In this document: piece after piece, positions 1 through 64,000 of the stretch
How the letters are laid out: each line of letters begins with the position of its first letter
Position numbering within the stretch: the stretch's first letter is position 1
NCBI RefSeq assembly: GCF_988242995.1
Contig: NZ_OZ547043.1
DNA length: 64,000 nt
Direction: 5' to 3' (one strand)
Translations under genes and position numbers: made by a program
The notes under the pieces: generated by a model
The model's database searches: none
The model's input: only the letters and a program-made list of their open reading frames with translations
Told to the model about the DNA's origin: nothing

Positions 1-2
1 TT

Positions 3-245
<243 letters not shown>

Positions 246-274
246 TCGGTCACGGTCCATTAATACGACTTTGA

Positions 275-736
<462 letters not shown>

Positions 737-761
737 TTCGTTATTCAACGAGACGTAAAAA

Positions 762-788
762 CGCCGACCATTGGTCGGCGTTTTGCTT
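762..788 (+). terminator. Rho-independent terminator after rplI
   Basis: Perfect stem cgccgacc/ggtcggcg with a 3-nt loop followed by TTTTGCTTT. Confidence 0.8.
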
Positions 789-806
789 TCTATTTTTCGT
801 CAGGTA

Positions 807-1601
807 TTAGTTTCGCAAGTAGATCCATTCACCATTCTCCTGTGTCCATAATTCAGGATGGTTTGCTGGCGTTAGATGCATATGATCGCACCTTATGTCT
901 CGGTCCTGTGGCACTCGTTCGAAACCCAAACCCGAGTAGATTGCTGCTGAACTTGATAAGGAACGCAGACCAATTTTCAAATCATGGGGTAAATCAGAAT
1001 ACGCGTTTAGCAATGCAGCAATGATGAATCCGAGGGCATTAGAAACGCCTGTAACAGTGCGAAGTTGGTCGATATAAAGATCGATTGTTGGTAGTTCAGA
1101 TGACCAGCAATTAGGCATTTGGGCAGGAAGGGTTACAACGTATCCTATCGTTTGGCCGGTATAGTCTGGAGTACCATAACCTGGACCCAAAACAACCTCG
1201 TGTATTGTGTATTTACTGTTGGGTTCGAAGGATTCGACATCTTGCAATAAATATTTCAGTTCTGCGGTTAACCTCGCACCCGCGTAAGCTTTATTGTATT
1301 TCTGGGCGTGAATATTATCTAATGTAGCTTCATGGTTCCATCCAAAAGAATTATCACCATTCATTGTTATTCCATCGTAAGTATTACACCTCGTCGCTAA
1401 CTTATTGAATGCTTGCCAGTCTGAGAGATCTAGTTTGTGGATCTCAACAGTATGTCTGCCATCGCAATTATGGTCTCTTCCACGATTTGAAAGTAATGTA
1501 GCGCGTGCGTATTGATGAAATTTTAATTTTACTGGTTTGTCGGTGGACGAAAAACGGGGTGAATATGCAGGAAATGAATAAATAGTTGTTGGTAATGTCA
1601 T
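807..1601 (-). CDS. yjfZ: Uncharacterized protein YjfZ
   Basis: 264-aa ORF in an AT-rich segment at the position expected for yjfZ after rplI; no recognisable domain. Confidence 0.8.
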   Translation of the reverse strand: MTLPTTIYSFPAYSPRFSSTDKPVKLKFHQYARATLLSNRGRDHNCDGRHTVEIHKLDLSDWQAFNKLATRCNTYDGITMNGDNSFGWNHEATLDNIHAQKYNKAYAGARLTAELKYLLQDVESFEPNSKYTIHEVVLGPGYGTPDYTGQTIGYVVTLPAQMPNCWSSELPTIDLYIDQLRTVTGVSNALGFIIAALLNAYSDLPHDLKIGLRSLSSSAAIYSGLGFERVPQDRDIRCDHMHLTPANHPELWTQENGEWIYLRN

Positions 1602-1950
1602 TTTATTGTTGCCTGTTTAATATTTTTACAAATATCGCAGTTGAATGTTCAAAGAAAAAGAGTTGATATTAATAAAAATAAGTTTGTTTTCTGAAGTGGT
1701 GAAAATAGCGGATAGTAAAAGATATTAATATCAAAAATCGCTCATCACGGATATAACGATGCACCCAGGGAGGGAGATGACTGACAACGCCTTACACCAT
1801 ACATTCTTGTTGTGCGGTATGTAATTATTCTACGCTGTCGGTATCGGTGCGTTCGTTAATCAGCAGGTTAACCAGCCACAAAAAGCCATTGAAAAAATCA
1901 TCGATTTTACCTGGGGTTATTATATTGCTAATCCCTGGTTTTTAAAAATT

Positions 1951-2277
1951 TTGCATAGTGAAAACCAAAGTAAAGGTGTGCATTATGCAAAATCACAGCG
2001 TCTCTTAGAAATTAATCATGCGCACTTGCGGTTAATGGAATCCTTATTGGATGAAGGGAAGAAACACAATATTTTTAAGGCAGATAGCGACCCATTGCAG
2101 GTGAATATTAATATTGCTGCGCTTGGGGGATATTATTTGATCAACCAGCATACGCTTGGCCTGGTTTATCATATCAGTATGGTTTCACCCCAGGCACTGG
2201 AAGCCAGACGTAAGGTCATCAAAGAGACGCTCCTTAGCTGGCTTCTGGTTGACCCTTCATCTACCGCGCGCGAATAA
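1951..2277 (+). pseudogene. ytfA: Truncated TetR-family regulator remnant (C-terminal ligand-binding domain only)
   Basis: 108-aa ORF opening at a TTG codon; the same frame stays open upstream to a TAA at 1822-1824 with no ATG, and no N-terminal HTH is encoded. Confidence 0.6.
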
Positions 2278-2899
2278 AACTGCCATCCGGCTGACGGGTA
2301 AACAGGACCTGTTGATTATTCCCCGTATCAATGGTTAAGCCCGTCACCACGCCGCTGGCGTTCTGGCGGATTTTCACCATCTGCCCGTTTTGCAAATTAC
2401 TCAGCGGCTTACCCGCGCCTTCTACCTGCGCCATTGCATAGACATCGGTAGCGGGCAGCCCGTGGTCGCGGAACAGCTGTGCCATCGTTTTACCGGGTTC
2501 GACACGGTAAGAGCGCCATTGATTATCAATTCCGCTATCTGGCTGGAATGGTTGCGTTTGGGGGGGTTGCGGCTGCTCTTCTGGCTGGCCTTCCTGTATT
2601 GGTTCTGGAGCGACCGGAGCCACCTGATCAGGATCATTTTGTGGCGTGACTAATTGCGCCCGCAGCTGTTCTTCTGTCGGCGGTTGTGATTGCGACTGAA
2701 TATCTAACTGCGCTTCACGCGTCACCACCGGCGCGTTGGGCGTATCATCAGATGGAAGCAGAAATCCGACCACCAATACAATGGCGGCAATAATGATCCC
2801 CCGACGATGCATCGGCGGCAGCGGGTCCATGAAGCGAAAATTGTCCGGCGCGTGCCAGACTTTCTCCAGGGTTGGTTTTAGTTCAAAGCGCCCGGGCAT
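2261..2899 (-). CDS. ytfB: OapA/LysM-domain cell division protein YtfB
   Basis: ORF with a proline/glutamine-rich linker and a single transmembrane segment; start taken at MPGRFELKP (212 aa), an upstream ATG at 2935 would give 224 aa. Confidence 0.85.
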
Positions 2900-3116
2900 G
2901 GTTTCCTCCTGCTCCGCGTCTTGTTCCTCAATCATAGCCTATGAATAAGCTAACGCTATGATGTCCGTGGTAAACCCGCCTTTATTATATTCATACGGGA
3001 TATTGCTATTGTTTCTTTTTCCCCGGGATTTGTCATCATTCCCGCGACAAAGTTTTACCCAAAGAAGTGTGGCTGATATGCTGCCCGCTACTTTATACCC
3101 TAAGAAAGGAAATACG

Positions 3117-3737
3117 ATGACCACCCCAACTTTTGACACCATCGAAGCGCAAGCAAGCTACGGCATTGGTTTGCAGGTAGGGCAACAACTGAGTGAATCT
3201 GGCCTGGAAGGGCTGCTGCCAGAAGCACTGGTTGCAGGCATTGCTGATGCGCTGGAAGGCAAACATCCGGCTGTTCCGGTTGATGTGGTGCACCGCGCGC
3301 TGCGTGAAATCCACGAACGCGCCGATGCCGTTCGTCGTCAGCGTTTCCAGGCGATGGCTGCTGAAGGTGTGAAATACCTGGAAGAAAACGCCAAAAAAGA
3401 AGGTGTAAATAGCACCGAATCTGGCCTGCAATTCCGCGTGATCAACCAGGGCGAAGGCGCAATTCCGGCACGTACCGACCGCGTTCGTGTTCATTACACC
3501 GGAAAACTGATCGATGGCACCGTGTTTGACAGCTCCGTCGCTCGCGGCGAGCCAGCTGAATTCCCGGTTAACGGCGTGATCCCTGGCTGGATTGAAGCGC
3601 TGACTCTGATGCCGGTAGGTTCTAAATGGGAACTGACTATCCCGCAGGAACTGGCATATGGCGAGCGTGGCGCAGGCGCGTCCATCCCTCCGTTCAGCAC
3701 CCTGGTGTTTGAAGTCGAACTGCTGGAAATCCTCTAA
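3117..3737 (+). CDS. fklB: FKBP-type peptidyl-prolyl cis-trans isomerase
   Basis: 206-aa product [20 protein letters not shown]... with an FKBP C-terminal domain; internal ATG chosen within the longer track ORF 2958-3737. Confidence 0.93.
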
Positions 3738-4045
3738 GCAGCGCATTCTGTTCCCCTCGAGCCAGAGGGGAGCAGGCATTCAGCAATAAACCCTTCAGTT
3801 TGCCAAACGGCGCTATTTTGTGTTGCAAAGACCGCGTAAGCGTGTATTTTTGTGAGCTGTTTCGCGTTATCACCGTGATATGACACTCACTTTAAACATA
3901 AAATTAACATTAGATCTAAATCTTAGTATTCATCCCGCGTATTGTTACCTAATATCGATGAGTCCCGATACAGATTCGTCGTATCATAGACTGACTAAAG
4001 GCCGTAGAGCCTGAACAACACAGACAGGTACAGGAAGAAAAAAAC

Positions 4046-5458
4046 ATGGTAGATCAGGTAAAAGTCGTTGCCGATGATCAGGCTCCGGCTGAACAGTCGC
4101 TACGGCGCAATCTCACAAACCGACATATTCAGCTTATTGCCATTGGCGGTGCCATTGGTACGGGGTTGTTTATGGGGTCCGGCAAAACGATTAGCCTTGC
4201 CGGGCCGTCGATCATTTTCGTTTATATGATCATCGGTTTTATGCTCTTTTTCGTGATGCGGGCAATGGGGGAATTGCTGCTTTCGAATCTGGAATACAAA
4301 TCTTTTAGTGACTTCGCTTCCGATTTACTCGGGCCGTGGGCAGGATATTTCACCGGCTGGACTTACTGGTTCTGCTGGGTTGTAACCGGTATGGCAGACG
4401 TGGTGGCGATCACGGCTTATGCTCAGTTCTGGTTCCCCGAGCTCTCCGACTGGGTCGCCTCGCTGGCGGTGATAGTGCTGCTGCTGACGCTCAACCTCGC
4501 CACCGTGAAAATGTTCGGTGAGATGGAGTTCTGGTTTGCGATGATCAAAATCGTCGCCATTGTGTCACTGATTGTCGTCGGCCTGGTCATGGTGGCGATG
4601 CACTTTCAGTCACCGACCGGTGTGGAAGCGTCATTCGCGCATTTGTGGAATGATGGCGGCTGGTTCCCGAAAGGTTTAAGTGGCTTCTTTGCCGGATTCC
4701 AGATAGCGGTTTTCGCTTTCGTAGGGATTGAGCTGGTAGGTACAACAGCTGCGGAAACCAAAGACCCTGAGAAATCACTGCCACGCGCGATTAACTCCAT
4801 TCCGATCCGTATCATTATGTTCTACGTCTTCGCGCTGATTGTGATTATGTCCGTGACGCCGTGGAGTTCGGTAGTCCCGGAGAAAAGCCCGTTTGTTGAA
4901 CTGTTCGTGTTGGTGGGTCTGCCTGCTGCCGCCAGCGTGATTAACTTTGTGGTGCTGACCTCTGCCGCTTCTTCCGCTAACAGCGGCGTCTTCTCTACCA
5001 GTCGTATGCTGTTTGGTCTGGCGCAGGAAGGTGTGGCACCGAAAGCGTTCGCTAAACTCTCTAAGCGCGCCGTACCCGCGAAAGGGCTGACCTTCTCCTG
5101 CATCTGCCTGCTCGGCGGCGTGGTGATGCTGTATGTGAATCCCAGCGTGATTGGTGCGTTCACGATGATCACGACCGTTTCCGCGATTCTGTTTATGTTC
5201 GTCTGGACGATTATCCTTTGCTCGTACCTGGTGTATCGCAAACAGCGTCCGCACTTGCATGAGAAATCAATCTACAAGATGCCGCTCGGCAAGCTGATGT
5301 GCTGGGTATGTATGGCATTCTTTGTGTTCGTGGTCGTGCTGCTGACACTGGAAGATGATACCCGCCAGGCGCTGCTGGTTACCCCGCTGTGGTTTATCGC
5401 TCTGGGGCTGGGCTGGTTGTTTATTGGTAAGAAGCGGGCTGCTGAACTGCGGAAATAA
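4046..5458 (+). CDS. cycA: D-serine/D-alanine/glycine:H+ symporter (APC family)
   Basis: 470-aa polytopic membrane protein with the amino-acid permease signature. Confidence 0.95.
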   Translation: MVDQVKVVADDQAPAEQSLRRNLTNRHIQLIAIGGAIGTGLFMGSGKTISLAGPSIIFVYMIIGFMLFFVMRAMGELLLSNLEYKSFSDFASDLLGPWAGYFTGWTYWFCWVVTGMADVVAITAYAQFWFPELSDWVASLAVIVLLLTLNLATVKMFGEMEFWFAMIKIVAIVSLIVVGLVMVAMHFQSPTGVEASFAHLWNDGGWFPKGLSGFFAGFQIAVFAFVGIELVGTTAAETKDPEKSLPRAINSIPIRIIMFYVFALIVIMSVTPWSSVVPEKSPFVELFVLVGLPAAASVINFVVLTSAASSANSGVFSTSRMLFGLAQEGVAPKAFAKLSKRAVPAKGLTFSCICLLGGVVMLYVNPSVIGAFTMITTVSAILFMFVWTIILCSYLVYRKQRPHLHEKSIYKMPLGKLMCWVCMAFFVFVVVLLTLEDDTRQALLVTPLWFIALGLGWLFIGKKRAAELRK

Positions 5459-5470
5459 CCGCATTATCAT

Positions 5471-5499
5471 GCTGGATGGCGCAATGCCATCCAGCTTTT
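5471..5499. terminator. Bidirectional stem-loop between convergent cycA and ytfE
   Basis: Stem gctggatggc/gccatccagc with a 5-nt loop followed by TTTTA. Confidence 0.7.
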
Positions 5500-5502
5500 A
5501 GA

Positions 5503-6165
5503 TCACTCACCCGCCAGTGCGCGCGGGAACAGCACATTATTTTCCAGGCTGATGTGCTCCATCAGGTCATCAATCAGTTCATTAATGCCGTTATACATCG
5601 CTTTCCAGGTGGTGCAGGCTTCCGGCGGCGGTGTGACGTTATTGGTAGTGTGTTTGATTACTTCCAGCAGTTCACCCGCTTCATCGTGCTCGCTTTCCAT
5701 TACGCTGATTGGCCCCATTGCCTGGCTGCCCATGCCTTGTTTGATCATCGGGAAGAGGATCTGCTCTTCTTTCATCATGTGGCTGGAAAGCTCTTCATGC
5801 AGCATAGTCAGGTATTTTGTCAGCCCTTTTGGCACGCTCGGTTTGTCGGCGTGAACGCGTTCGACTTTAGTCGCTTGCAGGATCAGCTCCGGCAGTTGCT
5901 CGCGGTGACGATCGTGGTAGCGCACGATGATATGGTCGATGATTTCTGCCAGCGGGGCGCTACGCCAGTCTTTCTCAATCGGTTGTTCAGCAAGCTTTGC
6001 CAGCTCAGCTTCAATGACCTCAACATCCAGTTCTTTACGTGCCGCCGCACGCGCCAGCGTTTGCTTACCGCCGCAGCAGTAATCCATATCATATTTACGA
6101 AACAGAGCCGAAGCGCGAGGAATAGAGAGCGCCAGTTCACCTAAAGGTTGGTCGCGATAAGCCAT
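5503..6165 (-). CDS. ytfE: Iron-sulfur cluster repair di-iron protein (RIC)
   Basis: 220-aa [36 protein letters not shown]... with a ScdA_N/hemerythrin-like architecture. Confidence 0.95.
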
Positions 6166-6191
6166 AGCTGATACCTCATTCTTAATAAGAT

Positions 6192-6214
6192 AAGATGCAT
6201 TTTAAATGCATCTT
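6192..6214. promoter_or_regulatory. NsrR operator upstream of ytfE
   Basis: Near-perfect palindrome AAGATGCATTTTAAATGCATCTT about 30 bp upstream of the ytfE start, matching the NsrR consensus. Confidence 0.85.
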
Positions 6215-6272
6215 TAAGGCAAAAGCTATAACCCTTACGTAGCAGAGGCTTATTTAACTCACTGCCAGCGTG

Positions 6273-7238
6273 TCAACTTTCTGAGACAGATTCAGTTAAA
6301 GGTTTTTCTGGTTTTGCTCTGACCGCAATGACCACGCCAACCACTAACAGTGCGATACCGCTCAGCGTCATTAGTGGCGGCATTTGCTGGCGTAACAAAA
6401 AGGTGTACAGCAAACCTGCCAGCGTTTCGAAAACAATCAGCGGCCCGAGAATCACTGTCGGTAATCGCTGGCTGGCGACGTTCCAGCAGAGTGCGCCAAC
6501 CCATGAGCAAAGCACGGCTATTGCAATCATCAGACTAATAAACACCAGCGGACGGGGGCCAAAAGGTAGGGAGAAGTCCGGCGTTTGCGTATTCAGCCAG
6601 TAACAAGCGACGAGATAGCCGATAAGCGAAACCGGCAGCGTGACCAGCGCCTGCGCCGTCGCCCACATCATCGGATGTTTGTCGGGATTTTCCCGCAGCC
6701 AGCGGGCGTTGCGCAGGGCATACCATGCCCAGCAGACCACGGAAACTAACGCCAGCACGATGCCAGAGGTATAACGTGCCCAGTCAAAATCGGGGAGTCC
6801 GTGGTTTAACTCAGCAATATTCACACTCGCCAGGCCGATGCCAATACAAATCAGTGCCGGGGCGAGTTTTCCCCACGCGAGTTTGCCGTCGCGCTGGCTA
6901 TAAAGCAGATTGGCAAAGACAGGAATGACCACCGGCAGGGTGCCGATAATCATCGTGGAAACAGGCGCGCCAGTACGTTGAATGGCACTGGCAAGGCAGA
7001 AGTAATAAATGAGGTTGCCCATCATAGTGAGCATCAAGGCGGTAAGCCAGTCGCGACGCGCCAACTGACGCAGACGCACGCGCCCCAGCCAGGCAATGGG
7101 CAGCGCAATTAACCCTAACGCCAGATAACGCCCCATAGACTGCAACATCGCCGGGTATTCCGGCACGATCAACGGCCCGACAAAAATAAGCCCCCACATC
7201 AACCCTGCTAACAGGGCGTACAGCACGCCGCTAATCAT
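6273..7238 (-). CDS. ytfF: EamA/DMT-family inner membrane transporter
   Basis: About 321-aa hydrophobic ORF; start could be 7247 or 7238. Confidence 0.88.
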   Translation of the reverse strand: MISGVLYALLAGLMWGLIFVGPLIVPEYPAMLQSMGRYLALGLIALPIAWLGRVRLRQLARRDWLTALMLTMMGNLIYYFCLASAIQRTGAPVSTMIIGTLPVVIPVFANLLYSQRDGKLAWGKLAPALICIGIGLASVNIAELNHGLPDFDWARYTSGIVLALVSVVCWAWYALRNARWLRENPDKHPMMWATAQALVTLPVSLIGYLVACYWLNTQTPDFSLPFGPRPLVFISLMIAIAVLCSWVGALCWNVASQRLPTVILGPLIVFETLAGLLYTFLLRQQMPPLMTLSGIALLVVGVVIAVRAKPEKPLTESVSES

Positions 7239-7346
7239 TACTGGCATCCATTGGTCTGTCAGAAGAAACGTTCAGGAAGCAGATATGATTGCTCCCGGCA
7301 TCCCGTCATTATCAGAGAGGATGCGGGAGGATGCCACTTTAATTAA

Positions 7347-8207
7347 CTAGTTATTAACATTAAAAAGATGGCTTACGCTTTCGGCTAACGTTGTCGTTGG
7401 GCGGCCAATCAATTTGCTAAGCGTTTTGCTGTTATCAAACAGACCACCTTTCGATGCGCCAACGTCAGAATCCGCCAGCATATCCGCCAGTCCGTCGGGC
7501 AGTCCGACGCTTTTCAGTGCCGCGGCGAAATCGGCTTCGCTCAGATTTTGATAGGTAACGGATTTTCCGCTCTGTTTGGTCAGCTCTGCCGCTAACTGTG
7601 TCAACGTCCAGGCACTATCGCCCGCCAGTTCGTAAACCTTGCCTTCGTGACCGGCTTCGCTAATCACGCGTGCCGCAGCTGCCGCATAATCTGCCCGCGT
7701 TGCTGAGGCGATTTTGCCATCGCCCGCCGCACCGATAAATACGCCGTGTTCCAGTGCTGCCGGGGCGCTGGCGAGGTAGTTTTCGCTGTACCAGCCGTTG
7801 CGCAGCAGGGTGTAAACGATGCCAGAATCAGCCAGCATTTTCTCCGTCTCGATGTGCTCATCGGCGAGGCCGAGCGGGGAGGTATCTGCATGTAGCAGGC
7901 TGGTATAAGCGATAAATTTCACGCCAGCCGCCTTTGCGGCATTAATAACATTACGATGCTGCGGGGCACGTTGACCCACTTCGCTGGAAGAGATCAGCAG
8001 TAGTTTTTCCACTCCCTGAAGTGCAGATGTCAGTGCGGCTTCATCGCCGTAGTCAGCCTGACGCACGGTAATGCCTTGTGCTGTCAGTGCCTGGGCTTTT
8101 GCCGGATTACGAACGATAGCCACTATTTGGCTGGCAGGAACCGTTTTCATCAAGGATTCAATAACATAGTGACCAAGTTGGCCAGAGGCACCAGTAATTG
8201 CGATCAT
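7347..8207 (-). CDS. qorB: NAD(P)H:quinone oxidoreductase (NmrA-like)
   Basis: 286-aa product MIAITGASGQLGHYVIESL... with a Rossmann GxxGxxG motif; internal start chosen within track ORF 7347-8255. Confidence 0.92.
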   Translation of the reverse strand: MIAITGASGQLGHYVIESLMKTVPASQIVAIVRNPAKAQALTAQGITVRQADYGDEAALTSALQGVEKLLLISSSEVGQRAPQHRNVINAAKAAGVKFIAYTSLLHADTSPLGLADEHIETEKMLADSGIVYTLLRNGWYSENYLASAPAALEHGVFIGAAGDGKIASATRADYAAAAARVISEAGHEGKVYELAGDSAWTLTQLAAELTKQSGKSVTYQNLSEADFAAALKSVGLPDGLADMLADSDVGASKGGLFDNSKTLSKLIGRPTTTLAESVSHLFNVNN

Positions 8208-8255
8208 AGGAAGTCTCCATCGTTTTGTCTTGTGTTTAAATACGCTAACACCCAA

Positions 8256-8272
8256 ACTTACTTTTAGTAAGT
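8256..8272. promoter_or_regulatory. Candidate operator in the qorB-ytfH divergent region
   Basis: Inverted repeat ACTTAC-N5-GTAAGT centred in the 88-bp divergent intergenic region. Confidence 0.3.
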
Positions 8273-8295
8273 ACGTACAAAAAGGTAAGTATGAG

Positions 8296-8676
8296 ATGAG
8301 TCAGGTTAGCCTGTCGCAACAACTGAAAGAGGGAAATCTCTTCGCTGAACAGTGTCCGTCGCGCGAGGTTTTGAAACACGTCACCAGCCGTTGGGGGGTG
8401 TTGATTCTGGTGGCGCTACGCGAAGGTACTCATCGCTTTAGCGACCTGCGGCGCAAAATGGGCGGGGTGAGTGAAAAGATGCTTGCGCAGTCGTTACAGG
8501 CGCTAGAGCAGGATGGTTTTCTTAACCGTATCGCGTATCCGGTGGTGCCGCCGCATGTGGAATATAGCCTCACGCCGCTGGGAGAGCAGGTGAGCGAAAA
8601 GGTTGCTGCACTGGCGGACTGGATTGAGTTGAATTTGCCCGAGGTGTTGGCGGTGCGGGATGAACGTGCGGCGTAA
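8296..8676 (+). CDS. ytfH: HxlR-type winged-helix transcriptional regulator
   Basis: 126-aa product MSQVSLSQQLKEGNLFAEQCPSREVLKHVTSRWGVLIL...; HxlR/MarR-like helix-turn-helix. Confidence 0.9.
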   Translation: MSQVSLSQQLKEGNLFAEQCPSREVLKHVTSRWGVLILVALREGTHRFSDLRRKMGGVSEKMLAQSLQALEQDGFLNRIAYPVVPPHVEYSLTPLGEQVSEKVAALADWIELNLPEVLAVRDERAA

Positions 8677-8680
8677 CTGC

Positions 8681-8780
8681 AGGATGCGCGGCCTACGGTG
8701 TATGACTTGTAGGACGGATAAGATGCGCCAGCATCGCATCCGACAAAAGTGTCGGATGCGGTTGATGATTTGTAGGCCGA
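8681..8780. repeat. REP (repetitive extragenic palindromic) elements
   Basis: Multiple GCCTAC/GTAGGC and CGGATGCG/CGCATCCG palindromic units between convergent ytfH and cpdB. Confidence 0.8.
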
Positions 8781-8792
8781 AAAAGAAGTGTA

Positions 8793-10736
8793 TTACTTAC
8801 TCAAATCCACCTGATAAATCGCAAACCCGATATCATCGGTCGCGACTTTATTCATCGGATATTGCCCTTTCTCTTTAATAAACGCCGCGGCTTTATCTGA
8901 TGGAGAGGTTTCGAAACGGATATCCAGTTTCTTATCGCCAGCTATTGGTGCTAAACGCCAGTTGTTATCTGCCGCCGGGTGAATTTCCCCCGCACGTTTC
9001 GACTCATCAGCAATCCACGCTGCCAGCACCGAGCGGTTCTCATCCGGCGAAGCAAAAGCGATATGGCTGTCGCCCGTACCGGCAAATTTGCCGCCGTAAG
9101 CGCGATAGTTATTGGTGGCAACGAGGAACATGGCGTTCGGATCAATCGGCTTGCCGTTAAAGGTCAGGTTCTTAATCCTTTCCGCATTGGCATTAATCAT
9201 CTGGCACTCGCCGTCATAACGGGCGGGTTGGGTAACATCAATCTGATAATTCACACCATCAATAACATCAAAGTTATAGGTGCGGAAACCATCCCAGTTG
9301 ATGAGTGACTGTGGTTTCGTGCTGTTAGGATCAATCTGGTTAAACTGTCCGGCGGAGCACTCCAGCCACTCTTTCACCTCTTTACCGCTGGCTTTCACCA
9401 CAATCAGCGTATTGGGGTAGAGATAAAGATCGGCGGCATTACGGAAGGTCAACTGGCCTTTTTCCACCTCCACATAGCTTGCCGGGTCATTTTTGCGACC
9501 ACCAACTTTAAACGGTGCGGCAGCTGAAAGCACCGGCAGTTTTGCCAGATCCGGATCGCCCTGAATGTAATGCTCGACATACGCTTTTTGCGCGTTGTTC
9601 ACTACCTGCACGGTCGGATCGTCTTGCACTAGCGCCAGATAGCTATACATATTGTCGGCGGATTTACCGATTGGCTTGCTGACGAACTGGCGTGTGGCAT
9701 CGTGATCGGCTTTGAGTGTTTCTACCAGCTTGCTGTCTTCCGCCGCGAGGGATTTTTTATTAGCGATGTCGTAAATCGGTCTTGCTTCCGCTTTCGCCTG
9801 CGTCACCTGCCATTTACCGCTGTCATTACTGAGTTGTAAGTCGACCACACCAAGATGATCGCCCCACATGCCTGGCATTACCGCCGGAACACCATTCAGC
9901 GTGCCTTTCGCGATATCAGCCCCTTCGATATCAGCAAAATCTTTACCTGGGAAAACGGCGTGAGCATGGCCAAACATAATGGCGTTAACGCCCGGAATTT
10001 CACTGAGGTAATAAACTGAGTTTTCCGCCATCACTTTATACGGATCGGCAGACAGCCCGGAATGCGCCAGAACGACAACGACATCGGCACCTTTCTCGCG
10101 CATTTCAGGCACGTATTTGCGCACGGTTTCGGTAATATCATTCACCGTCACTTTCCCGGATAAATTAGCTTTATCCCAGCCCATGATTTGCGGCGGCACG
10201 ACGCCAATATAGCCAATCTTCAGCGTCTGTTTTTTTCCGTCTTTATCGACCACTTCGGTGTCTTTAATTAAATACGGTGTAAACATTGGCTGTTTGGTTC
10301 TGGCGTCAATGACGTTGGCATTTACATAAGGGAATTTCGCTCCCGCCAGCGCATTTTTCAGGTAATCCAGACCGTAGTTAAACTCGTGGTTGCCAAGCGT
10401 GCCGACGGTATAGTCCAGCGTATTTAATGCCTTATAGACCGGGTGAATATCACCTGCTTTTAAACCTTTCGCCGACATGTAATCTGCAAGCGGACTCCCC
10501 TGAATCAAATCGCCGTTATCCACCAGTACGCTGTTTTTCACTTCATTGCGGGCATCGTTAATCAGGCTTGCGGTACGTACCAGTCCGAATTTTTCCGTGG
10601 CGGTGTCTTTGTAATAATCGAAATCCATCATGTTGCTATGCAGATCAGTGGTTTCCATGATACGCAGATCGACCGTCGCTGCATTCACACTGGCGGCAAT
10701 CAGCGTGGCCAGGAGCGTTGCGCTAAACTTAATCAT
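8793..10736 (-). CDS. cpdB: Periplasmic 2',3'-cyclic-nucleotide 2'-phosphodiesterase / 3'-nucleotidase
   Basis: About 647-aa product with signal peptide [19 protein letters not shown] and a calcineurin-like metallophosphoesterase plus 5'-nucleotidase C-terminal domain. Confidence 0.95.
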
Positions 10737-10925
10737 CAGGGACATCCTTTTATCATCGGGAATACGAAAGAAAAGGGAGAATAAACGTCTTACTTATAGA
10801 ACAGTGAAGAATGCCACAATTTTACGCTTTGAAAATGATGACACTATCACAGTTGGCGCATTCATTAACGATAGGGTATAAGTAAAACAATAAGTTAACA
10901 CCGCTCACAGAGACGAGGTGGAGAA

Positions 10926-11666
10926 ATGTTAGATCAAGTATGCCAGCTTGCACGGAATGCAGGCGATGCCATTATGCAGGTCTACGACGGGACGAAACCG
11001 ATGGACGTCGTCAGCAAAGCGGACAATTCTCCGGTAACGGCAGCGGATATTGCCGCACACACCGTTATCATGGACGGTTTACGTACGCTGACACCGGATA
11101 TTCCGGTCCTTTCTGAAGAAGATCCTCCCGGTTGGGAAGTCCGTCAGCACTGGCAGCGTTACTGGCTGGTAGATCCGCTGGATGGTACTAAAGAGTTTAT
11201 TAAACGTAATGGCGAATTCACCGTTAACATTGCGCTCATTGACCATGGAAAACCGATTATAGGCGTGGTGTATGCGCCGGTAATGAACGTAATGTACAGC
11301 GCGGCAGAAGGCAAAGCGTGGAAAGAAGAGTGCGGCGTGCGCAAGCAGATTCAGGTCCGTGATGCGCGCCCGCCACTGGTCGTTATTAGCCGATCCCATG
11401 CAGATGCGGAGCTGAAAGAGTATCTGCAACAGCTTGGCGAACATCAGACCACGTCCATCGGCTCTTCGCTGAAATTCTGCCTGGTGGCGGAAGGGCAGGC
11501 GCAGCTGTACCCGCGCTTCGGACCAACGAATATTTGGGACACCGCCGCTGGACATGCTGTGGCCGCAGCTGCCGGAGCGCACGTTCACGACTGGCAGGGT
11601 AAACCGCTGGATTACACTCCGCGCGAGTCGTTCCTGAATCCGGGATTCAGAGTGTCTATTTACTAA
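10926..11666 (+). CDS. cysQ: 3'(2'),5'-bisphosphate nucleotidase
   Basis: 246-aa ORF with inositol monophosphatase-family motifs ([12 protein letters not shown]). Confidence 0.95.
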
Positions 11667-11878
11667 ATTCAGATGGCAGAAACAGTGTATTTCCTGATTC
11701 TGCCATCCTGATTTCTCCCAACCTAAAAAGTTATAAATAAAAAGAGATTGTATTTAAAGTGCAAAAATTCAATTGCTAATAAGTTACATTTTAATAATGA
11801 GCGTTTTTTGATAGTTATACTTCTATAATGAGATATTTAATGGCGACATAAAATAACCAAATAAAATAAGGTAGCCAT

Positions 11879-12790
11879 ATGTTACCCAGGATCAGACACA
11901 ATAATTTTATTGGTGCGGTGGAGTTATTCGTAAAATCATCGCATACAAAAACACATTCAAACAATTTTTTTAACAATATCCAGCATGCATTTAAGAAAAA
12001 AGATTGGATTTCGAATTATGATAGCCTGTTAACTTTGCGGGAGTTCTTTCGTTGCGCAACTCAGATTGATAAAAGTAGTTATCAGGTGCTTTCATCAAAA
12101 AATGAAAATGTTCACGCCATGGATAAGTTTCTTATCAGTTTCAGCATTAAAGATAACGGTGCCGAATATATAATGACATTGCGAGGCAGTGGGTTTGAAT
12201 ACGAAGAAATTCCCATAACAATAAATGAGTATAACTCATTCATGGATTTCAAAAACCGCGAGTTTCCGTTAGAACAAAACAGAAGATTGTATGCCCGGGA
12301 TATTCTGCAGAAAAAACAGTCTGACATACCGGAAAGGATTAAAGGTTATATTCGCCAGGCGATTGGTGACGTGTCTTTAGGTTATGCCTTATTGGAGGAT
12401 ATAGTAAGCAAATTAAAACGGGGTAAATTTGACCTCCAAATTCCAGGAGGTGGAATTAAAGAATGCGATGGATGGTATATTTACGAAAAAATAATTGATG
12501 ATAATTTTGCCATAGTCATAGAATCTTTGGGCTTTGCGCTTAAAATCTATGGAGGGGATGAACGTTTTCGTAATGGTTCCTCTGTTTTTTTGAAGGATGA
12601 AGATTACTCTCTTATTTATAATTTTCTGGTTAATGCAGGTTGCCAACAAGTCGAATTAGCCGAACAAGTGGATGCGATAGTAAGTGCGAATCTGGCCGCA
12701 GATAGTGATATTACCGAAGAAAAGATTTGCGAGAAATATAAATCGACCATTGAGGCGTTTAAAAAAAAGCAACTAGCGTTACCAGTATGA
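11879..12790 (+). CDS. ytfI: Uncharacterized protein YtfI
   Basis: 303-aa ORF in a strongly AT-rich segment with an AT-rich upstream region; no recognisable domain. Confidence 0.75.
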   Translation: MLPRIRHNNFIGAVELFVKSSHTKTHSNNFFNNIQHAFKKKDWISNYDSLLTLREFFRCATQIDKSSYQVLSSKNENVHAMDKFLISFSIKDNGAEYIMTLRGSGFEYEEIPITINEYNSFMDFKNREFPLEQNRRLYARDILQKKQSDIPERIKGYIRQAIGDVSLGYALLEDIVSKLKRGKFDLQIPGGGIKECDGWYIYEKIIDDNFAIVIESLGFALKIYGGDERFRNGSSVFLKDEDYSLIYNFLVNAGCQQVELAEQVDAIVSANLAADSDITEEKICEKYKSTIEAFKKKQLALPV

Positions 12791-12878
12791 GTTCGGCGTA
12801 AGAACTCAGAGGCTTAATTCCCCTATCCCATAGATAACGATAGGGGAAAATTATTTTGCAGAATTTATGTTATTGCCA

Positions 12879-13433
12879 TTATTTGAGCAACTTTTGCAGC
12901 AGGTCCATCACTTGCTGCACCTCTTCCTGTGTGAGCGCCCCGTCTTTGGCCCATTGCACGCGACCGTCTTTATCCAGCACCACTACAGCGGAACTTTCTT
13001 CATCCAGCTGCCAGGCACCGCGCGCGACGCCATTGCTATCGACAATAAACTGCGACCAGGGATAAAGCTTTTTATTACTTTCCAGACTGCTGCGCACAAA
13101 CATGCCGGAACCCGGAATTGCGTCGTCGGTGTTAACAATGGTGGTGGTCTGGTAACGATCGTGCGGTAACTTTGCTGATTTAATCGCTTCAATCAGCGTC
13201 GCGTTTTTCTCTTTTGCAGAGGTGCGACCAGCAATATGTTGCAGTACTCGCACTTTTCCCACTAACTGCGCGCTGTTCCAGGTTTTGTAGCTAAACTGAT
13301 CTTTATCAAGCACCAACTCGCCCCGATCGGTAATGCCAATCGGCGGCACTCGCTGACCGGTTTCGAACTGATGTGCGGAAGCCATCATCGGCAACAGCAG
13401 GCAGGTGAGTGCCAGAATCTTGCGTAGGGTCAT
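12879..13433 (-). CDS. ytfJ: Periplasmic protein YtfJ
   Basis: 184-aa ORF with signal peptide MTLRKILALTCLLLPMMASA. Confidence 0.9.
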   Translation of the reverse strand: MTLRKILALTCLLLPMMASAHQFETGQRVPPIGITDRGELVLDKDQFSYKTWNSAQLVGKVRVLQHIAGRTSAKEKNATLIEAIKSAKLPHDRYQTTTIVNTDDAIPGSGMFVRSSLESNKKLYPWSQFIVDSNGVARGAWQLDEESSAVVVLDKDGRVQWAKDGALTQEEVQQVMDLLQKLLK

Positions 13434-13757
13434 GGTGTTTCCTTCTTATGATATGCAGGTGATCCGACCACTTGGGTCTGAGTTTTAATCATATGTGCTA
13501 TTTATCGAATTTCCCGCAAGTGTGATGCCAGTTTGCGGTCAAGCGCACAAATCATATGAAAAATGAATGCTTATACTGAAGACCGCGCTTCGGTAAAAAG
13601 ATAATTCTGAATAATTGTAACCTTTAGGTAAAAAAAGTTATACGCGGTGGAAACATTGCCCGGATAGTCTATAGTCACTAAGCATTAAAATTTGCGCCTC
13701 ATAATAGTTGGGCCGATTGTGGCACCGCACAGGCGTAATACTCAGCAGGAGATAACA

Positions 13758-13964
13758 ATGAAAATTTTCCAACGATACAACCCACTTCAGGTGGCGAAGT
13801 ACGTAAAGATCCTGTTCCGTGGACGGTTATACATCAAGGACGTTGGCGCTTTTGAATTTGATAAGGGTAAGATTCTTATCCCAAAAGTGAAGGATAAGCT
13901 GCATTTGTCAGTGATGTCCGAAGTTAACCGTCAGGTTATGCGTCTGCAAACAGAGATGGCTTAA
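13758..13964 (+). CDS. ytfK: Small protein YtfK
   Basis: 68-aa product [34 protein letters not shown]... with a GAGA Shine-Dalgarno; internal ATG chosen within track ORF 13692-13964. Confidence 0.9.
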
Positions 13965-13991
13965 CCAAAGTGCTATGCAGTAAATAAATAT

Positions 13992-14015
13992 CCTCCGGCA
14001 TAGCCGGAGGTTTTT
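13992..14015 (+). terminator. Rho-independent terminator after ytfK
   Basis: Stem cctccggc/gccggagg with a 3-nt loop followed by TTTTT. Confidence 0.85.
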
Positions 14016-14016
14016 C

Positions 14017-14735
14017 AAATGCGCCTGTAAGGCTCTGTTACCAGCCGCGCCCTAACAGGCGCATACGATCTGACATTTGCATTCAACTTCGTTACTTACG
14101 GCCCGTAAACGGGCTGCCCGGATATGGAATCGATAACTGCTCCCCCATTTTATCCTCTTCAAGCTGGTGCTTTATGTAGTCACGTATCTTCGCCGTGTTC
14201 TTACCCACCGTATCGACATAGTACCCTCGGCACCAGAACTCCCTGTTTCTGTATTTGAATTTCAAATCCCCAAACTGCTCGTAAAGCATCAGACTGCTTT
14301 TCCCTTTCAGATATCCCATAAAGCCGGATACGCTCATTTTGGGTGGGATTTCCACAAGCATATGGATATGATCTGCGCAGCACTCTGCTTCCAGAATCCG
14401 TACGCTTTTCCACTCACACAGCTTTCTCAAAATACTGCCTATCGCCCTACGCTTCTCTCCGTAAAACGCCAGTCTTCGGTATTTCGGCGCAAAAACTATG
14501 TGATATTTACAGTTCCAGCGGGTGTGCGCTAAGCTCTTTTCGTCCCCCATTGGGACCCCCTTTTGATTTCTTGTTTGACACTTGCAGTTGCCAGACCGCA
14601 AGGTGTTTTAACAAATCAAAAGGGGTTTTAATAACTGGCTCAAAGCTGAAAGCTTTCCGGAACCCCCAGCCTAGCTGGGGGTTTTCTGTGCACAATAAGA
14701 CGGCTCCTGATTCAGGAGCCGTTGATGTTTCTGGG
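14017..14735 (-). mobile_element. IS200-like insertion sequence (IS200/IS605 family); boundaries approximate
   Basis: About 0.7 kb unit carrying a single HUH Y1 transposase, subterminal hairpins at both ends and no terminal inverted repeats, lying between ytfK and ytfL. Confidence 0.8.
14092..14550 (-). CDS. tnpA: IS200-family Y1 (HUH) transposase TnpA
   Basis: 152-aa product MGDEKSLAHTRWNCKYHIVFAPKYRR...HIHMLVEIPPK...SPFTGRK with the HUH motif; RBS sequestered in an upstream hairpin. Confidence 0.92.
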   Translation of the reverse strand: MGDEKSLAHTRWNCKYHIVFAPKYRRLAFYGEKRRAIGSILRKLCEWKSVRILEAECCADHIHMLVEIPPKMSVSGFMGYLKGKSSLMLYEQFGDLKFKYRNREFWCRGYYVDTVGKNTAKIRDYIKHQLEEDKMGEQLSIPYPGSPFTGRK

Positions 14736-14737
14736 GG

Positions 14738-16081
14738 TTACGCGACGCTTTCTTCTTTATCTTTAGCATCAGGCAATTTTGGCGAAAGGGCGGTGGCCTT
14801 GCTGTCGATTCGGGTCACCAGCAGCTGGTCGATGCGGTAGTTATCGATATCCACCACTTCAAATTTGTAGCCGGCGAATTTCACCGAATCGGTGCGTTTC
14901 GGGATCTTACGCAGCATAAACATCATAAAGCCGCCGATGGTTTCGTAGTTGCCCGACTGCGGGAACTCGTCAATATCCAGCACGCGCATGACGTCGTCAA
15001 TCGGAGTGCCGCCGTCAATCAGCCATGAGTTCTCATCACGGGCGACAATCTGCTCTTCCAGCCCCTGACCGACCAGATCGCCCATCAGCGTGGTCATCAC
15101 GTCGTTGAGGGTGATGATCCCCACTACCAGCGCGTACTCGTTCATGATCACCGCGAAGTCTTCACCTGCGGTTTTAAAACTTTCCAACGCCTCTGAAAGG
15201 GTTAACGTATCCGGCACAATCAGCGTGTTGCGAATTTGTACGCCGCTGTTCAGTGCCAGGCTTTGGTTAGCCAGCACGCGGTTCAGCAGGTCTTTAGAAT
15301 CGACATAGCCGATGATGTGGTCAATATCTTCATTACAGACGAGGAACTTAGAGTGCGGATGTTCCGCCACCTTATTCTTCAGACTTTGCTCATCTTCGTG
15401 GAGATCAAACCAAATCACGTTTTCACGCGGTGTCATTGACGACGGAACGGTACGGGATTCCAGCTCAAAGACGTTTTCAATCAGCTCGTGTTCCTGTTTA
15501 CGTAACACGCCCGCCAGCGCACCGGCTTCCACTACCGCGTAGATGTCATCAGAAGTGATGTCATCTTTACGTACCATTGGCAGTTTGAAAATACGGAAGA
15601 TCATGTTCGCCAGGCCGTTGAAGAACCACACCAGCGGGGTGCAAACGTACAGGCAGAAGCGCATCGGGTTGATGATACGCAAAGCCACTGCTTCTGGCGC
15701 AATCATACCGATGCGTTTCGGGGTTAAATCCGCAAACAGGATAAACATGCCAGTCACTAACGAGAAAGAGAGAATAAAGCTCAGTTGCTCAGAGAGTTCT
15801 GCCGACATATAGCGGGAGAACAGGCTGTGAAAAGCTGGAGAAAATGCCGCATCACCGACGATACCGCCGAGAATCGCCACTGCGTTCAGACCGATTTGGA
15901 CCACGGTAAAGAACATGCCGGGATTTTCCTGCATATTCAGAACGCGTTGGGCATTTATATTGCCTTCATCAGCCAGCAGTTTAAGTTTGATTTTGCGTGA
16001 GGCCGCAAGCGAGATCTCGGACATCGAGAAGAACGCACTTACAGCGATCAAGCAGAGTATGACTAAAATACTGTTTAACAT
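14738..16081 (-). CDS. ytfL: CNNM/CorC-family inner membrane protein (DUF21-CBS-CorC_HlyC)
   Basis: 447-aa ORF with an N-terminal membrane domain followed by CBS pair and CorC/HlyC transporter-associated domain. Confidence 0.93.
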   Translation of the reverse strand: MLNSILVILCLIAVSAFFSMSEISLAASRKIKLKLLADEGNINAQRVLNMQENPGMFFTVVQIGLNAVAILGGIVGDAAFSPAFHSLFSRYMSAELSEQLSFILSFSLVTGMFILFADLTPKRIGMIAPEAVALRIINPMRFCLYVCTPLVWFFNGLANMIFRIFKLPMVRKDDITSDDIYAVVEAGALAGVLRKQEHELIENVFELESRTVPSSMTPRENVIWFDLHEDEQSLKNKVAEHPHSKFLVCNEDIDHIIGYVDSKDLLNRVLANQSLALNSGVQIRNTLIVPDTLTLSEALESFKTAGEDFAVIMNEYALVVGIITLNDVMTTLMGDLVGQGLEEQIVARDENSWLIDGGTPIDDVMRVLDIDEFPQSGNYETIGGFMMFMLRKIPKRTDSVKFAGYKFEVVDIDNYRIDQLLVTRIDSKATALSPKLPDAKDKEESVA

Positions 16082-16257
16082 ATCTTATCCGACCTTTCAG
16101 GCCAGATCCTCGGAAGGGGAAGTTGATTAATTTGTGTGAAATACACATTGAAAGCCGATTCGAAGAAAGTGAACCGGCATTTTCAGTGGCTAGTATAGCG
16201 TAAGGTACTGTAAAGCCGCCAGAGGGTTAAAATTCAGACTGCTGATAAATGCAAAAC

Positions 16258-16365
16258 TGCCTGATGCGCTATGCCGATCAGGCCTACGCAGTCCCCACAA
16301 TATATTGATTTTGGACGATTTTGTAGGCCTGGCAAGGCGTTTACGCCGCATCCGGCATAGACAAA
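16258..16365. repeat. REP elements
   Basis: GCCTGATGCG...GATCAGGCCTAC and CGCATCCGGC palindromic units between ytfL and msrA. Confidence 0.8.
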
Positions 16366-16403
16366 TAGCACTTTATCAACAATCTACATTTGTACCCGTA
16401 ACG

Positions 16404-17042
16404 CTATGCTTCCGGCGGCAGACAGACGCCAATTCCGCCAATTCCACAGTAACCATACGGGTTTTTATGCAGATATTGCTGGTGGTCATCTTCGGCATAA
16501 TAAAACGGTGTGGCGTTCGCGATTTCCGTGGTGATGTGACGATCGTCATCGGCGGCAAGCATCGCCGCCTGAAAACGTTCCAGACTGGCGCGAGCTGCGG
16601 CATCCTGTTCTGGGGTCAGCGGATAAATCGCTGAACGATACTGCGTGCCGTGGTCATTGCCCTGACGCATTCCCTGGGCGGGATCGTGATTCTCCCAAAA
16701 TACTTGTAGCAACTGTTCATAGCTGATGACGGAAGGATCGTAAACAATGCGTACCGCTTCGGCATGACCCGTATCACCGGAGCACACTTCCCGATAAGTC
16801 GGATTTGGCGTATAGCCGCCGGTATAGCCTGCGGCGGTGCTGTAAACGCCGGGTAACTGCCAGAACAGTCGCTCCACACCCCAGAAACAACCCATCGCAA
16901 AAATGGCAATCTCCATTCCGTCAGGTACATTGGTCATTGAGTGACCGTTGACCGCATGCAGCGTGGCTACGGGCATCGGGGTGTTACGTCCAGGCAGGGC
17001 ATCGGCGGGGGAAACCAGATGCTTTTTATCAAATAAACTCAT
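16404..17042 (-). CDS. msrA: Peptide methionine sulfoxide reductase A
   Basis: 212-aa product [16 protein letters not shown]... with the GCFWG active-site motif; internal start chosen within track ORF 16404-17108. Confidence 0.95.
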
Positions 17043-17205
17043 GGTGTCGCTCTCCCGAAAATCGGTCATTGGGGTTAAGGTTGTAACAAGAGGCGTATTT
17101 GCACACAATAACCACCGTGAATAGGTCTAAAGTAAAACATAAGAAATATTTGGGGTTTAGTCTGCTTTTTAATCCATATTACTGGATTTTTGTTAAGCCG
17201 TTTAA

Positions 17206-22757
<5,552 letters not shown>

Positions 22758-22759
22758 CA

Positions 22760-23101
22760 ATGCGAATATTTGTCTACGGCAGTTTACGCCACAAACAAGG
22801 CAACAGTCACTGGATGACCAATGCCCAGTTACTGGGCGATTTCAGTATCGATAACTACCAGTTGTATAGCCTGGGCCACTATCCAGGCGCAGTTCCGGGG
22901 AACGGAACAGTACACGGTGAAGTTTATCGTATTGATAACGCCACGCTGGCCGAACTTGATGCCTTGCGCACCAGGGGCGGTGAATACGCGCGCCAGTTGA
23001 TTCAGACGCCGTACGGGAGTGCATGGATGTACGTTTATCAACGACCCGTCGATGGATTAAAGCTAATTGAAAGCGGCGACTGGTTAGACAGGGATAAGTA
23101 A
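22760..23101 (+). CDS. ytfP: Gamma-glutamylcyclotransferase-family protein YtfP
   Basis: 113-aa ORF MRIFVYGSLRHKQGNSHWM... with the AIG2-like YGSL motif; starts 2 nt after tamB. Confidence 0.92.
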   Translation: MRIFVYGSLRHKQGNSHWMTNAQLLGDFSIDNYQLYSLGHYPGAVPGNGTVHGEVYRIDNATLAELDALRTRGGEYARQLIQTPYGSAWMYVYQRPVDGLKLIESGDWLDRDK

Positions 23102-23112
23102 CCATACGCATA

Positions 23113-23140
23113 CGCCACCTTCGGGTGGCGTTGTTTTTTG
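23113..23140 (+). terminator. Rho-independent terminator after ytfP (end of tamA-tamB-ytfP operon)
   Basis: Stem cgccacc/ggtggcg with loop ttcg followed by TTGTTTTTT. Confidence 0.85.
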
Positions 23141-23280
23141 CGAGACGACTCGCATTCTGTTTTGTAATTCCCTCACCTTTTGCTTTTCTCTCCGAGCCGC
23201 TTTCCATATCTGTTAACGCATAAAAAACTCTGCTGGCGTTCACAAATGCGCAGGGGTAAAACGTTTCCTGTAGTACCGTG

Positions 23281-23300
23281 AGTTATACTTTGTATAACTT
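23281..23300. promoter_or_regulatory. Candidate chpSB operator
   Basis: Inverted repeat AGTTATAC-N3-GTATAACT about 13 bp upstream of the chpS ribosome-binding site. Confidence 0.5.
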
Positions 23301-23312
23301 AAGGAGGTGCAG

Positions 23313-23564
23313 ATGCGTATTACCATAAAAAGATGGGGGAACAGTTCAGGTATGGTCATTCCTAATGTTGTGATGAAAGAACTTAACTTACGGCCGGGGC
23401 AGAGCGTGGAGGCGCAAGTGAGCAACAATCAACTGATTCTGACACCCATCTCCAGGCGCTACTCGCTTGATGAACTGCTGGCACAGTGTGACATGAACGC
23501 CACGGAACTTAGCGAGCAGGATGTCTGGGGTAAATCCACCCCTGCGGGTGACGAAATATGGTAA
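23313..23564 (+). CDS. chpS: Antitoxin ChpS (MazE-like, AbrB/SpoVT fold)
   Basis: 83-aa product MRITIKRWGNSSGMVIPNVVMKELNL... preceded by AGGAGG; overlaps chpB by 7 nt. Confidence 0.93.
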   Translation: MRITIKRWGNSSGMVIPNVVMKELNLRPGQSVEAQVSNNQLILTPISRRYSLDELLAQCDMNATELSEQDVWGKSTPAGDEIW

Positions 23565-23908
23565 AGAAAAGTGAATTTGAACGGGGAGACATTGTGCTGG
23601 TTGGCTTTGATCCAGCAAGCGGCCATGAACAGCAAGGTGCTGGTCGACCTGCGCTTGTGCTCTCCGTTCAAGCCTTTAATCAACTGGGAATGACGCTGGT
23701 GGCCCCCATTACGCAGGGCGGAAATTTTGCCCGTTATGCCGGATTTAGCGTTCCTTTACATTGCGAAGAAGGCGATGTGCACGGCGTGGTGCTGGTGAAT
23801 CAGGTGCGGATGATGGATCTACGCGCCCGGCTGGCAAAGCGTATTGGTCTGGCTGCGGGTGAGGTGGTGGAAGAGGCGTTATTACGTTTGCAGGCGGTGG
23901 TGGAATAA
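23558..23908 (+). CDS. chpB: Toxin ChpB (MazF/PemK-family endoribonuclease)
   Basis: 116-aa ORF MVKKSEFERGDIVLVGFDPASGHEQQG... with the PemK/MazF fold signature. Confidence 0.93.
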   Translation: MVKKSEFERGDIVLVGFDPASGHEQQGAGRPALVLSVQAFNQLGMTLVAPITQGGNFARYAGFSVPLHCEEGDVHGVVLVNQVRMMDLRARLAKRIGLAAGEVVEEALLRLQAVVE

Positions 23909-23986
23909 GGTGTGTTTATTTATCGCGGGCATAAAAAACCCCTACTAACCGAAGCCCGGCGTTCAGGGTTATTACGCTAGAAGAAC

Positions 23987-24517
23987 TTATTTATTCTTTG
24001 CGCGCTCGAAGGAGGCAACGATTTCAGCTTTAGCGGCTTCTGCGTTTTCCCAGCCTTCAACTTTCACCCACTTGCCTTTTTCGAGGTCTTTGTAGTGCTC
24101 GAAGAAGTGAGCGATCTGTGCTTTCAGCAGTTCAGGCAGATCGTTAACGTCTTTAATGTGATCGTATTCTTTGCTCAGCTTGCTGTGCGGAACCGCAACC
24201 AGTTTCGCATCTTCACCGGCTTCGTCGGTCATTTTCAGAACGCCAACAGGACGGCAACGGATCACAGAACCCGGCTGCAGCGGGTACGGAGTCGGGACCA
24301 GTACGTCAACCGGGTCACCGTCCAGAGACAGGGTGTGGTTGATGTAACCGTAGTTGCACGGATAGAACATCGCGGTGGACATGAAGCGGTCAACGAACAG
24401 TGCGCCGCTCTCTTTGTCGATTTCGTATTTGATCGGATCTGCGTTAGCCGGGATCTCAATAACAACGTAGATGTCTTCCGGCAGATCTTTACCCGCAGGG
24501 ACGTTGAGTAAGCTCAT
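23987..24517 (-). CDS. ppa: Inorganic pyrophosphatase
   Basis: 176-aa [48 protein letters not shown]... Confidence 0.97.
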
Positions 24518-24826
24518 GTCTGTTTCCTTTAAAAATATGTGGCAAACAAGTGCCGAGTATTATAGCCAACTCGCGCCGAATGTCTTCGCTTGTTTTCTTC
24601 TTCATTTTCCTTTTTAGCCAGTTTTAAGATGGTTTAAAGAGCAGGAAAATCCATAACCGTAGCCGCATTTTTCATAGTGAGATGAAAGCGATTACAAACT
24701 TGTGATTAACGTTTTATTTACTTTTTTGAAGTGTGATGTAACGCAATCCGTTACATAACGAATTGTCTATAGTTTTTTCGCGAACATCTTTTCACCAATA
24801 ATAATTACCCCGACGAGGACAACCCT

Positions 24827-25783
24827 ATGTGGAAACGCTTACTTGTAGTCTCTGCAGTCTCGGCAGCCATGTCGTCTATGGCGTTGGCAGCTCCATTAAC
24901 CGTAGGATTTTCGCAGGTCGGATCGGAATCCGGCTGGCGCGCCGCAGAAACCAATGTGGCGAAAAGTGAAGCCGAAAAGCGCGGAATTACGTTGAAAATT
25001 GCCGATGGTCAGCAAAAGCAGGAAAACCAGATTAAAGCGGTACGTTCCTTCGTCGCGCAAGGGGTGGATGCGATCTTTATCGCTCCGGTGGTAGCGACCG
25101 GTTGGGAGCCGGTATTAAAAGAGGCGAAAGATGCCGAAATCCCGGTCTTCTTGCTTGACCGTTCCATCGATGTGAAAGACAAATCTCTCTATATGACCAC
25201 TGTCACCGCCGACAACATCCTCGAAGGCAAGTTGATTGGTGACTGGCTGGTAAAAGAAGTGAATGGCAAACCATGCAACGTGGTGGAGTTGCAAGGCACC
25301 GTTGGGGCCAGCGTCGCCATTGACCGTAAGAAAGGCTTTGCCGAAGCCATTAAGAATGCGCCAAATATCAAAATTATCCGCTCGCAGTCAGGTGACTTCA
25401 CCCGCAGCAAAGGCAAAGAAGTGATGGAGAGCTTTATCAAAGCGGAAAACAACGGCAAAAACATCTGCATGGTTTACGCCCATAACGATGACATGGTGAT
25501 TGGTGCAATTCAGGCAATTAAAGAAGCGGGCCTGAAACCGGGCAAAGATATCCTGACAGGCTCTATCGACGGCGTGCCGGACATCTACAAAGCGATGATT
25601 GATGGCGAAGCGAACGCCAGTGTTGAACTGACGCCGAATATGGCAGGTCCCGCCTTCGACGCGCTGGAGAAATACAAAAAAGACGGCACCATGCCTGAAA
25701 AGCTGACCCTGACCAAGTCCACCCTTTACCTGCCTGATACCGCAAAAGAAGAGTTAGAGAAGAAGAAAAACATGGGGTATTGA
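24827..25783 (+). CDS. ytfQ: Periplasmic sugar (galactofuranose) binding protein of ABC transporter
   Basis: 318-aa ORF with signal peptide and type-I periplasmic binding fold; first gene of the ytfQRT-yjfF cluster. Confidence 0.93.
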   Translation: MWKRLLVVSAVSAAMSSMALAAPLTVGFSQVGSESGWRAAETNVAKSEAEKRGITLKIADGQQKQENQIKAVRSFVAQGVDAIFIAPVVATGWEPVLKEAKDAEIPVFLLDRSIDVKDKSLYMTTVTADNILEGKLIGDWLVKEVNGKPCNVVELQGTVGASVAIDRKKGFAEAIKNAPNIKIIRSQSGDFTRSKGKEVMESFIKAENNGKNICMVYAHNDDMVIGAIQAIKEAGLKPGKDILTGSIDGVPDIYKAMIDGEANASVELTPNMAGPAFDALEKYKKDGTMPEKLTLTKSTLYLPDTAKEELEKKKNMGY

Positions 25784-25789
25784 GGGGCA

Positions 25790-25890
25790 TCAATGCCTGA
25801 TGCCGACTTGTGGGCCGCCGGATAAGGCATTCACGCCGCATCCGGCGGTTGTGCGAGATGCCTGATGCGACGCAGTTGTGTCTTATCTGG
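25790..25890. repeat. REP elements
   Basis: GCCTGATGCCG, CGGATAAGGC and CGCCGCATCCGGCG palindromic units between ytfQ and ytfR. Confidence 0.8.
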
Positions 25891-25915
25891 CGCACGCTTT
25901 ACAACGGGGGAAACT

Positions 25916-27418
25916 ATGAATACTAACCAACACCAGGAAATCCTCCGCACCGAAGGATTAAGTAAATTTTTCCCCGGCGTCAAAGCGTTAGATAACGTTA
26001 ATTTCAGCCTGCGCCGTGGTGAAATCATGGCGCTGCTCGGTGAAAACGGGGCGGGAAAATCAACGCTAATCAAAGCCTTAACCGGTGTCTACCACGCCGA
26101 TCGTGGCACCATCTGGCTGGAAGGCCAGACTATCTCACCGAAAAATACCGCCCACGCACAACAACTCGGCATCGGCACCGTCTATCAGGAAGTCAACCTG
26201 CTACCCAATATGTCGGTCGCTGATAATCTATTCATAGGTCGCGAACCCAAACGTTTCGGCCTTCTACGCCGTAAAGAGATGGAAAAGCGCGCCACCGAAC
26301 TGATGGCATCTTACGGTTTCTCCCTCGACGTGCGCGAACCGCTCAACCGCTTTTCAGTGGCGATGCAGCAAATCGTCGCCATTTGCCGGGCTATCGATCT
26401 CTCTGCCAAAGTGCTGATCCTCGATGAACCCACTGCCAGTCTCGACACTCAGGAAGTAGAGTTACTGTTTGGCCTGATGCGTCAGTTGCGCGATCGCGGC
26501 GTCAGCCTGATCTTTGTCACTCACTTTCTCGATCAGGTCTATCAGGTCAGCGATCGGATCACCGTCTTACGCAACGGCAGTTTCGTAGGCTGTCGGGAAA
26601 CCCGCGAGCTACCGCAGATCGAACTGGTAAAAATGATGCTGGGGCGCGAGCTGGGCACCCACGCGCTACAGCGTGCCGGACGAACATTGCTGAGCGACAA
26701 ACCCGTTGCCGCGTTCAAAAATTACGGCAAAAAAGGAACGATCGCACCGTTTGATCTCGAAGTACGCCCCGGCGAGATCGTTGGCCTGGCAGGCTTGCTG
26801 GGATCAGGACGTACCGAAACCGCCGAAGTGATCTTCGGGATCAAACCTGCTGACAGCGGCACGGCGTTGATCAAAGGCAAACAGCAAACCCTGCGATCGC
26901 CACATCAGGCTTCGGTACTGGGTATCGGCTTCTGCCCGGAAGACAGGAAAACCGATGGCATCATCGCCGCCGCCTCGGTGCGGGAAAATATCATCCTCGC
27001 TCTCCAGGCCCAGCGCGGCTGGCTGCGACCAATTTCCCGCAAAGAGCAGCAAGAGATTGCCGAACGCTTTATCCGCCAGCTTGGCATTCGCACACCTTCC
27101 ACCGAACAACCGATTGAATTTCTCTCCGGCGGCAATCAGCAAAAAGTGTTGCTTTCACGTTGGCTACTGACCCGACCGCAATTTCTGATCCTCGACGAGC
27201 CAACGCGCGGAATTGATGTTGGTGCCCACGCCGAGATCATCCGCCTGATTGAAACGCTGTGCGCCGATGGGCTGGCGCTGCTGGTGATCTCCTCCGAGCT
27301 GGAAGAGCTGGTGGGCTATGCCGACCGGGTGATTATCATGCGCGATCGCAAACAGGTGGCGGAGATCCCGCTGGCAGAGCTTTCCGTTCCGGCGATCATG
27401 AACGCCATTGCGGCGTAA
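25916..27418 (+). CDS. ytfR: Sugar ABC transporter ATP-binding protein (tandem ABC domains)
   Basis: About 500-aa product MNTNQHQEILRTEGLSKFFPGVKAL... with two Walker A/B plus LSGG modules; internal start chosen within track ORF 25865-27418. Confidence 0.93.
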   Translation: MNTNQHQEILRTEGLSKFFPGVKALDNVNFSLRRGEIMALLGENGAGKSTLIKALTGVYHADRGTIWLEGQTISPKNTAHAQQLGIGTVYQEVNLLPNMSVADNLFIGREPKRFGLLRRKEMEKRATELMASYGFSLDVREPLNRFSVAMQQIVAICRAIDLSAKVLILDEPTASLDTQEVELLFGLMRQLRDRGVSLIFVTHFLDQVYQVSDRITVLRNGSFVGCRETRELPQIELVKMMLGRELGTHALQRAGRTLLSDKPVAAFKNYGKKGTIAPFDLEVRPGEIVGLAGLLGSGRTETAEVIFGIKPADSGTALIKGKQQTLRSPHQASVLGIGFCPEDRKTDGIIAAASVRENIILALQAQRGWLRPISRKEQQEIAERFIRQLGIRTPSTEQPIEFLSGGNQQKVLLSRWLLTRPQFLILDEPTRGIDVGAHAEIIRLIETLCADGLALLVISSELEELVGYADRVIIMRDRKQVAEIPLAELSVPAIMNAIAA

Positions 27419-27428
27419 GGAGAACAGT

Positions 27429-28454
27429 GTGATGCCTCAATCTCTCCCGGACACTACGCCGCCGAAAAGGCGTTTTCGCTGGCCAACAGGAATGCCGCAG
27501 CTGGCGGCACTGTTGCTGGTGCTGCTGGTCGATAGCCTGGTGGCCCCGCATTTCTGGCAGGTGGTGCTTCAGGATGGGCGTTTGTTCGGTAGCCCTATCG
27601 ACATTCTTAACCGTGCGGCCCCCGTTGCGCTACTGGCGATTGGTATGACGCTGGTTATCGCCACTGGTGGGATTGATCTCTCCGTAGGGGCGGTGATGGC
27701 TATCGCCGGAGCCACAACGGCTGCGATGACGGTCGCGGGATTCAGCCTGCCGATTGTTTTGTTAAGCGCCCTGGGCACTGGCATCCTGGCAGGATTGTGG
27801 AACGGCATACTGGTAGCGATCCTCAAAATTCAGCCGTTTGTTGCCACCCTGATCCTGATGGTCGCCGGGCGCGGCGTGGCGCAACTGATCACCTCCGGAC
27901 AGATCGTCACGTTTAACTCGCCGGATCTCTCATGGTTTGGCAGCGGATCGCTATTGTTCCTGCCAACGCCGGTCATTATCGCGGTGCTGACGCTTCTCCT
28001 GTTCTGGCTGTTGACCCGCAAAACGGCGCTGGGGATGTTTATCGAAGCCGTTGGTATCAACATTCGGGCGGCAAAAAATGCCGGAGTCAACACGCGATTC
28101 ATCGTCATGCTCACCTACGTGTTGAGCGGGCTGTGTGCGGCGATTGCGGGCATTATCGTGGCGGCGGATATTCGCGGTGCCGATGCCAACAACGCCGGAT
28201 TATGGCTGGAGCTGGACGCCATTCTCGCGGTGGTGATTGGCGGCGGATCGCTGATGGGCGGGCGTTTTAACCTGCTGCTCTCAGTGGTAGGGGCGCTGAT
28301 TATTCAGGGGATGAACACCGGAATTTTGCTTTCGGGCTTTCCGCCGGAGATGAACCAGGTGGTGAAAGCGGTGGTGGTGCTTTGCGTGCTGATTGTCCAG
28401 TCGCAACGCTTTATCAGTCTGATTAAAGGAGTGCGTAGCCGTGATAAAACGTAA
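27429..28454 (+). CDS. ytfT: Sugar ABC transporter permease
   Basis: About 341-aa hydrophobic ORF; start is GTG at 27429 or ATG at 27432. Confidence 0.9.
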   Translation: MMPQSLPDTTPPKRRFRWPTGMPQLAALLLVLLVDSLVAPHFWQVVLQDGRLFGSPIDILNRAAPVALLAIGMTLVIATGGIDLSVGAVMAIAGATTAAMTVAGFSLPIVLLSALGTGILAGLWNGILVAILKIQPFVATLILMVAGRGVAQLITSGQIVTFNSPDLSWFGSGSLLFLPTPVIIAVLTLLLFWLLTRKTALGMFIEAVGINIRAAKNAGVNTRFIVMLTYVLSGLCAAIAGIIVAADIRGADANNAGLWLELDAILAVVIGGGSLMGGRFNLLLSVVGALIIQGMNTGILLSGFPPEMNQVVKAVVVLCVLIVQSQRFISLIKGVRSRDKT

Positions 28455-29436
28455 TTTGCCACTGATGATCACCATCGGCGTCTTTGTGCTGGGTTATTTC
28501 TACTGCCTGACCCAGTTTCCCGGTTTTGCTTCCACAAGAGTGATCTGCAATATCCTGACCGATAACGCTTTTCTGGGGATCATCGCTGTTGGCATGACCT
28601 TTGTGATCCTCTCCGGTGGGATCGATCTCTCCGTCGGTTCGGTGATCGCCTTTACCGGCGTGTTTCTGGCAAAAGTGATTGGCGATTTCGGCCTCTCGCC
28701 GCTGCTGGCGTTTCCACTGGTGCTGGTGATGGGCTGTGCCTTTGGCGCATTTATGGGGCTTTTGATCGACGCCCTGAAGATCCCGGCGTTTATCATTACT
28801 CTGGCAGGAATGTTCTTTTTGCGTGGCGTCAGCTATCTCGTTTCGGAAGAGTCGATCCCGATAAATCATCCTGTTTATGACACGCTCTCAAGCCTTGCAT
28901 GGAAAATCCCTGGCGGCGGTCGCTTAAGTGCGATGGGGCTGCTGATGCTGGCGGTGGTGGTTATCGGCATATTCCTCGCGCATCGTACGCGTTTTGGTAA
29001 TCAGGTGTACGCCATTGGCGGCAACACAACGTCGGCGAACCTGATGGGGATTTCCACGCGCAGCACCACTATTCGCATTTATATGCTCTCCACCGGACTG
29101 GCAACGCTGGCGGGGATTGTCTTCTCGATTTATACCCAGGCTGGATATGCGCTGGCGGGCGTAGGTGTGGAACTGGACGCTATCGCCTCAGTGGTGATTG
29201 GCGGTACGCTTTTGAGCGGTGGCGTTGGAACGGTATTAGGGACGCTTTTTGGCGTGGCGATTCAGGGACTGATTCAGACTTACATAAACTTTGATGGCAC
29301 GCTGAGCTCATGGTGGACGAAAATCGCCATCGGTATTTTGTTGTTTATTTTTATAGCATTACAGCGTGGATTAACGGTGCTGTGGGAGAATCGTCAGAGT
29401 TCGCCAGTGACAAGAGTCAACATTGCGCAGCAATAA
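28441..29436 (+). CDS. yjfF: Sugar ABC transporter permease
   Basis: 331-aa hydrophobic ORF paralogous to ytfT; overlaps the ytfT end by 14 nt. Confidence 0.92.
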   Translation: MIKRNLPLMITIGVFVLGYFYCLTQFPGFASTRVICNILTDNAFLGIIAVGMTFVILSGGIDLSVGSVIAFTGVFLAKVIGDFGLSPLLAFPLVLVMGCAFGAFMGLLIDALKIPAFIITLAGMFFLRGVSYLVSEESIPINHPVYDTLSSLAWKIPGGGRLSAMGLLMLAVVVIGIFLAHRTRFGNQVYAIGGNTTSANLMGISTRSTTIRIYMLSTGLATLAGIVFSIYTQAGYALAGVGVELDAIASVVIGGTLLSGGVGTVLGTLFGVAIQGLIQTYINFDGTLSSWWTKIAIGILLFIFIALQRGLTVLWENRQSSPVTRVNIAQQ

Positions 29437-29462
29437 AAACGCCTCTCCGTGTGGAGAGGCGC
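29436..29462. terminator. Bidirectional terminator between convergent yjfF and fbp
   Basis: Stem cgcctctcc/ggagaggcg flanked by A-run and T-run on opposite strands. Confidence 0.8.
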
Positions 29463-29468
29463 AGGAGA

Positions 29469-30467
29469 TTACGCGTCCGGGAATTCACGGATAAAGCGTT
29501 CGACATCTTCAACCATATGGTCGTTGCCGACAAAGAACGAACGGCGCTGGTGCAGGGTTTCCGGGATGATATCCAGAATACGCTCTTTGCCATCGCTCGC
29601 TTTACCGCCCGCTTGTTCCGCCAGGAATGCCATCGGGTTGCACTCATACAGCAAACGCAGTTTACCGTCCGGGTGGCTGGCGGTGCTTGGGTAGAGATAA
29701 ATCCCACCTTTCAGCAGGTTACGGTGGAAATCCGCGACCAGTGAACCGATATAACGTGAGGTATACGGGCGATTGGTGGACTTATCTTCTTCCTGGCAGA
29801 ATTTAATGTACTTCTTCACCCCGTTCGGAAACTTAATGTAGTTTCCTTCGTTGATGGAGTAGGTTTTGCCTTTCTCCGGGAAGCGCATCCGTTCCTGGCA
29901 CAGGCAGAAAACGCCGAGCGAAGGATCGTAAGTAAAGGCGTGAACACCGCATCCGGTGGTGTAAACCAGCATGGTAGAGGAGCCGTATACCACGTAACCT
30001 GCCGCAACCTGTTTGTTACCAGGCTGGAGGAAATCTTCTTCCGTTACCGGCGTGCCAACAGGCGTAACGCGGCGGTAGATGGAGAAAATGGTACCGACAG
30101 AGACGTTAACATCGATGTTGGACGAGCCATCCAGGGGGTCCATCAGCACCACGTATTTTGCGTGTTCACAGCCTTCAAAGACGACAATCTCATCTTCTTC
30201 TTCAGAGGCAATGCCCGCAACGATATCGCGTGCTTTCAGTGCGGCTTTCAGTTTTTCATTAGCGAACAAGTCGAGTTTCTGCTGAACCTCGCCCTGCACG
30301 TTCTCAGCACCGCTGGCACCCAGGATATCAACCAGTCCTGCTTTGTTGATATCGCGATGGATAATCTTGGCGCCCAGTTTTATTGCCGACAGCAAAGCAG
30401 TGAGCTCACCGGTAGCATGAGAAAACTCGTGCTGCTTTTCGACAATAAATTCACCTAACGTTTTCAT
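29469..30467 (-). CDS. fbp: Fructose-1,6-bisphosphatase class 1
   Basis: 332-aa product [34 protein letters not shown]...; internal start chosen within track ORF 29469-30530. Confidence 0.96.
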
Positions 30468-30642
30468 AAAACTTTCCCTGCAATGTTTATGGAGTAAAGC
30501 GACCGCAACAATCTTAACAAATAATCTCAATGTTGCGCTCAGGTGAATCGCGCCAGCAAATTACGGATTATCCTGAAATGCGTTTCTCACTTGCCCGACA
30601 TATGCGTAAAATGAGCGGCAGATTAAAAAAGGATAGTGACGT

Positions 30643-32016
30643 ATGCGCATTCATATTTTAGGAATTTGTGGCACGTTTATGGGCGGTCTGGCGATGCTGG
30701 CGCGCCAGTTAGGCCATGAAGTAACGGGTTCGGACGCCAATGTGTATCCGCCGATGAGCACCTTACTTGAGAAGCAAGGCATTGAACTGATTCAGGGTTA
30801 CGATGCCAGCCAGCTCGAACCGCAGCCGGATCTGGTGATTATTGGCAACGCCATGACCCGTGGAAATCCGTGTGTGGAAGCGGTACTGGAAAAAAACATC
30901 CCTTATATGTCAGGTCCACAGTGGCTGCACGATTTTGTGCTGCGCGACCGCTGGGTGCTGGCCGTTGCCGGTACACACGGCAAAACTACCACCGCGGGAA
31001 TGGCGACCTGGATTCTGGAACAGTGCGGTTACAAACCGGGATTTGTGATCGGCGGTGTGCCGGGGAACTTTGAGGTTTCGGCGCGTCTGGGCGAAAGCGA
31101 CTTCTTTGTTATCGAAGCGGATGAGTATGACTGCGCCTTCTTCGACAAACGCTCTAAATTTGTCCATTACTGCCCGCGTACGCTGATCCTCAACAACCTT
31201 GAGTTCGATCACGCCGATATCTTTGACGACCTGAAAGCGATCCAGAAACAGTTCCACCATCTGGTGCGTATCGTTCCGGGGCAGGGCCGTATTATCTGGC
31301 CGGAAAACGACATCAACCTGAAACAGACCATGGCGATGGGCTGCTGGAGCGAGCAGGAGCTGGTGGGCGAGCAGGGTCACTGGCAGGCGAAAAAGCTGAC
31401 CACCGATGCTTCCGAATGGGAAGTCTTGCTGGATGGCGAAAAAGTGGGCGAAGTGAAATGGTCGCTGGTAGGCGAACATAATATGCATAATGGCCTGATG
31501 GCGATTGCGGCGGCCCGCCATGTTGGCGTAGCGCCGGCAGATGCCGCTAACGCGCTGGGTTCGTTTATTAATGCTCGTCGCCGTCTGGAGTTGCGTGGTG
31601 AAGCCAATGGCGTGACGGTATATGACGATTTCGCCCATCACCCGACTGCGATTCTGGCAACGCTGGCGGCGCTGCGTGGCAAAGTTGGCGGTACGGCGCG
31701 CATTATTGCCGTGCTGGAGCCGCGTTCGAATACCATGAAAATGGGGATCTGCAAAGACGATCTGGCACCTTCATTAGGTCGTGCCGATGAAGTCTTCCTG
31801 CTGCAACCGGCACATATTCCGTGGCAGGTGGCAGAAGTGGCAGAAGCCTGCGTTCAGCCTGCACACTGGAGTGGCGATGTGGATACGCTGGCAGATATGG
31901 TGGTGAAAACCGCTCAGCCTGGCGACCATATTCTGGTGATGAGCAACGGCGGTTTTGGTGGGATCCATCAGAAACTGCTGGATGGGCTGGCGAAGAAGGC
32001 GGAAGCTGCGCAGTAA
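30643..32016 (+). CDS. mpl: UDP-N-acetylmuramate:L-alanyl-gamma-D-glutamyl-meso-diaminopimelate ligase
   Basis: 457-aa ORF MRIHILGICGTFMGGLAMLA... with Mur ligase domains. Confidence 0.95.
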   Translation: MRIHILGICGTFMGGLAMLARQLGHEVTGSDANVYPPMSTLLEKQGIELIQGYDASQLEPQPDLVIIGNAMTRGNPCVEAVLEKNIPYMSGPQWLHDFVLRDRWVLAVAGTHGKTTTAGMATWILEQCGYKPGFVIGGVPGNFEVSARLGESDFFVIEADEYDCAFFDKRSKFVHYCPRTLILNNLEFDHADIFDDLKAIQKQFHHLVRIVPGQGRIIWPENDINLKQTMAMGCWSEQELVGEQGHWQAKKLTTDASEWEVLLDGEKVGEVKWSLVGEHNMHNGLMAIAAARHVGVAPADAANALGSFINARRRLELRGEANGVTVYDDFAHHPTAILATLAALRGKVGGTARIIAVLEPRSNTMKMGICKDDLAPSLGRADEVFLLQPAHIPWQVAEVAEACVQPAHWSGDVDTLADMVVKTAQPGDHILVMSNGGFGGIHQKLLDGLAKKAEAAQ

Positions 32017-32019
32017 TTC

Positions 32020-32085
32020 GGCCTCAGCCTGATATAGCATTGCCGGATAAGGCGTTTACACCGCATCCGGCAAACCATACTCACA
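32020..32085. repeat. REP element
   Basis: GCCGGATAAGGCGTTTACACCGCATCCGGC palindromic unit between convergent mpl and yjgA. Confidence 0.8.
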
Positions 32086-32098
32086 TCAACAACGAAAA

Positions 32099-32650
32099 TT
32101 ACCCTTCGTTCTCTGCTAACTCGCGCAGATACTGGAAAATCTGGCGTGCGGATTTCGGCGGCTTATTCCCTTCTTTCTCTTTCTTCGCGTTGCGGATCAG
32201 AGTACGCAGCTGCTGACGATCGGCATCGGGCCACAGATTCAATACTTCAGCGATGGCGTCATCACCTTGATCGATCAGACGATCGCGCAGGTTTTCCAGT
32301 TTATGGAACAGTACCACCTGCTGGTTGTGACGGTTTTTCAGCTTATCCAGCGCCTGACGGATCGGTTCAACATCGCGCTGGCGCAGCATCTTACCGATGA
32401 GCTGCAACTGGCGGCGGCGACCTTCCATCTTAATACGCTGGGCGAGCTCAATAGCCGCGCGCAGATCCGCATCTAACGGGATCTTATCCAGCGCGTTTTT
32501 CCCCAGATCAACAATTTCCGCGCCAAGGCGTTTTAGCTCCTCGGCATCACGTTTAATTTCACTTTTACTGACCCAGATAATTTCATCGTCTTCGTCTTCG
32601 ATGTCATCACCGGGAACGTCGTCGAGCCAGTCTTCGGGCTGCTTAGTCAT
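32099..32650 (-). CDS. yjgA: Ribosome-associated protein YjgA (DUF615)
   Basis: 183-aa highly charged [43 protein letters not shown]... Confidence 0.93.
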
Positions 32651-32743
32651 CTCAGGCTCCTTAAAAAAAGAGGCTAATGTTACCAGTTAAGATGCGCACT
32701 GAAAAACGGTTCTCTGTTAGACTTCAGAGAAACTCTCTACATT

Positions 32744-34096
32744 ATGGCACTTGCAATGAAAGTAATCTCTCAAGTTGAAGCGCAGCGCAAGATTCTGGAA
32801 GAAGCAGTTTCGACTGCGCTGGAGTTGGCCTCAGGCAAATCGGACGGTGCAGAAGTTGCCGTCAGCAAGACCACCGGCATTAGCGTAAGCACGCGTTATG
32901 GTGAAGTGGAGAATGTTGAATTCAATAGCGATGGCGCGTTGGGGATCACTGTTTATCACCAGAACCGCAAAGGTAGCGCATCGTCTACCGATTTAAGCCC
33001 GCAGGCCATTGCCCGCACCGTACAGGCGGCGCTAGATATTGCCCGTTATACCTCGCCAGATCCCTGTGCCGGCGTGGCAGACAAAGAGCTGCTGGCCTTT
33101 GACGCACCGGATCTCGACTTGTTCCACCCTGCGGAAGTTTCCCCGGATGAAGCCATTGAACTGGCGGCCCGCGCAGAACAGGCAGCATTGCAGGCGGACA
33201 AACGCATCACCAATACCGAAGGTGGCAGCTTTAACAGCCACTACGGTGTCAAAGTTTTTGGCAACAGCCACGGCATGTTGCAGGGTTACTGCTCTACGCG
33301 TCATTCGCTCTCCAGCTGTGTAATTGCCGAAGAAAATGGCGATATGGAGCGTGATTACGCCTACACCATTGGTCGTGCGATGAGCGATCTGCAAACGCCA
33401 GAGTGGGTTGGGGCCGACTGTGCTCGCCGCACTTTATCGCGTCTGTCACCGCGTAAACTCTCCACCATGAAAGCGCCGGTCATTTTTGCCAATGAAGTGG
33501 CAACCGGGCTTTTTGGGCATCTGGTTGGGGCGATAGCGGGTGGATCGGTTTACCGTAAATCCACCTTCTTGCTCGACTCGCTCGGTAAACAAATTCTGCC
33601 GGACTGGCTGACTATTGAAGAACATCCGCATCTGCTGAAAGGGCTGGCATCTACACCATTCGACAGCGAAGGTGTGCGCACCGAGCGCCGCGATATCGTC
33701 AAAGATGGCATCCTGACTCAGTGGCTGCTGACCAGCTACTCGGCGCGGAAACTGGGGCTGAAAAGCACCGGACATGCGGGCGGTATTCACAACTGGCGGA
33801 TTGCCGGACAAGGGCTAAGCTTCGAACAAATGCTCAAAGAGATGGGCACCGGGCTGGTGGTGACGGAGCTGATGGGCCAGGGCGTAAGTGCCATTACCGG
33901 TGATTATTCCCGTGGTGCAGCGGGCTTCTGGGTAGAGAATGGCGAAATTCAGTATCCGGTGAGTGAAATCACCATCGCAGGTAATTTAAAAGATATGTGG
34001 CGCAATATTGTCACCGTCGGTAACGATATTGAAACACGCAGTAATATACAGTGTGGTTCTGTGCTGTTGCCGGAGATGAAAATCGCCGGGCAGTAA
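32744..34096 (+). CDS. pmbA: Metalloprotease PmbA (TldE)
   Basis: 450-aa ORF of the TldD/PmbA family. Confidence 0.95.
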
Positions 34097-34275
34097 AAAA
34101 CTGGCGCGACCTGCCGCGCTATAAACTAAAAAATTACACAAAATCATTCGCACTGCATCGAGACGGAAAGTGAATGAGGGCCGGGGAGCGTACTCGCAGT
34201 ACGTGACTCGGGCGAATGAGCGTAGCCGTCGATGAGGCAGTGTGAAGGATGAAGTGTAAATAAAAAAGGAAGTGA

Positions 34276-34665
<390 letters not shown>

Positions 34666-34799
34666 TTCCTTATTGGGCGGTGAAACGTTACCGCCCAACG
34701 CTTTCTTCTCCCTTCGTAAAATCACCGCAATATCTATCTTCACCACGGCATATTCCTGCGTGTCGTCCTCATTTTTGCGAGGCGTTTTCCAGAAATGAA

Positions 34800-34832
34800 T
34801 GTAATGCATATGTAATGCTATAATGCATTACA
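34800..34832. promoter_or_regulatory. Candidate promoter/operator of the relBE-like TA cassette
   Basis: Two copies of TGTAATGC plus a TATAATGC copy, with the 10-bp perfect palindrome TAATGCATTA overlapping a TATAAT -10 hexamer about 30 bp upstream of the antitoxin start. Confidence 0.55.
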
Positions 34833-34856
34833 CTTTTCATAATTACCGGAGGCATA

Positions 34857-35099
34857 ATGGCCACACTTAACGTCCGCCTGGATGACAAACTGAAAAATGA
34901 GGCTTATGCGGTGCTGGAAAAATTAAATATCACGCCTACTGAAGCAGTGCGACTGCTGTTTCAGTACGTTGCGGAAAATGGACGAATGCCGGTAAAAACG
35001 CTCACTGTCAGTGATAGTGAAGAAGCCTTGTTACGCACTGTCAGGGAACGACTGGCCAACCCACAAGAGGCCATTAAGGTCCGACTGGATGAACTATGA
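34857..35099 (+). CDS. RelB/DinJ-family antitoxin (ribbon-helix-helix)
   Basis: 80-aa ORF MATLNVRLDDKLKNEAYAVLEKLNITPTEAVRLLFQYVAENGRMP... closely resembling E. coli RelB; GGAGG ribosome-binding site. Confidence 0.88.
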   Translation: MATLNVRLDDKLKNEAYAVLEKLNITPTEAVRLLFQYVAENGRMPVKTLTVSDSEEALLRTVRERLANPQEAIKVRLDEL

Positions 35100-35379
35100 G
35101 CTGGCGTTTGATCCGCGGGCGCTGAAAGAGTGGCAAAAACTGGGCGTGACAGTCCGGGAACAATTTAAAAAAAAGCTTGAGGATGTGCTGAAAAGGCCGC
35201 GCAATCCATCGGCTAAACTGCGGGATTTACCGGACTGCTACAAAATTAAGCTGCGCACACAGGGATATCGCCTGGTTTATCAGGTTAACGATAAAGAGTT
35301 GCTCGTGTTGGTGATAGCTATTGGTAAGAGAGAGAACTCAGCCGTTTATGAAGACGCGACTAAACGGCTGGATGAGTGA
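35089..35379 (+). CDS. RelE/StbE-family mRNA interferase toxin
   Basis: 96-aa product MNYELAFDPRALKEWQKLGVTVREQFKKKLEDVLKRPRNP...LPDCYKIKLRTQGYRLVYQV... closely resembling E. coli RelE; start overlaps the antitoxin stop by 11 nt. Confidence 0.88.
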   Translation: MNYELAFDPRALKEWQKLGVTVREQFKKKLEDVLKRPRNPSAKLRDLPDCYKIKLRTQGYRLVYQVNDKELLVLVIAIGKRENSAVYEDATKRLDE

Positions 35380-35844
35380 CTAACGCAAATGATGCACCAC
35401 CTGATTGCTGCTGCCGCGCCAGATCAGGGAAGGGTCTTTTAAATCCTGCACAAATTTGCCGTCGACCAGTACGTTAATCAAATCAACAACCTGCATTTGC
35501 GCAGCGTTGAGTTCGTCGAGTTTATAGCCTGTCCACACCCAGATGTCTTTACCCGGACATTCGGCGCGGATGCGTTGTACCAGTTTCAGAATATCCGGCA
35601 CGTTTTGCGGATGCAGCGGATCGCCGCCGGAGAGGGAAATCCCCTGGCGTTTGATGCGAGTGTCATTCAGATCGTTAATGATCTGGTCTTCCATTGCTTT
35701 GGTAAATGGCTGACCGGAATTTACCCGCCAGGTGCTTTTGTTATAGCAACCGGGGCATTCATGAACACACCCGGAGACAAACAGGGTGCAGCGAGTGCCG
35801 GGGCCGTTGACGATGTCGACAGGATAGTACTGATGAAAGTTCAT
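35380..35844 (-). CDS. nrdG: Anaerobic ribonucleoside-triphosphate reductase activating protein (radical SAM)
   Basis: 154-aa ORF MNFHQYYPVDIVNGPGTRCTLFVSGCVHECPGCYN... with a CxxxCxxC-type cluster motif. Confidence 0.95.
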   Translation of the reverse strand: MNFHQYYPVDIVNGPGTRCTLFVSGCVHECPGCYNKSTWRVNSGQPFTKAMEDQIINDLNDTRIKRQGISLSGGDPLHPQNVPDILKLVQRIRAECPGKDIWVWTGYKLDELNAAQMQVVDLINVLVDGKFVQDLKDPSLIWRGSSNQVVHHLR

Positions 35845-36029
35845 TTTCGCTTCTCAATTGACGCCATGACTGCTCTGGTGCGTACGGGCGAAGTCCCCCG
35901 ATGCTACGCATTTGCCTCCTTGCGACGACAAAAACTGACCAGAGGCAATTCATTATGTCGGGAATCAGGAAGGGGCACGGAACGGTCCCCTCTCCCTTGA
36001 GGGAGAGGGTTAGGGTGAGGGTGGAAGGA

Positions 36030-38168
36030 TTAACCGATCTGCCCATTTCCCAAATGTTTAACGCGGCGCTTAACTTCTTCCTGCTTACCAGCGTTAAACG
36101 GACGTGCATCCGGGCTACCTAAATATCCGCACACGCGGCGAGTCACCGACACACGGGAGGCGTCATGGTTACCACATTTCGGGCAAGTGAAGCCTTTGCT
36201 GGTGCACTCGAACTCGCCAGTAAAGCCACACTCGTAGCACTCATCGATCGGCGTATTGGTGCCGTAATACGGTACATGCTGATAGCTGTAATCCCAGACA
36301 TCTTCCAGCGCCTTCAGGTTGTGCTGAATGTTTGGATACTCGCCGTAGCAAATGAAACCACCGTTCGCCAGCGGCGGGTAAGGCGCTTCAAAGTCGATCT
36401 TGTCATACGGGTTCACCTTTTTCTCCACATCAAGGTGGAAACTGTTGGTGTAGTAACCTTTATCGGTCACGCCCGGCACCACGCCAAACTCAGCGGTATC
36501 GAGACGGCAGAAGCGGTCGCACAGGTTTTCACTTGGCGTGCTGTAGAGACTGAAACCGTAACCCGTTTCTTCTTTCCACTGATCCACCGCCTGACGCAGA
36601 CGTTCAACAATCGCGATACCTTTCGCGCGGAGCTGCTCGTTGTCGTAAACATGCTCGCCGCCGAACAGCGCGTTAATGGTTTCGTGGATGCCGATGTAAC
36701 CCAGCGAAATAGACGCACGACCGTTTTTGAAGATTTCAGAAACGTCGTCGTCAGCATTCAGACGCACGCCACAAGCGCCTTCCATATAGAGGATCGGGGC
36801 TACGCGCGCTTTCACGCCCTCGAGACGAGCGATACGGGTCATCAGCGCCTTACGTGCCAGCACCAGACGTTCATCCAGCAGCTTCCAGAAGGTGGCTTCA
36901 TCGCCTTTTGCCTCCAGAGCAATACGCGGCAGGTTCAGGCTGATCACGCCGAGGTTGTTACGACCATCGTGGATCTGCTCGCCGTTTTCATTTTCCCACA
37001 CGCCGAGGAAGCTGCGGCAGCCCATCGGGGTTTTAAACGAACCGGTGACTTTCACTACCTGATCGTAGTTCAGGATATCCGGATACATGCGCTTGCTTGC
37101 GCACTCCAGCGCCAGCTGTTTGATGTCGTAGTTCGGATCACCTTTTTTATGGTTCAGGCCATCGCGAATCGCAAACACCAGTTTCGGGAACACCGCAGTT
37201 TTACGGTTTTTACCGAGGCCGGCGATACGGTTACGCAGGATCGATTCCTGAATCAGGCGCGACTCCCAGCTGGTGCCCAGACCAAAACCAAAGGTTACAA
37301 ACGGCGTTTGACCGTTGGCGGTATGCAGGGTGTTTACTTCGTACTCCAGCGACTGGAAGGCATCGTAGCACTCTTTGATGGTACGAGAGTTAGCGTAGCC
37401 TTCGGCGTCCGGGATGTTCCACTCTTCTGCGGTCTTGCGATGTTTGTTGTAGCTGGCGGTGACAAACGGTGCCAGCACTTCATCGATACGGTTAATGGTG
37501 GTGCCGCCATAAATATGGCTGGCGACCTGAGCAATAATCTGCGCAGTTACAGCGGTTGCCGTAGAAATCGACTTCGGCGGTTCAATCTCGGCGTTCCCCA
37601 TTTTAAAGCCCTGGGTCAGCATGCCTTTCAGGTCGATCAACATGCAGTTGAACATCGGGAAGAACGGCGAGTAATCGAGATCGTGATAGTGAATATCACC
37701 ACGTTCATGTGCCTGCACCACGTCACGCGGCAGCAGGTGCTGGCGTGCATAGTGTTTAGCCACGATCCCGGCCAGCAGGTCGCGCTGGGTTGGAATCACC
37801 TTGCTGTCTTTGTTGGCGTTTTCGTTGAGTAACGAGGAGTTGGTCTGCTCGACCAGACCACGGATCTCCTGGTTCAGGCGACCGCGTTTTTCACGTTCAA
37901 TGTCGCGATCGTGACGGTACTCGATGTAAGCACGAGCCAGTTGTTTGTATGGACCCGACATCAGCTGGTTTTCAACTGCGGTCTGGATCTCATTGATATC
38001 CACCTGGTTGCGGCCCTGCATCTGCTCGCTGACAACCGCGGCAACAGTGGCGCAATAATCGGCATCATCGACTTCCGCTGCTTTAGCTGCACGCAGAATC
38101 GCTTCTTTGATGCGCTCTGATTTAAACGGCACTTTGCAGCCGTCTCGTTTCATCACATGCGGTGTCAT
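36030..38168 (-). CDS. nrdD: Anaerobic ribonucleoside-triphosphate reductase (class III)
   Basis: 712-aa ORF with ATP-cone N-terminus and C-terminal glycyl-radical motif; Zn-binding cysteines near the C-terminus. Confidence 0.96.
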   Translation of the reverse strand: MTPHVMKRDGCKVPFKSERIKEAILRAAKAAEVDDADYCATVAAVVSEQMQGRNQVDINEIQTAVENQLMSGPYKQLARAYIEYRHDRDIEREKRGRLNQEIRGLVEQTNSSLLNENANKDSKVIPTQRDLLAGIVAKHYARQHLLPRDVVQAHERGDIHYHDLDYSPFFPMFNCMLIDLKGMLTQGFKMGNAEIEPPKSISTATAVTAQIIAQVASHIYGGTTINRIDEVLAPFVTASYNKHRKTAEEWNIPDAEGYANSRTIKECYDAFQSLEYEVNTLHTANGQTPFVTFGFGLGTSWESRLIQESILRNRIAGLGKNRKTAVFPKLVFAIRDGLNHKKGDPNYDIKQLALECASKRMYPDILNYDQVVKVTGSFKTPMGCRSFLGVWENENGEQIHDGRNNLGVISLNLPRIALEAKGDEATFWKLLDERLVLARKALMTRIARLEGVKARVAPILYMEGACGVRLNADDDVSEIFKNGRASISLGYIGIHETINALFGGEHVYDNEQLRAKGIAIVERLRQAVDQWKEETGYGFSLYSTPSENLCDRFCRLDTAEFGVVPGVTDKGYYTNSFHLDVEKKVNPYDKIDFEAPYPPLANGGFICYGEYPNIQHNLKALEDVWDYSYQHVPYYGTNTPIDECYECGFTGEFECTSKGFTCPKCGNHDASRVSVTRRVCGYLGSPDARPFNAGKQEEVKRRVKHLGNGQIG

Positions 38169-38403
38169 GATCGCTCCATATTTTTAAGAACAGGTTATCC
38201 ACAGAAATTGGGAAAGGCGTTTTCCGGTTTTTTTGTTTCGTTTTCCGGTGCTTTCCGCAATCGCCATCCGCTTATCCACAACGCCGCACCTTTTTCGTGG
38301 GGAGCTGTAGTAGCAATTATAGTCGATTAATACAACATATTGGGTTGGGACGCATTTTAAAGTCTATATATAGTGCTTTGCATCAAGGATGTTTGAACTT
38401 TTT

Positions 38404-38417
38404 TTGATGTAGCTCAA
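38404..38417. promoter_or_regulatory. Candidate FNR box upstream of nrdDG
   Basis: TTGATgtagCTCAA, a 9/10 match to the FNR consensus TTGAT-N4-ATCAA, about 240 bp upstream of the nrdD start. Confidence 0.4.
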
Positions 38418-38561
38418 AGTAAAAAGCAGAGCGTACGGATGACGGGCGCTACAGCGATATGTAAATTTTTTAATGAATTTTTTGATTATAAAATCAACAA
38501 AAACAACATACTGACAGGCAAAACCCCGGAATGACAGGCATTACCGGGGCTTAGCGAAGAT

Positions 38562-40217
38562 TTACTTCTGTAACCACCAGACAGCCTCAAAAGGCCGTAA
38601 AGTCATGGCACAGGGTTGTGGTGAGGCTTCTTCGTAGTTATGCATCACAAGCTGCCAGTTGCCGAGCATTTTCCCTGGCTGCCAGGGTTGGGTCTCACGG
38701 CTAAGGTTGGCAATGACCAGCAAGGTTTGCTCCTTCCACTCACGGCGATAGCACCACAATACAGGGCTGTTTGGCAGCAGATCCTGGTAATCGCCCCATG
38801 TCAGGACGGCTTCTTGCTTACGCAGTGCGATTAACTTTTGGTAGGTGTAAAACACCGAGGACTCATCGGTCAGCGCGGCTTCTACGTTGATTTCCTGATA
38901 GTTATCGCCCAGACCAATCCACGGTTCGCCAGCCGTAAACCCGGCATTATCGCCGTTGGTCCATTGCATGGGTGTGCGACTGTTGTCACGGGATTTACTG
39001 GCGAGGATTGCCAATAACTCGTCGGCATCACGCCCATCGTTGCGCAGCTCGGCAAACATATTGAGGCTCTCCACGTCGCGATAGTCAGTAATGCGCGTGA
39101 AATGCGGGTTGGTCATGCCAATCTCTTCGCCCTGGTAGATATACGGCGTTCCCTGCATGCCATGCAGCACCATCGCCAGCATTTTTGCCGCAGGCACGCG
39201 GTATTCACCTTCATCACCAAAGCGAGAAACAATGCGCGGCTGATCGTGGTTACACCAGAACAAGGCATTCCATGCCACGTTGTGCATTCCTTGTTGCCAG
39301 TGGCGGAACAATGTTTTCAACGCCACAAAGTCAGGTTTAGCCAGCGTCCATTTTTCACCACCGGGATAATCGACTTTCAGGTGATGAAAATTAAAGGTCA
39401 TCGACAATTCACTGCCTGTCAGTGCCGCATATCGCTGGCAATGCTCAAGGCTGGTGGAGGACATTTCACCTACGGTCATTAACCCGCGTGGCGTAAACAC
39501 ATCGCGGTTCATCTCGTGCAAAAACTCGTGTGCTCGTGGCCCGTCGGTGTAGAAGCGACGCCCGTCGCCATCCAGGTCATCAGGGAAACGCGGGTCTTTG
39601 GAGATCAGATTCACCACATCCAGGCGCAACCCGTCGACCCCACGATCGGCCCAGAACTCACAGACTTTTTTCAGCTCTGCGCGTACCGCTGGATTCTCCC
39701 AGTTGAGATCCGCCTGTTCTGGTGCAAAGAGATGCAAATAGTACTGTTCGCTTTCCGCATGCCAGCGCCACGCACTACCGCCAAATTTTGAACGCCAGTT
39801 GTTCGGTGGCGTTTCTGGTTCTCCATCGCGCCAGATATAAAACTGGCGGTAAGGGGTTGCTTTGTTCAGCGCCTCGCGAAACCAGGCATGTTGGGTAGAG
39901 GTATGGTTAAACACCATATCGAGAATGATACGAATCCCGCGCGATTTTGCCTGTGTCACCAGTTCGTCAAAATCGTCCAGCGTGCCGTAGGTGGGATCAA
40001 TAGCCGTATAGTTCGCTACGTCGTAACCGTTATCAACCTGGGGAGAGACATAAAAGGGGGTTAGCCAGATGGCATCAACGCCCAGTTTATGCAGATAGTC
40101 CAGGCGCTGGATAACGCCACGTAAATCGCCGGTGCCGCTACCCGTGGTGTCCTGAAAACTCTTTGGATAAATCTGGTAGATAACGCCGTTTTGCCACCAG
40201 TGGGGAAGATGAGTCAT
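38562..40217 (-). CDS. treC: Trehalose-6-phosphate hydrolase (GH13)
   Basis: 551-aa product MTHLPHWWQNGVIYQIYPKSFQD...; internal start chosen within track ORF 38562-40364. Confidence 0.95.
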   Translation of the reverse strand: MTHLPHWWQNGVIYQIYPKSFQDTTGSGTGDLRGVIQRLDYLHKLGVDAIWLTPFYVSPQVDNGYDVANYTAIDPTYGTLDDFDELVTQAKSRGIRIILDMVFNHTSTQHAWFREALNKATPYRQFYIWRDGEPETPPNNWRSKFGGSAWRWHAESEQYYLHLFAPEQADLNWENPAVRAELKKVCEFWADRGVDGLRLDVVNLISKDPRFPDDLDGDGRRFYTDGPRAHEFLHEMNRDVFTPRGLMTVGEMSSTSLEHCQRYAALTGSELSMTFNFHHLKVDYPGGEKWTLAKPDFVALKTLFRHWQQGMHNVAWNALFWCNHDQPRIVSRFGDEGEYRVPAAKMLAMVLHGMQGTPYIYQGEEIGMTNPHFTRITDYRDVESLNMFAELRNDGRDADELLAILASKSRDNSRTPMQWTNGDNAGFTAGEPWIGLGDNYQEINVEAALTDESSVFYTYQKLIALRKQEAVLTWGDYQDLLPNSPVLWCYRREWKEQTLLVIANLSRETQPWQPGKMLGNWQLVMHNYEEASPQPCAMTLRPFEAVWWLQK

Positions 40218-40266
40218 TACGTTATTCCTGCAAATGCGAGGGGGCGCAATTGCGCCCCGAAGAAAA

Positions 40267-41688
40267 TTAAACAATGTCCAGCGTGCCCAGGCGGTATTTC
40301 CGCTGATAGATAAACGAGGTGAGTACAATCGGGATGATGATGGCGATAGCCATTGCCAGCGCAAACACCTGCCAGTAGCTCGGTTGAATCGAGAGAATTC
40401 CCGGCAGGCCGCCTACGCCGATGCCATTCGCCATAACGCCGTTCAGGCCGCATAGCAATCCTGCCAGACCAGAACCAATCATCGCGCACAGCATCGGGAA
40501 GCGATATTTCAGGTTGATGCCGTACATTGCAGGCTCAGTGACCCCAAGCCAGGCGGAGATAGCGGCAGGCACGGAGATCTCGCGTTCATTGTGCTTGCGG
40601 CTGGAAATGATAATGCCTATCACGGCGGAGCCCTGAGCGATATTCGACAGTGCAATCAGCGGCCACACTGGCGTGCCACCCATGCTTTGAATCATCTGCA
40701 AATCAATAGCAAGCGTGGTCTGGTGTACGCCGGTGATCACCAGTGGGGCGTACAGGAAGCCAAACAATGCCGCGCCAATAGGTGCAAAGCTGCCGGTCAT
40801 CAGGTGACGTACCGCAAAGGCAACGCCATCGCCAATCATGCGACCAAACGGACCAATCAGCGCATGGGCGAGGAACACCGCGAGGATCAGCGAACAGACG
40901 GGCACCACCACCAGATAGAGGTAATCCGGCACGATGCGCTTAAGACGAGTTTCAATAACGCCCAGCGCCAGCCCGGCTAACAGTGCCGGGATCACCTGCG
41001 CCTGATAGCCCACTTTGGCGATGCTGAACATGCCAAAGTCCCATACTTCCGGCAGCTGCTGCCCGAGCAGATAAGCGTTCATCAGCTGTGGAGAAACCAG
41101 CGTTACGCCAAGCACGATACCGAGGATCGGTGTACCGCCCATTTTTTTCACCGCTGACCAGCAAATCCCGACCGGCAGGTAGAAGAAGATCGCTTCACCG
41201 ATCAACCACAGAAAATCGTAGATCGTTTGCAGGGAAGGGTACATTTGCGCCAGCGTCTGACCGTTGCTCATGGGCAAATCGCCGATCACATTGCGAAAAC
41301 CGAGGATCAAACCACCACTAATCAACGCGGGCAGCAACGGGAAGAAGATCTCCGCGAAATGAGAGATCAACTGCTCATGCCATTTCATATTCTGCCGTGC
41401 GGCTTTTTTTACCTGCTCTTTATCAACCTGCGCCTGTCCGGTTGACGCTATCAGTGCTTGATAGTAATCACCCACGTTGGTGCCAATCACCACCTGAAAT
41501 TGCCCGGCATTGGTGAAACAGCCTTTCACCATGGGGAGTTGCTCAATTTCTTTCGGTCTGGCATTGGCCGGTTGGTTGAGGACAAAGCGCAGGCGAGTAA
41601 TACAGTGGCTCACCGTCGCAATATTGCCGCGCCCGCCGACCAGTTCAATCAACCGATCGATATCCGTTTGGTTTATTTTGCTCATCAT
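40267..41688 (-). CDS. treB: PTS trehalose-specific EIIBC component
   Basis: 473-aa ORF with an N-terminal EIIB domain (CITRLR phosphorylation-site motif) and polytopic EIIC domain. Confidence 0.95.
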   Translation of the reverse strand: MMSKINQTDIDRLIELVGGRGNIATVSHCITRLRFVLNQPANARPKEIEQLPMVKGCFTNAGQFQVVIGTNVGDYYQALIASTGQAQVDKEQVKKAARQNMKWHEQLISHFAEIFFPLLPALISGGLILGFRNVIGDLPMSNGQTLAQMYPSLQTIYDFLWLIGEAIFFYLPVGICWSAVKKMGGTPILGIVLGVTLVSPQLMNAYLLGQQLPEVWDFGMFSIAKVGYQAQVIPALLAGLALGVIETRLKRIVPDYLYLVVVPVCSLILAVFLAHALIGPFGRMIGDGVAFAVRHLMTGSFAPIGAALFGFLYAPLVITGVHQTTLAIDLQMIQSMGGTPVWPLIALSNIAQGSAVIGIIISSRKHNEREISVPAAISAWLGVTEPAMYGINLKYRFPMLCAMIGSGLAGLLCGLNGVMANGIGVGGLPGILSIQPSYWQVFALAMAIAIIIPIVLTSFIYQRKYRLGTLDIV

Positions 41689-41753
41689 AAAGCCCCATGG
41701 CAGATGACATTTTTGGTTGGCTGCAGAATATATTGCGCGGAAAAATTTAAAAA

Positions 41754-41767
41754 CGGGAACGTTCCCG
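41754..41767. promoter_or_regulatory. Candidate TreR operator in the treB promoter
   Basis: Perfect 14-bp palindrome CGGGAACGTTCCCG about 70 bp upstream of the treB start. Confidence 0.45.
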
Positions 41768-41806
41768 AAACGCAGCGAAGATCACAATTTATCGTTCAGG
41801 AAACGA

Positions 41807-42754
41807 TCAGGACAGGGTGGCGGGGATGATGATTTGTTGCGGTTCGCTGCGCCCGGTTACCTGCGCGATCAACTGGCAGGCCGCCTGGCGTCCAGCTTCG
41901 GCGTAACCGGGATCTACGGTGACGATCTCCGGATGGAGGAATTTCATTAACGGCGTATTACCGACGCTCGCCAGTTGCAAGGTCTCGATGCGTTGCTCTT
42001 GCAGGTATTTACTTGCGCCAAGTGCCAGCGTGTCGGTTGCGCACAGTAACGCGGTAGTTTCAGGCGTAATCACTTTTGCTACGTTCTCATAGCCTTGCTT
42101 CATAGCAAGCCCTGGCAGAGCGGCAACGGGATGCAGTTTATGCACTTTGCAGAACGCCAGGTAGGCTTCGTGACGTCGCTTACCGGTCGTCACGTCACTA
42201 TGCGGCACGCCGAGATAACTGATATTACGATGCCCCTGGTCATACAGCCGTTGCATCAGGATCTTGATTGCCCCTTCGTCGTCATAACAGACCGAAGCAA
42301 AGCCTTTTGCGTCACGCGCCAGCAGAACCAGCGATGACTGCCAGTGGGCTAACATTTCTTCTGTTATGCCGGTAAAACCGAACAGCACTACGCCGTCGAT
42401 ATTACGCCGTTTCAGCACCCCCAAATGTTCGGCAACTAATTGCGGGGAAAACTGACTTTCCATCATGATTGGGTCGTAACCTTGTTCATAGAACGCTGGC
42501 AGCATGGTTTGAACGGCGAGATTTTCTGACAACGAATCCAGACGGGTAACAATGATGGCGACCACTTTATCGCTTTGCCCACGCATAGCGCGCGCAGAGC
42601 GGGAAGGGGAAAATCCATGCTGATTCATCACTGCTTCAACACGCTCGCGCGTGCGCTGGCTCACGCCGCTTTCGTTATTCAGCACCCGGGAAACCGTAGA
42701 TTTCCCCACGCCGCTTAAGCGTGCGATGTCTTTGATGGTCAGCCGATTTTGCAT
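41807..42754 (-). CDS. treR: Trehalose operon repressor (LacI family)
   Basis: 315-aa ORF MQNRLTIKDIARLSGVGKSTVSRVLNNES... with N-terminal HTH and periplasmic-binding-like effector domain. Confidence 0.95.
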   Translation of the reverse strand: MQNRLTIKDIARLSGVGKSTVSRVLNNESGVSQRTRERVEAVMNQHGFSPSRSARAMRGQSDKVVAIIVTRLDSLSENLAVQTMLPAFYEQGYDPIMMESQFSPQLVAEHLGVLKRRNIDGVVLFGFTGITEEMLAHWQSSLVLLARDAKGFASVCYDDEGAIKILMQRLYDQGHRNISYLGVPHSDVTTGKRRHEAYLAFCKVHKLHPVAALPGLAMKQGYENVAKVITPETTALLCATDTLALGASKYLQEQRIETLQLASVGNTPLMKFLHPEIVTVDPGYAEAGRQAACQLIAQVTGRSEPQQIIIPATLS

Positions 42755-42827
42755 CCTGTTGTCCCGTAACGTGTTGTTTAATTATTTGAGCCTAACTTTA
42801 CCCGTGCATTCAGCAATGGGTAAAGTC

Positions 42828-42845
42828 TGGTTTATCGTTGGTTTA
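42828..42845 (+). promoter_or_regulatory. PhoP box of the mgtA promoter
   Basis: Direct repeat GGTTTA-tcgtt-GGTTTA matching the PhoP consensus, about 290 bp upstream of the mgtA start codon. Confidence 0.8.
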
Positions 42846-42869
42846 GTTGCCTGCAGGTATTATATCGCC

Positions 42870-43132
42870 ATAGATGCTACGAATATTATTGGATTCTCCT
42901 TATTATTTGCGGCGCTTTTTTCACTTACCGGAGGTTATATGGAACCTGATCCCACGCCTCTCCCTCGACGGAGATTAAAACTTTTCCGGTAAGCCCGTCT
43001 TTTCACGGCGTTACCGGATGCGTAAGGCCGTGACGTTTTAACGTCCCTGCTCAGCTTTATTACCTTCAGGTAAGGCTTCGCCACGCCTGAAGACATTTCT
43101 GTACTGTTTCAGACAGTGTGGAGGGACTCCTT
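42870..43132 (+). promoter_or_regulatory. mgtA leader (Mg2+/proline-responsive attenuator region)
   Basis: Long untranslated leader between the PhoP-dependent promoter and mgtA, containing the proline-rich leader ORF mgtL. Confidence 0.7.
42939..42992 (+). CDS. mgtL: mgtA leader peptide
   Basis: 17-codon [20 protein letters not shown] with a GGAGG ribosome-binding site inside the mgtA leader. Confidence 0.85.
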
Positions 43133-45829
43133 ATGTTTAAAGAAATTTTTACCCGGTTCATTCGCCATTTACCTTCCCGTCTGGTTCATCGCGATCCATT
43201 GCCTGGCGCGCAGCAGACAGTGAATACGGCGGTCCCGCCGTCCTTAAGTGCGCATTGCCTGAAAATGGCGGTGATGCCCGAAGAAGAATTGTGGAAAACG
43301 TTCGACACCCATCCGGAAGGATTAAATCAGGCGGAAGTGGAATCTGCCCGCGAACAACATGGTGAAAATAAATTACCCGCACAACAACCGTCGCCGTGGT
43401 GGGTTCATTTATGGGTCTGCTATCGCAACCCCTTTAATATTTTACTCACCATTCTCGGCGCTATTTCTTACGCCACGGAAGATTTATTTGCCGCGGGCGT
43501 TATCGCGCTAATGGTCGCTATTTCTACGTTGCTGAACTTTATTCAGGAAGCACGTTCCACTAAAGCGGCAGATGCCCTGAAAGCGATGGTCAGCAATACT
43601 GCGACGGTGCTGCGCGTAATTAACGACAAAGGCGAAAATGGCTGGCTGGAGATCCCGATCGACCAGCTGGTGCCCGGCGATATTATAAAACTGGCGGCAG
43701 GGGATATGATCCCGGCAGATTTACGTATCTTGCAGGCGCGGGATCTGTTCGTCGCTCAGGCGTCGTTAACCGGTGAGTCTCTGCCCGTGGAAAAAGCCGC
43801 TACTACTCGCCAGCCGGAGCACAGCAATCCGCTGGAGTGCGACACCCTGTGTTTTATGGGCACCACCGTGGTGAGCGGCACGGCACAAGCAATGGTGATT
43901 GCTACAGGAGCCAACACCTGGTTTGGTCAACTGGCGGGGCGTGTTAGTGAGCAGGAAAGCGAGCCGAATGCCTTTCAGCAAGGGATCAGCCGCGTCAGTA
44001 TGCTGCTGATTCGCTTTATGCTGGTGATGGCTCCGGTGGTGTTGCTTATCAACGGTTACACCAAAGGTGACTGGTGGGAAGCGGCACTGTTTGCGCTTTC
44101 GGTCGCGGTAGGCCTAACGCCGGAAATGTTGCCGATGATTGTTACCTCGACGCTGGCGCGCGGCGCAGTAAAGCTGTCGAAACAGAAAGTGATCGTCAAA
44201 CATCTGGATGCCATTCAGAACTTTGGCGCAATGGATATTCTGTGCACTGATAAAACCGGCACCCTGACACAGGATAAAATTGTGCTGGAGAATCATACCG
44301 ATATCTCCGGTAAAACCAGCGAACGCGTGCTGCATAGCGCGTGGTTGAACAGTCATTACCAGACCGGACTTAAAAACCTGCTTGATACCGCGGTGCTCGA
44401 AGGTACGGATGAAGAGTCAGCGCGCTCGCTGGCCAGCCGTTGGCAAAAAATTGATGAGATTCCGTTTGATTTCGAGCGTCGCCGGATGTCGGTGGTAGTG
44501 GCAGAAAATACCGAGCACCATCAGCTGGTTTGCAAAGGTGCATTGCAGGAAATCCTCAATGTGTGTTCGCAGGTGCGTCACAATGGCGAGATTGTGCCGC
44601 TCGATGACATCATGCTGCGTAAGATTAAGCGGGTTACTGATACGCTGAATCGTCAGGGGCTGCGCGTGGTTGCGGTGGCGACGAAATACCTGCCAGCGCG
44701 TGAAGGAGATTACCAGCGGGCGGATGAATCCGACCTGATCCTCGAAGGATATATTGCTTTCCTTGATCCGCCAAAAGAGACAACTGCTCCGGCACTGAAG
44801 GCATTAAAAGCGAGTGGCATTACCGTAAAAATCCTTACTGGCGACAGTGAGTTAGTTGCAGCGAAAGTGTGCCATGAAGTGGGGCTGGACGCGGGAGAGG
44901 TGGTCATTGGTAGTGATATTGAAACGCTATCTGACGACGAACTGGCAAATCTCGCACAGCGCACCACGCTGTTTGCTCGCCTGACGCCGATGCATAAAGA
45001 ACGCATTGTGACCTTACTGAAGCGCGAAGGGCATGTGGTTGGCTTTATGGGCGATGGTATAAATGATGCGCCCGCCTTACGTGCTGCGGATATCGGCATT
45101 TCTGTGGACGGCGCGGTAGATATTGCCCGTGAAGCGGCTGATATCATCCTGCTGGAAAAAAGCCTGATGGTGCTGGAAGAGGGGGTTATTGAGGGACGTC
45201 GCACTTTCGCCAACATGCTGAAATACATCAAAATGACGGCGAGTTCTAACTTCGGTAATGTGTTCAGCGTGCTGGTGGCGAGTGCTTTCTTGCCCTTCCT
45301 GCCGATGTTGCCGTTACACTTGCTTATTCAGAACCTGCTGTACGATGTGTCACAGGTGGCGATCCCGTTTGATAACGTCGACGACGAGCAAATTCAAAAG
45401 CCGCAGCGTTGGAATCCGGCGGATCTGGGGCGCTTTATGATCTTCTTCGGACCGATCAGCTCGATCTTCGATATTCTGACGTTTTGCCTGATGTGGTGGG
45501 TATTCCATGCCAACACGCCGGAAACGCAAACGCTGTTCCAGTCGGGCTGGTTTGTGGTGGGCTTACTGTCGCAAACGCTGATTGTGCATATGATCCGCAC
45601 CCGTCGTGTACCGTTTATTCAGAGCTGTGCATCGTGGCCGTTAATGATCATGACCGTGATCGTGATGATTGTCGGGATCGCATTGCCGTTTTCACCGCTG
45701 GCCAGTTATCTGCAGCTGCAGGCGCTGCCGTTAAGCTATTTCCCGTGGCTGGTTGCGATTCTGGCAGGGTATATGACGTTAACCCAGTTGGTGAAAGGAT
45801 TTTATAGCCGTCGTTACGGCTGGCAGTAA
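43133..45829 (+). CDS. mgtA: Mg2+-importing P-type ATPase
   Basis: 898-aa product MFKEIFTRFIRHLP... with P-type ATPase motifs DKTGTLT and GDGINDAPAL; internal start chosen within track ORF 43118-45829. Confidence 0.96.
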   Translation: MFKEIFTRFIRHLPSRLVHRDPLPGAQQTVNTAVPPSLSAHCLKMAVMPEEELWKTFDTHPEGLNQAEVESAREQHGENKLPAQQPSPWWVHLWVCYRNPFNILLTILGAISYATEDLFAAGVIALMVAISTLLNFIQEARSTKAADALKAMVSNTATVLRVINDKGENGWLEIPIDQLVPGDIIKLAAGDMIPADLRILQARDLFVAQASLTGESLPVEKAATTRQPEHSNPLECDTLCFMGTTVVSGTAQAMVIATGANTWFGQLAGRVSEQESEPNAFQQGISRVSMLLIRFMLVMAPVVLLINGYTKGDWWEAALFALSVAVGLTPEMLPMIVTSTLARGAVKLSKQKVIVKHLDAIQNFGAMDILCTDKTGTLTQDKIVLENHTDISGKTSERVLHSAWLNSHYQTGLKNLLDTAVLEGTDEESARSLASRWQKIDEIPFDFERRRMSVVVAENTEHHQLVCKGALQEILNVCSQVRHNGEIVPLDDIMLRKIKRVTDTLNRQGLRVVAVATKYLPAREGDYQRADESDLILEGYIAFLDPPKETTAPALKALKASGITVKILTGDSELVAAKVCHEVGLDAGEVVIGSDIETLSDDELANLAQRTTLFARLTPMHKERIVTLLKREGHVVGFMGDGINDAPALRAADIGISVDGAVDIAREAADIILLEKSLMVLEEGVIEGRRTFANMLKYIKMTASSNFGNVFSVLVASAFLPFLPMLPLHLLIQNLLYDVSQVAIPFDNVDDEQIQKPQRWNPADLGRFMIFFGPISSIFDILTFCLMWWVFHANTPETQTLFQSGWFVVGLLSQTLIVHMIRTRRVPFIQSCASWPLMIMTVIVMIVGIALPFSPLASYLQLQALPLSYFPWLVAILAGYMTLTQLVKGFYSRRYGWQ

Positions 45830-45834
45830 AGAAT

Positions 45835-46030
45835 AAACTGGGCATGGTGGCCCGGATTCAGATTGCAGACAAAGTGAGTTTTGTTCATGCCGGATGCGGC
45901 GTAAACGCCCAATCCGGCCTACAAATTCAATAAATTGCAGGAATCACGTAGGCCTGATAAGCGTAGCGCATCAGGCGATTTTGCGTTTGTCATCAGACTT
46001 AATCCGGGCATGATAGCCCGGATTTCCATC
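45835..46030. repeat. REP/BIME elements
   Basis: Several palindromic units (GCCGGATGCGGCG, GTAGGCCTGATAAGCG, CCGGGCATGATAGCCCGG) between convergent mgtA and ridA. Confidence 0.8.
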
Positions 46031-46034
46031 AAGA

Positions 46035-46421
46035 TTAGCGACGAACAGCGATCGCTTCGATCTCAATCTTCACGTCTTTCGGCAGACGGGCAACTTCAAC
46101 GCAAGAACGTGCCGGGAAGGTGGCGTTGTGTTCGGTGAAGAAGGCTTCGTAGGTAGCATTAACGGTTGCGAAGTCGTTCAGATCTTTCACAAACACGGTG
46201 GTTTTAACGATGTCGCCCACTTTCAGGCCTGCGGCTTCGACGATCGCTTTTACGTTATCCAGCGACTGACGAGCCTGTGCAGCGACGTCTGCCGGTACTT
46301 CGCCCGTTTTCGGATTTACCGGGATCTGACCGGAGGTGATGATCATATTGCCCAGATCAACGCCCTGTACGTAAGGACCGATAGCTGCCGGTGCATTTTC
46401 CGTCGCGATAGTTTTGCTCAT
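46035..46421 (-). CDS. ridA: Enamine/imine deaminase RidA (YjgF/TdcF family)
   Basis: 128-aa product MSKTIATENAPAAIGPYVQG...; internal start chosen within track ORF 46035-46493. Confidence 0.95.
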   Translation of the reverse strand: MSKTIATENAPAAIGPYVQGVDLGNMIITSGQIPVNPKTGEVPADVAAQARQSLDNVKAIVEAAGLKVGDIVKTTVFVKDLNDFATVNATYEAFFTEHNATFPARSCVEVARLPKDVKIEIEAIAVRR

Positions 46422-46493
46422 GATTTCTCCTTTATTACAGCGGTAAAAAGTCTGGCTCATTATAGGGAGCCAGACTTTTATTACCAACCGCAA

Positions 46494-46955
46494 TTAATTG
46501 GCCAGCACCACATTATGGGAAAACTCTTTTTCACAGTATTTGCATTTGAGCGCGATGTCATTGGCGCGTTTTCGCACGGCAAAGCTGGAAGAAACCGGTT
46601 CGGCATGGCTGATACAGTTGCTGTTCGGGCAGACCAGCACATTGTCGATGCGCTCCGGCAGACTGGGGCGCGATTTGCCAACCACTTCATAGTTGTCGAT
46701 ACGGTTAACCGTGGCTTGCGGTGCATACAATGCCAGTTGGTCTACTTGATCTTCACTCAAAAAGGTATTTTCGATTTTGATCAGATCTTTGCGGCCCATC
46801 TCGCCAGAAGGCAGGTTCAGACCAATGGTGATGCGCTGATCCGTTTCGGTCAGCTTGAACAGACTCAATAGTTTAAAACCGATCTGGGCGGGGATATGGT
46901 CAATTACCGTGCCGCGTTTAATAGCTTCAACCTGCAATTTATTATCGTGTGTCAT
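46494..46955 (-). CDS. pyrI: Aspartate carbamoyltransferase regulatory subunit
   Basis: 153-aa [29 protein letters not shown]... with a C-terminal zinc domain (CPNSNC...CKYC). Confidence 0.97.
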
Positions 46956-46967
46956 CTCTATTTCCCC

Positions 46968-47903
46968 TTACAGTACCAGATCGCGATTCAGAACCAGTGC
47001 CAGTAACGCCTGGCGAGCGAAAATCCCGTTGCCTGCCTGCTGGAAGTACCAGGCGTGCGGCGTTTTATCAACATCGGTGGCAATCTCATCAACACGCGGC
47101 AGCGGATGCAGCACTTTCATATTGGCTTTGGCGTTGTGGAGATCGCTGGCGCGAAGAACAAACTGCGCTTTCACGTTGGCGTACTCGGACGGGTCCAGAC
47201 GCTCTTTTTGCACGCGAGTCATGTACAGGATGTCTACTTCCGCCATCACTTCTTCAATAGAGCTGTGCAGACTCCAGGCGATCCCTTTTTCATCGAGCAT
47301 ATCAAGGATGTATTGCGGCATTGCCAGCGCGTCCGGCGCGATGAAGTAAAAACGGTTGCCGTCGAACTTCGCTAACGCCTGAGTCAGGGAGTGAACGGTG
47401 CGGCCATATTTCAGGTCACCAACCATTGCGACGTGGAGATTGTCCAGACGCCCCTGGGTTTCCTGAATGGTGAATAAGTCCAGCAAGGTTTGCGTCGGAT
47501 GTTGGTTGGAGCCATCACCGGCATTCAGTACCGGTACATTGCCGGAAAATTCGGTGGCCAGGCGCGCCGCACCTTCCTGCGGATGACGCATCACTATCGC
47601 ATCGACGTAAGTGCTGATAACCGAAATGGTATCGGCCAGCGTTTCGCCCTTTTTACCCAGTGATGTATTGGCGCTGTCGGAGAAGCCCACCACGCTGGCA
47701 CCCAGGCGGTGCATGGAAGTTTCGAAAGAGAGGCGGGTACGGGTAGAGGCTTCGAAGAAACAACTGGCAATGACTTTGTGCTTCAACAGCTCTGGTTGCG
47801 GGTTTGCTTTCAGTTTCGCCGCTGTCGCCAGCACCAGATTAAGGTCATCGCGACTAAGGTCGTTTATGGAAATGATATGTTTCTGATATAGCGGATTAGC
47901 CAT
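46968..47903 (-). CDS. pyrB: Aspartate carbamoyltransferase catalytic subunit
   Basis: 311-aa [28 protein letters not shown]... with the STRTR motif. Confidence 0.97.
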
Positions 47904-47906
47904 CTT

Positions 47907-48041
47907 TTATCTCCTGACGCCTGGGCAAAAAAAAGCCCCTCGATTGAGGGGCTGGGAATGGGTGATCAACGGGAAGAAAAACGGCAGGCCAGCGTCTTTT
48001 TTCAGACGCGGTAAGACAAAATGTCGAACACACTGAACCAT
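47907..48041 (-). CDS. pyrL: pyrBI operon leader peptide
   Basis: 44-codon ORF MVQCVRHFVLPRLKKDAGLPFFFPLITHSQPLNRGAFFCPGVRR ending 3 nt before pyrB. Confidence 0.9.
   Translation of the reverse strand: MVQCVRHFVLPRLKKDAGLPFFFPLITHSQPLNRGAFFCPGVRR
47927..47955 (-). terminator. pyrBI attenuator (Rho-independent terminator inside pyrL)
   Basis: Minus-strand stem-loop gcccctc/gaggggc followed by a run of eight U, about 25 nt upstream of pyrB. Confidence 0.9.
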
Positions 48042-48321
48042 ACATCCTCCCGGCAAATTGTCCGGCATTATACTCATCGTCAGAAGCGGTGCAAGCATTT
48101 GATGCAATATTTTGTCAGCGCAAACGGTTTATTTGAATTAAAAGTCAAAATACATGCATATTTATTTGTTGTGATTCTGAAGGGGAACTGTCGTTCGGTA
48201 TCAATAATTGCAGACATTTCCTGCTTTTTTCTTTTTCACTTTCACGCAATTAGAAATGCATTTTATTCCATTCATCCGACTTATAGGGCGGAGTGTGAAA
48301 ACGAACGGCTAACACTATTGC

Positions 48322-48717
48322 TTATAGCTCAGGGATGCGCGCTATCACTTTAATTTCAAAATCAAAGCCTGCCAGCCATGTAACGCCCACCGCCGTCCAG
48401 GTTGGATAAGGTGGGGCGCTAAATATTTCATTTTTCACCGTCATGATGTCTTCAAATTGTTTTTCTGGATCGGTATGAAAGCTCGTAACATCAATGATAT
48501 CGTCAAAAGTGCATCCCGCGGCAGCCAGGGTCGCATGCAAATTATCAAATGCCAGTCTGACTTGTTGCTGAAAATCGGGTTCTGGTGTTCCGTCCTCTCG
48601 ACTTCCTACTTGCCCGGAAACAAACAGCAAATCGCCGGAACGAATAGCCGCAGAATAACGATGCTCAGCATACAGTGAATGTCGGCCAGCAGGGAAAACA
48701 GGAGTTCTTTCTACCAT
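48322..48717 (-). CDS. yjgH: RidA/YjgF-family protein
   Basis: 131-aa product MVERTPVFPAGRHSLYAEHRYSAAIRSGDLLFVSGQVG...; internal start chosen within track ORF 48322-48801. Confidence 0.88.
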   Translation of the reverse strand: MVERTPVFPAGRHSLYAEHRYSAAIRSGDLLFVSGQVGSREDGTPEPDFQQQVRLAFDNLHATLAAAGCTFDDIIDVTSFHTDPEKQFEDIMTVKNEIFSAPPYPTWTAVGVTWLAGFDFEIKVIARIPEL

Positions 48718-48848
48718 TTGGTTATCCTCAAGATTTACGACATGAACAGAAGATTTATATTTACCGGGAGCCGCTTTTAGGGGGACGACGTGAGTAAACA
48801 AAACCCAGACATCATGGATAATGGCTGGGCTTAATTGAGCGTAGTCGC

Positions 48849-64000: not shown

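Follow-up and report, generated by a model that had tools for sequence, protein, structure and literature searches.

An open reading frame (ORF) known as ytfA lies between yjfZ and ytfB in the window, the 64,000-nucleotide stretch of DNA analyzed here. A first-pass annotation made from the sequence alone described it as a decayed TetR-family regulator that lacks its DNA-binding domain. The locus raises the question of whether a regulator can still be made here and, if not, what the gene once was, how it was disabled, and what it would have controlled. The gene order is rpsR (positions 18–245), rplI (287–736), yjfZ (807–1601, minus strand), the ORF under study (1951–2277, plus strand), and ytfB (2261–2935, minus strand), followed by fklB and cycA. 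The window is E. coli DNA. Across positions 1400–2500, it is 99.2% identical to an O158:H23 strain of E. coli and 95.2% identical to MG1655; the window allele is not that of K-12. From the sequence comparisons described below, it is very likely that positions 1876–2277 are a nonfunctional ytfA remnant of a 215-amino acid TetR/AcrR repressor and that two deletions produced it.

Domain content of the open frame

The 108-amino acid ORF is a mechanical call from the ORF list, and its TTG start and coordinates (1951–2277, plus strand) held when rechecked. The frame does stay open upstream to a TAA at 1822–1824 without an ATG, as had been noted, and the 42 codons in between (1825–1950) contain no GTG or TTG either. 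With the ORF alone, the Pfam TetR_C_29 profile gave a match at E = 4e-18 in which profile coverage begins at position 27, so the ORF lacks the first 25 residues of the domain. With the translation of 1825–2274, the same profile (PF17938) gave E = 1e-27 and covered profile positions 1–118 of 119, matched on 1876–2229. A tblastn search of the window with an intact homologue placed amino acids 83–215 on 1876–2277 (E = 1e-85, 94–95% identity). The match to the TetR family is far beyond chance. The pseudogene proper, as delimited by tblastn, Pfam, and PGAP coordinates, thus consists of codons 83–215 and the stop codon of a 215-amino acid TetR/AcrR regulator (1876–2277, plus strand), and it holds a complete TetR_C_29 ligand-binding/dimerization domain without an N-terminal domain.

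The upstream open frame had been read as encoding more TetR C-terminal-like sequence. This is true of 1876–1950. By blastn and tblastn decomposition of the window, however, 1825–1874 is a fragment of a reductase gene in antisense, so the TAA at 1822–1824 and the 17 codons that follow it belong to that fragment and not to a TetR gene. The absence of a helix-turn-helix (HTH) was confirmed: the Pfam TetR_N profile (PF00440) did not match the translations of 1645–2277 or 1825–2274, and Pfam and tblastn found no TetR_N or HTH match in any frame of window positions 1–3000. The first possible start codon, the TTG at 1951, corresponds to an internal valine codon (Val108) of the ancestral gene, which reads GTG in all nine other alleles compared. 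No Shine–Dalgarno-like sequence is visible on direct reading of the bases in front of it (...TTTTTAAAAATT-TTG), and a promoter scan returned no plus-strand promoter-like site upstream of 1951.

An intact regulator at the same site in other strains

At the same site, E. coli ws5-3 carries an intact 215-amino acid TetR/AcrR gene (WP_001299246.1) that shares 17 bp with the 3′ end of ytfB. Pfam places TetR_N at amino acids 19–61 of this protein and TetR_C_29 at amino acids 83–201. The gene is called ytfA in ETEC H10407, and the B-lineage strain BLR(DE3) matches its 5′ region at 100% identity. Of 5,426 complete E. coli genomes, 3,143 (~58%) contain the 5′ portion of the regulator together with the promoter region.

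The comparison across enterobacteria that the first-pass annotation had proposed was carried out and yielded intact 215-amino acid orthologues in E. coli and four other species, the non-coli ones turning up when species-representative genomes were scanned. In E. whittamii, Klebsiella spallanzanii (89% amino acid identity), and Entomohabitans teleogrylli (81%), the arrangement runs from rplI to ytfB with an MFS transporter. An E. albertii contig carries the same operon, regulator, and ytfB and ends before the transporter and rplI. In the species-representative scan, only Escherichia and two further genera of enterobacteria had the regulator; after these, the best relatives were alphaproteobacterial proteins of ~38% identity.

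The window copy and WP_001299246.1 are alike over amino acids 83–215 (94–95% identity), in position, and in the 17-bp overlap with ytfB. Amino acids 1–82 with TetR_N, the start codon, the divergent promoter, a palindrome, a CRP site, and a six-gene operon are found only with WP_001299246.1. A PDB sequence search with the regulator returned only uncharacterized TetR structures, the closest being 3npi, of uncharacterized function. TetR_C_29-type repressors of this sort share their C-terminal family with the window copy, while their two-domain architecture and divergent regulator/operon layout are those of the intact orthologue; the window copy differs from them in lacking the DNA-binding half. 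Of the elements that make up a functional TetR/AcrR regulator, the window copy retains the C-terminal ligand-binding/dimerization domain. It has no HTH domain, no complete frame that has a start codon and a ribosome-binding site of its own (codons 1–82 are deleted), and no palindromic operator or regulated neighbor in the window. Both marks of a pseudogene, a full-length homologue that is intact in other genomes and a disabling lesion, are found here.

Two deletions removed the operon and the DNA-binding half

The breakpoints could be located with the help of a haplotype, referred to here as haplotype C, in which yjfZ and the intact island occur together. In strain ChlosBP-23-1 (locus L006), the order is rplI, yjfZ, MFS transporter, FAD oxidoreductase, CoA transferase, hydratase, TIM barrel protein, SDR protein, divergent TetR gene, and ytfB. 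Blastn of the window against this locus gave three collinear pieces with overlapping ends. Window positions 1550–1793, which comprise the 5′ end of yjfZ and its upstream region (the intergenic region between yjfZ and the MFS gene), match L006 12760–13006 at 89% identity. Positions 1787–1879 match 20329–20422, inside the SDR gene in antisense, at 85% identity (E = 9e-25). Positions 1875–2300 match 20959–21384, the TetR gene from codon 83, at 95% identity.

The first overlap (1787–1793) is the junction of a 7,322-bp deletion that removed the MFS transporter, most of the SDR gene, and all that lay between them, and it carries a parental microhomology, ACGC(C/G)TT. The second (1875–1879) is the junction of a 536-bp deletion with the parental microhomology (CC)GCCAC; this deletion took the 5′ end of the SDR gene, the divergent region that holds the promoter, operator, and CRP site, and TetR codons 1–82. 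What remains between the junctions is an 88-bp SDR fragment (1787–1874, minus strand; blastn, tblastn) that encodes amino acids ~31–58 of the product of the operon's first gene. With the reductase as the tblastn query, amino acids 31–58 aligned to window positions 1869–1786 on the minus strand (E = 1e-8) with two in-frame stops. In window positions 1–3000, tblastn found nothing for the MFS protein or for TetR amino acids 1–82 (best E about 0.3).

A different origin of the defect would be an HTH that still lies upstream of the ORF and is broken by a frameshift or nonsense mutation. From an ATG at 1645, the frame reads KEKELILIKISLFSE...ITDIT...G...ALHHTF, which with two TAA codons read through would give a gene of ~210 codons. 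This stretch is superficially like a TetR N-terminus and is in the same frame as the ORF, and between 1645 and 1875 that frame has two stops, far fewer than either of the other frames. When the stretch was compared with the true N-terminus, however, BLASTP gave nothing at E ≤ 100, and TetR_N did not match at E ≤ 10. The bases are otherwise accounted for, as the 5′ end and upstream region of yjfZ and, beyond them, antisense SDR sequence, and K-12 has 1-bp and 2-bp indels within the stretch. BLASTP, Pfam, tblastn, and the homology to yjfZ upstream and antisense SDR sequence together refute 1645–1822 as an in-frame, nonsense-interrupted HTH, and we give the idea of a disrupted upstream HTH practically no credence. 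The first-pass annotation had suggested a search for a frameshifted N-terminal HTH with a full-length homologue. None was found, since amino acids 1–82 are deleted, and BLASTP, Pfam, and tblastn likewise detected no intact in-frame HTH with a valid start codon, the discovery that was to have overturned its reading. A remnant of a TetR-family gene without the DNA-binding domain is borne out by Pfam, tblastn, and the PGAP pseudogene call. The description of the gene as decayed is right insofar as it is a remnant, but the HTH was lost by deletion of codons 1–82 and not by gradual decay or a frameshift.

The same scar is widespread. The K-12 sequence runs collinear with that of the window across both junctions, and K-12 ytfA (b4205) shares with the window the synteny rplI–yjfZ–ytfA–ytfB–fklB and the 108-codon ORF. 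The window allele differs by ~4.5% nucleotide divergence and by a TTG start where K-12 has GTG. As counted in separate BLAST summaries, a query that spans the junctions detected the remnant haplotype, to which the K-12 derivatives belong, in 2,226 of the 5,426 complete genomes, and the haplotype with both yjfZ and the island was found in 290.

These comparisons give the history of the locus. The ancestral Escherichia order was rplI, transporter, FAD oxidoreductase, CoA transferase, enoyl-CoA hydratase, TIM-barrel enzyme, SDR, divergent TetR gene, and ytfB, with the regulator presumably repressing the divergent operon through a palindrome, GATCAACCATCTGGTTGGTTGA, beside a CRP site. An AT-rich yjfZ module of ~1 kb was then inserted after the rplI terminator. 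Two microhomology-mediated deletions, one of 7,322 bp and one of 536 bp, came next, with the loss of the operon, the promoter/operator, and TetR codons 1–82; they left the 88-bp antisense SDR scrap fused to TetR codon 83, with the HTH (amino acids 19–61) gone. In some lineages, IS609 insertion, a frameshift, or the loss of yjfZ came later. Decomposition of the window into its parental pieces shows this order, from island to yjfZ insertion to the two deletions. Without an HTH, operator, target operon, native start, or evident ribosome-binding site, the remnant is expected to be inert as a regulator. It would now drift neutrally, its last 17 bp persisting as part of ytfB.

The yjfZ module and the question of horizontal origin

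The yjfZ module (795–1786, minus strand) consists of yjfZ (DUF2686, 807–1601) and the AT-rich region upstream of it (1602–1786), and it sits between the rplI terminator and the island. It accompanies the intact island in haplotype C and is absent from E. whittamii and from E. coli with the TRAP-type island, ws5-3 among them. The first-pass annotation had noted that the remnant adjoins AT-rich yjfZ and might be part of an old, horizontally acquired patch. A horizontal origin is plausible for both, as yjfZ and the TetR island each have a GC content of ~40%, compared with 50.7% for the window, and as the regulator has the narrow distribution described above. The yjfZ module does not belong to the TetR island, however; it is a separate insertion of ~1 kb that predates the deletions.

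Of the 5,426 complete E. coli genomes, fewer than half (2,538) have the module. A 2024 paper used yjfZ as a "conserved signature" qPCR target for E. coli and Shigella (PMC11057252); such an assay would miss strains with the TRAP-island haplotype.

In Escherichia sp. E1V33 (locus L013, 9700–10400), the same two junctions are present, the equivalent of window positions 795–1638, including yjfZ, is missing, and the remnant is frameshifted. This locus shows the same scar after further decay, in an Escherichia lineage outside E. coli.

Substitutions and secondary lesions in the remnant

To describe how the remnant has changed, dN/dS was calculated by the Nei–Gojobori method over codons 83–215. Intact alleles gave values of 0.02–0.10 among themselves. 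Closely related remnants gave 0.79 (window and O158), 0.69 (window and PK8261), and 1.04 (O158 and PK8261), all from small substitution counts. Between the window and O158, six of eight changes are nonsynonymous; small as these counts are, this has P = 5e-4 under omega = 0.06 and fits neutrality well. Substitutions between closely related remnant alleles thus look neutral. Five derived amino acid changes are specific to the window lineage (V108L, Q134R, P151A, I153S, and I201L), the first of which creates the TTG "start" of the window ORF, and D96G is common to the window and O158 alleles.

The K-12 remnant equals the intact ws5-3 allele in all amino acids from 83 to 215, with only three synonymous differences. 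Taken alone, this identity would look like constraint, but recombination with intact alleles or a recent deletion may instead account for it. The window remnant, at a dS of about 0.15, is also more distant from the K-12 remnant than the intact ws5-3 allele is, despite the deletion junctions that the two remnants have in common; the closeness of K-12 to ws5-3 may reflect recombination on the ytfB side.

The remnant is also a site of insertion. In one class of genomes, all four sampled members carry an IS609/IS200–IS605 element, with tnpA and the gene for an RNA-guided TnpB/InsQ protein, in the remnant at the equivalent of window position ~2170 (L003 3788–5500; L007 3921–5627; L087; L088). The window and K-12 have no IS609 in the remnant. 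By subtraction of 481 uninterrupted copies from the 2,226 remnants, ~1,700 complete genomes may carry an insertion sequence there.

Possible residual roles

A pseudogene that encodes an essentially complete C-terminal Pfam domain, and whose K-12 allele shows no amino acid change from an intact allele, might still be expressed. Translation from the TTG or GTG codon would give a ligand-binding/dimerization protein of ~12 kDa with a residual role, such as a ligand sink or a partner of another TetR protein. Two further observations could be taken in its favor. Genomic SELEX with RpoD revealed a promoter-like (sigma-70) site in K-12 that faces ytfA and lies in the spacer between yjfZ and ytfA, to which H-NS binds (PMC3946193), and targeting of ytfA in a CRISPRi screen altered the expression of dapE and bssS (bioRxiv 10.64898/2025.12.20.695731). 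However, the 108-amino acid ORF is short of the first 25 residues of the domain, and the codon at 1951 is merely the ancestral Val108, with neither a Shine–Dalgarno sequence nor, in our promoter scan, a plus-strand promoter-like site before it. The substitutions of the window lineage look neutral, about 1,700 genomes (by subtraction) may have an insertion sequence in the remnant, and one lineage has a frameshift. The CRISPRi effect may instead act through ytfB, the overlapping, convergent cell-division gene (PMC3614548). Residual expression of this kind consequently appears very unlikely to us. The more specific proposal, in which an H-NS-silenced promoter in the spacer would yield a DNA-binding-deficient, ligand-binding protein with a physiological effect, has at best a slim chance of being right. 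If it were true, such a protein could explain both the CRISPRi signature and the unchanged K-12 amino acid sequence.

The remnant could also be retained for a role in cis, as the 3′ coding end and transcript 3′ end of ytfB, rather than being simply undeleted. The cell-division gene ytfB (2261–2935, minus strand) is convergent with the remnant, whose 3′ end it overlaps with its last 17 bp. This overlap occurs in every haplotype, the loci with an intact regulator included, and the 100 bp nearest to ytfB are untouched by both deletions and by the insertion sequence at ~2170. A need in cis is demonstrable for the last 17 bp only, however, and the insertion at ~2170 indicates that most of the remnant is dispensable. 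A terminator scan found no convincing minus-strand terminator downstream of the ytfB stop. We therefore regard retention for a cis-acting role as improbable, and a nonfunctional remnant of the TetR/AcrR repressor as the better reading. The sole hairpin that is terminator-like, with a T-rich tail (2297–2283, minus strand), lies inside the last ytfB codons, just upstream of the stop.

The lost operon and its probable operator

In ws5-3, the operon divergent from the regulator encodes an SDR "3-ketoacyl-ACP reductase," a xylose-isomerase-like TIM-barrel protein, an enoyl-CoA hydratase, a FadX-like CoA transferase, a 693-amino acid FAD oxidoreductase, and a TRAP transporter, and it ends at rplI. 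The six-gene operon, with either a TRAP or an MFS transporter module, occupies 1227–11010 of locus L005 and 13082–21361 of locus L006 (ChlosBP-23-1), is missing from the window, and adjoins the 5′ end of the regulator in the sampled strains of the 3,143-genome class. The operon is ~7 kb long and probably has a catabolic function. As to which, NCBIfam and Pfam yield generic family names only, a PDB sequence search with the FAD oxidoreductase gave no match at E ≤ 1e-10, and a literature search on the operon with its flanking genes returned nothing relevant.

The intergenic region between the SDR and TetR genes contains a perfect palindrome, ATCAACCA-N6-TGGTTGAT, that is, GATCAACCATCTGGTTGGTTGA (2611–2634 of the ws5-3 locus L004, intact haplotype). 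It is invariant in eight intact loci and is kept in those of Klebsiella spallanzanii and Entomohabitans although the intergenic flanks have diverged. The TGATCAC core of an adjoining CRP site is also invariant across the same eight loci. In ws5-3, the CRP site is TGTGATCACTATCGCA, identical to the motif reported beneath a CRP ChIP-seq peak next to ytfA in ETEC H10407 (PMC4287617). The conservation and position of the palindrome suggest that it is probably the YtfA operator. A search of the whole 64-kb window with up to three mismatches found no copy of it and hence no relocated operator. K-12 lost both the regulator and the operon, and the CRP-associated operon deserves study more than the remnant does.

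Public annotation of ytfA

RefSeq/PGAP calls the gene a TetR/AcrR pseudogene with a "missing N-terminus" in both O158:H23 and K-12, and the O158:H23 coordinates map exactly to window positions 1876–2277. K-12 ytfA was termed a pseudogene in a 2025 preprint, and according to a 2019 survey (PMC6790063), ytfA belongs to the TetR family and occurs in some E. coli strains but not in others. As RefSeq and recent literature flag ytfA, its pseudogene status is already known in substance. The remnant is an ordinary, already annotated pseudogene; the original reading of it is correct and the mechanism is refined. What is new here are the exact breakpoints, the antisense reductase part of the open frame, the internal-valine "start," the sequence in which the events took place, and the recognition of the operon that was lost, with its probable operator. 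Because the HTH is deleted rather than frameshifted, ytfA should be left out of any tally of E. coli transcription factors.

Annotation of a different kind concerns a 1,283-bp contig labeled "MAG: Collinsella sp." (locus L026), which carries rplI–yjfZ–ytfA of E. coli at 99–100% amino acid identity and is almost certainly a binning contaminant.

Follow-up and report, generated by a model that had tools for sequence, protein, structure and literature searches.

The ytfE operator of Escherichia coli K-12 is said to have been described as an NsrR site by Bodenmiller and Spiro in 2006 and by Partridge and colleagues in 2009. A comparative study gave the K-12 form, GATGCATTTAAAATaCATC at position -46, as the top NsrR site of E. 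coli (Rodionov et al., 2005). In strain CFT073, whose NsrR protein is identical to that of K-12, the sequence AAGATGCATTTAAAATGCATCTT upstream of ytfE is the best-scoring NsrR palindrome of the genome, with a PatSer ln P of -25.13 (Mehta et al., 2015; PMC5320621). This site was positive in ChIP-seq with tagged NsrR; the peak has its summit at -50 relative to ytfE, and the start codon is 33 nt away from one half-site and 45 nt from the other (PMC5320621).

Three further systems are useful for comparison. The hmp operators (TTGATGTATCTCAAATGCATCTT in E. coli and AAGATGCATTTGATATACATCAT in Salmonella) share the regulator, the 11-1-11 layout and one identical half-site, AAGATGCATTT, with ytfE, but the second hmp half-site is degenerate (ln P -18.22 versus -25.13 for ytfE) and hmp is additionally under FNR (PMC5320621). 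The yeaR-yoaG promoter is reported to combine activation by NarL with repression by NsrR (Lin, Bledsoe and Stewart, 2007). Its likeness to ytfE would lie in two inputs, a NarL/NarP-type site upstream and an NsrR palindrome that covers the core promoter, the NarL/NarP site of ytfE being a prediction. Finally, the complex of Streptomyces coelicolor NsrR with the hmpA1 operator (PDB 7B0C) is cited in PMC10783083; it shows a dimer of this [4Fe-4S] Rrf2-family protein on a 23-bp pseudo-palindrome, which offers a structural model for half-site recognition, and the abstract of that article reports no enterobacterial NsrR-DNA structure. Both the organism and the operator sequence of 7B0C differ from those of E. 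coli ytfE.

The locus examined here is closest to that of CFT073: the 23-mer, its distance from ytfE and its flanks are the same, and we found no difference over the aligned region. Compared with K-12, the locus, the position and the 11-1-11 layout are shared and 22 of the 23 bases are identical. The K-12 operator has A for G at sense position 17, which makes its repeat imperfect and gives it 30.16 rather than 30.85 bits with the weight matrix described below.

The palindrome upstream of ytfE

The window, by which we mean the whole stretch of 64,000 nt (64 kb) that was analysed, comes from the E. coli chromosome: when 1 kb around the operator was used as query, 5,416 of 5,426 complete E. coli genomes had a match, with cycA, ytfE and ytfF annotated beneath it. 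The product of ytfE is a di-iron iron-sulfur cluster repair protein, and carries the Pfam domains ScdA_N (8.5e-21) and Hemerythrin (5.3e-28). The features around the operator are as follows.

5503-6165, minus strand: ytfE (RIC/DnrN), an open reading frame of 220 aa with this annotation in thousands of E. coli genomes
6174-6177, minus strand: Shine-Dalgarno sequence GAGG, 8 nt before the ytfE ATG, in conserved alignment columns 38-41
6192-6214, no strand assigned: NsrR operator, a perfect 11-1-11 inverted repeat
6192-6202, plus strand: promoter-proximal NsrR half-site, reading AAGATGCATTT on the plus strand, in which 6198 is the polymorphic Y position
6204-6214, minus strand: promoter-distal NsrR half-site AAGATGCATTT, an 11-bp motif with a score of 10.92, given for ytfE (45) in Table 2 of PMC5320621
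6273-7247, minus strand: ytfF (DMT-family transporter), the upstream co-directional neighbour of ytfE

The operator lies within the 107-nt spacer between ytfF and ytfE, 58 nt after the ytfF stop codon and 27-49 nt upstream of the ytfE ATG, with 26 nt between. On the plus strand 6192-6214 reads AAGATGCATTTTAAATGCATCTT, the same 23-mer that an earlier note on this DNA had given, and on the ytfE sense (minus) strand it reads AAGATGCATTTAAAATGCATCTT. It consists of two arms of 11 nt, 6192-6202 and 6204-6214, which show 100% complementarity and have one nucleotide between them. The earlier note had spoken of a near-perfect palindrome; a palindrome it is, but a perfect one here, and it is the K-12 reference site that is near-perfect.

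To score the site we used a symmetrised NsrR matrix made from the palindromes that PMC5320621 gives in its Table 4 (Mehta et al., 2015, CFT073); these were 25 distinct sequences once the ytfE entry had been left out, because its use would have been circular. With this matrix 6192-6214 scored 30.8 of a maximum of 31.0 bits, whereas the runner-up in the window reached 15.5 bits and the maximum over 200 shuffles was 19.7. This bears out the description of the site as an almost ideal match to the NsrR consensus. The two best NsrR-like sites elsewhere in the window, the runner-up at 55002-55024 (15.5 bits) and one at 53709-53731 (15.4 bits), both fall below the shuffle maximum and were rejected as composition-driven, since these weak matches at 53709 and 55002 reflect the AT-rich yjgL-yjgN/tabA/argI stretch. 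That part of the window (50000-56000, spanning the yjgL/yjgM/yjgN-tabA-argI region) has a GC content of 40-43%, compared with about 52% elsewhere. The yjgL-yjgN/tabA/argI stretch is present in nearly all E. coli; it is at least 80% covered in 4,577 of 5,426 genomes, often at 90-95% identity.

The site also agrees with mapped NsrR sites, a comparison proposed in the earlier note. It is identical to the ChIP-seq-positive 23-mer of CFT073: in NC_004431.1, this 23-mer begins at the coordinate published for the site, 5049128, with identical flanks and at an identical position, and the K-12 form is the one that tops the E. coli sites of Rodionov et al. (2005). The window strain carries the CFT073-type allele.

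The region is AT-rich and the promoter contains other conserved blocks, which would favour reading the palindrome as a chance repeat or as the operator of another regulator, for instance the Rrf2 protein IscR, instead of NsrR. Chance is excluded by the shuffled sequences. Allowing up to three mismatches, the 23-mer pattern occurred once in the 64-kb window and in none of 100 dinucleotide-preserving shuffles, and perfect 11-1-11 palindromes of any sequence numbered three in the window against 0.02 per shuffled window. Another regulator is opposed by the recovery of exactly this site in CFT073 by ChIP-seq of tagged NsrR (PMC5320621). The motif also stands beside an Rrf2 regulator and NO-detoxification genes across Gammaproteobacteria and Bacilli. 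The palindrome is, to our knowledge, unlike either the type 1 or the type 2 motif of IscR. We therefore regard chance or a different regulator as hardly credible.

Perfect palindromes of the same 11-1-11 geometry occur elsewhere in the window. At 760-782 on the plus strand (feature 758-784), a GC-rich one, AACGCCGACCATTGGTCGGCGTT, forms part of a 12-pair stem with a T-rich tail, and this feature looks like an intrinsic terminator. Another GC-rich one at 14700-14722 has a terminator-like score whichever strand is read and is found shortly before the end of a minus-strand open reading frame (14738-16081); it is adjoined by a GC-rich palindrome with one mismatch at 14661-14683. The pair (14661-14723) is possibly a bidirectional terminator.

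The putative core promoter and a conserved upstream block

That the operator sits at the ytfE promoter, as the earlier note had it, is supported by its position and by conservation, which together point to the following candidate elements.

6187-6192, minus strand: alternative candidate -10, TATCTT (4/6), beginning at the last operator base and conserved at 1.0-1.76 bits in 26 ytfE upstream regions
6199-6204, minus strand: preferred candidate -10, TAAAAT (5 of 6 bases as in TATAAT), exactly in the middle of the operator
6229-6244, minus strand: NarL/NarP 7-2-7-like block, sense TGCTACG-TA-AGGGTTA, conserved at 0.5-1.3 bits (background about 0.1-0.3)

The candidate -10 elements came from a relaxed hexamer search, in which the -35 elements of both were poor; a strict sigma-70 consensus scan of 6050-6400 returned no promoter. 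A perfect -35 consensus, TTGACA, at 6271-6276 on the minus strand over the ytfF stop codon was rejected as it has no usable -10 at 15-19 nt, and it is probably coincidental. Full-text literature searching, which did not reach the primary NsrR papers, found no mapped ytfE transcription start, and the supplementary tables of Kim et al. (2012, PLoS Genet) make no mention of ytfE or b4209. If TAAAAT is the -10, transcription would start near 6192/6191. Most other genera have TATATT in place of TATCTT, and so do some E. coli strains such as CFSAN061769 and E69. This conserved TATCTT/TATATT may serve as an alternative -10, belong to the first transcribed bases or extend the contact with NsrR. Under either -10 candidate, we infer that the operator covers the core promoter.

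The upstream block can be compared with known sites for NarL and NarP. A NarL/NarP 7-2-7 site consists of two inverted TACYYMT heptamers placed 2 bp apart. In E. coli the block matches TACYYMT at 6/7 (TAACCCT, plus strand 6229-6235) and 4/7, and in other genera the matches rise to 6/7 plus 7/7, as in TCCCCAT-AA-AGGGGTA. An anchored alignment showed a conserved T.CCCC.AAAGGGkTATA upstream of the operator, with a gap of 14 nt in E. coli and 13 nt in most other genera, and the distance from the block centre to the operator centre is 32.5-33.5 nt. At yeaR the NarL site is centred at -43.5. The ytfE inverted repeat reportedly overlaps the -10, an observation attributed to Bodenmiller and Spiro in 2006. 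If the block lies near -43.5/-44.5, TAAAAT would fall at -12 to -7, in agreement with that overlap. A NarP site was predicted upstream of enterobacterial dnrN/ytfE by Rodionov et al. (2005), and the conserved block, which resembles a NarL/NarP site, is consistent with that prediction.

Operator alleles and the hairpin reading

The published NsrR consensus is gATGyAT-N5-ATrCATc, and position 6198 of the window is its degenerate Y/R position. This position varies within E. coli. In a nine-strain alignment, sense-strand position 17 is A in most strains, among them K-12-derived RP437 and O157:H7, and G in the window and CFT073 (6198 is C on the plus strand here and T in K-12-type strains). We counted the two alleles with two 41-mer searches over 5,426 complete E. 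coli genomes; the searches cannot cross-match because the SNP leaves no common 28-mer.

G allele, a perfect palindrome (window, CFT073, LF82): 1,039 genomes, about 19%; 30.85 bits; hairpin of -10.4 kcal/mol
A allele, with one mismatch (K-12, O157:H7): 4,220 genomes, about 78%; 30.16 bits; hairpin of -3.7 kcal/mol

Rarer operator variants were also seen; strain JKHS016 carries a further change from T to C, and A14T is found in GF4-3, a divergent strain.

The hairpin energies bear on a different reading of the palindrome, in which it acts primarily as RNA, as the intrinsic terminator of the co-directional upstream gene ytfF, with a stem that is followed by AUCUUAUU. A minus-strand consensus scan did classify the sequence as terminator-like (10 pairs, 3 of them G-C, and 5 T in the next 8 bases), the hairpin is present in both the MFE and the centroid folds of the intergenic RNA, it reaches -10.4 kcal/mol in this allele, and the stem lies 58 nt after the ytfF stop codon. 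On the other hand, the stem is AT-rich with only those 3 G-C pairs and its U-tract is interrupted, and the allele found in about 78% of E. coli breaks the central G-C pair, which leaves a hairpin of -3.7 kcal/mol. No covariation is seen between positions 7 and 17 of the operator (asymmetric combinations, 19 observed versus 14.7 expected for ytfE and 50 versus 59.8 overall). In 10 loci among the matches of the cross-species scan below, a divergent chemoreceptor-like open reading frame lies on the far side of the operator, so that there is nothing to terminate, and yet the site is unchanged; moreover, the same palindrome precedes genes for Hmp, Rrf2 proteins and globins whose surroundings are unrelated. 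Rfam covariance models gave no match at E <= 1 in window positions 6000-6450. With a weak stem, no covariation and a site that is kept beside divergent genes, we have rejected termination of ytfF as the main role of the palindrome and consider it very unlikely. A minor, accessory effect on ytfF read-through is possible in strains with the perfect allele.

The C/T polymorphism at 6198 might itself be functional, through lineage-specific tuning of the response to nitrosative stress, an idea that we hold to be doubtful. If it were true, NsrR might have a higher affinity for the perfect allele, which would raise the NO threshold for ytfE induction; the hairpin of -10.4 kcal/mol could also partly insulate ytfE from ytfF read-through, and either effect would suffice for such tuning.

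The motif in other species and the role of the ytfE site

We scanned the 19-nt core GATGYATTTNAAATRCATC over 100,044 species genomes, and at least 120 loci matched. Since the loci were chosen by the core pattern, conservation of the 19 core bases themselves is circular; the independent evidence in this cross-species set consists of the flanks, the spacing and the gene neighbourhoods. The matches listed include loci from Enterobacterales, Acinetobacter, Legionella, Shewanella, Vibrio, Nitrosomonas and Bacilli. Among them, a gene for YtfE, flavohaemoglobin, an Rrf2 protein, a truncated globin or a DUF1971/YeaR-like protein adjoins the core in 91 of 120. Counted among the same listed matches by the genes that start just beyond the core, YtfE accounts for 35, flavohaemoglobin for 32, an Rrf2 regulator for 23, truncated globin for 17 and a DUF1971/YeaR-like gene for 4, the last being a further likeness to yeaR-yoaG.

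The flanks and the spacing can be read separately from the core. The AA/TT ends of the operator, which the search pattern left free, were present at 81 of the 120 loci among the matches listed. In 26 non-redundant ytfE upstream regions, operator positions 1, 2, 22 and 23 carried 1.76-2.0 bits, compared with about 0.1-0.3 in ordinary flank columns. The distance from the operator centre to the ATG was 35-39 nt in the 34 loci, among the matches listed, with an adjacent YtfE found by tblastn.

Two groups within this set deserve separate mention. In 14 loci among the matches listed, the palindrome is flanked on one side by a gene for a truncated (bacterial-like) globin and on the other by a divergent Rrf2-regulator gene. 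Examples of loci with an Rrf2 gene and a truncated globin gene are found in Legionella (L029, L056, L057, L062, L074, L077 and L078) and in Methylobacter (L054 and L071), which suggests that Legionella and methanotrophs possess an autoregulated NsrR-trHb module. The second group consists of six clostridial loci from Oscillibacter and other Clostridia (L017, L018, L021, L022, L059 and L069), in which the core has TT..GC instead of AA/TT flanks and adjoins TnpV (PF14198) genes of a transposon-like element. These six were set aside as apparently unrelated to NsrR.

We are highly confident that the palindrome at 6192-6214 is the operator by which NsrR, a [4Fe-4S] repressor of the Rrf2 family, controls ytfE. 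The sequence of the site, its statistical distinctness, its identity to a site bound by NsrR in vivo and the association of the motif with NO genes come from our analysis, and NsrR binding, NO sensitivity and ytfE induction are taken from the literature. Strong induction of ytfE, which the earlier note had linked to NO, is documented in CFT073, where ytfE belongs to the NsrR regulon and was up 69.6-fold under nitrate/NO-generating conditions (PMC5320621).

We propose the following sequence of events. In a homodimer of holo-NsrR, each winged-helix domain would occupy one of the 11-bp half-sites, AAGATGCATTT. As the 23-bp site would either contain the -10 at its centre (TAAAAT) or abut it at its promoter-proximal edge (TATCTT), bound NsrR would cover the core promoter and probably keep RNA polymerase off by occlusion. 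Nitrosylation of the cluster by NO would then cause NsrR to leave the DNA, and ytfE would be transcribed. This transcription is probably aided by NarL or NarP on the conserved block, which lies some 33 nt further upstream.

The NsrR operator of ytfE is already known, and its finding here is an ordinary one. It matters mainly as a positive control, in which a validated operator was recognised from raw sequence. Our minor additions are the allele counts across 5,426 E. coli genomes, the rejection of the hairpin as a terminator, and a promoter conservation map in support of the NarL/NarP input predicted earlier. For the biology of E. coli, the site couples the expression of YtfE, an iron-sulfur repair protein, to NO sensing by NsrR, and this coupling is part of the textbook picture of nitrosative stress in this organism.

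Follow-up and report, generated by a model that had tools for sequence, protein, structure and literature searches.

The REP, or palindromic unit, family of Escherichia coli, comprising the y, z1 and z2 types, is long established (Stern 1984; Gilson 1984; Bachellier 1999; restated in PMC3333891 and PMC12306157), and the conserved 5' GTAG of its members is needed for binding by TnpA-REP (PMC3333891). REPs are assembled into two kinds of larger element: BIME-1, defined as a single-copy combination of y and z1 separated by a long (L) linker that contains an IHF site (PMC3333891), and BIME-2, in which y and z2 are joined by short linkers into tandem arrays of variable number (PMC3333891, PMC6379681), variation in the number of units per locus being a stated hallmark of this second class (PMC3333891). 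Considering that z1 is tied to BIME-1 and z2 to BIME-2 (PMC3333891, PMC6379681), the short 30-nt z copies described below are taken to be z1, and the long 37-nt z copies to be z2. BIME-2 elements represent preferred gyrase sites (Espeli and Boccard 1997; PMC6379681), while mRNA stabilisation and the binding of IHF and gyrase have been published for REPs at other loci (PMC3333891, PMC12306157, PMC6379681, PMC3184786), as has ribosome stalling if a REP is located within 15 nt of a stop codon. REPs have been catalogued in E. coli for approximately 40 years, and the analysis presented here is therefore of little significance as a discovery, its value being mainly corrective; the one mildly novel item is a hairpin duplication around the BIME-1 of the mgtA-ridA spacer, which provides a small lead on the insertion of such elements.

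The window, by which is meant the whole 64-kb stretch of DNA analysed in the current work, is part of an E. coli chromosome: of 5,426 complete genomes of this species, 5,424 contain a match to a 1.5-kb probe, with identities of 95-99.6%, and the window is colinear with approximately 4.426-4.489 Mb of K-12 MG1655, from rpsR/rplI to lptG, at ~97.5% identity. REPs were searched for by blastn-short with three REP consensus types and with an HMM built from the copies, and significant matches (blastn-short E-values down to 1e-14) were obtained at exactly seven loci, being the six positions that a previous sequence-only reading had listed plus 59595-59874. The corresponding match positions are 8709-8745, 16258-16287, 16323-16357, 25813-25848, 25859-25895, 32042-32073, 45888-45922, 45948-45977, 59595-59874 (six copies) and 63962-63998; a further weak HMM match inside fbp (29935-29956; E 0.02) was taken as chance. 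The six listed sites are thus real, each of the coordinate ranges containing REP sequence, and their boundaries were generous yet sound in that they also cover partial REPs and BIME flanking motifs; the list was incomplete, the largest cluster (59571-59896, between pepA and holC) having been left out. A scan with the Y consensus allowing up to three mismatches, the check proposed by that reading, returned four matches as compared to none in 100 shuffles, one of these being at a listed site (45889-45922) and the other three at the unlisted locus (59648-59873). In total, the window contains 15 complete REPs as well as fragments, distributed over seven spacers as follows:

8677-8696, minus strand: truncated REP remnant directly after the ytfH stop, with a CTAC tail at 8693-8696 (K-12 alignment)
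8709-8745, plus strand: complete REP of y/z hybrid type between the convergent genes ytfH and cpdB, reading GTAG...CATCCGACA (blastn-short E 3e-4; HMM E 9e-7)
8750-8779, no strand assigned: two REP fragments, the left arm TGTCGGATGCGG and the head GTAGGCCG (sequence; fold)
16232-16385, minus strand: BIME-1-type element lying 3' of msrA and ahead of the co-directional paeA (154-bp homology to 45860-46003; REP matches), composed of a short z REP (16258-16287), an IHF-type site AATCAATATATTG (16298-16310) that matches WATCAANNNNTTR exactly, and a y REP (16323-16357), plus inverted flanking motifs
25794-25895, plus strand: degenerate BIME-2-like pair inside the ytfQRT-yjfF operon (blastn-short; HMM; Rfam; K-12 alignment), composed of a partial arm (25794-25806), a y REP with GTAG mutated to GTGG and three extra bases (25813-25848), and a long z REP with a decayed tail (25859-25895)
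32042-32073, plus strand: single y REP with no GTAG, between the convergent genes mpl and yjgA (blastn-short; HMM; K-12 alignment)
45834-45858, plus strand: 25-nt hairpin lying 4 nt past the mgtA stop, the left member of a direct repeat whose two copies agree at 21 of 25 positions
45859-46005, plus strand: BIME-1-type element in the convergent mgtA/ridA spacer (consensus; blastn-short; HMM; self-comparison), composed of a y REP (45888-45922), an IHF-type site ATTCAATAAATTG with one mismatch (45925-45937) and a short z REP (45948-45977), plus inverted flanking motifs
46000-46024, plus strand: right member of the hairpin repeat (TAATCCGGGCATGATAGCCCGGATT), separated from the ridA stop by 10 nt, and the counterpart of the single Citrobacter hairpin by ridA
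59571-59896, minus strand: BIME-2 array in the spacer that follows pepA and precedes holC (score as a tandem repeat 504, with 93% matches), with partial arms at both ends, long z REPs at 59595-59631, 59693-59729 and 59789-59825, and y REPs at 59648-59682, 59744-59778 and 59840-59874
63872-63899, plus strand: canonical intrinsic terminator of lptG, a 9-bp stem followed by a T-run (fold; sequence)
63942-63998, plus strand: long z REP (63962-63998) preceded by the linker-like motif ATTCAATATATTG (63942-63954), in the convergent lptG/yjgR spacer (blastn-short; HMM; K-12 alignment)

All seven loci are intergenic, an outcome expected by chance at a frequency of ~4e-7 given that intergenic DNA makes up 12.3% of the window. 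A consensus-independent self-comparison of the window linked the REP loci to one another, with the exception of 8709-8745, and revealed no dispersed repeat besides them. Alignment identified a K-12 counterpart for each REP site; the K-12 RefSeq record has no repeat features annotated in these spacers, and no site-level annotation of these REPs emerged from the supplements searched. Aligned in one orientation, the 15 copies, imperfect palindromes of 30-37 nt that fall within the E. coli REP definition of ~20-40 nt, share a consensus in which a 5' GTAG is followed by a stem of 7 bp, an internal mismatch of 2 nt and an upper stem; at four of ten pairs the y and z types differ in a compensatory manner, and the E. 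coli REP structure described in PMC3333891 agrees with this consensus. The GTAG is exact in 11 copies and mutated or absent in the remaining four (at 25813, 25859-25895, 32038 and 63962), the last of which has GTGG instead and adjoins the end of the window. The repeat units are multi-copy in nearly all of the 5,426 complete E. coli genomes, where megablast found the BIME-1 unit at a median of at least 17 places per genome (in 5,425 of 5,426 genomes), the 96-bp BIME-2 unit at a median of four, and a query containing the whole pepA-holC array at a median of 36. The sequence-only reading was accordingly right to regard such repeats as typical of the E. coli core chromosome, and we consider it very probable that the sites are canonical enterobacterial REPs of the y and z types, present as BIME-1, as BIME-2, or as single or decayed copies, in spacers which are transcribed from the upstream gene and contain no promoter for a gene further downstream.

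Several differences with respect to K-12 MG1655 were recorded outside the REP spacers. A 709-bp insertion at 13985-14693, between ytfK and paeA, corresponds to an IS200-type element encoding a Y1 transposase (14092-14550, minus strand; Pfam Y1_Tnp, E 7e-37) of a family related to the REP-associated TnpA, and an Rfam STnc490 match (14560-14683) overlies the 5' region of the element. A second 709-bp insertion (34675-35383, between cybC and nrdG) encodes a relB-type antitoxin (34857-35099) and a ParE/RelE-type toxin (35089-35379); the idea that the two insertions represent one element was rejected, since an IS200-like element and a relB/parE module bear no similarity to each other and their equal length is coincidental. 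The cytochrome b562 gene cybC (34279-34665) is an intact 128-codon open reading frame and is annotated as a pseudogene in K-12, while the region 51501-54257, encompassing a yjgL-like gene, argI and rraB, is just ~90% identical to K-12 as compared to ~97-99% elsewhere, the yjgL-like gene being shorter (555 codons) and containing short tandem repeats at 51501-51552 and 51996-52043. Four additional Rfam matches scored above threshold:

10737-10859: ES239 sRNA, in the cpdB-cysQ spacer
16143-16200: STnc450, upstream of paeA
42924-43039: Mg2+ riboswitch, in the mgtA leader
60656-60850: Ysr276, antisense within pepA

The two BIME-1 elements are homologous over ~150 bp, including their flanking motifs, and each is present as a single copy at its locus; taken by itself, the IHF consensus shows no enrichment in the window, five occurrences having been found and 2.75 expected. 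At the mgtA-ridA locus, the element (~141 bp, 45859-45999) lies exactly between the two copies of the hairpin, TAATCCGGGC-N6-GCCCGGATT, both of which are also included in the range 45835-46030 of the sequence-only reading. In another E. coli lineage (L032), both hairpin copies start with TAATCCGGGC and end with GCCCGGATT. Identification of the flanking hairpin as a dispersed repeat was rejected, as an E. coli genome contains it at just one place. An empty mgtA-ridA site was found in none of the 5,426 E. coli genomes. Representative genomes were scanned with a degenerate pattern for the 3' end of ridA, and three Citrobacter genomes carry one such hairpin, located 31-34 nt from the ridA stop and without a BIME-1, mgtA and ridA being syntenic in one of these genomes. 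E. albertii and an uncultured enterobacterium have related hairpins, likewise as single copies. Among relatives that possess the mgtA-ridA gene pair, spacers measure 42-102 bp, and spacers longer than this contain REP families of the genus concerned. Such families were observed in the mgtA-ridA spacers of Pseudocitrobacter, Enterobacter and Kosakonia (L038, L050, L101, L121; for example TGCCCGGTGGCGCT...CCGGGCCTAC). The presence of these distinct families in other genera shows independent colonisation of one convergent spacer.

The simplest reading of this comparison is that a BIME-1 would have inserted in the Escherichia lineage beside the terminator hairpin of ridA, the hairpin having become duplicated. 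The other BIME-1 of the window (msrA-paeA) has no such flanking repeat, and no specific description of a BIME target duplication, or of a hairpin repeat flanking a BIME-1, was found in the literature searched. That the mgtA-ridA BIME-1 preserves an insertion footprint, with the duplication made by the insertion event itself, is a tentative proposal which we judge unlikely to be correct. If true, it would mean that BIME-1 elements inserted into or next to a terminator hairpin and left a long duplication of the target, unlike transposition of the IS200/IS605 type, and the footprint would constrain the mechanism by which REPs and BIMEs spread.

Strain-to-strain variation was observed in the pepA-holC spacer, whose six REPs (59595-59874) are arranged as a tandem array of 3.1 units, each 96 bp in length and made of a long 37-nt z and a y. 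Three units are present in the window as compared to one in K-12, and in an evenly spaced sample of 59 E. coli genomes alleles of ~851, 755 and 657 bp correspond to three, two and one units, respectively, and a further allele of 631 bp has, in place of the BIME, a palindromic element of ~93 bp unrelated to it. This replacement was observed in approximately one quarter of the sampled strains, for example in the holC-pepA spacer of E. coli O104:H4 (L003, 245-377), and contains CCCTCTCCCTTAGGGAGAGGGTTAGGGTGAGGG; the element may be similar to the 'box C' class among the intergenic repeats of E. coli. At three other sites the indels that distinguish the window from K-12 begin and end within REPs: the first REP behind ytfH lacks 11 bp of its interior, the ytfQ-ytfR pair shows small indels, and the mpl-yjgA spacer is 73 bp shorter than that of K-12, which contains a y, a long z (z2) and half a y, the indel ends falling inside y REPs. 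Such strain differences, namely one to three units or another element at pepA-holC, the 73-bp mpl-yjgA indel and the small deletions, represent textbook BIME behaviour. Spread of the elements, and gain and loss of their units, would proceed through the REP-associated Y1 transposase (TnpA-REP, RAYT) together with REP-to-REP recombination, these two activities being the proposed cause of the differences in copy number and of the indels. The 64-kb window contains no RAYT (tnpA-REP) gene, its sole Y1 transposase gene being the IS200-type tnpA (14092-14550).

This variability bears on a different view of the same elements, according to which they are selfish, slowly replicating REPIN/BIME passengers of promoter-free spacers that have no site-specific host function and are found after genes because insertion is harmless there. 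In line with this, their presence, absence and copy number differ by strain with no obvious consequence, the pepA-holC BIME has in some strains been swapped for an unrelated palindromic element, the GTAG has decayed in 4 of 15 copies, other genera fill the mgtA-ridA spacer with REP families of their own, and the mgtA-ridA BIME-1 resembles an insertion flanked by a duplication. Against it, this BIME-1 is fixed in the surveyed E. coli, with 0 of 5,426 sites empty, and published experiments on other REPs and BIMEs show mRNA stabilisation, IHF binding and gyrase binding. As a full account of the window copies it appears rather unlikely, and it is not exclusive of the main explanation, with which it is compatible; the four copies of 15 that lack an intact GTAG, together with several truncated ones, may be decaying passengers without a role.

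The BIME-2 units also match the Rfam model of the nucleoid-associated RNA naRNA4 (RF02564; cut-off 59.5 bits) at three positions:

59651-59726: naRNA4 match, 82.2 bits
59747-59822: naRNA4 match, 77.9 bits
25816-25892: naRNA4 match, 61.6 bits

In K-12, the naRNA4 locus REP325 is situated between yjdM and yjdA, outside the window, its RNA binds HU, and most REPs are transcribed (PMC4550694), from which it might be argued that the window units likewise encode nucleoid-associated RNAs that condense the chromosome together with HU. Even though all three matches exceed the gathering score, the naRNA4 matches are simply BIME-2 units: the Rfam model in effect equals a y plus long z unit, so that any such unit scores and the score does not show function. 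REP325 is moreover a different locus, a dedicated promoter is not evident in the window, and the pepA-holC array varies from zero to three units by strain. We therefore regard an naRNA4-like role as very improbable.

The distribution of the REPs over gene junctions is relevant to what they may do at the RNA level. The sequence-only reading had stated that REPs partition convergent and divergent gene pairs throughout the window, mostly at operon ends, and that they act as mRNA stabilisers or in a terminator-like manner. All copies lie 3' of a gene, and the junctions concerned are the following:

Convergent junctions: 4 of 15 with REPs (ytfH/cpdB, mpl/yjgA, mgtA/ridA, lptG/yjgR)
Co-directional junctions: 3 of 32 with REPs (msrA to paeA, ytfQ to ytfR, pepA to holC)
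Divergent junctions: 0 of 14 with REPs

The statement fails for divergent pairs, and 'throughout' overstates the case, as REPs are present at just 7 of 61 gene junctions. With so small a number of sites, the contrast between junction types does not by itself reach significance (Fisher p = 0.19); the absence of REPs from the 14 divergent, promoter-bearing spacers agrees with the established bias of REPs towards gene ends (PMC12306157, PMC3184786). Operon-end placement does not apply to 25790-25890, where the REPs are located inside the galactofuranose ABC-transporter operon ytfQ-ytfR-ytfT-yjfF, directly after the gene for the periplasmic binding protein. The literature search yielded nothing specific on the ytfQ REPs, and differential mRNA stability is the classic interpretation of an intra-operonic site of this type.

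When folded as RNA on the transcribed strand, the REP spacers gave z-scores of -3.2 to -8.6 relative to dinucleotide shuffles, with at most 1 of 200 shuffles folding as well. The individual values are -5.1 (plus strand) and -5.3 (minus strand) for ytfH/cpdB, where the predicted RNA structure has the left arm TGTCGGATGCGG paired to the REP ahead of it, -4.65 and -5.05 for the BIME-1 elements of msrA-paeA and mgtA-ridA, respectively, -3.2 for ytfQ-ytfR, -3.3 (plus strand) and -4.2 (minus strand) for mpl/yjgA, and -8.6 for the pepA-holC array. Such G+C-rich hairpins situated just after stop codons, four of them between convergent genes, the usual place of bidirectional terminators, could be taken for ordinary Rho-independent terminators that do not constitute a repeat family at all. 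An intrinsic terminator consists of a G+C-rich hairpin followed by a U-tract, and inspection detected no U-tract after any REP, while a terminator scan of the mgtA-ridA spacer (45700-46150) returned no terminator-like site. The only canonical terminator is the structure at 63872-63899, which is not a REP and by which lptG is served separately, ~60 nt upstream of its REP. The convergent spacers without a REP, which are short (32-88 bp), carry plain short palindromes (for example 758-784 and 56201-56224); the ytfQ-ytfR site is located inside an operon whose downstream genes need to be transcribed; and the REPs form a dispersed family with a shared consensus. A terminator identity is on these grounds very improbable, and the description 'terminator-like' is weak. 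From the lack of U-tracts combined with the strong folds, protection of mRNA 3' ends emerges as the better-founded RNA role, the modelled structures fitting 3'-end-protecting hairpins better than intrinsic terminators. A chance origin of the palindromes in G+C-rich intergenic DNA, for which their short length alone would speak, is already refuted, as none of 100 shuffles reached the observed matches, E-values extend to 1e-14, the loci are homologous to each other and the folding z-scores are strongly negative.

Under the preferred explanation, in which the sites are canonical REPs and BIMEs in transcribed spacers, the G+C-rich hairpins, whether they close a transcript at its 3' end or separate two cistrons, would block 3'-to-5' exonucleases and thereby stabilise the upstream message, a role that fits the strong predicted hairpins by analogy with REPs studied elsewhere. 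At ytfQ/ytfR, the message of the binding-protein gene would be raised relative to that of the downstream transporter genes, as described for malE-malF. At the DNA level, the long linkers of the two BIME-1 elements may bind IHF, and the y REPs of the pepA-holC array may serve as preferred gyrase sites.

Comparison with the individual known systems places each site in relation to its closest counterpart. Intra-operon REPs of binding-protein transport operons, malE-malF and hisJ-hisQ, were reportedly described by Newbury, Stern and Higgins in 1987-88, and the ytfQ-ytfR REPs are likewise situated directly after the periplasmic binding-protein gene of an ABC-transporter operon. With naRNA4/REP325, the window units share BIME-2 sequence and structure and scores above the Rfam cut-off, and the window loci (pepA-holC and ytfQ-ytfR) differ from it in chromosomal place. 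The pepA-holC array is like other BIME-2 elements in its tandem units of long z and y and in its three, two or one units according to strain, and by analogy it would share their gyrase preference, whereas the ytfQ-ytfR pair differs from them as a degenerate single unit. With BIME-1, also named RIP or RIB, the elements at 16232-16385 and 45859-46005 share the exact layout of inverse y and short z across a long linker; one of the two putative IHF sites deviates from the consensus by one base, and the mgtA-ridA copy differs by the duplicated 25-bp hairpin that flanks it. Relative to the E. coli REP family as a whole, the window copies are alike in length, GTAG, mismatched palindrome, consensus, extragenic place and copy number and show no substantial difference, the four GTAG-altered copies and the several truncated ones representing normal decay. 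The REP and BIME elements of the window, whose family identity, hairpin potential, position 3' of genes, multi-copy status and strain variation were observed in the current work, are thus already known elements that are ordinary for the E. coli core genome.

Follow-up and report, generated by a model that had tools for sequence, protein, structure and literature searches.

Between cysQ and ytfJ on the E. coli chromosome lies a single AT-rich gene, ytfI, and the question this locus raises is where that gene came from, how long it has been there and whether it is kept silent by H-NS. An initial annotation, made from the sequence, had described the gene as a 303-aa ORF with a long AT-rich upstream region and had put it forward as a candidate for xenogeneic silencing. 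Among the "y-genes" of K-12, ytfI is one of those still without an assigned function, and both the gene and its binding by H-NS in K-12 have already been published. What we add here is the polarity of the insertion, its age, the selection regime acting upon the gene, the hairpins found at its ends and a second cargo at the same site. The anatomy and composition of the segment, the polarity and age of the insertion, the selection on ytfI and its orphan status were all computed in this work, for which the window is the whole stretch of 64,000 nucleotides that was analysed. In our reading, which we regard as highly probable, positions 11667-12878 represent an ancient, horizontally acquired, single-gene and AT-rich islet carrying ytfI, a substrate for H-NS whose protein product would be selected yet dispensable. 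The interpretation given in the initial annotation is supported by this analysis.

The locus and its composition

The genes in this part of the window run cpdB (-), cysQ (+), ytfI (+), ytfJ (-) and ytfK (+), an order which is identical in K-12. The 303-aa ORF is present between cysQ and ytfJ as had been annotated (Table 1), and the name ytfI holds as well: the gene sits in the same context as K-12 ytfI and is the orthologue of b4215, with 289/303 residues identical (95%), zero gaps and 14 amino-acid differences. At the DNA level the ytfI segment is 96.7-96.9% identical to that of K-12, which has the same gene at the same position with the same upstream region and hairpins. The two alleles differ in where they stop, with codon 304 being TGA here and TTA in K-12, which gives the K-12 protein (WP_000937655.1, 312 aa) nine further C-terminal residues. 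When 5,426 complete E. coli genomes were searched by megablast, the matching segments carried the annotation "ytfI: protein YtfI" in some cases and hypothetical protein in others.

Table 1. Features at the cysQ-ytfJ junction, in window coordinates
Feature	Coordinates	Strand	Description and basis
cysQ	10926..11666	+	3'(2'),5'-bisphosphate nucleotidase, left flank; ORF, K-12 annotation, junction analysis
AT-rich inserted segment	11667..12878		1,212 bp, GC 0.351; between cysQ and ytfJ stop codons
5' hairpin	11669..11711	+	candidate cysQ terminator or insulator brought by the insert; core arms GATGGCAGAA / TTCTGCCATC
AT-rich upstream region	11712..11878	+	GC 0.24; presumed site of the ytfI promoter
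ytfI ORF	11879..12790	+	303 codons + TGA, ATG start; ORF list
3' hairpin	12818..12848		candidate terminator between convergent ytfI and ytfJ; 10-bp arms, 11-nt loop, then AAAATTATTTT
ytfJ	12879..13433	-	right flank, derived 184-aa form ending LQKLLK; ORF, junction analysis

The left edge of the inserted segment is the cysQ stop codon, and GC content falls from approximately 0.5-0.6 within cysQ to 0.29-0.39 over 11.6-12.9 kb. Taken as a whole, the 1,212-bp insert has a GC content of 0.351 against a mean of 0.507, which places it in the bottom 1.6% of same-size windows across the 64 kb and far from the composition of the core genome. The initial annotation had reported about 200 bp of very AT-rich DNA ahead of the ORF, and this stretch was recovered as the 212 bp that separate the stop codon of cysQ from the ytfI ATG (11667-11878), where GC is 0.278, in the bottom 0.27% of all 212-bp windows in the 64-kb window. 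The contrast extends to third codon positions, with GC3 of 0.35 for the ytfI ORF vs 0.58 for cysQ. The list of ORFs contains no second ORF of substance inside the 1,212-bp insert.

The window differs from K-12 in one further respect: downstream of ytfK it has an IS200-type element which is missing from K-12. This element encodes a transposase of 169 aa (14092-14601, minus strand; PF01797 Y1_Tnp, E 1e-36) and lies between ytfK and paeA. In K-12 and in AST81, the genome nearest to the window where the ytfI locus is concerned, the ytfK-paeA gap is just ~60-80 bp, and the IS200-type insertion is therefore strain-specific.

An insertion at the overlap of two convergent genes

At least 80% of the query was present in 1,604-1,609 of the 5,426 complete E. 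coli genomes, or approximately 30%; the status of the remainder was taken from sampled rows, in which the cysQ and ytfJ flanks fall inside a 681-bp span. In such a genome without ytfI, the convergent genes cysQ and ytfJ share 11 bp at their ends. The same 11-bp overlap, again without the ytfI segment, is found in Salmonella enterica (L015) and in E. fergusonii (L017). The YtfJ protein provides a second marker of the junction: it has 185 residues and ends in HKLL[SN]K in Salmonella, Citrobacter, Raoultella, Klebsiella, Enterobacter, E. marmotae and E. fergusonii, so that the 185-aa form is the norm in the Enterobacteriaceae and the 184-aa LQKLLK form is the one that accompanies ytfI. Because Salmonella and E. 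fergusonii have the overlap, and because the 185-aa YtfJ is shared across genera, we take the empty site to be ancestral and the ytfI segment to be an insertion. The phylogenetic distribution, which the initial annotation had suggested as a check, is thus a patchy one within E. coli, with absence from both Salmonella enterica and E. fergusonii. Together with the AT-rich composition, the presence in ~30% of genomes and the empty site in the outgroups bear out the foreign origin that had been proposed.

The insertion has altered the C-terminus of the YtfJ protein from ...LLHKLINK (185 aa) to ...LLQKLLK (184 aa) (window 12879-12896; L003 1807-1830). This derived C-terminus is seen in every ytfI-carrying allele examined.

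The overlap motif, CTATTTAYTAA, is present as a single copy in empty sites. Filled sites have it to the left of the insert in the form CTATTTACTAA and to the right in the form TTATTT---GAG/AAG, the latter being one codon shorter. Both cysQ and ytfJ are intact because the overlap sequence now flanks the insert on both sides. A motif present on two sides is the pattern expected from a target-site duplication, and it is possible that one occurred here. We found no tRNA in the 6 kb flanking the insert in each direction, no integrase, IS end or IS remnant within it, and no terminal inverted repeats at its ends. The two ends do resemble one another over 11 nt (9/11 matches), a similarity we considered as possible terminal inverted repeats and rejected, as it is not kept in other alleles. 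No donor of the inserted segment was found. The segment resembles classical genomic islands and islets in its foreign composition, its presence/absence polymorphism and the precision of its boundaries, as well as in what may be a short target duplication. It differs from them in lacking any tRNA, integrase, IS remnant or terminal inverted repeat, and in consisting of one gene in 1.2 kb.

A different cargo is found at this junction in E. albertii, which carries an unrelated 1.5-kb AT-rich insert (L016 3056-4559; GC 0.30-0.36) no more than a few bp away from the ytfI insertion point. Its product is a 385-aa pentapeptide-repeat protein (PF00805, E 7.6e-12), and the insert also occurs in 2 of the 5,426 records labelled E. 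coli (SCPM-O-B-9504 and SCPM-O-B-7615). The cysQ/ytfJ overlap would appear to be a place where inserts are captured repeatedly.

Age of the insertion

The divergence among ytfI alleles gives a means of assessing how long the segment has been in place. Alleles at 87, 78 and 69% protein identity share the same junction and have an upstream spacer of ~211 nt with a GC content of 0.27-0.28. In the two most divergent ytfI genomes, the flanking genes are 94.6% and 88.5% (cysQ) and 97.1% and 89.7% (ytfJ) identical to those of the window, and the lineage with the 69% allele is nearer to E. coli than is E. albertii (about 87%) or E. fergusonii (about 83%). Expressed pair by pair, dS for ytfI and cysQ was 0.087/0.099, 0.14/0.086, 0.36/0.26 and 0.68/0.71. 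Because dS in ytfI tracks that in cysQ in this way, the insert has diverged together with its flanks, and the insertion is old and segregating, being neither a recent acquisition nor specific to K-12. This differs from the description in PMC4720273, where ytfI is called a K-12-specific insert, whereas here it is seen to be ancient, being shared with Escherichia lineages that have diverged from E. coli and carried by ~30% of the complete E. coli genomes. Strict vertical descent is not the only route by which the filled allele may have reached its present distribution, as it could also have spread between lineages via homologous recombination.

A comparison of L014 and L005 with the window shows that, in the lineage of the 69% allele, the two genes adjoining the insert have diverged further from E. 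coli than their surroundings, with identities of 88.5% for cysQ and 89.7% for ytfJ vs 93.2% for cpdB, which lies one gene away, and 94-96% for core intergenic DNA. This excess divergence may reflect reduced recombination beside an old indel polymorphism.

Selection and decay of ytfI

For all pairs with enough substitutions, dN/dS of ytfI lies between 0.22 and 0.44, compared with 0.01-0.04 for cysQ, and dN of ytfI is approximately 20 times that of cysQ. In the full-length alleles the frame is nonetheless open at 303-312 codons, with no frameshifts, at dS of up to 0.7-0.85. An unselected frame would gain stops, particularly in AT-rich DNA, and we therefore consider that the ytfI frame has been under selection. 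Taken together, these values are best described by relaxed purifying selection acting on YtfI.

The upstream region has changed more quickly than intergenic DNA nearby. Between the window and the 69% allele it retains 84% identity, which is above that of synonymous sites and below that of core intergenic regions (94-96%), and it diverges 3-4x faster than the neighbouring core intergenic regions. We had considered that the region might be unusually conserved, a view which had to be tempered given the 94-96% seen in neighbouring core intergenic DNA against its own 84%. The whole islet, coding and non-coding parts alike, evolves fast.

Decay of the gene is also apparent. A frameshift near codon 28 marks one lineage of ytfI that is widespread (cluster P0007, with 729 member sequences; L018 1345-2259), as a result of which gene callers report a 251-aa, N-terminally truncated product, and ytfI in this lineage is probably a pseudogene. 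In at least three genomes (AST81, L004; ETEC1738, L002; MB53, H70) IS1 is present in the ytfI locus. In AST81 it splits ytfI in a genome that is otherwise 100% identical to the window here, and in ETEC1738 it stands in place of ytfI and the 3' end of ytfJ. IS1 prefers AT-rich targets and the three insertions fit this preference. Judging by the frameshifted lineage and the IS1 insertions, ytfI is dispensable.

Hairpins and upstream signals

The inserted segment has a hairpin close to each of its ends. The initial annotation had noticed the one that lies 3' of the ORF, placing it at about 12820-12850, and we find it there with perfect arms (TTCCCCTATC at 12818-12827 and GATAGGGGAA at 12839-12848), which are complementary at 10/10 positions. 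Its folding energy is -17.4 kcal/mol (z = -2.6), a stability equalled by 3/200 shuffled sequences, and its 3' arm and tail are kept in all alleles. The hairpin at the 5' end had been overlooked and is the stronger of the two, at -21.4 kcal/mol (z = -5.9), with 0/200 shuffles being as stable. It is positioned directly past the cysQ stop codon and occurs once in the window. Across alleles 14/16 of its pairs are invariant and 0 covary; a compensatory G-C to U-A change that we had considered was dropped, as there is no covariation on the MFE structure and the change is seen in an alternative register only.

A consensus terminator scan called a terminator at neither hairpin, probably because their loops exceed the 3-8 nt limit and their T-runs are interrupted, and there was no match in Rfam. 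The two stems are stable (z of -5.9 and -2.6) and conserved across alleles, and both hairpins are candidate terminators. Promoter-like sites were not found above chance (7 vs 5.3 +/- 2.7 expected). A Shine-Dalgarno-like AAGG is located 7 nt 5' of the ATG (11868-11871), and either AAGG or GAGG is found here in all alleles.

H-NS binding and probable silencing

The ytfI locus serves as a worked example of H-NS-bound strain-specific segments in the study of Higashi et al. 2016 (PMC4720273, S10 Fig). ChAP-seq of K-12 in that work places H-NS on ytfI, from where it spreads to cpdB, cysQ, ytfJ and ytfK (S10 Fig), while SE11 and SE15, both of which are without ytfI, have no H-NS at the locus. cysQ, cpdB and ytfK are accordingly given in S6 Table of PMC4720273 as bound solely because of ytfI. 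The segment described here resembles those of PMC4720273 in being AT-rich, in being missing from SE11 and SE15, in the spreading of H-NS into its neighbours in K-12 and in its faster diversification. Given the 96.7-96.9% DNA identity to K-12, H-NS would be expected to occupy the allele of this strain in the same manner, and this binding is likely to mean that transcription is silenced. The literature that mentions ytfI contains no data on its expression in hns mutants, and a literature search on b4215 returned nothing relevant.

Within the insert itself, matches to the high-affinity H-NS motif TCGATAAATT show no clear enrichment, at 1.65/kb vs 1.23/kb for the window, and none of them has fewer than two mismatches. 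Binding by H-NS is generally held to follow AT content, and the low GC of the islet (0.24-0.36) would make it a substrate for the protein. From this low GC and the coating by H-NS in K-12, we consider it most likely that the ytfI promoter is repressed by an H-NS filament under laboratory conditions.

Some care is needed in interpreting chromatin data from this region, which has been described as the top 'disputed' sigma-32 ChIP-chip target and as an example of a false-positive SeqA peak (PMC3870955, PMC2996942). Because it gives known false positives for sigma-32 and SeqA in ChIP-chip, any ChIP enrichment at ytfI needs controls, and these are partly supplied by the comparison of strains in PMC4720273. 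AT-rich, H-NS-coated DNA may be hyper-ChIPable.

A protein without known relatives outside Escherichia/Shigella

Searches of Pfam, NCBIfam and PDB sequences confirm the earlier observation that YtfI has no recognisable domains: there is no family for it in Pfam or NCBIfam at E <= 10, and the best match among PDB sequences has an E of 0.85. Relatives were also sought in sets of 5.8 and 15 billion proteins, and none was found outside Escherichia/Shigella. The word-indexed search of 5.8 billion proteins returned 18 clusters, of which all those with a named source are from Escherichia/Shigella. An exhaustive HMMER search without a word filter, using a profile of eight alleles against 1.84 billion representatives, returned only YtfI fragments and one spurious repeat protein. 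This single hit from outside the group, P0034, was rejected as it is a TPR-like repeat protein whose score is the sum of 13 weak repeat matches.

A scan of one genome per species (100,044 species genomes) yielded 2 loci, one in an Escherichia genome with the 69% allele and the other on a Collinsella MAG contig. The latter (L013, JAIJJM010000759.1, labelled 'Collinsella sp.') is a 1.5-kb contig whose YtfI is 94% identical to that of the window, and it is almost certainly E. coli contamination of an actinobacterial bin. The four "plasmid" matches are all to records that are chromosome-sized or chromosome-derived, and no phage relatives were found by tblastn. Neither PADLOC nor PHROGs provided a match over most of a model. 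The PADLOC match, to Cas6b, covers 40/240 positions at an E of 1e-3 and was judged to be due to chance; that to phrog_3250 (E 6e-4) was made by one allele only and is weak, as a divergent allele failed to reproduce it.

Hydrophobic segments are absent from YtfI, and the prediction is of a soluble protein. AlphaFold yielded weak models, with a pLDDT of 49 for the full-length protein and 61 for the C-terminal 164 residues alone (pTM 0.55). The topology common to both consists of helices, a five-stranded beta-meander and further helices, and fold searches with these models gave no match. With regard to phenotype, overexpression of ytfI from the ASKA library allows growth at 3 mM NaOCl (PMC8228696), and YtfI is within the top 153 proteins in a lactoferricin B proteome-chip assay. 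Both reports are high-throughput and neither points to a mechanism.

Discussion

The sequence comparisons presented here suggest a relatively simple history for the islet. It would have inserted at the 11-bp cysQ/ytfJ overlap in a common ancestor of E. coli and one or more of its sister Escherichia lineages, in such a way that the overlap sequence came to stand on both sides of the insert and both genes were preserved. Filled and empty forms would have segregated ever since as a presence/absence polymorphism. The islet comprises one hairpin next to cysQ and another next to ytfJ, an AT-rich stretch that presumably contains the promoter along with a ribosome-binding site, and the 303-codon ORF, the product of which is most likely a real and soluble protein that is under relaxed purifying selection and is dispensable.

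The opposite polarity was considered as an alternative, in which ytfI would be an ancestral core gene of the Enterobacteriaceae that has been deleted from most E. coli, its AT-richness being intrinsic. That ytfI is old within Escherichia, with divergent alleles at the same site and dS like that of cysQ, speaks for such a history. Deletion would, however, have had to restore the overlap precisely and to do so many times, given that the compact 11-bp overlap of empty E. coli sites is shared by Salmonella and E. fergusonii and that the 185-aa end of YtfJ is found in many genera; nor did the searches recover any homologue outside Escherichia/Shigella. We find this history scarcely credible. A second alternative is that the ORF is a non-functional chance or young frame and that the segment matters as DNA, either as a nucleation patch for H-NS or as a terminator module insulating cysQ from ytfJ. 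This could account for a product which has no homologues or domains and is modelled with low confidence (pLDDT of 49 and 61), for the stable and conserved hairpins at both ends of the insert, for the frameshift or IS1 insertions in some lineages and for the absence of ytfI from 70% of strains. It is at odds with a frame that has stayed open over 303-312 codons at dS up to 0.7-0.85 with dN/dS of 0.22-0.44, with the conservation of the Shine-Dalgarno motif and the ATG, and with the overexpression phenotype of the ASKA clone, which indicates that a product is made (PMC8228696). On balance we judge it to be very unlikely.

As to what YtfI does, one proposal is that it belongs to a conflict or virulence system, either as a type III effector distantly like VirA/EspG or as a single-gene anti-phage protein, silenced by H-NS until induced. 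The VirA/EspG type III secretion effectors were among the known systems set beside YtfI; we consider this proposal very doubtful. A broader and more speculative version holds that YtfI may have a fold absent from the structure databases and a role in conflict or host interaction (for example as a cryptic VirA/EspG-like effector or in single-gene defence) while being silenced by H-NS, and that the cysQ/ytfJ overlap may be a recurrent site for the capture of AT-rich single genes, with ytfI and the E. albertii pentapeptide-repeat protein as its two examples. The combination is improbable.

The analysis leaves current understanding unchanged. The ytfI islet is a clean and minimal xenogeneic example, a single gene on 1.2 kb of DNA whose boundaries are exact and whose empty site is known. 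It is therefore a convenient natural system in which to study the evolution of H-NS-bound DNA and the tolerance of insertions between overlapping convergent genes. Other parts of the window are also AT-rich, with 1,212-bp windows reaching a GC content of 0.31 near 51.4 kb, 0.35 near 54.8 kb and 0.39 near 0.95 kb, and the corresponding stretches (~50.5-52.0 kb, 54.5-55.0 kb and 0.75-1.05 kb) may be additional islands of the H-NS type.

Follow-up and report, generated by a model that had tools for sequence, protein, structure and literature searches.

An IS200-group insertion sequence between ytfK and paeA in Escherichia coli: true ends, predicted silencing module and a landing site behind a terminator

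Where does the mobile DNA between ytfK and paeA (ytfL) begin and end in this Escherichia coli strain, what kind of element is it, and what has its arrival meant for the genes on either side? The window, i.e., the whole 64,000-nt stretch of contig NZ_OZ547043.1 (assembly GCF_988242995.1) analyzed here, is 99.1% identical to the best complete E. coli genome over positions 14740-21000. The presence of an IS200-family sequence at the locus is certain, far beyond chance, and the segment is almost surely an intact 712-bp insertion sequence of the IS200 group within the IS200/IS605 family, with tnpA as its only gene (Table 1). A sequence-only reading had already placed an IS200-like element here, and that placement is confirmed, as is the absence of the element from K-12 at this locus. 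The element, its family and the kind of place in which it has landed are all known already, and the exact allele is present in public assemblies; the value of the analysis lies mainly in annotation, namely corrected boundaries for one IS200 copy.

Table 1. Features of the IS200 copy and its neighborhood, in window coordinates
Feature	Position	Strand	Basis or remark
Complete IS200 element	13984..14695	-	empty-site alignment; identical ends at many other loci
tnpA, 152-aa HUH/Y1 transposase	14092..14550	-	459-nt ORF; H61, H63, Y125
Right-end subterminal hairpin CCTCCGGCATAGCCGGAGG	13992..14010		followed by TTTTT on + strand, ATATTTATTT on - strand
Left-end hairpin AACCCCCAGC-CTA-GCTGGGGGTT	14661..14683		IS200 nt ~12-34; first helix of STnc490 match
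Native bidirectional ytfK/paeA intrinsic terminator ACGGCTCCTGAtTCAGGAGCCGT	14700..14722		host DNA, insertion target
tnpA Shine-Dalgarno (SD) AAGGGGGT	14555..14562	-	lower stem of 5'UTR stem-loop
5'UTR stem-loop	14557..14625	-	IS200 nt ~69-138; within STnc490 match region
Antisense RNA art200, putative	about 14542..14631	+	published coordinates (PMC4513863) mapped onto window copy
art200 promoter, putative	14506..14535	+	-35 TTTACA 14506-14511, -10 TAAGCT 14530-14535; read by eye
ytfK, 68 aa, DUF1107	13758..13964	+	homologous-locus annotation and sequence
paeA (ytfL)	14738..16081	-	homologous-locus annotation; co-oriented with tnpA

TnpA covers model positions 2-121 of 121 in Pfam Y1_Tnp (PF01797, E=8e-37), scores 144.3 bits against a cut-off of 55 with the NCBIfam equivalog transpos_IS200 (NF033573), and aligns with the solved IS200-family transposases 2ec2, 2f4f and 2a6m/IS608 (E=2e-19 for 2a6m, and E=2e-15 for 2xm3). 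Its catalytic residues are H61-I-H63, within HIHMLV, and a single tyrosine, Y125, within RDYIKHQ; the initial identification of a 152-aa HUH Y1 transposase with the HIHMLV motif is borne out by both profile matches and by these residues. Y125 corresponds to the catalytic tyrosine mutated in work on Salmonella IS200 (PMC4513863). tnpA is the one ORF of the element matched to a family, the remaining ones overlapping it or its 5'UTR, and 712 bp leave no room for tnpB, an RNA-guided nuclease gene, which places the element outside the tnpB-carrying IS605 and IS1341 groups. Terminal inverted repeats are absent, the ends GTGCACAG... and ...GGATATTTATT being unrelated to each other. A blastn search of the window found no second IS200 copy, and a search for IS1 ends within it gave no match.

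A tyrosine transposase gene flanked by hairpins also invites the thought of a domesticated REP-associated locus (RAYT/TnpA-REP, or REPtron) that is not a mobile insertion sequence at all, and TnpA does weakly resemble the NCBIfam model REP_Tyr_transpos (E=5e-7). At 29.8 bits, that match (NF047646) stays below its cut-off of 80, while the transpos_IS200 cut-off is passed; there are no REP/BIME arrays in 13500-15300; and the unit is multi-copy, with fixed ends at many loci, whereas REPtrons are single-locus (PMC3333891). A domesticated RAYT is therefore hardly credible, and the locus is treated below as a mobile IS200.

The extent of the element was fixed by aligning the window to three empty sites, those of K-12 MG1655, strain H2 and O157:H7. 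By this alignment the insert is 13984-14695, 712 bp, although a 2-nt AA/TT ambiguity makes the registers 13982-14693, 13983-14694 and 13984-14695 equally possible. There is no target-site duplication: with a slash marking the junction, the empty site reads GCAGTAA/TAAGACGG and is merely interrupted in the window, nothing being duplicated. In its wider context the empty site is ...GCAGTAA/TAAGACGGCTCCTGATTCAGGAGCCGTT..., and the occupied site, with the element in parentheses, is ...GCAGTAA-(ATAAATATCCTCCGGCATAGCCGGAGG ... GGGGGTTTTCTGTGCACAA)-TAAGACGGCTCC.... All IS200 copies at other loci start TAAATATCCTCCGGCATAGCCGGAGG and finish with the same terminal sequence as the window copy, beyond which the hairpins are unrelated.

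These alignments overturn the span first drawn, 14017-14735, which lies about 35-40 bp too far to the right. In that drawing the palindrome at 14702-14720 (ggctcctga-t-tcaggagcc) formed the left end of the element and the hairpin at 13992-14010 was the native ytfK terminator. The palindrome does exist at the given place, near the 5' side of tnpA, and the hairpin does resemble a ytfK terminator, but all three empty sites keep 14696-14740, palindrome included, and lack 13984-14016, and the copies elsewhere share the window copy's start and end and differ in their flanking hairpins. The earlier boundaries are thus refuted and retain next to no probability. The palindrome was correctly seen and wrongly assigned to the element; together with a few extra pairs it makes up the host terminator at 14700-14722, which is found in all three empty sites and is terminator-like on both strands. 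The hairpin at 13992-14010, missing from the empty sites, recurs at the right end in all IS200 copies compared (carB, opgD, ecnB, kdsA, fdnI, fadR, ybiJ).

The comparison with the K-12 ytfK-ytfL intergenic region, which the sequence-only reading had proposed as a check, defined the insertion point and found the element missing from K-12. It also changed the description of the neighborhood. The element had been thought to lie directly after the ytfK terminator and to abut the paeA (ytfL) stop codon at 14738-14740. Both statements are wrong because the native terminator sits between the IS and paeA and the hairpin next to ytfK is IS-borne: the insertion lies 19-21 nt past the ytfK stop codon, and between the element and the paeA stop codon there is a native stretch of 42 nt that holds the terminator. 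On the paeA strand, the landing point is 5-7 nt past the foot of the native terminator hairpin, after ...CTTATT, and tnpA points in the same direction as paeA.

The expected effects on the two neighbors differ accordingly in the layout of their 3' regions. For paeA, the native terminator hairpin is still in place, followed by six bases, CTTATT, from the start of the tail, and its termination would stay with that signal. ytfK is parted from the native terminator by 712 bp, and the right-end hairpin with its TTTTT lies 28 nt past the ytfK stop; judging from this arrangement, the IS right-end hairpin and T5 would now be the stopping point for ytfK transcripts. The suggestion that termination of both genes might be altered therefore does not survive as drawn, since paeA keeps its terminator and ytfK is the gene that loses the native one. 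The correction of the hairpin assignment is of practical use: no longer followed by its native terminator, ytfK probably relies on the IS right end, which is terminator-like on both strands (single-stranded DNA fold of -10 kcal/mol, z=-3.4) and probably terminates tnpA transcripts as well.

At the other end, the left-end hairpin folds as single-stranded DNA with -11.7 kcal/mol (z=-3.25), and the host terminator lies only 16 nt upstream of it, the two together folding with -23.6 kcal/mol (z=-6.5). In Salmonella IS200, the corresponding segment, nt 12-34, is a bidirectional terminator that keeps outside transcription from running into tnpA (PMC4513863, PMC5435999) and stops about 85% of incoming transcripts (PMC5435999). 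By analogy, the left-end hairpin of the window copy would also be the hairpin bound by TnpA. The Rfam family STnc490 (RF01405), which represents the IS200 5'UTR/art200 region at the left end, matches 14560-14683 on the tnpA strand over the full model (1-124 of 124) with 146.4 bits, against a gathering score of 56. A match to Rfam Ysr202 at 13954-14015 was rejected as chance (29.8 bits, gathering score 315), only terminator-like ends having been aligned.

Within the 5'UTR, the SD, quoted in the same form for Salmonella IS200 (PMC4513863), is sequestered by a stem-loop with the arms ccccttttgattt (14557-14569) and aaatcaaaagggg (14613-14625). An inverted repeat hiding the tnpA ribosome-binding site had been seen by the sequence-only reading; its existence stands, its coordinates (14552-14619) do not. 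RNA folding, another check proposed at that stage, finds the stem-loop stable (-46.6 kcal/mol, z=-4.6, with 0 of 200 shuffles as good). The published anatomy of IS200 places the terminator at nt 12-34, the stem-loop at nt 69-138 and the 5' ends of art200 at nt 153/154 (PMC4513863, PMC5435999), and the position of the putative art200 promoter agrees with these 5' ends and with the barely recognizable -10 element described there (PMC4513863). A simple scan of 13650-14850 for sigma-70-like promoters returned no site, which is consistent with the weak promoters published but lends no support to the promoters of tnpA and art200. The whole IS200-specific left-end module (terminator hairpin, SD-hiding stem-loop and art200/STnc490 region) can thus be recognized from the sequence, with expression of art200 predicted.

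If the window copy follows the Salmonella IS200 model, four layers of control should keep it almost unexpressed. The host terminator and the left-end hairpin would stop read-through from outside; the tnpA promoter, near nt 40, would be weak; the SD would be hidden in the 5'UTR stem-loop; and the antisense RNA art200 would block ribosome binding. Movement, on the family paradigm, would be single-strand peel-and-paste transposition by the HUH/Y1 TnpA. The transposase would recognize the subterminal hairpins at 14661-14683 (left end) and 13992-14010 (right end), and TnpA dimers would cut out the tnpA-sense strand in circular form for insertion into single-stranded DNA, a route that would leave the element without inverted terminal repeats and its target unduplicated.

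The distribution of the element was surveyed by megablast against 5,426 complete E. coli genomes, with 13700-15100 as the query. The flanks are found in 5,425 genomes and the whole query, i.e., an IS at ytfK-paeA, in only two, O158:H23 CFIAFB20140388 and VTB97379v, both of which carry the IS200C subfamily; in 5,423 genomes the site is without an IS. The element alone matches 2,642 of the 5,426 genomes (median 2 places, maximum 35). Since 2,642 genomes have the element and two have it here, IS200 is common in E. coli and rare only at the ytfK-paeA site. K-12 MG1655 is recorded at one place only, the flanks, and is therefore without IS200 at megablast sensitivity; the initial proposal that K-12 MG1655 has no IS200 copy, and that the element marks a non-K-12 strain, is borne out at that sensitivity. 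As a strain marker it is rare, the site being occupied in 2 of 5,426 complete genomes and the exact allele present in a few public assemblies.

The element is plainly mobile. A unit of 711-712 bp with constant ends recurs in the 3' regions of carB, opgD, ecnB, kdsA, fdnI, fadR, ybiJ, ccmH, purL and recA, giving more than 10 E. coli loci, to which 34 loci in other Enterobacterales are added below. The window copy has 2 mismatches in 711 positions with copies of a second subfamily (TnpA WP_000502112.1; L010-L012), sited at yddM-fdnI, ycgB-fadR and hcxB-ybiE, and 29-32 in 711, about 4%, with IS200C copies (TnpA WP_000526135.1). The two IS200C copies at ytfK-paeA itself show 31-32 differences in 711 from the window copy, and at the right junction they are shorter by one base. 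For both subfamilies, identity with copies at other loci is at least 99%.

Presence and absence alone do not give the direction of change. Excision of Y1 elements is precise, and in principle it might have produced the empty sites, the segment then being ancestral at the locus and precisely deleted in K-12 and most other strains. Such a history is very improbable: the site is empty in 5,423 of 5,426 complete genomes; the three occupied sites hold two subfamilies, 29-32/711 apart, with right junctions that differ by one base; and each subfamily has its near-identical relatives elsewhere, all of which makes independent insertions into a preferred target far more parsimonious. The occupancy of one nucleotide position by two subfamilies, as read from the alignments, argues for independent hits on a preferred target, with replacement by recombination between IS copies as an alternative that may also account for it.

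Both nucleotides that distinguish the window copy from its closest relatives fall into one codon, which gives R123 in the window and Q123 in the other E. coli copies compared; the protein comparison was made with the L010 copy, and the Q codon of IS200C was deduced from the nucleotide differences. At least five other loci encode exactly this R123 protein, among them ccmH-narP, ybiJ-hcxB, purL-narP and a place downstream of recA, and because the same protein occurs at several loci, the R123 variant has moved. It is also encoded at ytfK-paeA in Logan ERR9565142 and GCA_051713105.1, both 100% identical to the window over 12592-16050 (3.5 kb); two assemblies being identical at the locus, the allele is already in public data.

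These data bear on the possibility that the window copy, structurally intact, is effectively an immobile passenger, silenced or impaired by the Q123R change, that leaves its neighbors unaffected. IS200 is almost dormant, with four levels of repression (PMC4513863, PMC5435999); R123 lies close to the catalytic tyrosine, two residues before Y125; and both neighboring genes keep or gain a terminator. Against an impaired transposase stand the intact ORF and ends and the occurrence of the exact R123 protein at several loci in public assemblies, which indicates that the variant has transposed. A silent passenger of this kind is possible, if rather unlikely, and is compatible with the main explanation, an intact IS200 whose expression is expected to be almost off.

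What the many loci share is the place of landing. In the first ten E. coli copies the left end lies 3-5 nt past the GC-rich hairpin of a co-oriented upstream gene in all ten cases, and the gene upstream of the left end is co-oriented at every annotated E. coli site. A cross-species scan for the left-end pattern GCTGGGGGTTTTCTNTGCAC, in which a single genome stood for each species, yielded 34 loci, in Citrobacter, Kluyvera, Brenneria, Mangrovibacter, Pluralibacter, Entomohabitans, Kosakonia, Raoultella, Yersinia pekkanenii, Tatumella and MAGs. On visual inspection, a GC-rich hairpin and a T-run ending ...TT/GTGCAC are present in 38 of the 40 distinct left-end flanks (the exceptions are L019 and L020). 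An automatic criterion accepts 34 of 41 left-end flanks and 68 of 925 random 45-mers drawn as a control from the same loci. The three further sites at ccmH, purL and recA fit as well (3/3). The consensus immediately before the element is TTTTNTT, to which the window target, CTTATT after the paeA terminator hairpin, is a loose fit; it resembles the IS right terminus, ...TTTATT.

How TnpA might come to choose such sites is suggested by the element's own ends. A-runs precede the feet of both hairpins, in CAGAAAA-CCCCC at the left end and in TTGAAAAA-CCTCC at the right end. In IS608, four bases 5' of each hairpin foot are said to pair with the cleavage or target sequence. By this analogy, the A-runs 5' of the hairpin feet would act as guides that choose T-run targets, and a target hairpin followed by Ts would look to TnpA like the element's own right end, a hairpin followed by ATATTTATT. 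Across more than 10 enterobacterial genera, about 40 of 42 independent sites have the element behind a terminator hairpin and T-run, in a single orientation. Whether this pattern reflects mechanistic target recognition beyond the mere survival of harmless insertions is evenly balanced in our judgment. If it does, the ytfK/paeA terminator would be a hot spot used repeatedly, two IS200 subfamilies having reached it independently.

For IS608 and ISDra2, a preference for the lagging-strand template has been reported. The GC skew of the flanks at 25 IS200 loci divides them 15 to 10 by replication strand, which as a weak test gives no clear bias; in the window, the tnpA-sense strand has a negative GC skew, unlike the IS608/ISDra2 preference, and this too is a weak test.

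The terminator preference itself has been reported already, and its mechanism and strictness alone would be new. Terminator-like stem-loops reportedly lie at 8 of 14 IS1541 sites and are said to have been proposed as hot spots. Among insertion sequences, terminator-like sequences upstream of the element are most enriched for IS200/IS605 (2025/26 preprint, bioRxiv 10.1101/2025.07.22.666184), and this aggregate preprint was the only work found in a literature search on IS200 target preference. The set of loci compared is a clean illustration of the known tendency of the IS200 group to land almost always behind intrinsic terminators and co-oriented with the gene they serve, a tendency that can be used for predicting IS200 sites and for designing a biochemical test of target recognition.

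One of the nearest known systems is IS200 of Salmonella enterica (Lam and Roth, 1983; Ellis, Trussler and Haniford, 2015, PMC4513863), with which the window copy shares a length of about 707-712 bp, a single 152-aa tnpA with the catalytic Y125, a left-end terminator hairpin at nt ~12-34, a stem-loop at nt ~69-138 that buries the SD AAGGGGGU, and a full-length art200/STnc490 region (146 bits); the window copy differs in residing in E. coli and in being 712 bp long. The E. coli relatives, IS200C and the second subfamily, have the same length, ends and organization. IS200C is an NCBI annotation name, relatives being labeled by NCBI either "IS200C family" or "IS200/IS605 family transposase"; from IS200C the window copy is about 4% diverged and has R123 instead of Q123. 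IS1541 of Yersinia pestis and Yersinia pseudotuberculosis is likewise an IS200-group element, reportedly often found next to terminator-like stem-loops, the same pattern as for IS200 here, but it belongs to another genus and has a higher copy number, and the terminator-adjacent share of the sites here, about 85-95%, is higher than the 8 of 14 reportedly seen for IS1541. IS608 (Helicobacter pylori) and ISDra2 (Deinococcus) have a homologous Y1 HUH TnpA and subterminal hairpins, are without inverted repeats and target duplications, and insert 3' of a specific short sequence. By contrast, both carry tnpB and target TTAC or TTGAT, whereas the window element is without tnpB and its target is a T-run (TTTTNTT) after a hairpin.

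Complete E. coli genomes sample the lineage from which the window derives only sparsely: across 5,426 such genomes in RefSeq, the top match to positions 14740-21000 is only 99.1%, and just four genomes reach at least 99% identity to this segment. Over 12592-16050 the window is matched at 100% identity by two assemblies of draft or Logan type, GCA_051713105.1 and ERR9565142. An IS1 end was sought in the window and none was found.

The ytfK 3'UTR displays a small tandem-copy polymorphism of a 17-bp unit, AAAGTGCTATGCAGTAA, located after the ytfK stop codon and ahead of the shared terminator; when the window is compared at this site with L002 (K-12), L003 (strain H2), L004 (O157:H7) and L047, the window and strain H2 carry one copy of the unit, K-12 and VTB97379v (an E. 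coli genome with IS200C at the same site) two, and O157:H7 three. Within tnpA, two neighbouring base changes replace CAG with CGT; as a result the TnpA of the window carries R123, two residues ahead of the catalytic Y125, in place of the Q123 found in the other E. coli IS200 copies that were compared. An identical R123 TnpA is also encoded at several distinct loci in public assemblies.

Positions of the features discussed (window coordinates unless a locus is named)
Feature	Sequence	Position	Strand
17-bp unit of the ytfK 3'UTR	window	13968-13983	
CAG to CGT change	window	14182-14184	tnpA strand
Rfam STnc490 match	window	14560-14683	minus
Left-end flank without clear terminator hairpin and T-run	L019, Brenneria roseae		
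Left-end flank without clear terminator hairpin and T-run	L020, MAG labelled Neglectibacter	5520-5539	

A clear terminator hairpin with a T-run is absent from only two left-end flanks (L019 and L020), and the latter, which places an enterobacterial IS200 left end in a MAG labelled as Clostridia, may reflect contamination during binning. Two further IS200 loci, L049 and L052, from two assemblies, have a common right-end flank on the narP side and unlike left-end flanks, the terminator of ccmH at one locus and that of purL at the other, which suggests that one of these genomes was rearranged by recombination between two IS200 copies.

A replication-strand bias has been reported for IS608/ISDra2. 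No clear bias of this kind is seen from flank GC skew, a weak test, at the 25 loci (drawn from the IS200 loci L005-L046 and the window) that have 4 kb or more of flanking sequence: read on the tnpA-sense strand, the skew is positive at 15 and negative at 10, and is negative in the window flanks.

The match to STnc490, the Rfam family of the IS200 left end, lies on the tnpA-sense strand and takes in the left-end terminator hairpin, which precedes the tnpA start site; STnc490/art200 is described as antisense to the tnpA 5'UTR (PMC4513863). The mapped RNA and the Rfam STnc490 model may disagree in strand or extent.

Follow-up and report, generated by a model that had tools for sequence, protein, structure and literature searches.

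The chromosomal operon chpSB (chpBIK; b4224–b4225 in Escherichia coli K-12) was reportedly discovered by Masuda et al. in 1993. Having been known since that year, it is annotated automatically wherever an E. coli genome carries it. Its closest described relatives are parD (kis-kid) of R1 and pemIK of R100, in which the antitoxin gene precedes the toxin gene as in chpSB, and the E. coli mazEF (chpA) operon, both proteins of which belong to one superfamily with ChpS and ChpB. Plasmid pairs of the 'ChpB family' are found in Yersinia, Burkholderia, Mycetohabitans, Shewanella and Spartinivicinus; these have the same gene order, and mostly the same 7-nt gene overlap, as the E. coli operon.

Hydroxyl-radical footprinting, EMSA and native mass spectrometry have shown that Kis dimers bind the parD site termed region I and that Kid-Kis complexes bind it more tightly; the left half of this region and the mapped −10 overlap (PMC1865072). 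In mazEF, by contrast with the single dyad of chpSB described below, the operator comprises three sites and is described as an 'alternating palindrome' (PMC4803016). Reviews of antitoxin autoregulation describe the operators of mazEF and parD and make no mention of chpB (PMC4803016, PMC3920265), to which other papers refer merely in passing (PMC5120126, PMC3879964, PMC10305079, PMC11869752, PMC4333400). In the accessible literature we found neither an operator nor a promoter or transcription start reported for chpSB, and four genome-wide start-site datasets contained no entry for chpS, chpB or b4224, although the coordinate prefixes used for one of them may have been wrong. Unlike those of mazEF and parD, the chpSB operator seems never to have been characterised. 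The present analysis adds a precise candidate operator site and a motif that extends across the family.

The chpSB genes and their setting

The stretch of DNA analysed here (the window) is 64 kb long and carries the chromosomal chpSB (chpBIK) type II toxin–antitoxin (TA) operon of E. coli, an already known locus whose assignment by sequence is secure. The features of the operon and its surroundings are as follows.

22760–23101: ytfP (GGACT family), the upstream neighbour of chpS
23112–23131, plus strand: intrinsic terminator of ytfP (tamA-tamB-ytfP transcript), an 8-pair hairpin (6 G-C) followed by a T run
23281–23299, no strand: perfect dyad AGTTATAC-TTT-GTATAACT, candidate operator for ChpS or ChpS-ChpB
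23284–23289, plus strand: TATACT, the best −10-like hexamer of a relaxed scan, inside the left dyad arm at −29 from the ATG
23301–23307, plus strand: Shine-Dalgarno sequence AAGGAGG of chpS, read from the sequence, 5 nt before the ATG
23313–23564, plus strand: chpS (chpBI), antitoxin of 83 aa, with ATG at 23313 and TAA at 23562–23564
23558–23564, plus strand: 7-nt chpS/chpB overlap ATGGTAA, containing the chpB start and the chpS stop
23558–23908, plus strand: chpB (chpBK), toxin of 116 aa, downstream of the antitoxin gene
23987–24517, minus strand: ppa, the neighbour beyond chpB

The gene order ytfP-chpS-chpB-ppa is canonical and is identical in the RefSeq annotation. The first-pass annotation of this DNA had named the operon from the letters alone and proposed a comparison with annotated chpS and chpB. 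This comparison gave 100% identity: a 901-nt region is the same in several RefSeq E. coli chromosomes annotated ytfP, chpS, chpB and ppa. K-12 has the same genes in the same place between ytfP and ppa, with the same dyad, Shine-Dalgarno sequence and 7-nt overlap. Over 768 nt the DNA of K-12 MG1655 is 98.3% identical, and it differs from the window only allelically; K-12-type ChpS is 95.2% identical to the window protein, chpB and the spacer contain a few substitutions, and the dyad contains none.

The terminator of ytfP, which is also kept in the Enterobacter ortholog, means that chpSB needs a promoter of its own within 23141–23312. Directly 3′ of it lies a second terminator-like hairpin (23139–23154; TGCGAGACGACTCGCA with a T-rich tail), the stem of which varies among E. 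coli alleles.

ChpS matched the NCBIfam ChpS equivalog NF008463 over residues 1–83 of 83 (192.8 bits, cut-off 101). The mechanical list of open reading frames begins the gene 6 nt earlier, at a GTG; we preferred the 83-aa start because of the end-to-end equivalog match and the RefSeq call. The GGAGG of the Shine-Dalgarno sequence is also present in Enterobacter. Residues 5–49 correspond to Pfam PF04014 MazE_antitoxin (44.5 bits), an N-terminal AbrB/MazE-type DNA-binding domain, and residues 4–83 align to the MazE structures 1mvf and 1ub4. A KRWGNS segment and a terminal tryptophan are common to ChpS and MazE, and the C-terminal tail that ends in this residue is probably the toxin-binding part of the protein.

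ChpB in turn matched the NCBIfam ChpB equivalog NF007320 over residues 1–116 of 116 (226.8 bits, cut-off 129) and Pfam PF02452 PemK_toxin (88.7 bits). Of the solved structures, Kid (1m1f, E = 6e-21) gave the best match, with MazF structures next. ChpB Arg30 and Thr52 align with MazF Arg29 and Thr52 (3nfc), and ChpB His23 aligns with Kid His17; at the positions of Kid Arg73 and Asp75, ChpB has Leu and Asn. We take Arg29 and Thr52 of MazF and His17, Arg73 and Asp75 of Kid to be catalytic residues. By family membership, and with its fold assigned from sequence, ChpB would be an endoribonuclease of the MazF/Kid/PemK family; PMC10305079, citing Zhang et al. 2005, describes ChpBK as an mRNA interferase.

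The first-pass annotation had proposed a MazE-like antitoxin and a MazF-like toxin. Both proteins align to these families, and Pfam, the NCBIfam equivalogs, the Kid, MazF and MazE structures and synteny all agree with this proposal. Scores against the NCBIfam MazE and MazF equivalogs were far under the cut-offs (34.8 against 113 bits and 62.7 against 120 bits, respectively), which identifies the genes as ChpS/ChpB paralogs and not MazE and MazF themselves. The pair is also well diverged from the plasmid system, ChpB being ∼44% identical to PemK (tblastn) and ChpS 36% identical to PemI.

The antitoxin and toxin genes were said to overlap by 7 nt, and ATGGTAA at 23558–23564 is exactly such an overlap, which implies translational coupling of chpS and chpB. 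An identical overlap is present in the annotated homologs of Yersinia, Spartinivicinus, Mycetohabitans and Burkholderia, and the junction sequence, ATGGTAA, can be seen in Enterobacter and Massilia as well.

The inverted repeat upstream of chpS

An inverted repeat had been noticed just upstream of chpS. It is a perfect 8-N3-8 repeat, in which the arms AGTTATAC (23281–23288) and GTATAACT (23292–23299) flank a TTT spacer. In the context CCGTG AGTTATAC TTT GTATAACT T AAGGAGG TGCAG ATG the right arm ends 1 nt short of the Shine-Dalgarno sequence, and the repeat extends imperfectly to 13-nt arms with 85% complementarity that reach into it. The dyad is the sole match in the 64-kb window when two mismatches are tolerated.

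A perfect repeat with arms of at least 8 nt and a spacer of at most 8 nt arose in 102 of 5,000 dinucleotide shuffles of the 172-nt ytfP-chpS spacer, and at most 45 nt from the ATG in 17 of 5,000. The whole window contains 50 such repeats. Taken alone, the chpSB repeat is only moderately improbable, and the weight of the case therefore rests on comparative evidence. Within E. coli the dyad is unchanged, which says little because the whole region is just 2–4% diverged. An imperfect palindrome at 23207–23222 was considered as a further site and rejected; it does not contain the motif, and in K-12 a G-to-A change weakens it further.

The nearest experimentally described counterpart is region I of parD. 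Just upstream of its Shine-Dalgarno sequence pemIK/parD carries GTTATAT-TTAA-ATATAAC, and at the equivalent place chpSB has GTTATAC-TTT-GTATAAC. Both systems thus place a dyad with GTTATA half-sites just upstream of the Shine-Dalgarno sequence, and in chpSB the overlap with a −10 would be provided by the predicted TATACT. The two sites differ in geometry: region I measures 18 bp with a 4-bp centre, whereas the chpSB dyad has 7- to 8-nt arms and a 3-bp centre. In parD there is also a region II 33 bp upstream, which is weaker and contributes cooperative binding, in contrast to the single site of E. coli chpSB; when 23141–23280 was searched with three mismatches tolerated, no second copy of the dyad resembling region II was found. 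By analogy, the chpSB dyad would resemble parD region I without the two-site architecture of parD.

In the syntenic locus of Enterobacter asburiae (ChpB 78% and ChpS 75% identical) 17 of the 19 dyad positions are identical to E. coli; the two that differ are the outermost one and the middle of the spacer. No similarity is recognisable in the 25 nt further upstream. A non-syntenic plasmid homolog from Yersinia enterocolitica, with a ChpS that is 54% identical, has the exact 16-nt word GTTATACTTTGTATAA in common with E. coli, at −37 as against −31; the longest common word in 300 shuffles was 9 nt. A second copy, TATACAATGTATAAT, is present further upstream in this homolog.

A scan of genome contigs yielded at least four loci, and locus diversity was therefore drawn from plasmid tblastn matches. 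These were mostly near-identical Burkholderia glumae plasmids, and one representative per species was used. The resulting set comprised 11 loci, from E. coli, Enterobacter, Yersinia, Shewanella, Spartinivicinus, Mycetohabitans, three Burkholderia species, Massilia and Rheinheimera, of which the four Burkholderiaceae loci are related and not independent. An AC-WWW-G(T/G) dyad core, defined post hoc after inspection of the data, is present in 11/11 loci at −25 to −32 from the antitoxin ATG, so that the plasmid 'ChpB family' pairs share with E. coli a core of the form AC-N3-G at this distance. The summed 8-N3-8 dyad score between −18 and −34 was 66 for the 11 loci, compared with a null of 48.5 ± 2.7 (0 of 2,000 shuffles), and it remained at 51, against 39.8 ± 2.5 (0 of 2,000), when E. 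coli and Enterobacter were left out. In 5 of the 11 loci, all of them plasmid or other relatives and Yersinia among them, a distal second copy of the core, reminiscent of parD region II, lies at −67 to −76. The distal copy of Shewanella and Spartinivicinus overlaps a consensus TTGACA −35.

Outside the core, the half-sites differ by lineage: TTATAC-N3-GTATAA accompanies enterobacterial ChpS, TCTAC-AAT-GGAT is found in Burkholderiales, and TAAC-WWW-GTT in Shewanella, Spartinivicinus and Rheinheimera. Such variation of the outer half-site with antitoxin lineage is as expected if the cognate antitoxin reads the site. In many relatives the core coincides with a TACAAT −10, however, and part of its conservation may therefore reflect the promoter and not an operator.

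Taken further, this overlap would make the dyad no more than an A/T-rich promoter region (TATACT, TATAAC) that is self-complementary by chance, with chpSB regulated elsewhere or not autoregulated at all. The occurrence of perfect 8-nt-arm repeats in about 2% of spacer shuffles, and their number in the window, are in keeping with such a coincidence, as is the near-palindromic nature of −10 hexamers themselves. A promoter needs one hexamer only, yet Enterobacter and Yersinia keep both arms, and the outer GTTA/TAAC bases that are kept fall outside any −10. Moreover, the matching half-site of parD is a footprinted antitoxin site, and the distal copies in the five relatives are located away from the −10 positions of the main promoters. 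We therefore regard a chance repeat within the promoter as distinctly unlikely.

Gene identities and anatomy, as well as the conservation and positioning of the dyad, were observed directly in this analysis. The resemblance to parD region I and the conservation in diverged and non-syntenic relatives support the suggestion, made by the first-pass annotation, of a plausible autoregulatory operator. With roughly three chances in four, the dyad at 23281–23299 would be the operator of the antitoxin, a judgement drawn from sequence comparison and analogy.

Two further islands of the spacer, away from the dyad, are common to E. coli and Enterobacter: CTGCTGG..TTCACA (23230–23244) and CGAGCC.CTTTCC (23191–23204). 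The TTCACA of the former matches the −35 consensus at 5 of 6 positions and is not accompanied by a suitably spaced −10. Within 23240–23283, the E. coli and Enterobacter chromosomal copies show no conservation over the 25 nt that precede the dyad.

Promoter geometry and proposed autoregulation

A strict consensus sigma-70 scan of 23000–24100 returned no promoter on the plus strand. The relaxed scan placed its best −10-like hexamer, TATACT, in the left dyad arm, and upstream of it no −35 was recognisable in either E. coli or Enterobacter. Because of these two negative results, the overlap of the dyad with a −10 element in chpSB is a predicted one. E. coli chpSB also lacks the extended −10 that is present in parD. 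Five Burkholderiales relatives have strong promoters, in which TTGCCA, TTGACG or TGGACA is separated by 17–18 nt from TACAAT. Their −10 elements lie inside the dyad, at −27 to −29 from the ATG, and the E. coli TATACT is found at the matching distance. More generally, near-consensus sigma-70 promoters occur in the plasmid and betaproteobacterial homologs, and the plasmid pairs often have a distal dyad as well; both features are missing from the chromosomal copies of E. coli and Enterobacter.

Since the right arm stops 1 nt short of the Shine-Dalgarno sequence, any transcript bearing this sequence must have its start inside the dyad or further upstream. Binding of a protein to the dyad would consequently be expected to occlude or block RNA polymerase.

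Our reading of the locus as a whole is that of a chpSB operon in which the 19-bp dyad serves as the operator for ChpS or ChpS-ChpB and repression results from covering of the −10; we give this account a probability of about 85%. A ChpS dimer would bind the dyad via its AbrB/MazE-type N-terminal domain, and the ChpS-ChpB complex would probably bind more tightly than ChpS, as Kis-Kid does on parD. Bound ChpS would cover the predicted −10 and the start region and so repress the operon. ChpS would neutralise ChpB, presumably a ribosome-independent endoribonuclease, through its C-terminal tail, and the ATGGTAA overlap would couple the translation of the two proteins. Degradation of ChpS would then lift repression and leave free ChpB to cleave RNA. 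Within this scheme we infer the binding of ChpS to the dyad, the −10 assignment and, by analogy with Kis-Kid on parD, co-repression by the toxin.

The position of the repeat beside the Shine-Dalgarno sequence would also suit a role as RNA, in which a 5′-UTR hairpin adjusts translation or the stability of the mRNA, or makes ACU sites available to ChpB. The extended stem (CCGTGAGTTATAC / GTATAACTTAAGG) does reach the Shine-Dalgarno sequence, the predicted minimum free energy is −14.4 kcal/mol, and with no −35 nearby a more distant transcription start is possible. The shuffle test did not support such a hairpin: the fold is no better than those of shuffled sequences (z = −1.67), 14 of 200 of which equalled it, and the stem is A/U-rich with a loop of 3 nt. 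The imperfect dyads of the relatives, with 5–7 pairs of 8, would make poor hairpins but acceptable protein sites. In those relatives that have clear promoters, and in parD where it is mapped, the −10 lies inside the dyad, which would leave the full repeat untranscribed. Taken together, these points make a function as RNA very improbable, and less probable than the chance repeat considered above.

That the dyad is read mainly by another regulator (plasmid Kis/PemI, MazE or a global factor) and is a site of cross-talk has next to no likelihood: parD region I has the GTTATA half-site in common, and PMC3879964, citing Santos-Sierra 1998, refers to a functional interaction between chpB and parD, but the motif co-varies with antitoxin lineage, the site lies within the cognate promoter at every locus, and cross-binding would supplement binding by ChpS and not substitute for it.

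Comparison of sequences suggests that the control region of chromosomal chpSB is simpler and weaker than that of its plasmid relatives. One tentative explanation, which we consider rather doubtful, is that the E. coli control region is a stripped-down form of a two-site architecture, of which the chromosomal enterobacterial copies have lost the distal site and the −35; the operon would be 'domesticated', being weakly expressed and repressed non-cooperatively, and its single operator would still be readable by plasmid Kis/PemI through the common GTTATA half-site. The two-site architecture would be common to the whole ChpS subfamily and parD and would consist of two dyads with AC-N3-GT cores, the proximal one covering the −10 and the distal one near or upstream of the −35. 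These considerations bear on how chromosomal TA modules stay quiet, and on a possible cross-regulation of chpSB by IncF plasmids that carry pemIK.

Locus polymorphism and a companion TA pair

The full chpSB locus is present in 3,097 of 5,426 complete E. coli genomes. In the rest (about 43%, among them BL21(DE3), CFT073 and 536) only a short relic without annotation is present. Pieces of it correspond to the beginning of the spacer and to chpB codons ∼19–46, with roughly 72–87% identity, and both the dyad and chpS are missing. The upstream breakpoint falls right after GGGGTAAAACG (window position 23264) and is identical in BL21(DE3), CFT073 and A30. So frequent a decay of the locus would fit a stripped-down control region, if that reading is true. 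In CFT073 the gene upstream of the relic is not ytfP but esiB (secretory IgA-binding protein), and an island appears to have been inserted beside the relic site in this lineage.

The window contains a second TA pair, which the first-pass annotation had described as relBE-like.

34857–35099, plus strand: RelB-family antitoxin (PF04221, 58.6 bits)
35089–35379, plus strand: RelE/ParE-superfamily toxin (PF05016, 55.9 bits)

RefSeq names the products RelB/DinJ antitoxin and RelE family toxin, and the two genes overlap by 11 nt (35089–35099). The distance from the chpS start to the end of the relE-like gene is 12.07 kb, of which the gap between the loci accounts for 10.9 kb, bearing out the description of two type II TA loci within 12 kb. 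Plasmid homologs of ChpSB are found beside other TA genes, with a RelE/ParE toxin gene next to the Yersinia pair and vapB next to that of Mycetohabitans, which suggests TA clustering on the replicons that bear them.

The RelB/RelE-type pair is located between cybC and nrdG as a rare accessory insertion; only 390 of 5,426 complete E. coli genomes have it in full. In genomes without the full pair, the match resumes about 5 bp past the nrdG stop codon. The stop codon of the RelE-type toxin gene directly abuts that of the convergent nrdG (35379 / 35380).

Follow-up and report, generated by a model that had tools for sequence, protein, structure and literature searches.

A relB-type antitoxin gene and a relE-type toxin gene lie between cybC and nrdG in the window, that is, in the whole stretch of 64,000 nucleotides that we analyzed. 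Strong family and structure matches, the catalytic residues, the synteny, the operator, the selection acting on both genes, and the toxicity and rescue reported for the Salmonella orthologue lead us to read them as, very probably, a working type II RelBE operon. In this operon, RelE would cleave mRNA, RelB would neutralize the toxin and repress the operon, and the translation of both genes would be coupled; cleavage and binding are assigned here from the family. The cassette is real, functional-looking and ordinary. Since RefSeq annotates it and its Salmonella orthologue has been named and tested, the locus is already known.

Gene layout and protein families

We compiled the features of the locus from the open reading frame (ORF) list, the annotation and the sequence itself (Table 1). 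relB and relE are encoded on the same strand and share the 11 nt from 35089 to 35099. The stop codons of relE and of the convergent nrdG are contiguous, with 0 nt between them, and the terminator scan found no terminator-like site on either strand of this junction. The two-gene cassette of 80 and 96 aa, with its 11-nt overlap and a toxin stop abutting nrdG, had been described in a first-pass annotation and was confirmed from the sequence and the ORF list. No defense genes are present in the neighborhood according to the ORF list, and PADLOC gave no matches. Rfam returned nothing but a sub-threshold chance match in the nrdG-nrdD spacer, where a G-rich repeat-like element (GGTCCCCTCTCCCTTGAGGGAGAGGGTTAGGGTGAGGGTGGAAGG, 35975-36030) scored 17 bits against whalefall-1, compared to a gathering score of 37. 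This spacer measures 157 to 189 bp among the E. coli loci compared. On the other side of the cassette, cybC (34279-34665) is full length in the window and encodes a 128-aa protein carrying a signal peptide. The match to K-12 cybC, which is annotated as a shorter CDS, begins at query position 20. This shorter match fits a K-12 gene that we take to be defective.

Table 1. Features of the cybC-relBE-nrdG locus (positions refer to the window)
Feature	Position	Strand	Basis and remarks
Terminator-like hairpin 3' of cybC	34673..34698	+	TTGGGCGGT-N8-ACCGCCCAA, then T-rich tail; terminator scan and inverted repeat
Presence/absence segment	34675..35382	.	Stands in place of 39 differing bp of the 44-bp K-12-type cybC-nrdG spacer
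Putative RelB operator, 33 bp	34800..34832	+	TGTAATGCATATGTAATGCTATAATGCATTACA; three TGTAATGC half-sites, two direct and one inverted
Extended -10 element	34816..34824	+	TGCTATAAT; read from sequence; inside operator; good -35 box absent
relB Shine-Dalgarno	34848..34852	+	GGAGG; read from sequence; 4 nt 5' of ATG
relB-type antitoxin gene, 80 aa	34857..35099	+	ORF list; N-terminal half ribbon-helix-helix DNA-binding, C-terminal half toxin-binding tail
Left 8-bp direct repeat	35085..35092	+	CTGGATGA; end of relB; left endpoint of recurrent relE deletion
relE-type toxin gene, 96 aa	35089..35379	+	ORF list; ATG 35089, TGA 35377-35379; putative ribosome-dependent mRNA endonuclease
(AG)4 tract	35327..35335	+	relE codons K80-R81-E82, including catalytic R81; 2-nt frameshift by slippage here in some strains
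Right 8-bp direct repeat	35368..35375	+	CTGGATGA; end of relE; junctions of relB-only alleles
nrdG, convergent neighbor	35380..35844	-	ORF list and annotation; stop codon 35380-35382

The assignment of the 80-aa protein to the RelB family, proposed earlier, holds in the profile and sequence searches against NCBIfam, Pfam and the PDB. The protein scored 130 bits against the NCBIfam equivalog NF008412 (cut-off 96) and matched Pfam RelB over residues 1-76 (6.5e-16). Its best solved structure is K-12 RelB (PDB 4FXE chain A, 4fxe_A; 1.2e-20, residues 1-80), and an alignment with the MG1655 gene gave 38 identical residues out of 80 (48%). N5 and R7, which are predicted DNA-contacting residues of the β-strand, are common to both proteins. 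A RelB-type sequence, a ribbon-helix-helix N-terminus, a toxin-binding tail and the location directly upstream of a toxin gene place the protein in the RelB/DinJ family.

The 96-aa protein likewise remains in the RelE family, to which it had been assigned by eye. This was the outcome with TIGR02385, where the margin is slim (29.9 bits, cut-off 27.9), with Pfam PF05016 (7.6e-15), the top Pfam model, which is named ParE_toxin and is a broad model spanning the whole RelE/ParE superfamily, and with the structures of K-12 RelE. A phmmer search against the PDB returned K-12 RelE (4v7k) at 2.1e-35 over residues 1-94, and the best structures were all RelE. Aligned with the MG1655 gene product over the whole length, 61 of 96 residues (64%) are identical, and K52, K54, R56, R61, R81 and Y87 are all unchanged. 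We take K52, K54, R61, R81 and Y87 to be the catalytic and mRNA-binding set known from structural work on RelE and the ribosome. Full-length similarity to a characterized RelE and the presence of the catalytic residues thus define a member of this family, which by homology would be an mRNA endonuclease. The YoeB/Txe family was rejected for the toxin, as TIGR02116 gave only 18.3 bits (cut-off 51.8).

Promoter and putative operator

Repeats and a palindrome over a TATAAT box had been claimed for the region upstream of relB, and all of them are present. TGTAATGC occurs as direct copies at 34800 and 34811, with an 11-bp spacing, and as an inverted copy at 34825-34832. The perfect palindrome TAATGCATTA (34821-34830) overlaps TATAAT (34819-34824). 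In the 64-kb window, the TGTAATGC octamer was observed 8 times compared to 2.4 expected, and no shuffle gave 8; three of these eight copies lie inside one 33-bp stretch. This excess and the clustering indicate that the operator repeats are more than chance. The sigma-70 consensus scan of the window reported no relBE promoter, because it demands at least four of six matches in the -35 hexamer. We set this output aside, since the extended -10 element, a textbook example, was read by eye and is backed by its conservation: its TG and TAnAnT positions are kept in all genera aligned.

The upstream alignment covered the 125 bp 5' of relB in ten sequences, which came from Escherichia, Citrobacter, Enterobacter and Kosakonia. 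Within the operator, 27 of 32 positions (34800-34831) are invariant, whereas the flanks vary and the upstream DNA is poorly conserved. The Shine-Dalgarno region (GGAGGCATAATGGC) is also kept, with a 1-base change in one metagenome-assembled genome (MAG); the Salmonella sequence is GGAGACATAATG. Of four Salmonella loci, two have exactly this 33-bp operator, and the other two each show a single-base difference. Because synonymous sites are saturated between genera (dS > 1), the near-invariance of the operator is strong evidence of selection. K-12 relO, as read from MG1655, is TTGTAATGACATTTGTAATTACAA. It is located just upstream of the start codon and contains TGTAAT/ATTACA hexads, as does the window operator. 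Autorepression by RelB at the putative operator (34800-34832) is a well-supported in silico prediction, and the initial suggestion that the repeats are consistent with autoregulation gains strength from the near-invariant operator across genera and from the hexads shared with K-12 relO.

Two further observations concern this region. A second conserved block (34769-34798), TTTTG[A/C]GAG..C..T[T/A]TCCA.AA, lies upstream of the operator and contains an imperfect inverted repeat (TCATTTTTG / CAGAAATGA) that is kept in Escherichia, Citrobacter, Enterobacter and Kosakonia. It is too distant upstream to be the -35 box of TATAAT, and could be an UP element or the site of another regulator. The relB-only strain E. 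coli MSB1_4I lacks the 11 bp equivalent to 34799-34809, which correspond to one unit of the direct ATGTAATGC(AT) repeat. Its operator thus has two half-sites instead of three.

We propose that transcription starts at the extended -10 promoter TGCTATAAT inside the 33-bp operator. relB would be translated first, and translation of relE would be coupled to it via the 11-nt overlap. By homology, RelE would cleave mRNA in the A site of the ribosome, as a ribosome-dependent endonuclease that uses K52, K54, R61, R81 and Y87. Likewise by homology, the C-terminal tail of RelB would wrap RelE and neutralize the toxin, while its N-terminal ribbon-helix-helix dimer would bind the TGTAAT hexads and repress the operon, probably with RelE as co-repressor, as at K-12 relO. 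By analogy, RelB would also be subject to proteolytic turnover.

Distribution, toxin loss and selection

The full cassette was found in 390 of 5426 complete RefSeq E. coli genomes (~8%). In another 64 the match stops at the end of relB, leaving relB alone, and the cybC-proximal part of the segment is present in 454. The site is empty in about 4970 genomes (~92%), where the match to the window ends at 34674 and begins again from the last nrdG codon onward. The presence of the cassette is therefore strain-variable, as had been suspected. The K-12 cybC-nrdG spacer, described in the first-pass annotation as short, measures 44 bp in BW25113 and BLR(DE3), and the alignment across E. coli revealed that the window interval is not identical to it. 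The nrdG stop is TGA in genomes with the empty site and TAG in those that have either the full cassette or just relB; since it differs by allele state, the polymorphic segment ends within the last nrdG codon and the stop. Neither an integrase nor a target duplication nor terminal repeats were found at the flanks of the segment. In E. coli, all close matches at the DNA level lie on the chromosome, at this single site. PGAP names the products 'RelB/DinJ family antitoxin' and 'RelE family toxin', and both are annotated in all full-length matches listed. We rejected the 39-bp filler of the empty allele as a remnant of relB, since its MAFFT alignment to the relB interior is a forced chance alignment.

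In all relB-only alleles, the sequence ...CG[A/G]CTGGATGAGTGA runs straight into the nrdG stop. They arose by the loss of 283 bp between the two 8-bp repeats, which leaves a RelB of 79 aa ending in ...RLDE; RelB and RelE both terminate in this way. These alleles are found on at least three haplotypes: WP8 differs by 7 substitutions from the window allele, Z0117 by 3 from a relE-frameshifted allele, and O145 and MSB1_4I by 25-33 from all others. The number of haplotypes and the occurrence of both junction variants (A or G) indicate that the deletion is recurrent. Judging from these alleles, at least three independent deletions via the 8-bp repeat have removed relE and left an orphan relB behind. 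In E69 and 2020CK-00188, which represent different haplotypes, one GA unit is missing in the (AG)4 tract, and PGAP marks relE of 2020CK-00188 as 'frameshifted'. The intact 40-mer at this tract had at least 307 exact genome matches and the frameshifted 38-mer had 1; these exact-match counts alone are usable, because BLAST aligned the two across the 2-nt gap. The frameshift is rare among complete genomes.

The repeated loss or inactivation of relE in E. coli and E. albertii indicates that the toxin is dispensable, and it may be mildly costly. Loss of the toxin first is the expectation from addiction logic, so that an orphan relB by itself demands no new function. The locus is a tidy natural example of module decay, in which the toxin goes first, by repeat deletion or slippage, and the antitoxin and operator stay.

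A scan of species-representative genomes together with a protein search revealed relB-relE with the 11-nt overlap and the convergent nrdG-nrdD in Citrobacter amalonaticus, three Enterobacter spp., three Kosakonia spp. and Salmonella enterica. The same order, relB-relE-nrdG-nrdD, is also found in an Enterobacter MAG and a soil MAG. The stop-to-stop gap between relE and nrdG ranges from 0 to about 12 nt across genera. In Enterobacter sp. Bisph1, relE lacks a normal stop and runs (110 aa) into the 3' end of nrdG, resulting in a tail-to-tail coding overlap. The upstream neighbor is cybC in Escherichia and sugar-utilization genes in Salmonella; since it varies by genus, the conserved linkage is with nrdG. 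At the equivalent site, the type strain of E. albertii has a ruined relBE: relB lacks its promoter and the first ~58 codons, and an A-run in relE contains a frameshift. Most simply read, these loci suggest that the cassette is an old resident beside nrdG in the Enterobacteriaceae that was lost from most E. coli lineages. This would refine the earlier view, in that the cassette is most simply taken as ancestral and lost rather than newly inserted.

Compared to the E. coli proteins, the syntenic orthologues are 80-91% identical in RelB and 61-74% in RelE. The stronger conservation of RelB is the reverse of the pattern seen against K-12. Between genera, relB has a mean dN of 0.098, compared to 0.198 for relE. 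This difference originates from the DNA-binding half of RelB (dN 0.01-0.09), whereas its toxin-binding tail (0.11-0.23) changes at about the pace of RelE. The pattern fits a frozen repressor-operator pair combined with a toxin-antitoxin interface that would be co-evolving. For pairs with estimable dS, relB has a dN/dS of about 0.03-0.08 and relE one of about 0.09-0.25. Within E. coli, relE has a pN/pS of about 0.17 and relB has zero amino-acid changes. Taken together, relBE is clearly under purifying selection within E. coli and between genera.

Alternative readings and comparison with known systems

Given the decay described above, the cassette could be a remnant in which the genes look intact here while the toxin-antitoxin action is gone. 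The deletion of relE from 64 genomes, which represent at least three haplotypes, the relE frameshifts in E69 and 2020CK-00188, the ruined state of both genes in the E. albertii type strain and the roughly 92% of E. coli genomes without the locus would all agree with this. But both frames are intact in the window, at least 307 genomes have an intact 40-mer at the slippage tract, and the catalytic residues, the purifying selection and the invariant operator point to a retained function, as does the Salmonella orthologue, which is toxic and neutralized by its antitoxin. We consider a remnant very unlikely. A recent insertion via a plasmid, prophage or other mobile element appears highly improbable for other reasons: the position next to nrdG is kept in five genera with differing upstream genes, a decayed copy sits at the equivalent site in E. 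albertii, the close E. coli matches are all chromosomal and at one site, and the flanks lack an integrase, target duplication and terminal repeats. These findings outweigh the patchy distribution in E. coli, the slightly lower GC content of the cassette (0.47 compared to 0.51 in the flanks) and the location of K-12 relBE in the Qin prophage. RelE homologues are indeed common on enterobacterial plasmids, with 3937 records matching RelE in the plasmid collection, but no genuine plasmid copy there exceeds 67% protein identity. One E. coli record of this collection, NZ_CP134663.1, has a 100% identical cassette; at 4.9 Mb, this record is the size of a chromosome, which suggests misfiling as a plasmid.

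The best Pfam matches of the toxin, ParE_toxin (PF05016) and ParE-like_toxin (PF15781), would be in line with a ParE-type gyrase poison instead of an mRNA endonuclease. However, PF05016 covers the whole RelE/ParE superfamily, the toxin is 64% identical to K-12 RelE over its full length with the catalytic residues kept, and its best structure matches are all RelE. Moreover, its partner is a RelB equivalog that reaches 30 bits with the RelB_ParD model, below the cut-off of 60. A gyrase poison is therefore barely conceivable. The main role of the module could also be phage defense by abortive infection or plasmid anti-addiction rather than stress tolerance, with the molecular mechanism unchanged. 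Several haplotypes have kept an orphan relB after losing relE, and E. coli plasmids often carry a RelE of ~67% identity that such an antitoxin might neutralize. But PADLOC found no match, neighboring defense genes are absent, and toxin-first loss is the expected route of decay, so that the retention of relB needs no special role. We regard such a main role as unlikely.

A RelBE operon remains our preferred reading, and we think it unlikely that the nrdG-linked relBE is more than a selfish module, be it by antisense cross-modulation with nrdDG or by a selected role of RelB itself. The tail-to-tail junction with nrdDG in five genera, with a gap of 0 to about 12 nt and no terminator in the E. coli scan, would require overlapping antisense 3' ends. 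If so, relBE expression could change when nrdDG is induced anaerobically, or the influence could run the other way. The intact orphan relB after at least three relE deletions, together with the near-frozen DNA-binding half and operator, makes a selected role of RelB conceivable, in which case it might neutralize RelE of plasmids or prophages or cross-regulate Qin relBE via the TGTAAT hexads. The practical value of the locus is small: a second, strain-variable chromosomal relBE copy in E. coli is confirmed, whose Salmonella orthologue has been used in work on persisters. It could also be of use in marking lineages and in probing cross-talk between paralogous RelBE modules.

In Salmonella, STM4449-4450 (SL1344_4379-4380) have been named relBE (PMC4669091) or relBE2ST (PMC4366850), and nrdD is STM4452 (PMC3405474). 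The cloning primers of PMC4669091 encode MTYELEFDP and MATLNV, with which the Salmonella proteins at the nrdG-linked relBE locus begin. These primers sit at the expected positions in the Salmonella loci compared, with 2-5 mismatches, because these loci are probably not from serovar Typhimurium. From the identity of STM4452 as nrdD, the locus tables and the primers, we identify the nrdG-linked Salmonella locus as STM4449-4450. Arabinose-induced expression of relE stopped the growth of Salmonella, co-expression of relB relieved the arrest, and induction of relE led to a dose-dependent rise in ciprofloxacin tolerance (PMC4669091). Toxicity and rescue are thus known from the Salmonella orthologue only and would extend to the E. 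coli pair by analogy. RelE2ST was among the toxins functional in the assays of PMC4366850; according to a retracted paper, STM4450 slowed the growth of E. coli slightly only. A 'minigene' ATGCA[T/C]TGA has been reported for STM4449. It was not found in four Salmonella loci, which are probably not serovar Typhimurium, a result that is uninformative either way. Papers on the E. coli copy of the nrdG-linked relBE did not turn up in our literature search, and full-text searches returned nothing for relBE with nrdG or STM4451 with nrdG.

The Salmonella locus agrees with the window in position and orientation (relB-relE, then convergent nrdG-nrdD), in the 11-nt overlap, in an almost identical N-terminal half of RelB (dN 0.009 in the DNA-binding half) and, in two of four loci, in all 33 bp of the operator. 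Its RelE is 72-74% identical to that of the window and comprises 94 instead of 96 aa, the stops of relE and nrdG are separated by 9 nt instead of 0, and extra genes lie between cybC and relB. Furthermore, relBE is reported in every S. enterica strain tabulated (PMC4669091), compared to ~8% of E. coli genomes. The RelE/StbE-type modules of enterobacterial plasmids encode RelE-family toxins of up to 67% identity, some with RelB/DinJ and some with Phd/YefM antitoxins, and none is close to the window at the DNA level. The resemblance of both proteins to RelB and RelE of the Qin prophage, and their status as paralogues, were borne out by protein identities of 48% and 64%, respectively, while the DNA is too diverged for blastn. 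The K-12 pair (b1564/b1563; PDB 4FXE, 4V7J) shares family, gene order and catalytic residues with the window pair, and K-12 relO has the TGTAAT/ATTACA hexads and the overlap with the promoter. The K-12 proteins are 79 and 95 aa long instead of 80 and 96 aa, the hexads are spaced by 12 bp instead of 11 bp, and the genes overlap by 1 nt instead of 11 nt. Finally, K-12 relBE is located in the Qin prophage with hokD downstream, whereas relBE of the window resides in the core chromosome beside nrdG.

Follow-up and report, generated by a model that had tools for sequence, protein, structure and literature searches.

The treC-nrdD locus and its counterpart in E. coli K-12

Within the window, by which we mean the whole stretch of 64,000 nucleotides that was analysed and which is E. 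coli DNA, the region studied here separates treC from nrdD. The genes and features that define it are as follows:

35380..35844, minus strand: nrdG (open reading frame), the activating enzyme, 154 aa, in the same operon as nrdD
36030..38168, minus strand: nrdD (open reading frame and RefSeq annotation), class III anaerobic ribonucleoside-triphosphate reductase, 712 aa, K-12 b4238
38170-38560: the treC-nrdD intergenic region, all of it (393 bp); the nrdD sense strand is the minus strand
38518..38555, minus strand: probable treC (treBC) terminator, a hairpin followed by a U-run, directly 3' of the treC stop codon
38562, minus strand: end of treC (stop codon 38562-38564)

The gene order treC / nrdD / nrdG is that of K-12 MG1655, and nrdG equals K-12 b4237 in size and arrangement. 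A segment of 521 bases around the FNR site described below was matched in 5425 of 5426 complete E. coli genomes, with 100% identity in several of them, and these genome matches carry the annotation of a treC end and an nrdD start. Compared with E. coli K-12, the intergenic region represents the same locus and is 99% identical; both FNR sites, both NrdR boxes, the -10 hexamer and the leader DnaA boxes, all presented in the following sections, are base-for-base equal to those of K-12. The single-nucleotide differences between the two strains map to position 38397 (C-to-T, between the FNR sites), to positions 38481-38489, 38518, 38536 and 38555 further upstream, and to position 38234 in the leader, so that none of them falls within a known operator. 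The five clustered differences at 38481-38489 (TTGATTTTTCAACCAGC to TTGATTTTATAATCAAA) give this strain a perfect TTGAT-N6-ATCAA palindrome, which occupies 38482-38497 on the minus strand, ~140 bp upstream of the nrdDG start; its 6-bp spacer is wrong for FNR, and it scores low with the position weight matrix (PWM) described below.

The hairpin at 38518..38555 folds at -20.4 kcal/mol (z = -3.95), none of 200 shuffles being equally stable upon RNA folding, and is probably the treC terminator, which would insulate the nrdDG promoter. A simple terminator scan missed it because of the loop-size limit of the scanner. When positions 38000-38700 were searched against Rfam 15 at a permissive threshold, no match reached the gathering score, the sole match being a sub-threshold STnc410 (16.2 bits vs 50 required; E = 0.58).

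FNR-2: sequence, score and occupancy

The main feature of the intergenic region is the following:

38404..38417, minus strand: FNR-2 site; the plus strand reads TTGATGTAGCTCAA and the nrdD sense strand reads TTGAGctacATCAA

On the plus strand, nine of the ten positions match the consensus TTGAT-N4-ATCAA, the mismatch consisting of CTCAA against ATCAA; on the sense strand, the site can be read as TTGAG-ctac-ATCAA, with the FNR core TTGA...TCAA and a 4-bp spacer. With at most one mismatch allowed, the 64-kb window contains 6 consensus matches and shuffled sequences 2.93 +/- 1.59; a count of 6 was attained by 6 of 100 shuffles and is not significant alone. We therefore replaced the consensus count by a PWM derived from 62 ChIP-positive FNR sites (Myers 2013, Table S6), symmetrised and with FNR-2 itself left out. 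Using this matrix, FNR-2 scored 17.85 bits and ranked first among 63,987 window positions, the runner-up reaching 12.96 bits. Its exact probability of 4.5e-7 per position translates into 0.029 expected occurrences per 64 kb; for the 393 bp of the intergenic region, the figure is 1.7e-4. The 9/10 consensus match at 38404-38417 claimed in an earlier note on this DNA is exact as described, and the FNR weight-matrix scan which that note had proposed, a poor score being regarded as damaging to the claim, placed the site as the best of the window.

An FNR-like palindrome lacking any regulatory role could have arisen by chance in an AT-rich intergenic region, a reading that finds some footing in the frequency of near-consensus matches in the window (6 vs 2.9 expected) and in the many high-scoring 'silent' sites devoid of a ChIP peak in Myers 2013. 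We consider it extremely improbable, given that the PWM score stands far above the rest of the window, with the low probability calculated above for the intergenic region, and that the site is located under published ChIP-seq and ChIP-chip peaks. Indeed, the nrdD entry of Table S6 in Myers 2013 is exactly TTGATGTAGCTCAA (position 4460919, PatSer 15.68, ln p -14.45); this site lies under a ChIP-seq peak whose summit, 4460925, is the centre of the 14-mer, and no masking by Fis, H-NS or IHF was recorded there. Independently, nrdD was found among the FNR targets by ChIP-chip (Grainger 2007; PMC1802558).

Binding has also been established on isolated DNA. A 54-bp nrdDG promoter oligonucleotide, TACTTTGAGCTACATCAAAAAAAGCTCAAACATCCTTGATGCAAAGCACTATAT, binds two [4Fe-4S]-FNR dimers in anoxic SEC-SAXS (2023 JBC, PMC10425943), and we found this 54-mer to be identical to window positions 38422..38369 (minus strand) except for T in place of C at 38397, outside both FNR sites. 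According to Roca et al. 2008, as relayed in PMC10425943, the centre of site 1 lies at -33.5 and that of site 2, which corresponds to FNR-2, at -64.5; the same account credits them with EMSA binding, with an FNR affinity greater for site 2 than for site 1, and with a mutagenesis in which site 2 proved necessary and sufficient for nrdDG expression and anaerobic activation. These data also bear on the suggestion that CRP, or another protein of the CRP/FNR family, is the main ligand of the palindrome in place of FNR, a suggestion that draws on the relatedness of the CRP and FNR inverted repeats and on the existence of promoters that respond to both proteins. The half-sites TTGAG and TTGAT (on opposite strands) and the N4 spacer do not conform to the CRP form TGTGA-N6-TCACA, and it is FNR whose binding to nrdDG DNA has been observed by SEC-SAXS (PMC10425943), by EMSA (Roca et al. 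2008, again as relayed there) and in vivo by ChIP, which leaves CRP, or another member of the family, a negligible chance of being the main ligand.

Overall, we identify 38404-38417 as the published FNR-2 operator of the E. coli nrdDG promoter, with a probability of about 0.96. FNR-2 is the switch that allows E. coli to synthesise DNA precursors without oxygen. It has been known since 2003-2008 and was then confirmed repeatedly by ChIP and structural work, so that finding it again only validates the earlier motif recognition, the small added value residing in the comparative data presented below.

Elsewhere in the window, the treR-mgtA intergenic interval (about 42755-43117) is credited in Myers 2013 with a weak ChIP-seq peak of FNR (ln p -7.47); it supplies none of the top 15 PWM matches in the window.

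FNR-1, NrdR boxes and promoter geometry

Downstream of FNR-2, the following features could be placed:

38373..38386, minus strand: FNR-1 site, weaker and auxiliary, TTGATgcaaAGCAC on the sense strand, 8/10; centred at -33.5 and overlapping the -35 region
38361..38376 (-30 to -15), minus strand: NrdR box 1, GCACTATATATAGACT, with a 4-nt overlap with FNR-1
38354..38359 (-13 to -8), minus strand: -10 hexamer TAAAAT, placed from the transcription start implied by the published site centres
38346, minus strand: nrdDG transcription start (+1, A), inferred arithmetically from the published -33.5 and -64.5 centres (secondary citation)
38330..38345 (+2 to +17), minus strand: NrdR box 2, ACCCAATATGTTGTAT, a block conserved among species

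FNR-1, which reads GTGCTTTGCATCAA at 38373-38386, scored 10.73 bits with the PWM, ranking eighth in the window and second in the intergenic region, where no position other than those of FNR-2 and FNR-1 exceeded 1.5 bits. The centres of the two sites, 38379.5 for FNR-1 and 38410.5 for FNR-2, are 31 bp apart. With FNR-2 centred at -64.5 from the literature-implied start, the conserved TAAAAT hexamer is found where a -10 element is expected, and the motif TTAAAAT around -10 is nearly invariant across 89 species. The promoter is devoid of a usable -35 hexamer, this region being occupied by FNR-1. On the minus strand, a simple sigma-70 scanner detected no promoter; such a result is to be expected when a promoter depends on an activator, and it gives no positive support to the placement. 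Alternative starts putting either FNR site at -41.5 (38338 or 38369) were rejected, as no plausible -10 hexamer lies upstream of them. On the plus strand, a sigma-70-like match, TTGGGA-18-TATAGT (9/12), occurs at 38345-38374, antisense to nrdD and over the NrdR boxes; it is probably a chance match, the count of such matches being equal to the shuffle expectation.

The limits of the NrdR boxes were set by the rule of a 16-bp box and a 15-bp linker (PMC12176259), which places the box starts 31 bp apart. In that work, NrdR-ATP-dATP bound a 57-bp nrdDG probe with a KD of about 150-160 nM, and the probe has exactly the sequence of window positions 38381..38325. The region thus displays the two boxes of an NrdR-repressed ribonucleotide reductase promoter, both overlapping the core promoter, and an overlap of the same kind between an NrdR box and an FNR site has been described in Salmonella (PMC2892513).

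The earlier note had recognised FNR-2 and overlooked FNR-1 as well as the two NrdR boxes. Its proposal that the site fits anaerobic activation of the class III ribonucleotide reductase is supported by the experimental characterisation of FNR-2 in the E. coli nrdDG promoter, and its reservation that the site might lie too far from the transcription start probably does not hold, a centre at -64.5 from the literature-implied start being a likely, though non-canonical, activating distance. To its statement that the exact promoter geometry is not confirmable from sequence alone, it can be added that a geometry is published, which puts the start at 38346.

As to how unusual this arrangement is, 19 of the 23 directly activated FNR promoters of Myers 2013 have their site at -41.5 +/- 4, which makes both -64.5 and -33.5 non-canonical, the former being canonical neither for class I nor for class II. 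Canonical class II FNR promoters (narG, nirB, dmsA) have in common with nrdDG the operator type TTGAT-N4-ATCAA and the sensing of oxygen through [4Fe-4S] FNR dimerisation, but they carry one site, at -41.5, whereas nrdDG carries two, at -64.5 and -33.5. Two FNR dimers, with a hierarchy between the sites, are also found at tandem-site FNR promoters such as yfiD (two FNR sites) and ndh. We read the upstream FNR site of yfiD as inhibitory. In contrast, the upstream site of nrdDG is the essential activator and the downstream one is auxiliary. In a metabolic engineering study, deletion of the upstream FNR site of yfiD was listed among the ways to strengthen that promoter, and the nrdDG promoter ranked among the weakest oxygen-dependent promoters tested. 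The authors of the 2023 JBC paper referred to the activation mechanism at nrdDG as 'a remaining mystery' (PMC10425943).

Expression of nrdDG and the contribution of FNR

In the wild type, nrdD and nrdG were 2.8-fold and 3.7-fold higher, respectively, under anaerobic conditions (Myers 2013, Table S12). This table compares the wild type grown aerobically and anaerobically, the direction of the ratio being inferred from the cyo/sdh and nar/hya rows; an interpretation of the table as an fnr-mutant comparison was rejected. In the same study, the nrdD peak was assigned to Category 3: FNR occupies the site, but expression in glucose minimal medium underwent no FNR-dependent change, and earlier data had pointed to activation with nitrate or nitrite. 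The Category 3 status, together with the weakness of the promoter, indicates that occupancy does not always amount to strong activation.

The FNR-bound site might be mainly a conditional or architectural element in vivo, the output being set by NrdR, DnaA, H-NS or nitrate/nitrite factors and FNR alone activating little. Consistent with such a role are the Category 3 assignment with activation by nitrate or nitrite, the non-canonical positions of the sites in a weak promoter, the overlap of the NrdR boxes with the core promoter, and the binding of DnaA in the leader. It is opposed by the mutagenesis of Roca et al. 2008 (via PMC10425943), from which FNR-2 emerged as necessary and sufficient for nrdDG expression, by the anaerobic induction seen in the wild type, and by the strict conservation of both FNR sites, which fits direct activation. 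We judge a mainly conditional role unlikely; it is the only rival explanation with some weight, and it refines the accepted model of FNR-2 as the activating operator without replacing it.

Conservation of the FNR tandem in Enterobacteriaceae

A degenerate pattern describing the NrdD N-terminus was run against a single genome of each species and retrieved 97 loci, which represent about 20 genera of Enterobacteriaceae. The spacing was counted in the 90 loci having at least 327 nt of upstream sequence, and the PWM was applied over 420 nt upstream of nrdD. In 89 of these 90 species, the two best PWM matches were exactly 31 bp apart and at a constant distance from nrdD, the third-best score having a median of 1.1 bits. 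The lone exception, a Siccibacter genome (L056), has a degenerate FNR-1 and has kept FNR-2, as would fit FNR-2 being the essential site. That the site and its 31-bp partner spacing have been retained among variable flanking bases further argues against a chance palindrome.

FNR-2 was represented by 22 sequence variants, in which TTG and TCAA were invariant across the 89 species and the inner positions were variable, the footprint expected of FNR contacts. The balance between the two sites differed among genera: Escherichia combines a near-consensus FNR-2 (17.8-18.4 bits) with a weak FNR-1 (6.4-10.7 bits; TTGATgcaaAGCAC or TTAATgcaaAGCAC), while most other genera harbor an FNR-1 that is better than in Escherichia (TTGATgcaaATCAC; 15.5 bits), along with an FNR-2 that reads TTGTTctgaATCAA or similar, with TTGTT or TTGCG replacing TTGAG in its left half. 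In a published comparison of ten genomes, nrdDG of Enterobacteriaceae and Vibrionaceae was already placed under Fnr control (PMC1805755).

DnaA boxes and a candidate hairpin in the nrdDG leader

The literature-implied start defines a 5' leader:

38169..38346, minus strand: nrdDG 5' leader, 178 nt, with the ATG at 38168 and a Shine-Dalgarno GGAG at 38174-38177

Among the 89 species, 86 have a leader of 167-190 nt; that of the other three measures 73 nt. Only two perfect DnaA boxes (TTATCCACA) exist in the 64-kb window, at 38195-38203 and 38272-38280 (plus strand). The two belong to the nrdD leader, where they point the same way at an offset of 77 bp, and the Shine-Dalgarno sequence follows closely after the proximal one. 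The pair was kept in 82 of the 89 species, where the boxes precede the ATG by about 35 and 112 nt and enclose a variable sequence; they are as conserved as the FNR sites. A weaker DnaA box can be seen at 38184-38192 (plus strand). A ChIP-seq study of 2024 reported that DnaA binds upstream of nrdD, with the proximal double box tTTAAGAACAggTTATCCACAg (PMC11317965), which we located at window positions 38184-38203; the distal perfect box is absent from the table of that paper. In addition, the NrdD protein has been found to rise in DARS2 mutants (PMC12371093).

The segment between the two DnaA boxes contains an inverted repeat whose arms are TTGcGGAAAG (38260..38251) and CTTTCCCAA (38216..38208) on the minus strand; other genera have retained the pairing with different bases. 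In a model-guided alignment of 80 sequences, 74% of the cells of the specified stem pair vs 64% in shuffles, and the covariation score was 0.357 vs 0.202 in shuffles, none of 500 shuffles reaching 0.357; this stem was specified manually, and the shuffle control is known to be permissive for related sequences. Double changes were present at all 8 of 8 pairs, and register 0 was the best in a slide control. RNAalifold, applied to the whole leader and to the segment between the DnaA boxes, gave essentially no consensus structure, and single-sequence folds of the inter-box segment exceeded shuffles in stability by a small margin only (median z -1.1). From the alignment, the hairpin is suggestive only: it may be an RNA structure, or may simply reflect shared ancestry.

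A model for the control of nrdDG

The model outlined here combines results that we computed (sequence identity, motif score, placement and conservation of the tandem) with others taken from the literature (FNR binding, the hierarchy of the sites, the start and NrdR binding). Without oxygen, [4Fe-4S]-FNR dimers would occupy FNR-2 at -64.5 and the weaker FNR-1 at -33.5; since the centres are separated by 31 bp, or about three helical turns, both dimers would sit on the same face of the DNA. From there, they would activate sigma-70 RNA polymerase at a promoter having the TAAAAT -10 hexamer and lacking a usable -35, giving rise to a transcript from about 38346 that would comprise the 178-nt leader followed by nrdD and nrdG. 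FNR-2 would be essential, and FNR-1 would raise the output only when FNR-2 is occupied. NrdR loaded with ATP/dATP would act as repressor through its boxes at -30..-15 and +2..+17.

A broader and more speculative reading, which we hold to be possible and still rather doubtful, combines two elements: (i) the 31-bp tandem would embody a geometry unlike class I or class II, in which the proximal dimer replaces the -35 element and the distal dimer is required, and (ii) a leader module would add a second layer of control. Were this the case, the leader module, with its DnaA boxes flanking the hairpin, could make anaerobic dNTP synthesis responsive to the state of the replication initiator, for example through a DnaA roadblock or looping, or through RNA structure.

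The three species with a 73-nt leader, Pseudescherichia vulneris (L009), Escherichia sp. ESNIH1 (L010) and Enterobacteriaceae UBA7338 (L034), have kept the FNR tandem and the NrdR boxes and have lost both perfect DnaA boxes together with the hairpin region; they provide a natural deletion series for the function of the leader.

Follow-up and report, generated by a model that had tools for sequence, protein, structure and literature searches.

Operators of LacI-family repressors are even palindromes with CG at the centre, typically 16-22 bp in length, and they are found approximately 30-140 bp upstream of the gene that they regulate (PMC4052901). TreR, the LacI-family trehalose repressor, represses treB and treC (PMC5443562; PMC9783417), and trehalose-6-phosphate is reported as its inducer (PMC3505978, Table 1; PMC4052901, supplement). 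In RegPrecise, the TreR regulog of the Enterobacteriales comprises 8 regulators and 8 sites, with trehalose-6-phosphate as the effector (PMC4052901, supplement). According to PMC3505978, RegulonDB holds two TreR sites at treBC, and a genomic SELEX survey detected a TreR binding peak within the sdhCDAB operon (PMC4797297). Binding of TreR to operator DNA, with trehalose as an anti-inducer, is described in a preprint (bioRxiv 10.1101/2025.04.02.646877), which cites Horlacher & Boos 1997 for it. A full-text literature search for the 12-bp sequence GGGAACGTTCCC, and for GAACGTTC together with TreR, found no paper in which the operator is printed, and in the PDB no DNA-bound TreR was found, the effector domain (4XXH) being the only part of the protein represented there.

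In this study, we analysed a DNA stretch of 64,000 nucleotides (contig NZ_OZ547043.1 of assembly GCF_988242995.1), hereafter referred to as the window. The first-pass annotation, made from the letters of this stretch, had pointed out a perfect 14-bp dyad of the LacI-family type in the treB promoter beside treR and had proposed that it is a likely TreR operator. Both the position and the description of the dyad proved to be correct (41754-41767, with CG in the middle), and its symmetry, central CG, location and adjoining treR gene all fit a LacI-family site. The assignment to TreR is supported by the form and position of the element, its conservation, its linkage to treB and its recurrence beside TreR orthologues.

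The element appears to be the TreR operator of treBC that is already known from RegulonDB/EcoCyc and RegPrecise. The organism, the spacer and the neighbouring regulator gene are the same as those of the E. coli operator, and no difference could be detected between the two; RegPrecise gives one TreR site per genome, and one was found here too. Compared with other LacI/GalR operators (lacO, purR boxes, Cra boxes and CcpA cre sites), the treB site is alike in its even symmetry, its central CG and its upstream position. By analogy, the likeness would extend to binding by a dimer through the helix-turn-helix and hinge helix and to relief by a sugar-phosphate effector. The symmetric part of the treB site is 12 bp (14 bp in E. 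coli), not the 16-22 bp that is the norm for the family, which is a quantitative departure and does not disqualify a dimer site built on half-sites. The half-site is GGGAAC, in which the outer G/C triplets are invariant. Furthermore, E. coli treB has a single site without an auxiliary operator, whereas lac has three operators.

A single palindrome of this kind lies in the treR-treB spacer

The window is part of an E. coli chromosome of the K-12 type. The genes treR, treB and treC are all located on the minus strand, with treB as the first and treC as the second gene of the treBC operon; mgtL and mgtA are divergent and lie upstream of treR. The features of the locus, in window positions, are as follows.

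38562-40217, minus strand: treC, trehalose-6-phosphate hydrolase (TIGR02403; b4239, 551 aa)
40267-41688, minus strand: treB, PTS trehalose EIIBC (NF008236, E 1e-293, 973.8 bits; b4240, 473 aa)
41689-41806: treR-treB spacer, 118 bp, which contains the palindrome
41754-41767, strandless: palindrome CGGGAACGTTCCCG, the proposed TreR operator, perfect over 14 bp, with its core at 41755-41766
41790-41806, minus strand: imperfect hairpin ATCGTTtcctgAACGAT immediately past the treR stop, -5 kcal/mol
41807-42754, minus strand: treR, LacI-family trehalose repressor (TIGR02405, E 2e-177, 589 bits against a cut-off of 357; b4241, 315 aa)

The 118-bp spacer is identical to positions 4466181-4466298 of MG1655, where the palindrome occupies 4466246-4466259. 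The palindrome is even, carries CG at its centre and can be read as CGGGAA-CG-TTCCCG. It is located 66-79 bp upstream of the treB ATG and 40 nt downstream of the treR stop. A 301-bp probe over the region was present in 5417 of 5426 complete genomes, with 100% identity to many E. coli genomes, and the 50 bp around the palindrome were identical in 5008 of the 5426 complete E. coli genomes.

The palindrome by itself is no more than would occur by chance. The window contains 5 perfect 14-bp palindromes, and simulation with a first-order Markov model gave 5.07 ± 2.3; the 14-mer at up to 3 mismatches matched 6 times in the window, against 3.07 expected. It is the position and the conservation of the palindrome, and not palindromy alone, that make it meaningful.

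A motif search for additional copies had been proposed in the first-pass annotation, and when it was run a single exact copy was found in the window. No further copy of the 12-mer was present at up to 1 mismatch across the whole window, and no second copy of the core was found at up to 3 mismatches in 38000-43200. By chance, GGGAACGTTCCC would be expected about 0.3 times per 4.6 Mb. There is a discrepancy between the one TreR-type site found in E. coli (up to 3 mismatches, 5 kb) and the two sites of RegulonDB. An everted repeat after the treR stop, CGTTTCC-TGAACG, was considered as a second TreR site and rejected because its half-site-like words are wrongly oriented; this repeat is conserved only in Escherichia and Citrobacter, where it takes the form of a weak hairpin. 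The hairpin ATCGTTtcctgAACGAT has everted half-site-like words and is excluded as a TreR site on that ground.

The 12-bp core is the same in 76 of 80 Enterobacteriaceae species

A set of 80 Enterobacteriaceae loci with TreR proteins 82-99% identical was collected by a TreR alignment scan, with one genome per species. The 12-bp core GGGAACGTTCCC was identical in 76 of the 80 species. Adjacency of treR and treB was seen in 75 loci, and the spacer of every one of them contained exact GGGAACGTTCCC (75/75); the 76th locus with the exact core, L049, is truncated by the end of its contig. The distance from the start of the core to the called treB ATG was 67-155 bp in 74 of these 75 species, mostly 80-95 bp, and 209 bp in the other (L055).

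The column profile was ungapped, anchored on the core, and made from 77 sequences including that of the window. All 12 consecutive core columns, the central CG included, were invariant (77/77). The C that flanks the core on the 5' side was present in 76 of the 77 sequences, and the base on the 3' side, which completes the 14-bp palindrome, was A in 66 and G in 10. Given that this outer C/G pair is variable, the conserved element is 12 bp long and the perfect 14-mer is a feature of Escherichia; a functional core of 12 bp, not 14, is thus one addition made by the comparative analysis. The flanks of the core, TTTC...ATTT, were conserved as well, without symmetry.

The background for this comparison consisted of 51 spacer positions outside the CRP site, the operator, the -35 and the -10, a selection that was our own choice. 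None of these 51 columns was invariant, and their mean pairwise identity was 0.41. In the last 100 treR codons of the same species, 1 of the 100 third positions was invariant, and the longest invariant coding run was 5. Judged by these sequence counts, the core is under extreme purifying selection, and the constraint on the operator exceeds that on the treR coding sequence.

The core holds a fixed place among predicted promoter elements

Around the core, the following promoter elements were placed.

41768-41789, minus strand: putative CRP site, a 22-mer that abuts the palindrome, with the half-site TGTGA at 41786-41782 and a poor right half, CTGCG
41748-41753, minus strand: predicted weak -35 element TTTTTA, which begins 1 nt past the 12-bp core (TTTTCA in most species)
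41725-41730, minus strand: predicted -10 element TATTCT, 24 nt downstream of the core, with the family pattern T-A-n-n-C-T
41717-41718, minus strand: predicted treB transcription start (4466209-4466210 in MG1655), at A residues 7-8 nt past the -10, placed from the conserved -10 geometry

The TGTGATC half-site was invariant (77/77), and its spacing to the core was fixed. On the right, the CRP-type site has a poor half that was not conserved as TCACA; binding of CRP here is putative and is inferred from the consensus and the literature. The centre of the CRP-type site is located 18 bp upstream of the centre of the operator. Past the core, T13 and T14 of the -35 region were invariant, and T15/T16 were at least 92% conserved. 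The spacing from the -35 to the -10 is 17 nt, and the -10 columns (36-41 nt from the core start) showed T in 73, A in 77, C in 66 and T in 77 of the 77 sequences; at this place Citrobacter has TACTCT, Enterobacter TAGGCT and Raoultella TAGGAT. From this arrangement, the treB 5' UTR is predicted to be approximately 30 nt long, and GGGG (41696-41693) would serve as its ribosome-binding site. Relative to the predicted start, the operator centre would lie near -42.5 and the CRP-type centre near -60.5/-61.5, which would be a class I position.

A simple sigma-70 consensus scan of the spacer called no promoter. This is expected of an activator-dependent promoter, and we take the treBC promoter to be CRP-dependent. 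Given the negative scan, it is conservation, and only conservation, that places the -35 and -10 elements. The TreR footprint obtained by Horlacher and Boos in 1997 is reported to cover a palindrome that immediately precedes the treB -35, and this position matches the geometry derived here.

An insertion at the operator was seen in E. coli HB101 (NZ_CP184671.1, L090), in which an IS1A element (approximately 2533-3300) adjoins the operator at the equivalent of window positions 41764-41772. The final 4 bp of the palindrome fall within the 9-bp target duplication, CCCGAAACG. In this genome treB retains its operator and core promoter, and the CRP site is displaced by approximately 0.8 kb, so that the regulation of treBC may differ from that in K-12. 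HB101 was the only genome with the IS1A break among 5363 matching genomes.

The site accompanies treB rather than treR

On the comparative evidence, it is treB to which the site belongs, not treR. A cassette of 1.7-1.8 kb separates treR from the site in Enterobacter chuandaensis (L037) and E. quasihormaechei (L047), and the block made up of the CRP site, operator and promoter is unchanged, at 84-86 bp from the treB ATG. In Escherichia sp. E1V33, E. whittamii, Enterobacter asburiae AEB30 and a Pluralibacter MAG (L003, L004, L029 and L033), an intact treR gene (86-96% identity) has been kept, and the palindrome, treB and all or the greater part of treC have been lost jointly. In Trabulsiella odontotermitis (L041), an AT-rich extra fragment of the treB 5' region is present at 2118-2298, with exact GGGAACGTTCCC 79 nt before its ATG.

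Several further observations were made at these loci. The cassettes (1613-3416 in L037 and 3948-5809 in L047) carry two opposite-strand ORFs, one of 159 aa (starting MSTPAHLWLEDENGSP...) and one of 230 aa, and the L037 junction carries a second copy of approximately 70 bp from the treR 3' end. A remnant of the treC C-terminus, 31 aa in length, is retained in L003. The treR genes of the treB-less loci are orphan repressor genes beside mgtA, with the region of loss downstream (approximately 3946 onward). The L041 fragment sits upstream of treR and holds roughly the first 35 codons of a gene resembling treB (MLKINQQDIDKLIELVGG...). The promoter region of a foreign treB seems to have been inserted where mgtA is disrupted, and this fragment would be what is left of it.

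The motif recurs beside distant TreR orthologues

When 1.8 billion representatives were searched in full with HMMER, full-length TreR-like proteins with 36-52% identity were obtained, and the contigs encoding them were examined. Together with the Enterobacteriaceae loci, the motif occurs beside TreR orthologues spanning 36-99% identity. The distant loci, with the identity of their TreR, are as follows.

Orbus hercynius, Orbales (L083/L084; 47%): exact core, with the 20-nt TGTGA-to-core spacing of the Enterobacteriaceae and a -10, TATGCT, in the same register
Metagenomic contig L082 (49%): exact core
Metagenomic contig L087 (41%): exact core
Metagenomic contig L095/L096 (37%): exact core
Metagenomic contig L093/L094 (36%): GAGAACGTTCCC, with one mismatch
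Salinivibrio (L085/L086; 46%): two degenerate copies, one (TGGGAACGATTCCA) in the register of the Enterobacteriaceae and the other (TGGGAACGTTACCA) overlying the predicted start
Metagenomic contig L092 (38%): GGGAACGTTACC, present twice ahead of the regulator gene

In Salinivibrio, the TGTGA-to-core spacing is again 20 nt, and CATAAT occupies the -10 register. The comparison adds that three gammaproteobacterial orders (Enterobacterales, Orbales and Vibrionaceae lineages) share one fixed register of CRP site, operator, -35 and -10. Among the distant TreR orthologues, the recognition helix is invariant at K18, S19, T20, V21, S22, R23, V24 and N26, and the hinge is invariant at P50, S53, A54 and R55. 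An invariant recognition helix together with a recurring motif is as expected if TreR reads GGGAACGTTCCC, and the comparison extends this unchanged pairing of helix and operator down to a repressor identity of approximately 36%.

Two lineages have two TreR-type operators each. In the Salinivibrio spacer (2745-2895), one is located at the -43 register and the other over the predicted start; in L092, the pair lies at 619-690, and its location ahead of the regulator gene suggests an autoregulated operon with treR as the first gene.

Two other proteins from the search were set apart. Beside P0129 (L091, 43% identity), the TreR-type motif was not found on the contig; a different palindrome, TGTAAACGTTTACA, was present, and no adjacent treB was identified. 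P0129 is probably a paralogue and was left out of the helix alignment. P0126 (L081, 52% identity) was considered as a divergent TreR and discarded as an artefact, since its contig (Logan SRR18107613) is a Klebsiella-type treR-treB locus in which essentially every C has become T. It looks bisulfite-converted, with gggaatgttttt where GGGAACGTTCCC is expected.

Other readings of the palindrome

Given that the palindrome follows the treR stop by 40 nt and runs into a stretch of T residues, it could be read as an intrinsic (rho-independent) terminator of treR, with TreR binding elsewhere or with the element playing both roles; in that case it would be conserved in order to keep treR transcripts out of treB. 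A consensus scan indeed flagged CGGGAACGTTCCCG with TTTTTAAATT on the minus strand as terminator-like, the T-run past the core is conserved with T13 and T14 invariant, and just 10 of 73 loci have a further, convincing hairpin behind the treR stop, most species having no other obvious treR terminator. We nevertheless consider this reading very unlikely. Rho-independent terminators typically have a GC-rich stem of at least 5-8 bp, with a folding energy well below -7 kcal/mol, followed by a U-tract. The RNA of the palindrome has the U-tract, but its hairpin is marginal in E. coli, with a 5-bp stem and -7 kcal/mol (z -1.1), and in most species the stem is reduced to 4 bp and -5.4 kcal/mol; in a 76-nt context, the fold was no better than that of shuffled sequences (z -0.79). 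No Rfam covariance model matched at E ≤ 1 in 41500-42000 on either strand. Moreover, all 12 positions, including the 4 bases of the loop, are invariant in the 77 sequences, and compensatory changes are absent. Invariance of both stem and loop without covariation is the signature of DNA read by a protein, not of an RNA stem. The arrangement of the genes also speaks against termination: in L037 and L047, the element is unchanged 1.7-1.8 kb from treR with two opposite-strand genes in between, which makes a role as sole terminator hard to hold; the element is lost where treR is kept but treB is absent; and it lies upstream of the regulator gene in L092 and overlaps the predicted treB start in L087 and L095. 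A minor insulating role of the palindrome may exist beside that of an operator.

It is even less probable, to the point of being extremely so, that a different LacI-family paralogue (PurR-like or Cra-like, with an AACGTT-centred site) or some other factor binds the palindrome and that the proximity of treR is a coincidence. An AACGTT centre is common to other LacI-family operators, and the PurR and Cra consensus operators have it. Against such a regulator, the motif follows treR-type regulators with an invariant helix in the Enterobacterales, Orbales and Vibrionaceae, it always adjoins a treB-type PTS gene and vanishes with treB, its outer GGG/CCC triplets are invariant, and RegPrecise gives the regulog to TreR. 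The probability that the palindrome is a functionless chance occurrence is close to nil. Perfect 14-bp palindromes do arise at the chance rate in the window (5 against 5.07), but 12 consecutive columns are invariant in 77 sequences, among which neutral sites are almost never invariant, and the motif recurs in distant lineages; the conservation data refute the chance reading for practical purposes.

Hairpins that follow the treR stop directly were also surveyed. In E. coli, ATCGTTtcctgAACGAT is a possible remnant of a treR terminator, and an equivalent hairpin reaches a dG of -6 kcal/mol or lower in 10 of 73 loci. Since so few loci have it, the argument that the palindrome would be redundant as a terminator is only partly available. 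The treR stop of Leclercia, Silvania and Kluyvera is followed by a stronger hairpin, built from other stem sequences, and then by TTTATT; this hairpin is the likelier treR terminator in those genera, decayed in E. coli.

A model for the control of treBC by TreR

Considering the gene context, the phylogenetic footprint, the association with treB, the distant orthologues with their invariant helix, and the databases and literature, the palindrome is very probably the single, LacI-family TreR operator in the treBC promoter. A TreR dimer, with a helix-turn-helix and hinge of the typical LacI/GalR type, would bind the half-sites GGGAAC/GTTCCC around the central CG. The operator would thereby be wedged between the CRP site and the -35, which starts one base past the core, and from this position bound TreR should block RNA polymerase (sigma region 4 and alpha-CTD) at the -35 as well as the contact with CRP; we infer this steric mechanism, like the exact start, from the spacing of the elements. 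In the TreR-bound state, treB, for the trehalose PTS transporter, and treC, for the trehalose-6-phosphate hydrolase, would be shut off. Trehalose-6-phosphate, the inducer named in the literature and the product of TreB during uptake, would release TreR from the DNA, after which expression would presumably need cAMP-CRP. At this control point, the uptake and breakdown of trehalose would then be coupled to the presence of trehalose-6-phosphate and to the catabolite status of the cell.

The treB promoter resembles the CytR/CRP promoters (deoP2, cdd and udp) in that a LacI-family repressor site adjoins a CRP site in a CRP-dependent promoter. However, CytR is placed between two CRP sites, and its binding needs protein-protein contact with CRP, whereas treB has one putative CRP site and a strong operator of perfect symmetry, which borders the -35 as well; at the treB locus, nothing indicates cooperative binding of TreR and CRP. 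It seems rather unlikely that, within this module of CRP site, operator and promoter, TreR works mainly as an anti-activator that displaces or contacts CRP or alpha-CTD in the manner of CytR and not by mere occlusion, or that the element doubles as a weak terminator or roadblock insulating treB. Anti-activation or insulation, if true, would refine to a modest degree a switch that is already known.

The TreR operator reading matters little beyond annotation, and no new biological question is opened by it. TreR and GGGAACGTTCCC could be of use as an orthogonal repressor-operator pair for synthetic biology and as a calibration case for operator prediction.

A conserved hairpin between treB and treC

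A second perfect 14-bp palindrome, GGCGCAATTGCGCC, was observed at 40241-40258 in the treB-treC spacer (40218-40266). It lies within a 7-bp GC-rich stem-loop, GGGGCGC-nnnn-GCGCCCC, of approximately -17 kcal/mol, after which there is no U-tract. The stem was conserved in almost all Enterobacteriaceae loci examined, and the loop varied (aatt, agtt, cgtt, attt, gctg and others). A conserved stem with a variable loop indicates an element that acts at the RNA level, in contrast to the operator palindrome, in which both loop and stem are invariant. The hairpin may be an intercistronic mRNA stabiliser, or a processing or attenuation signal that sets the TreB:TreC ratio.
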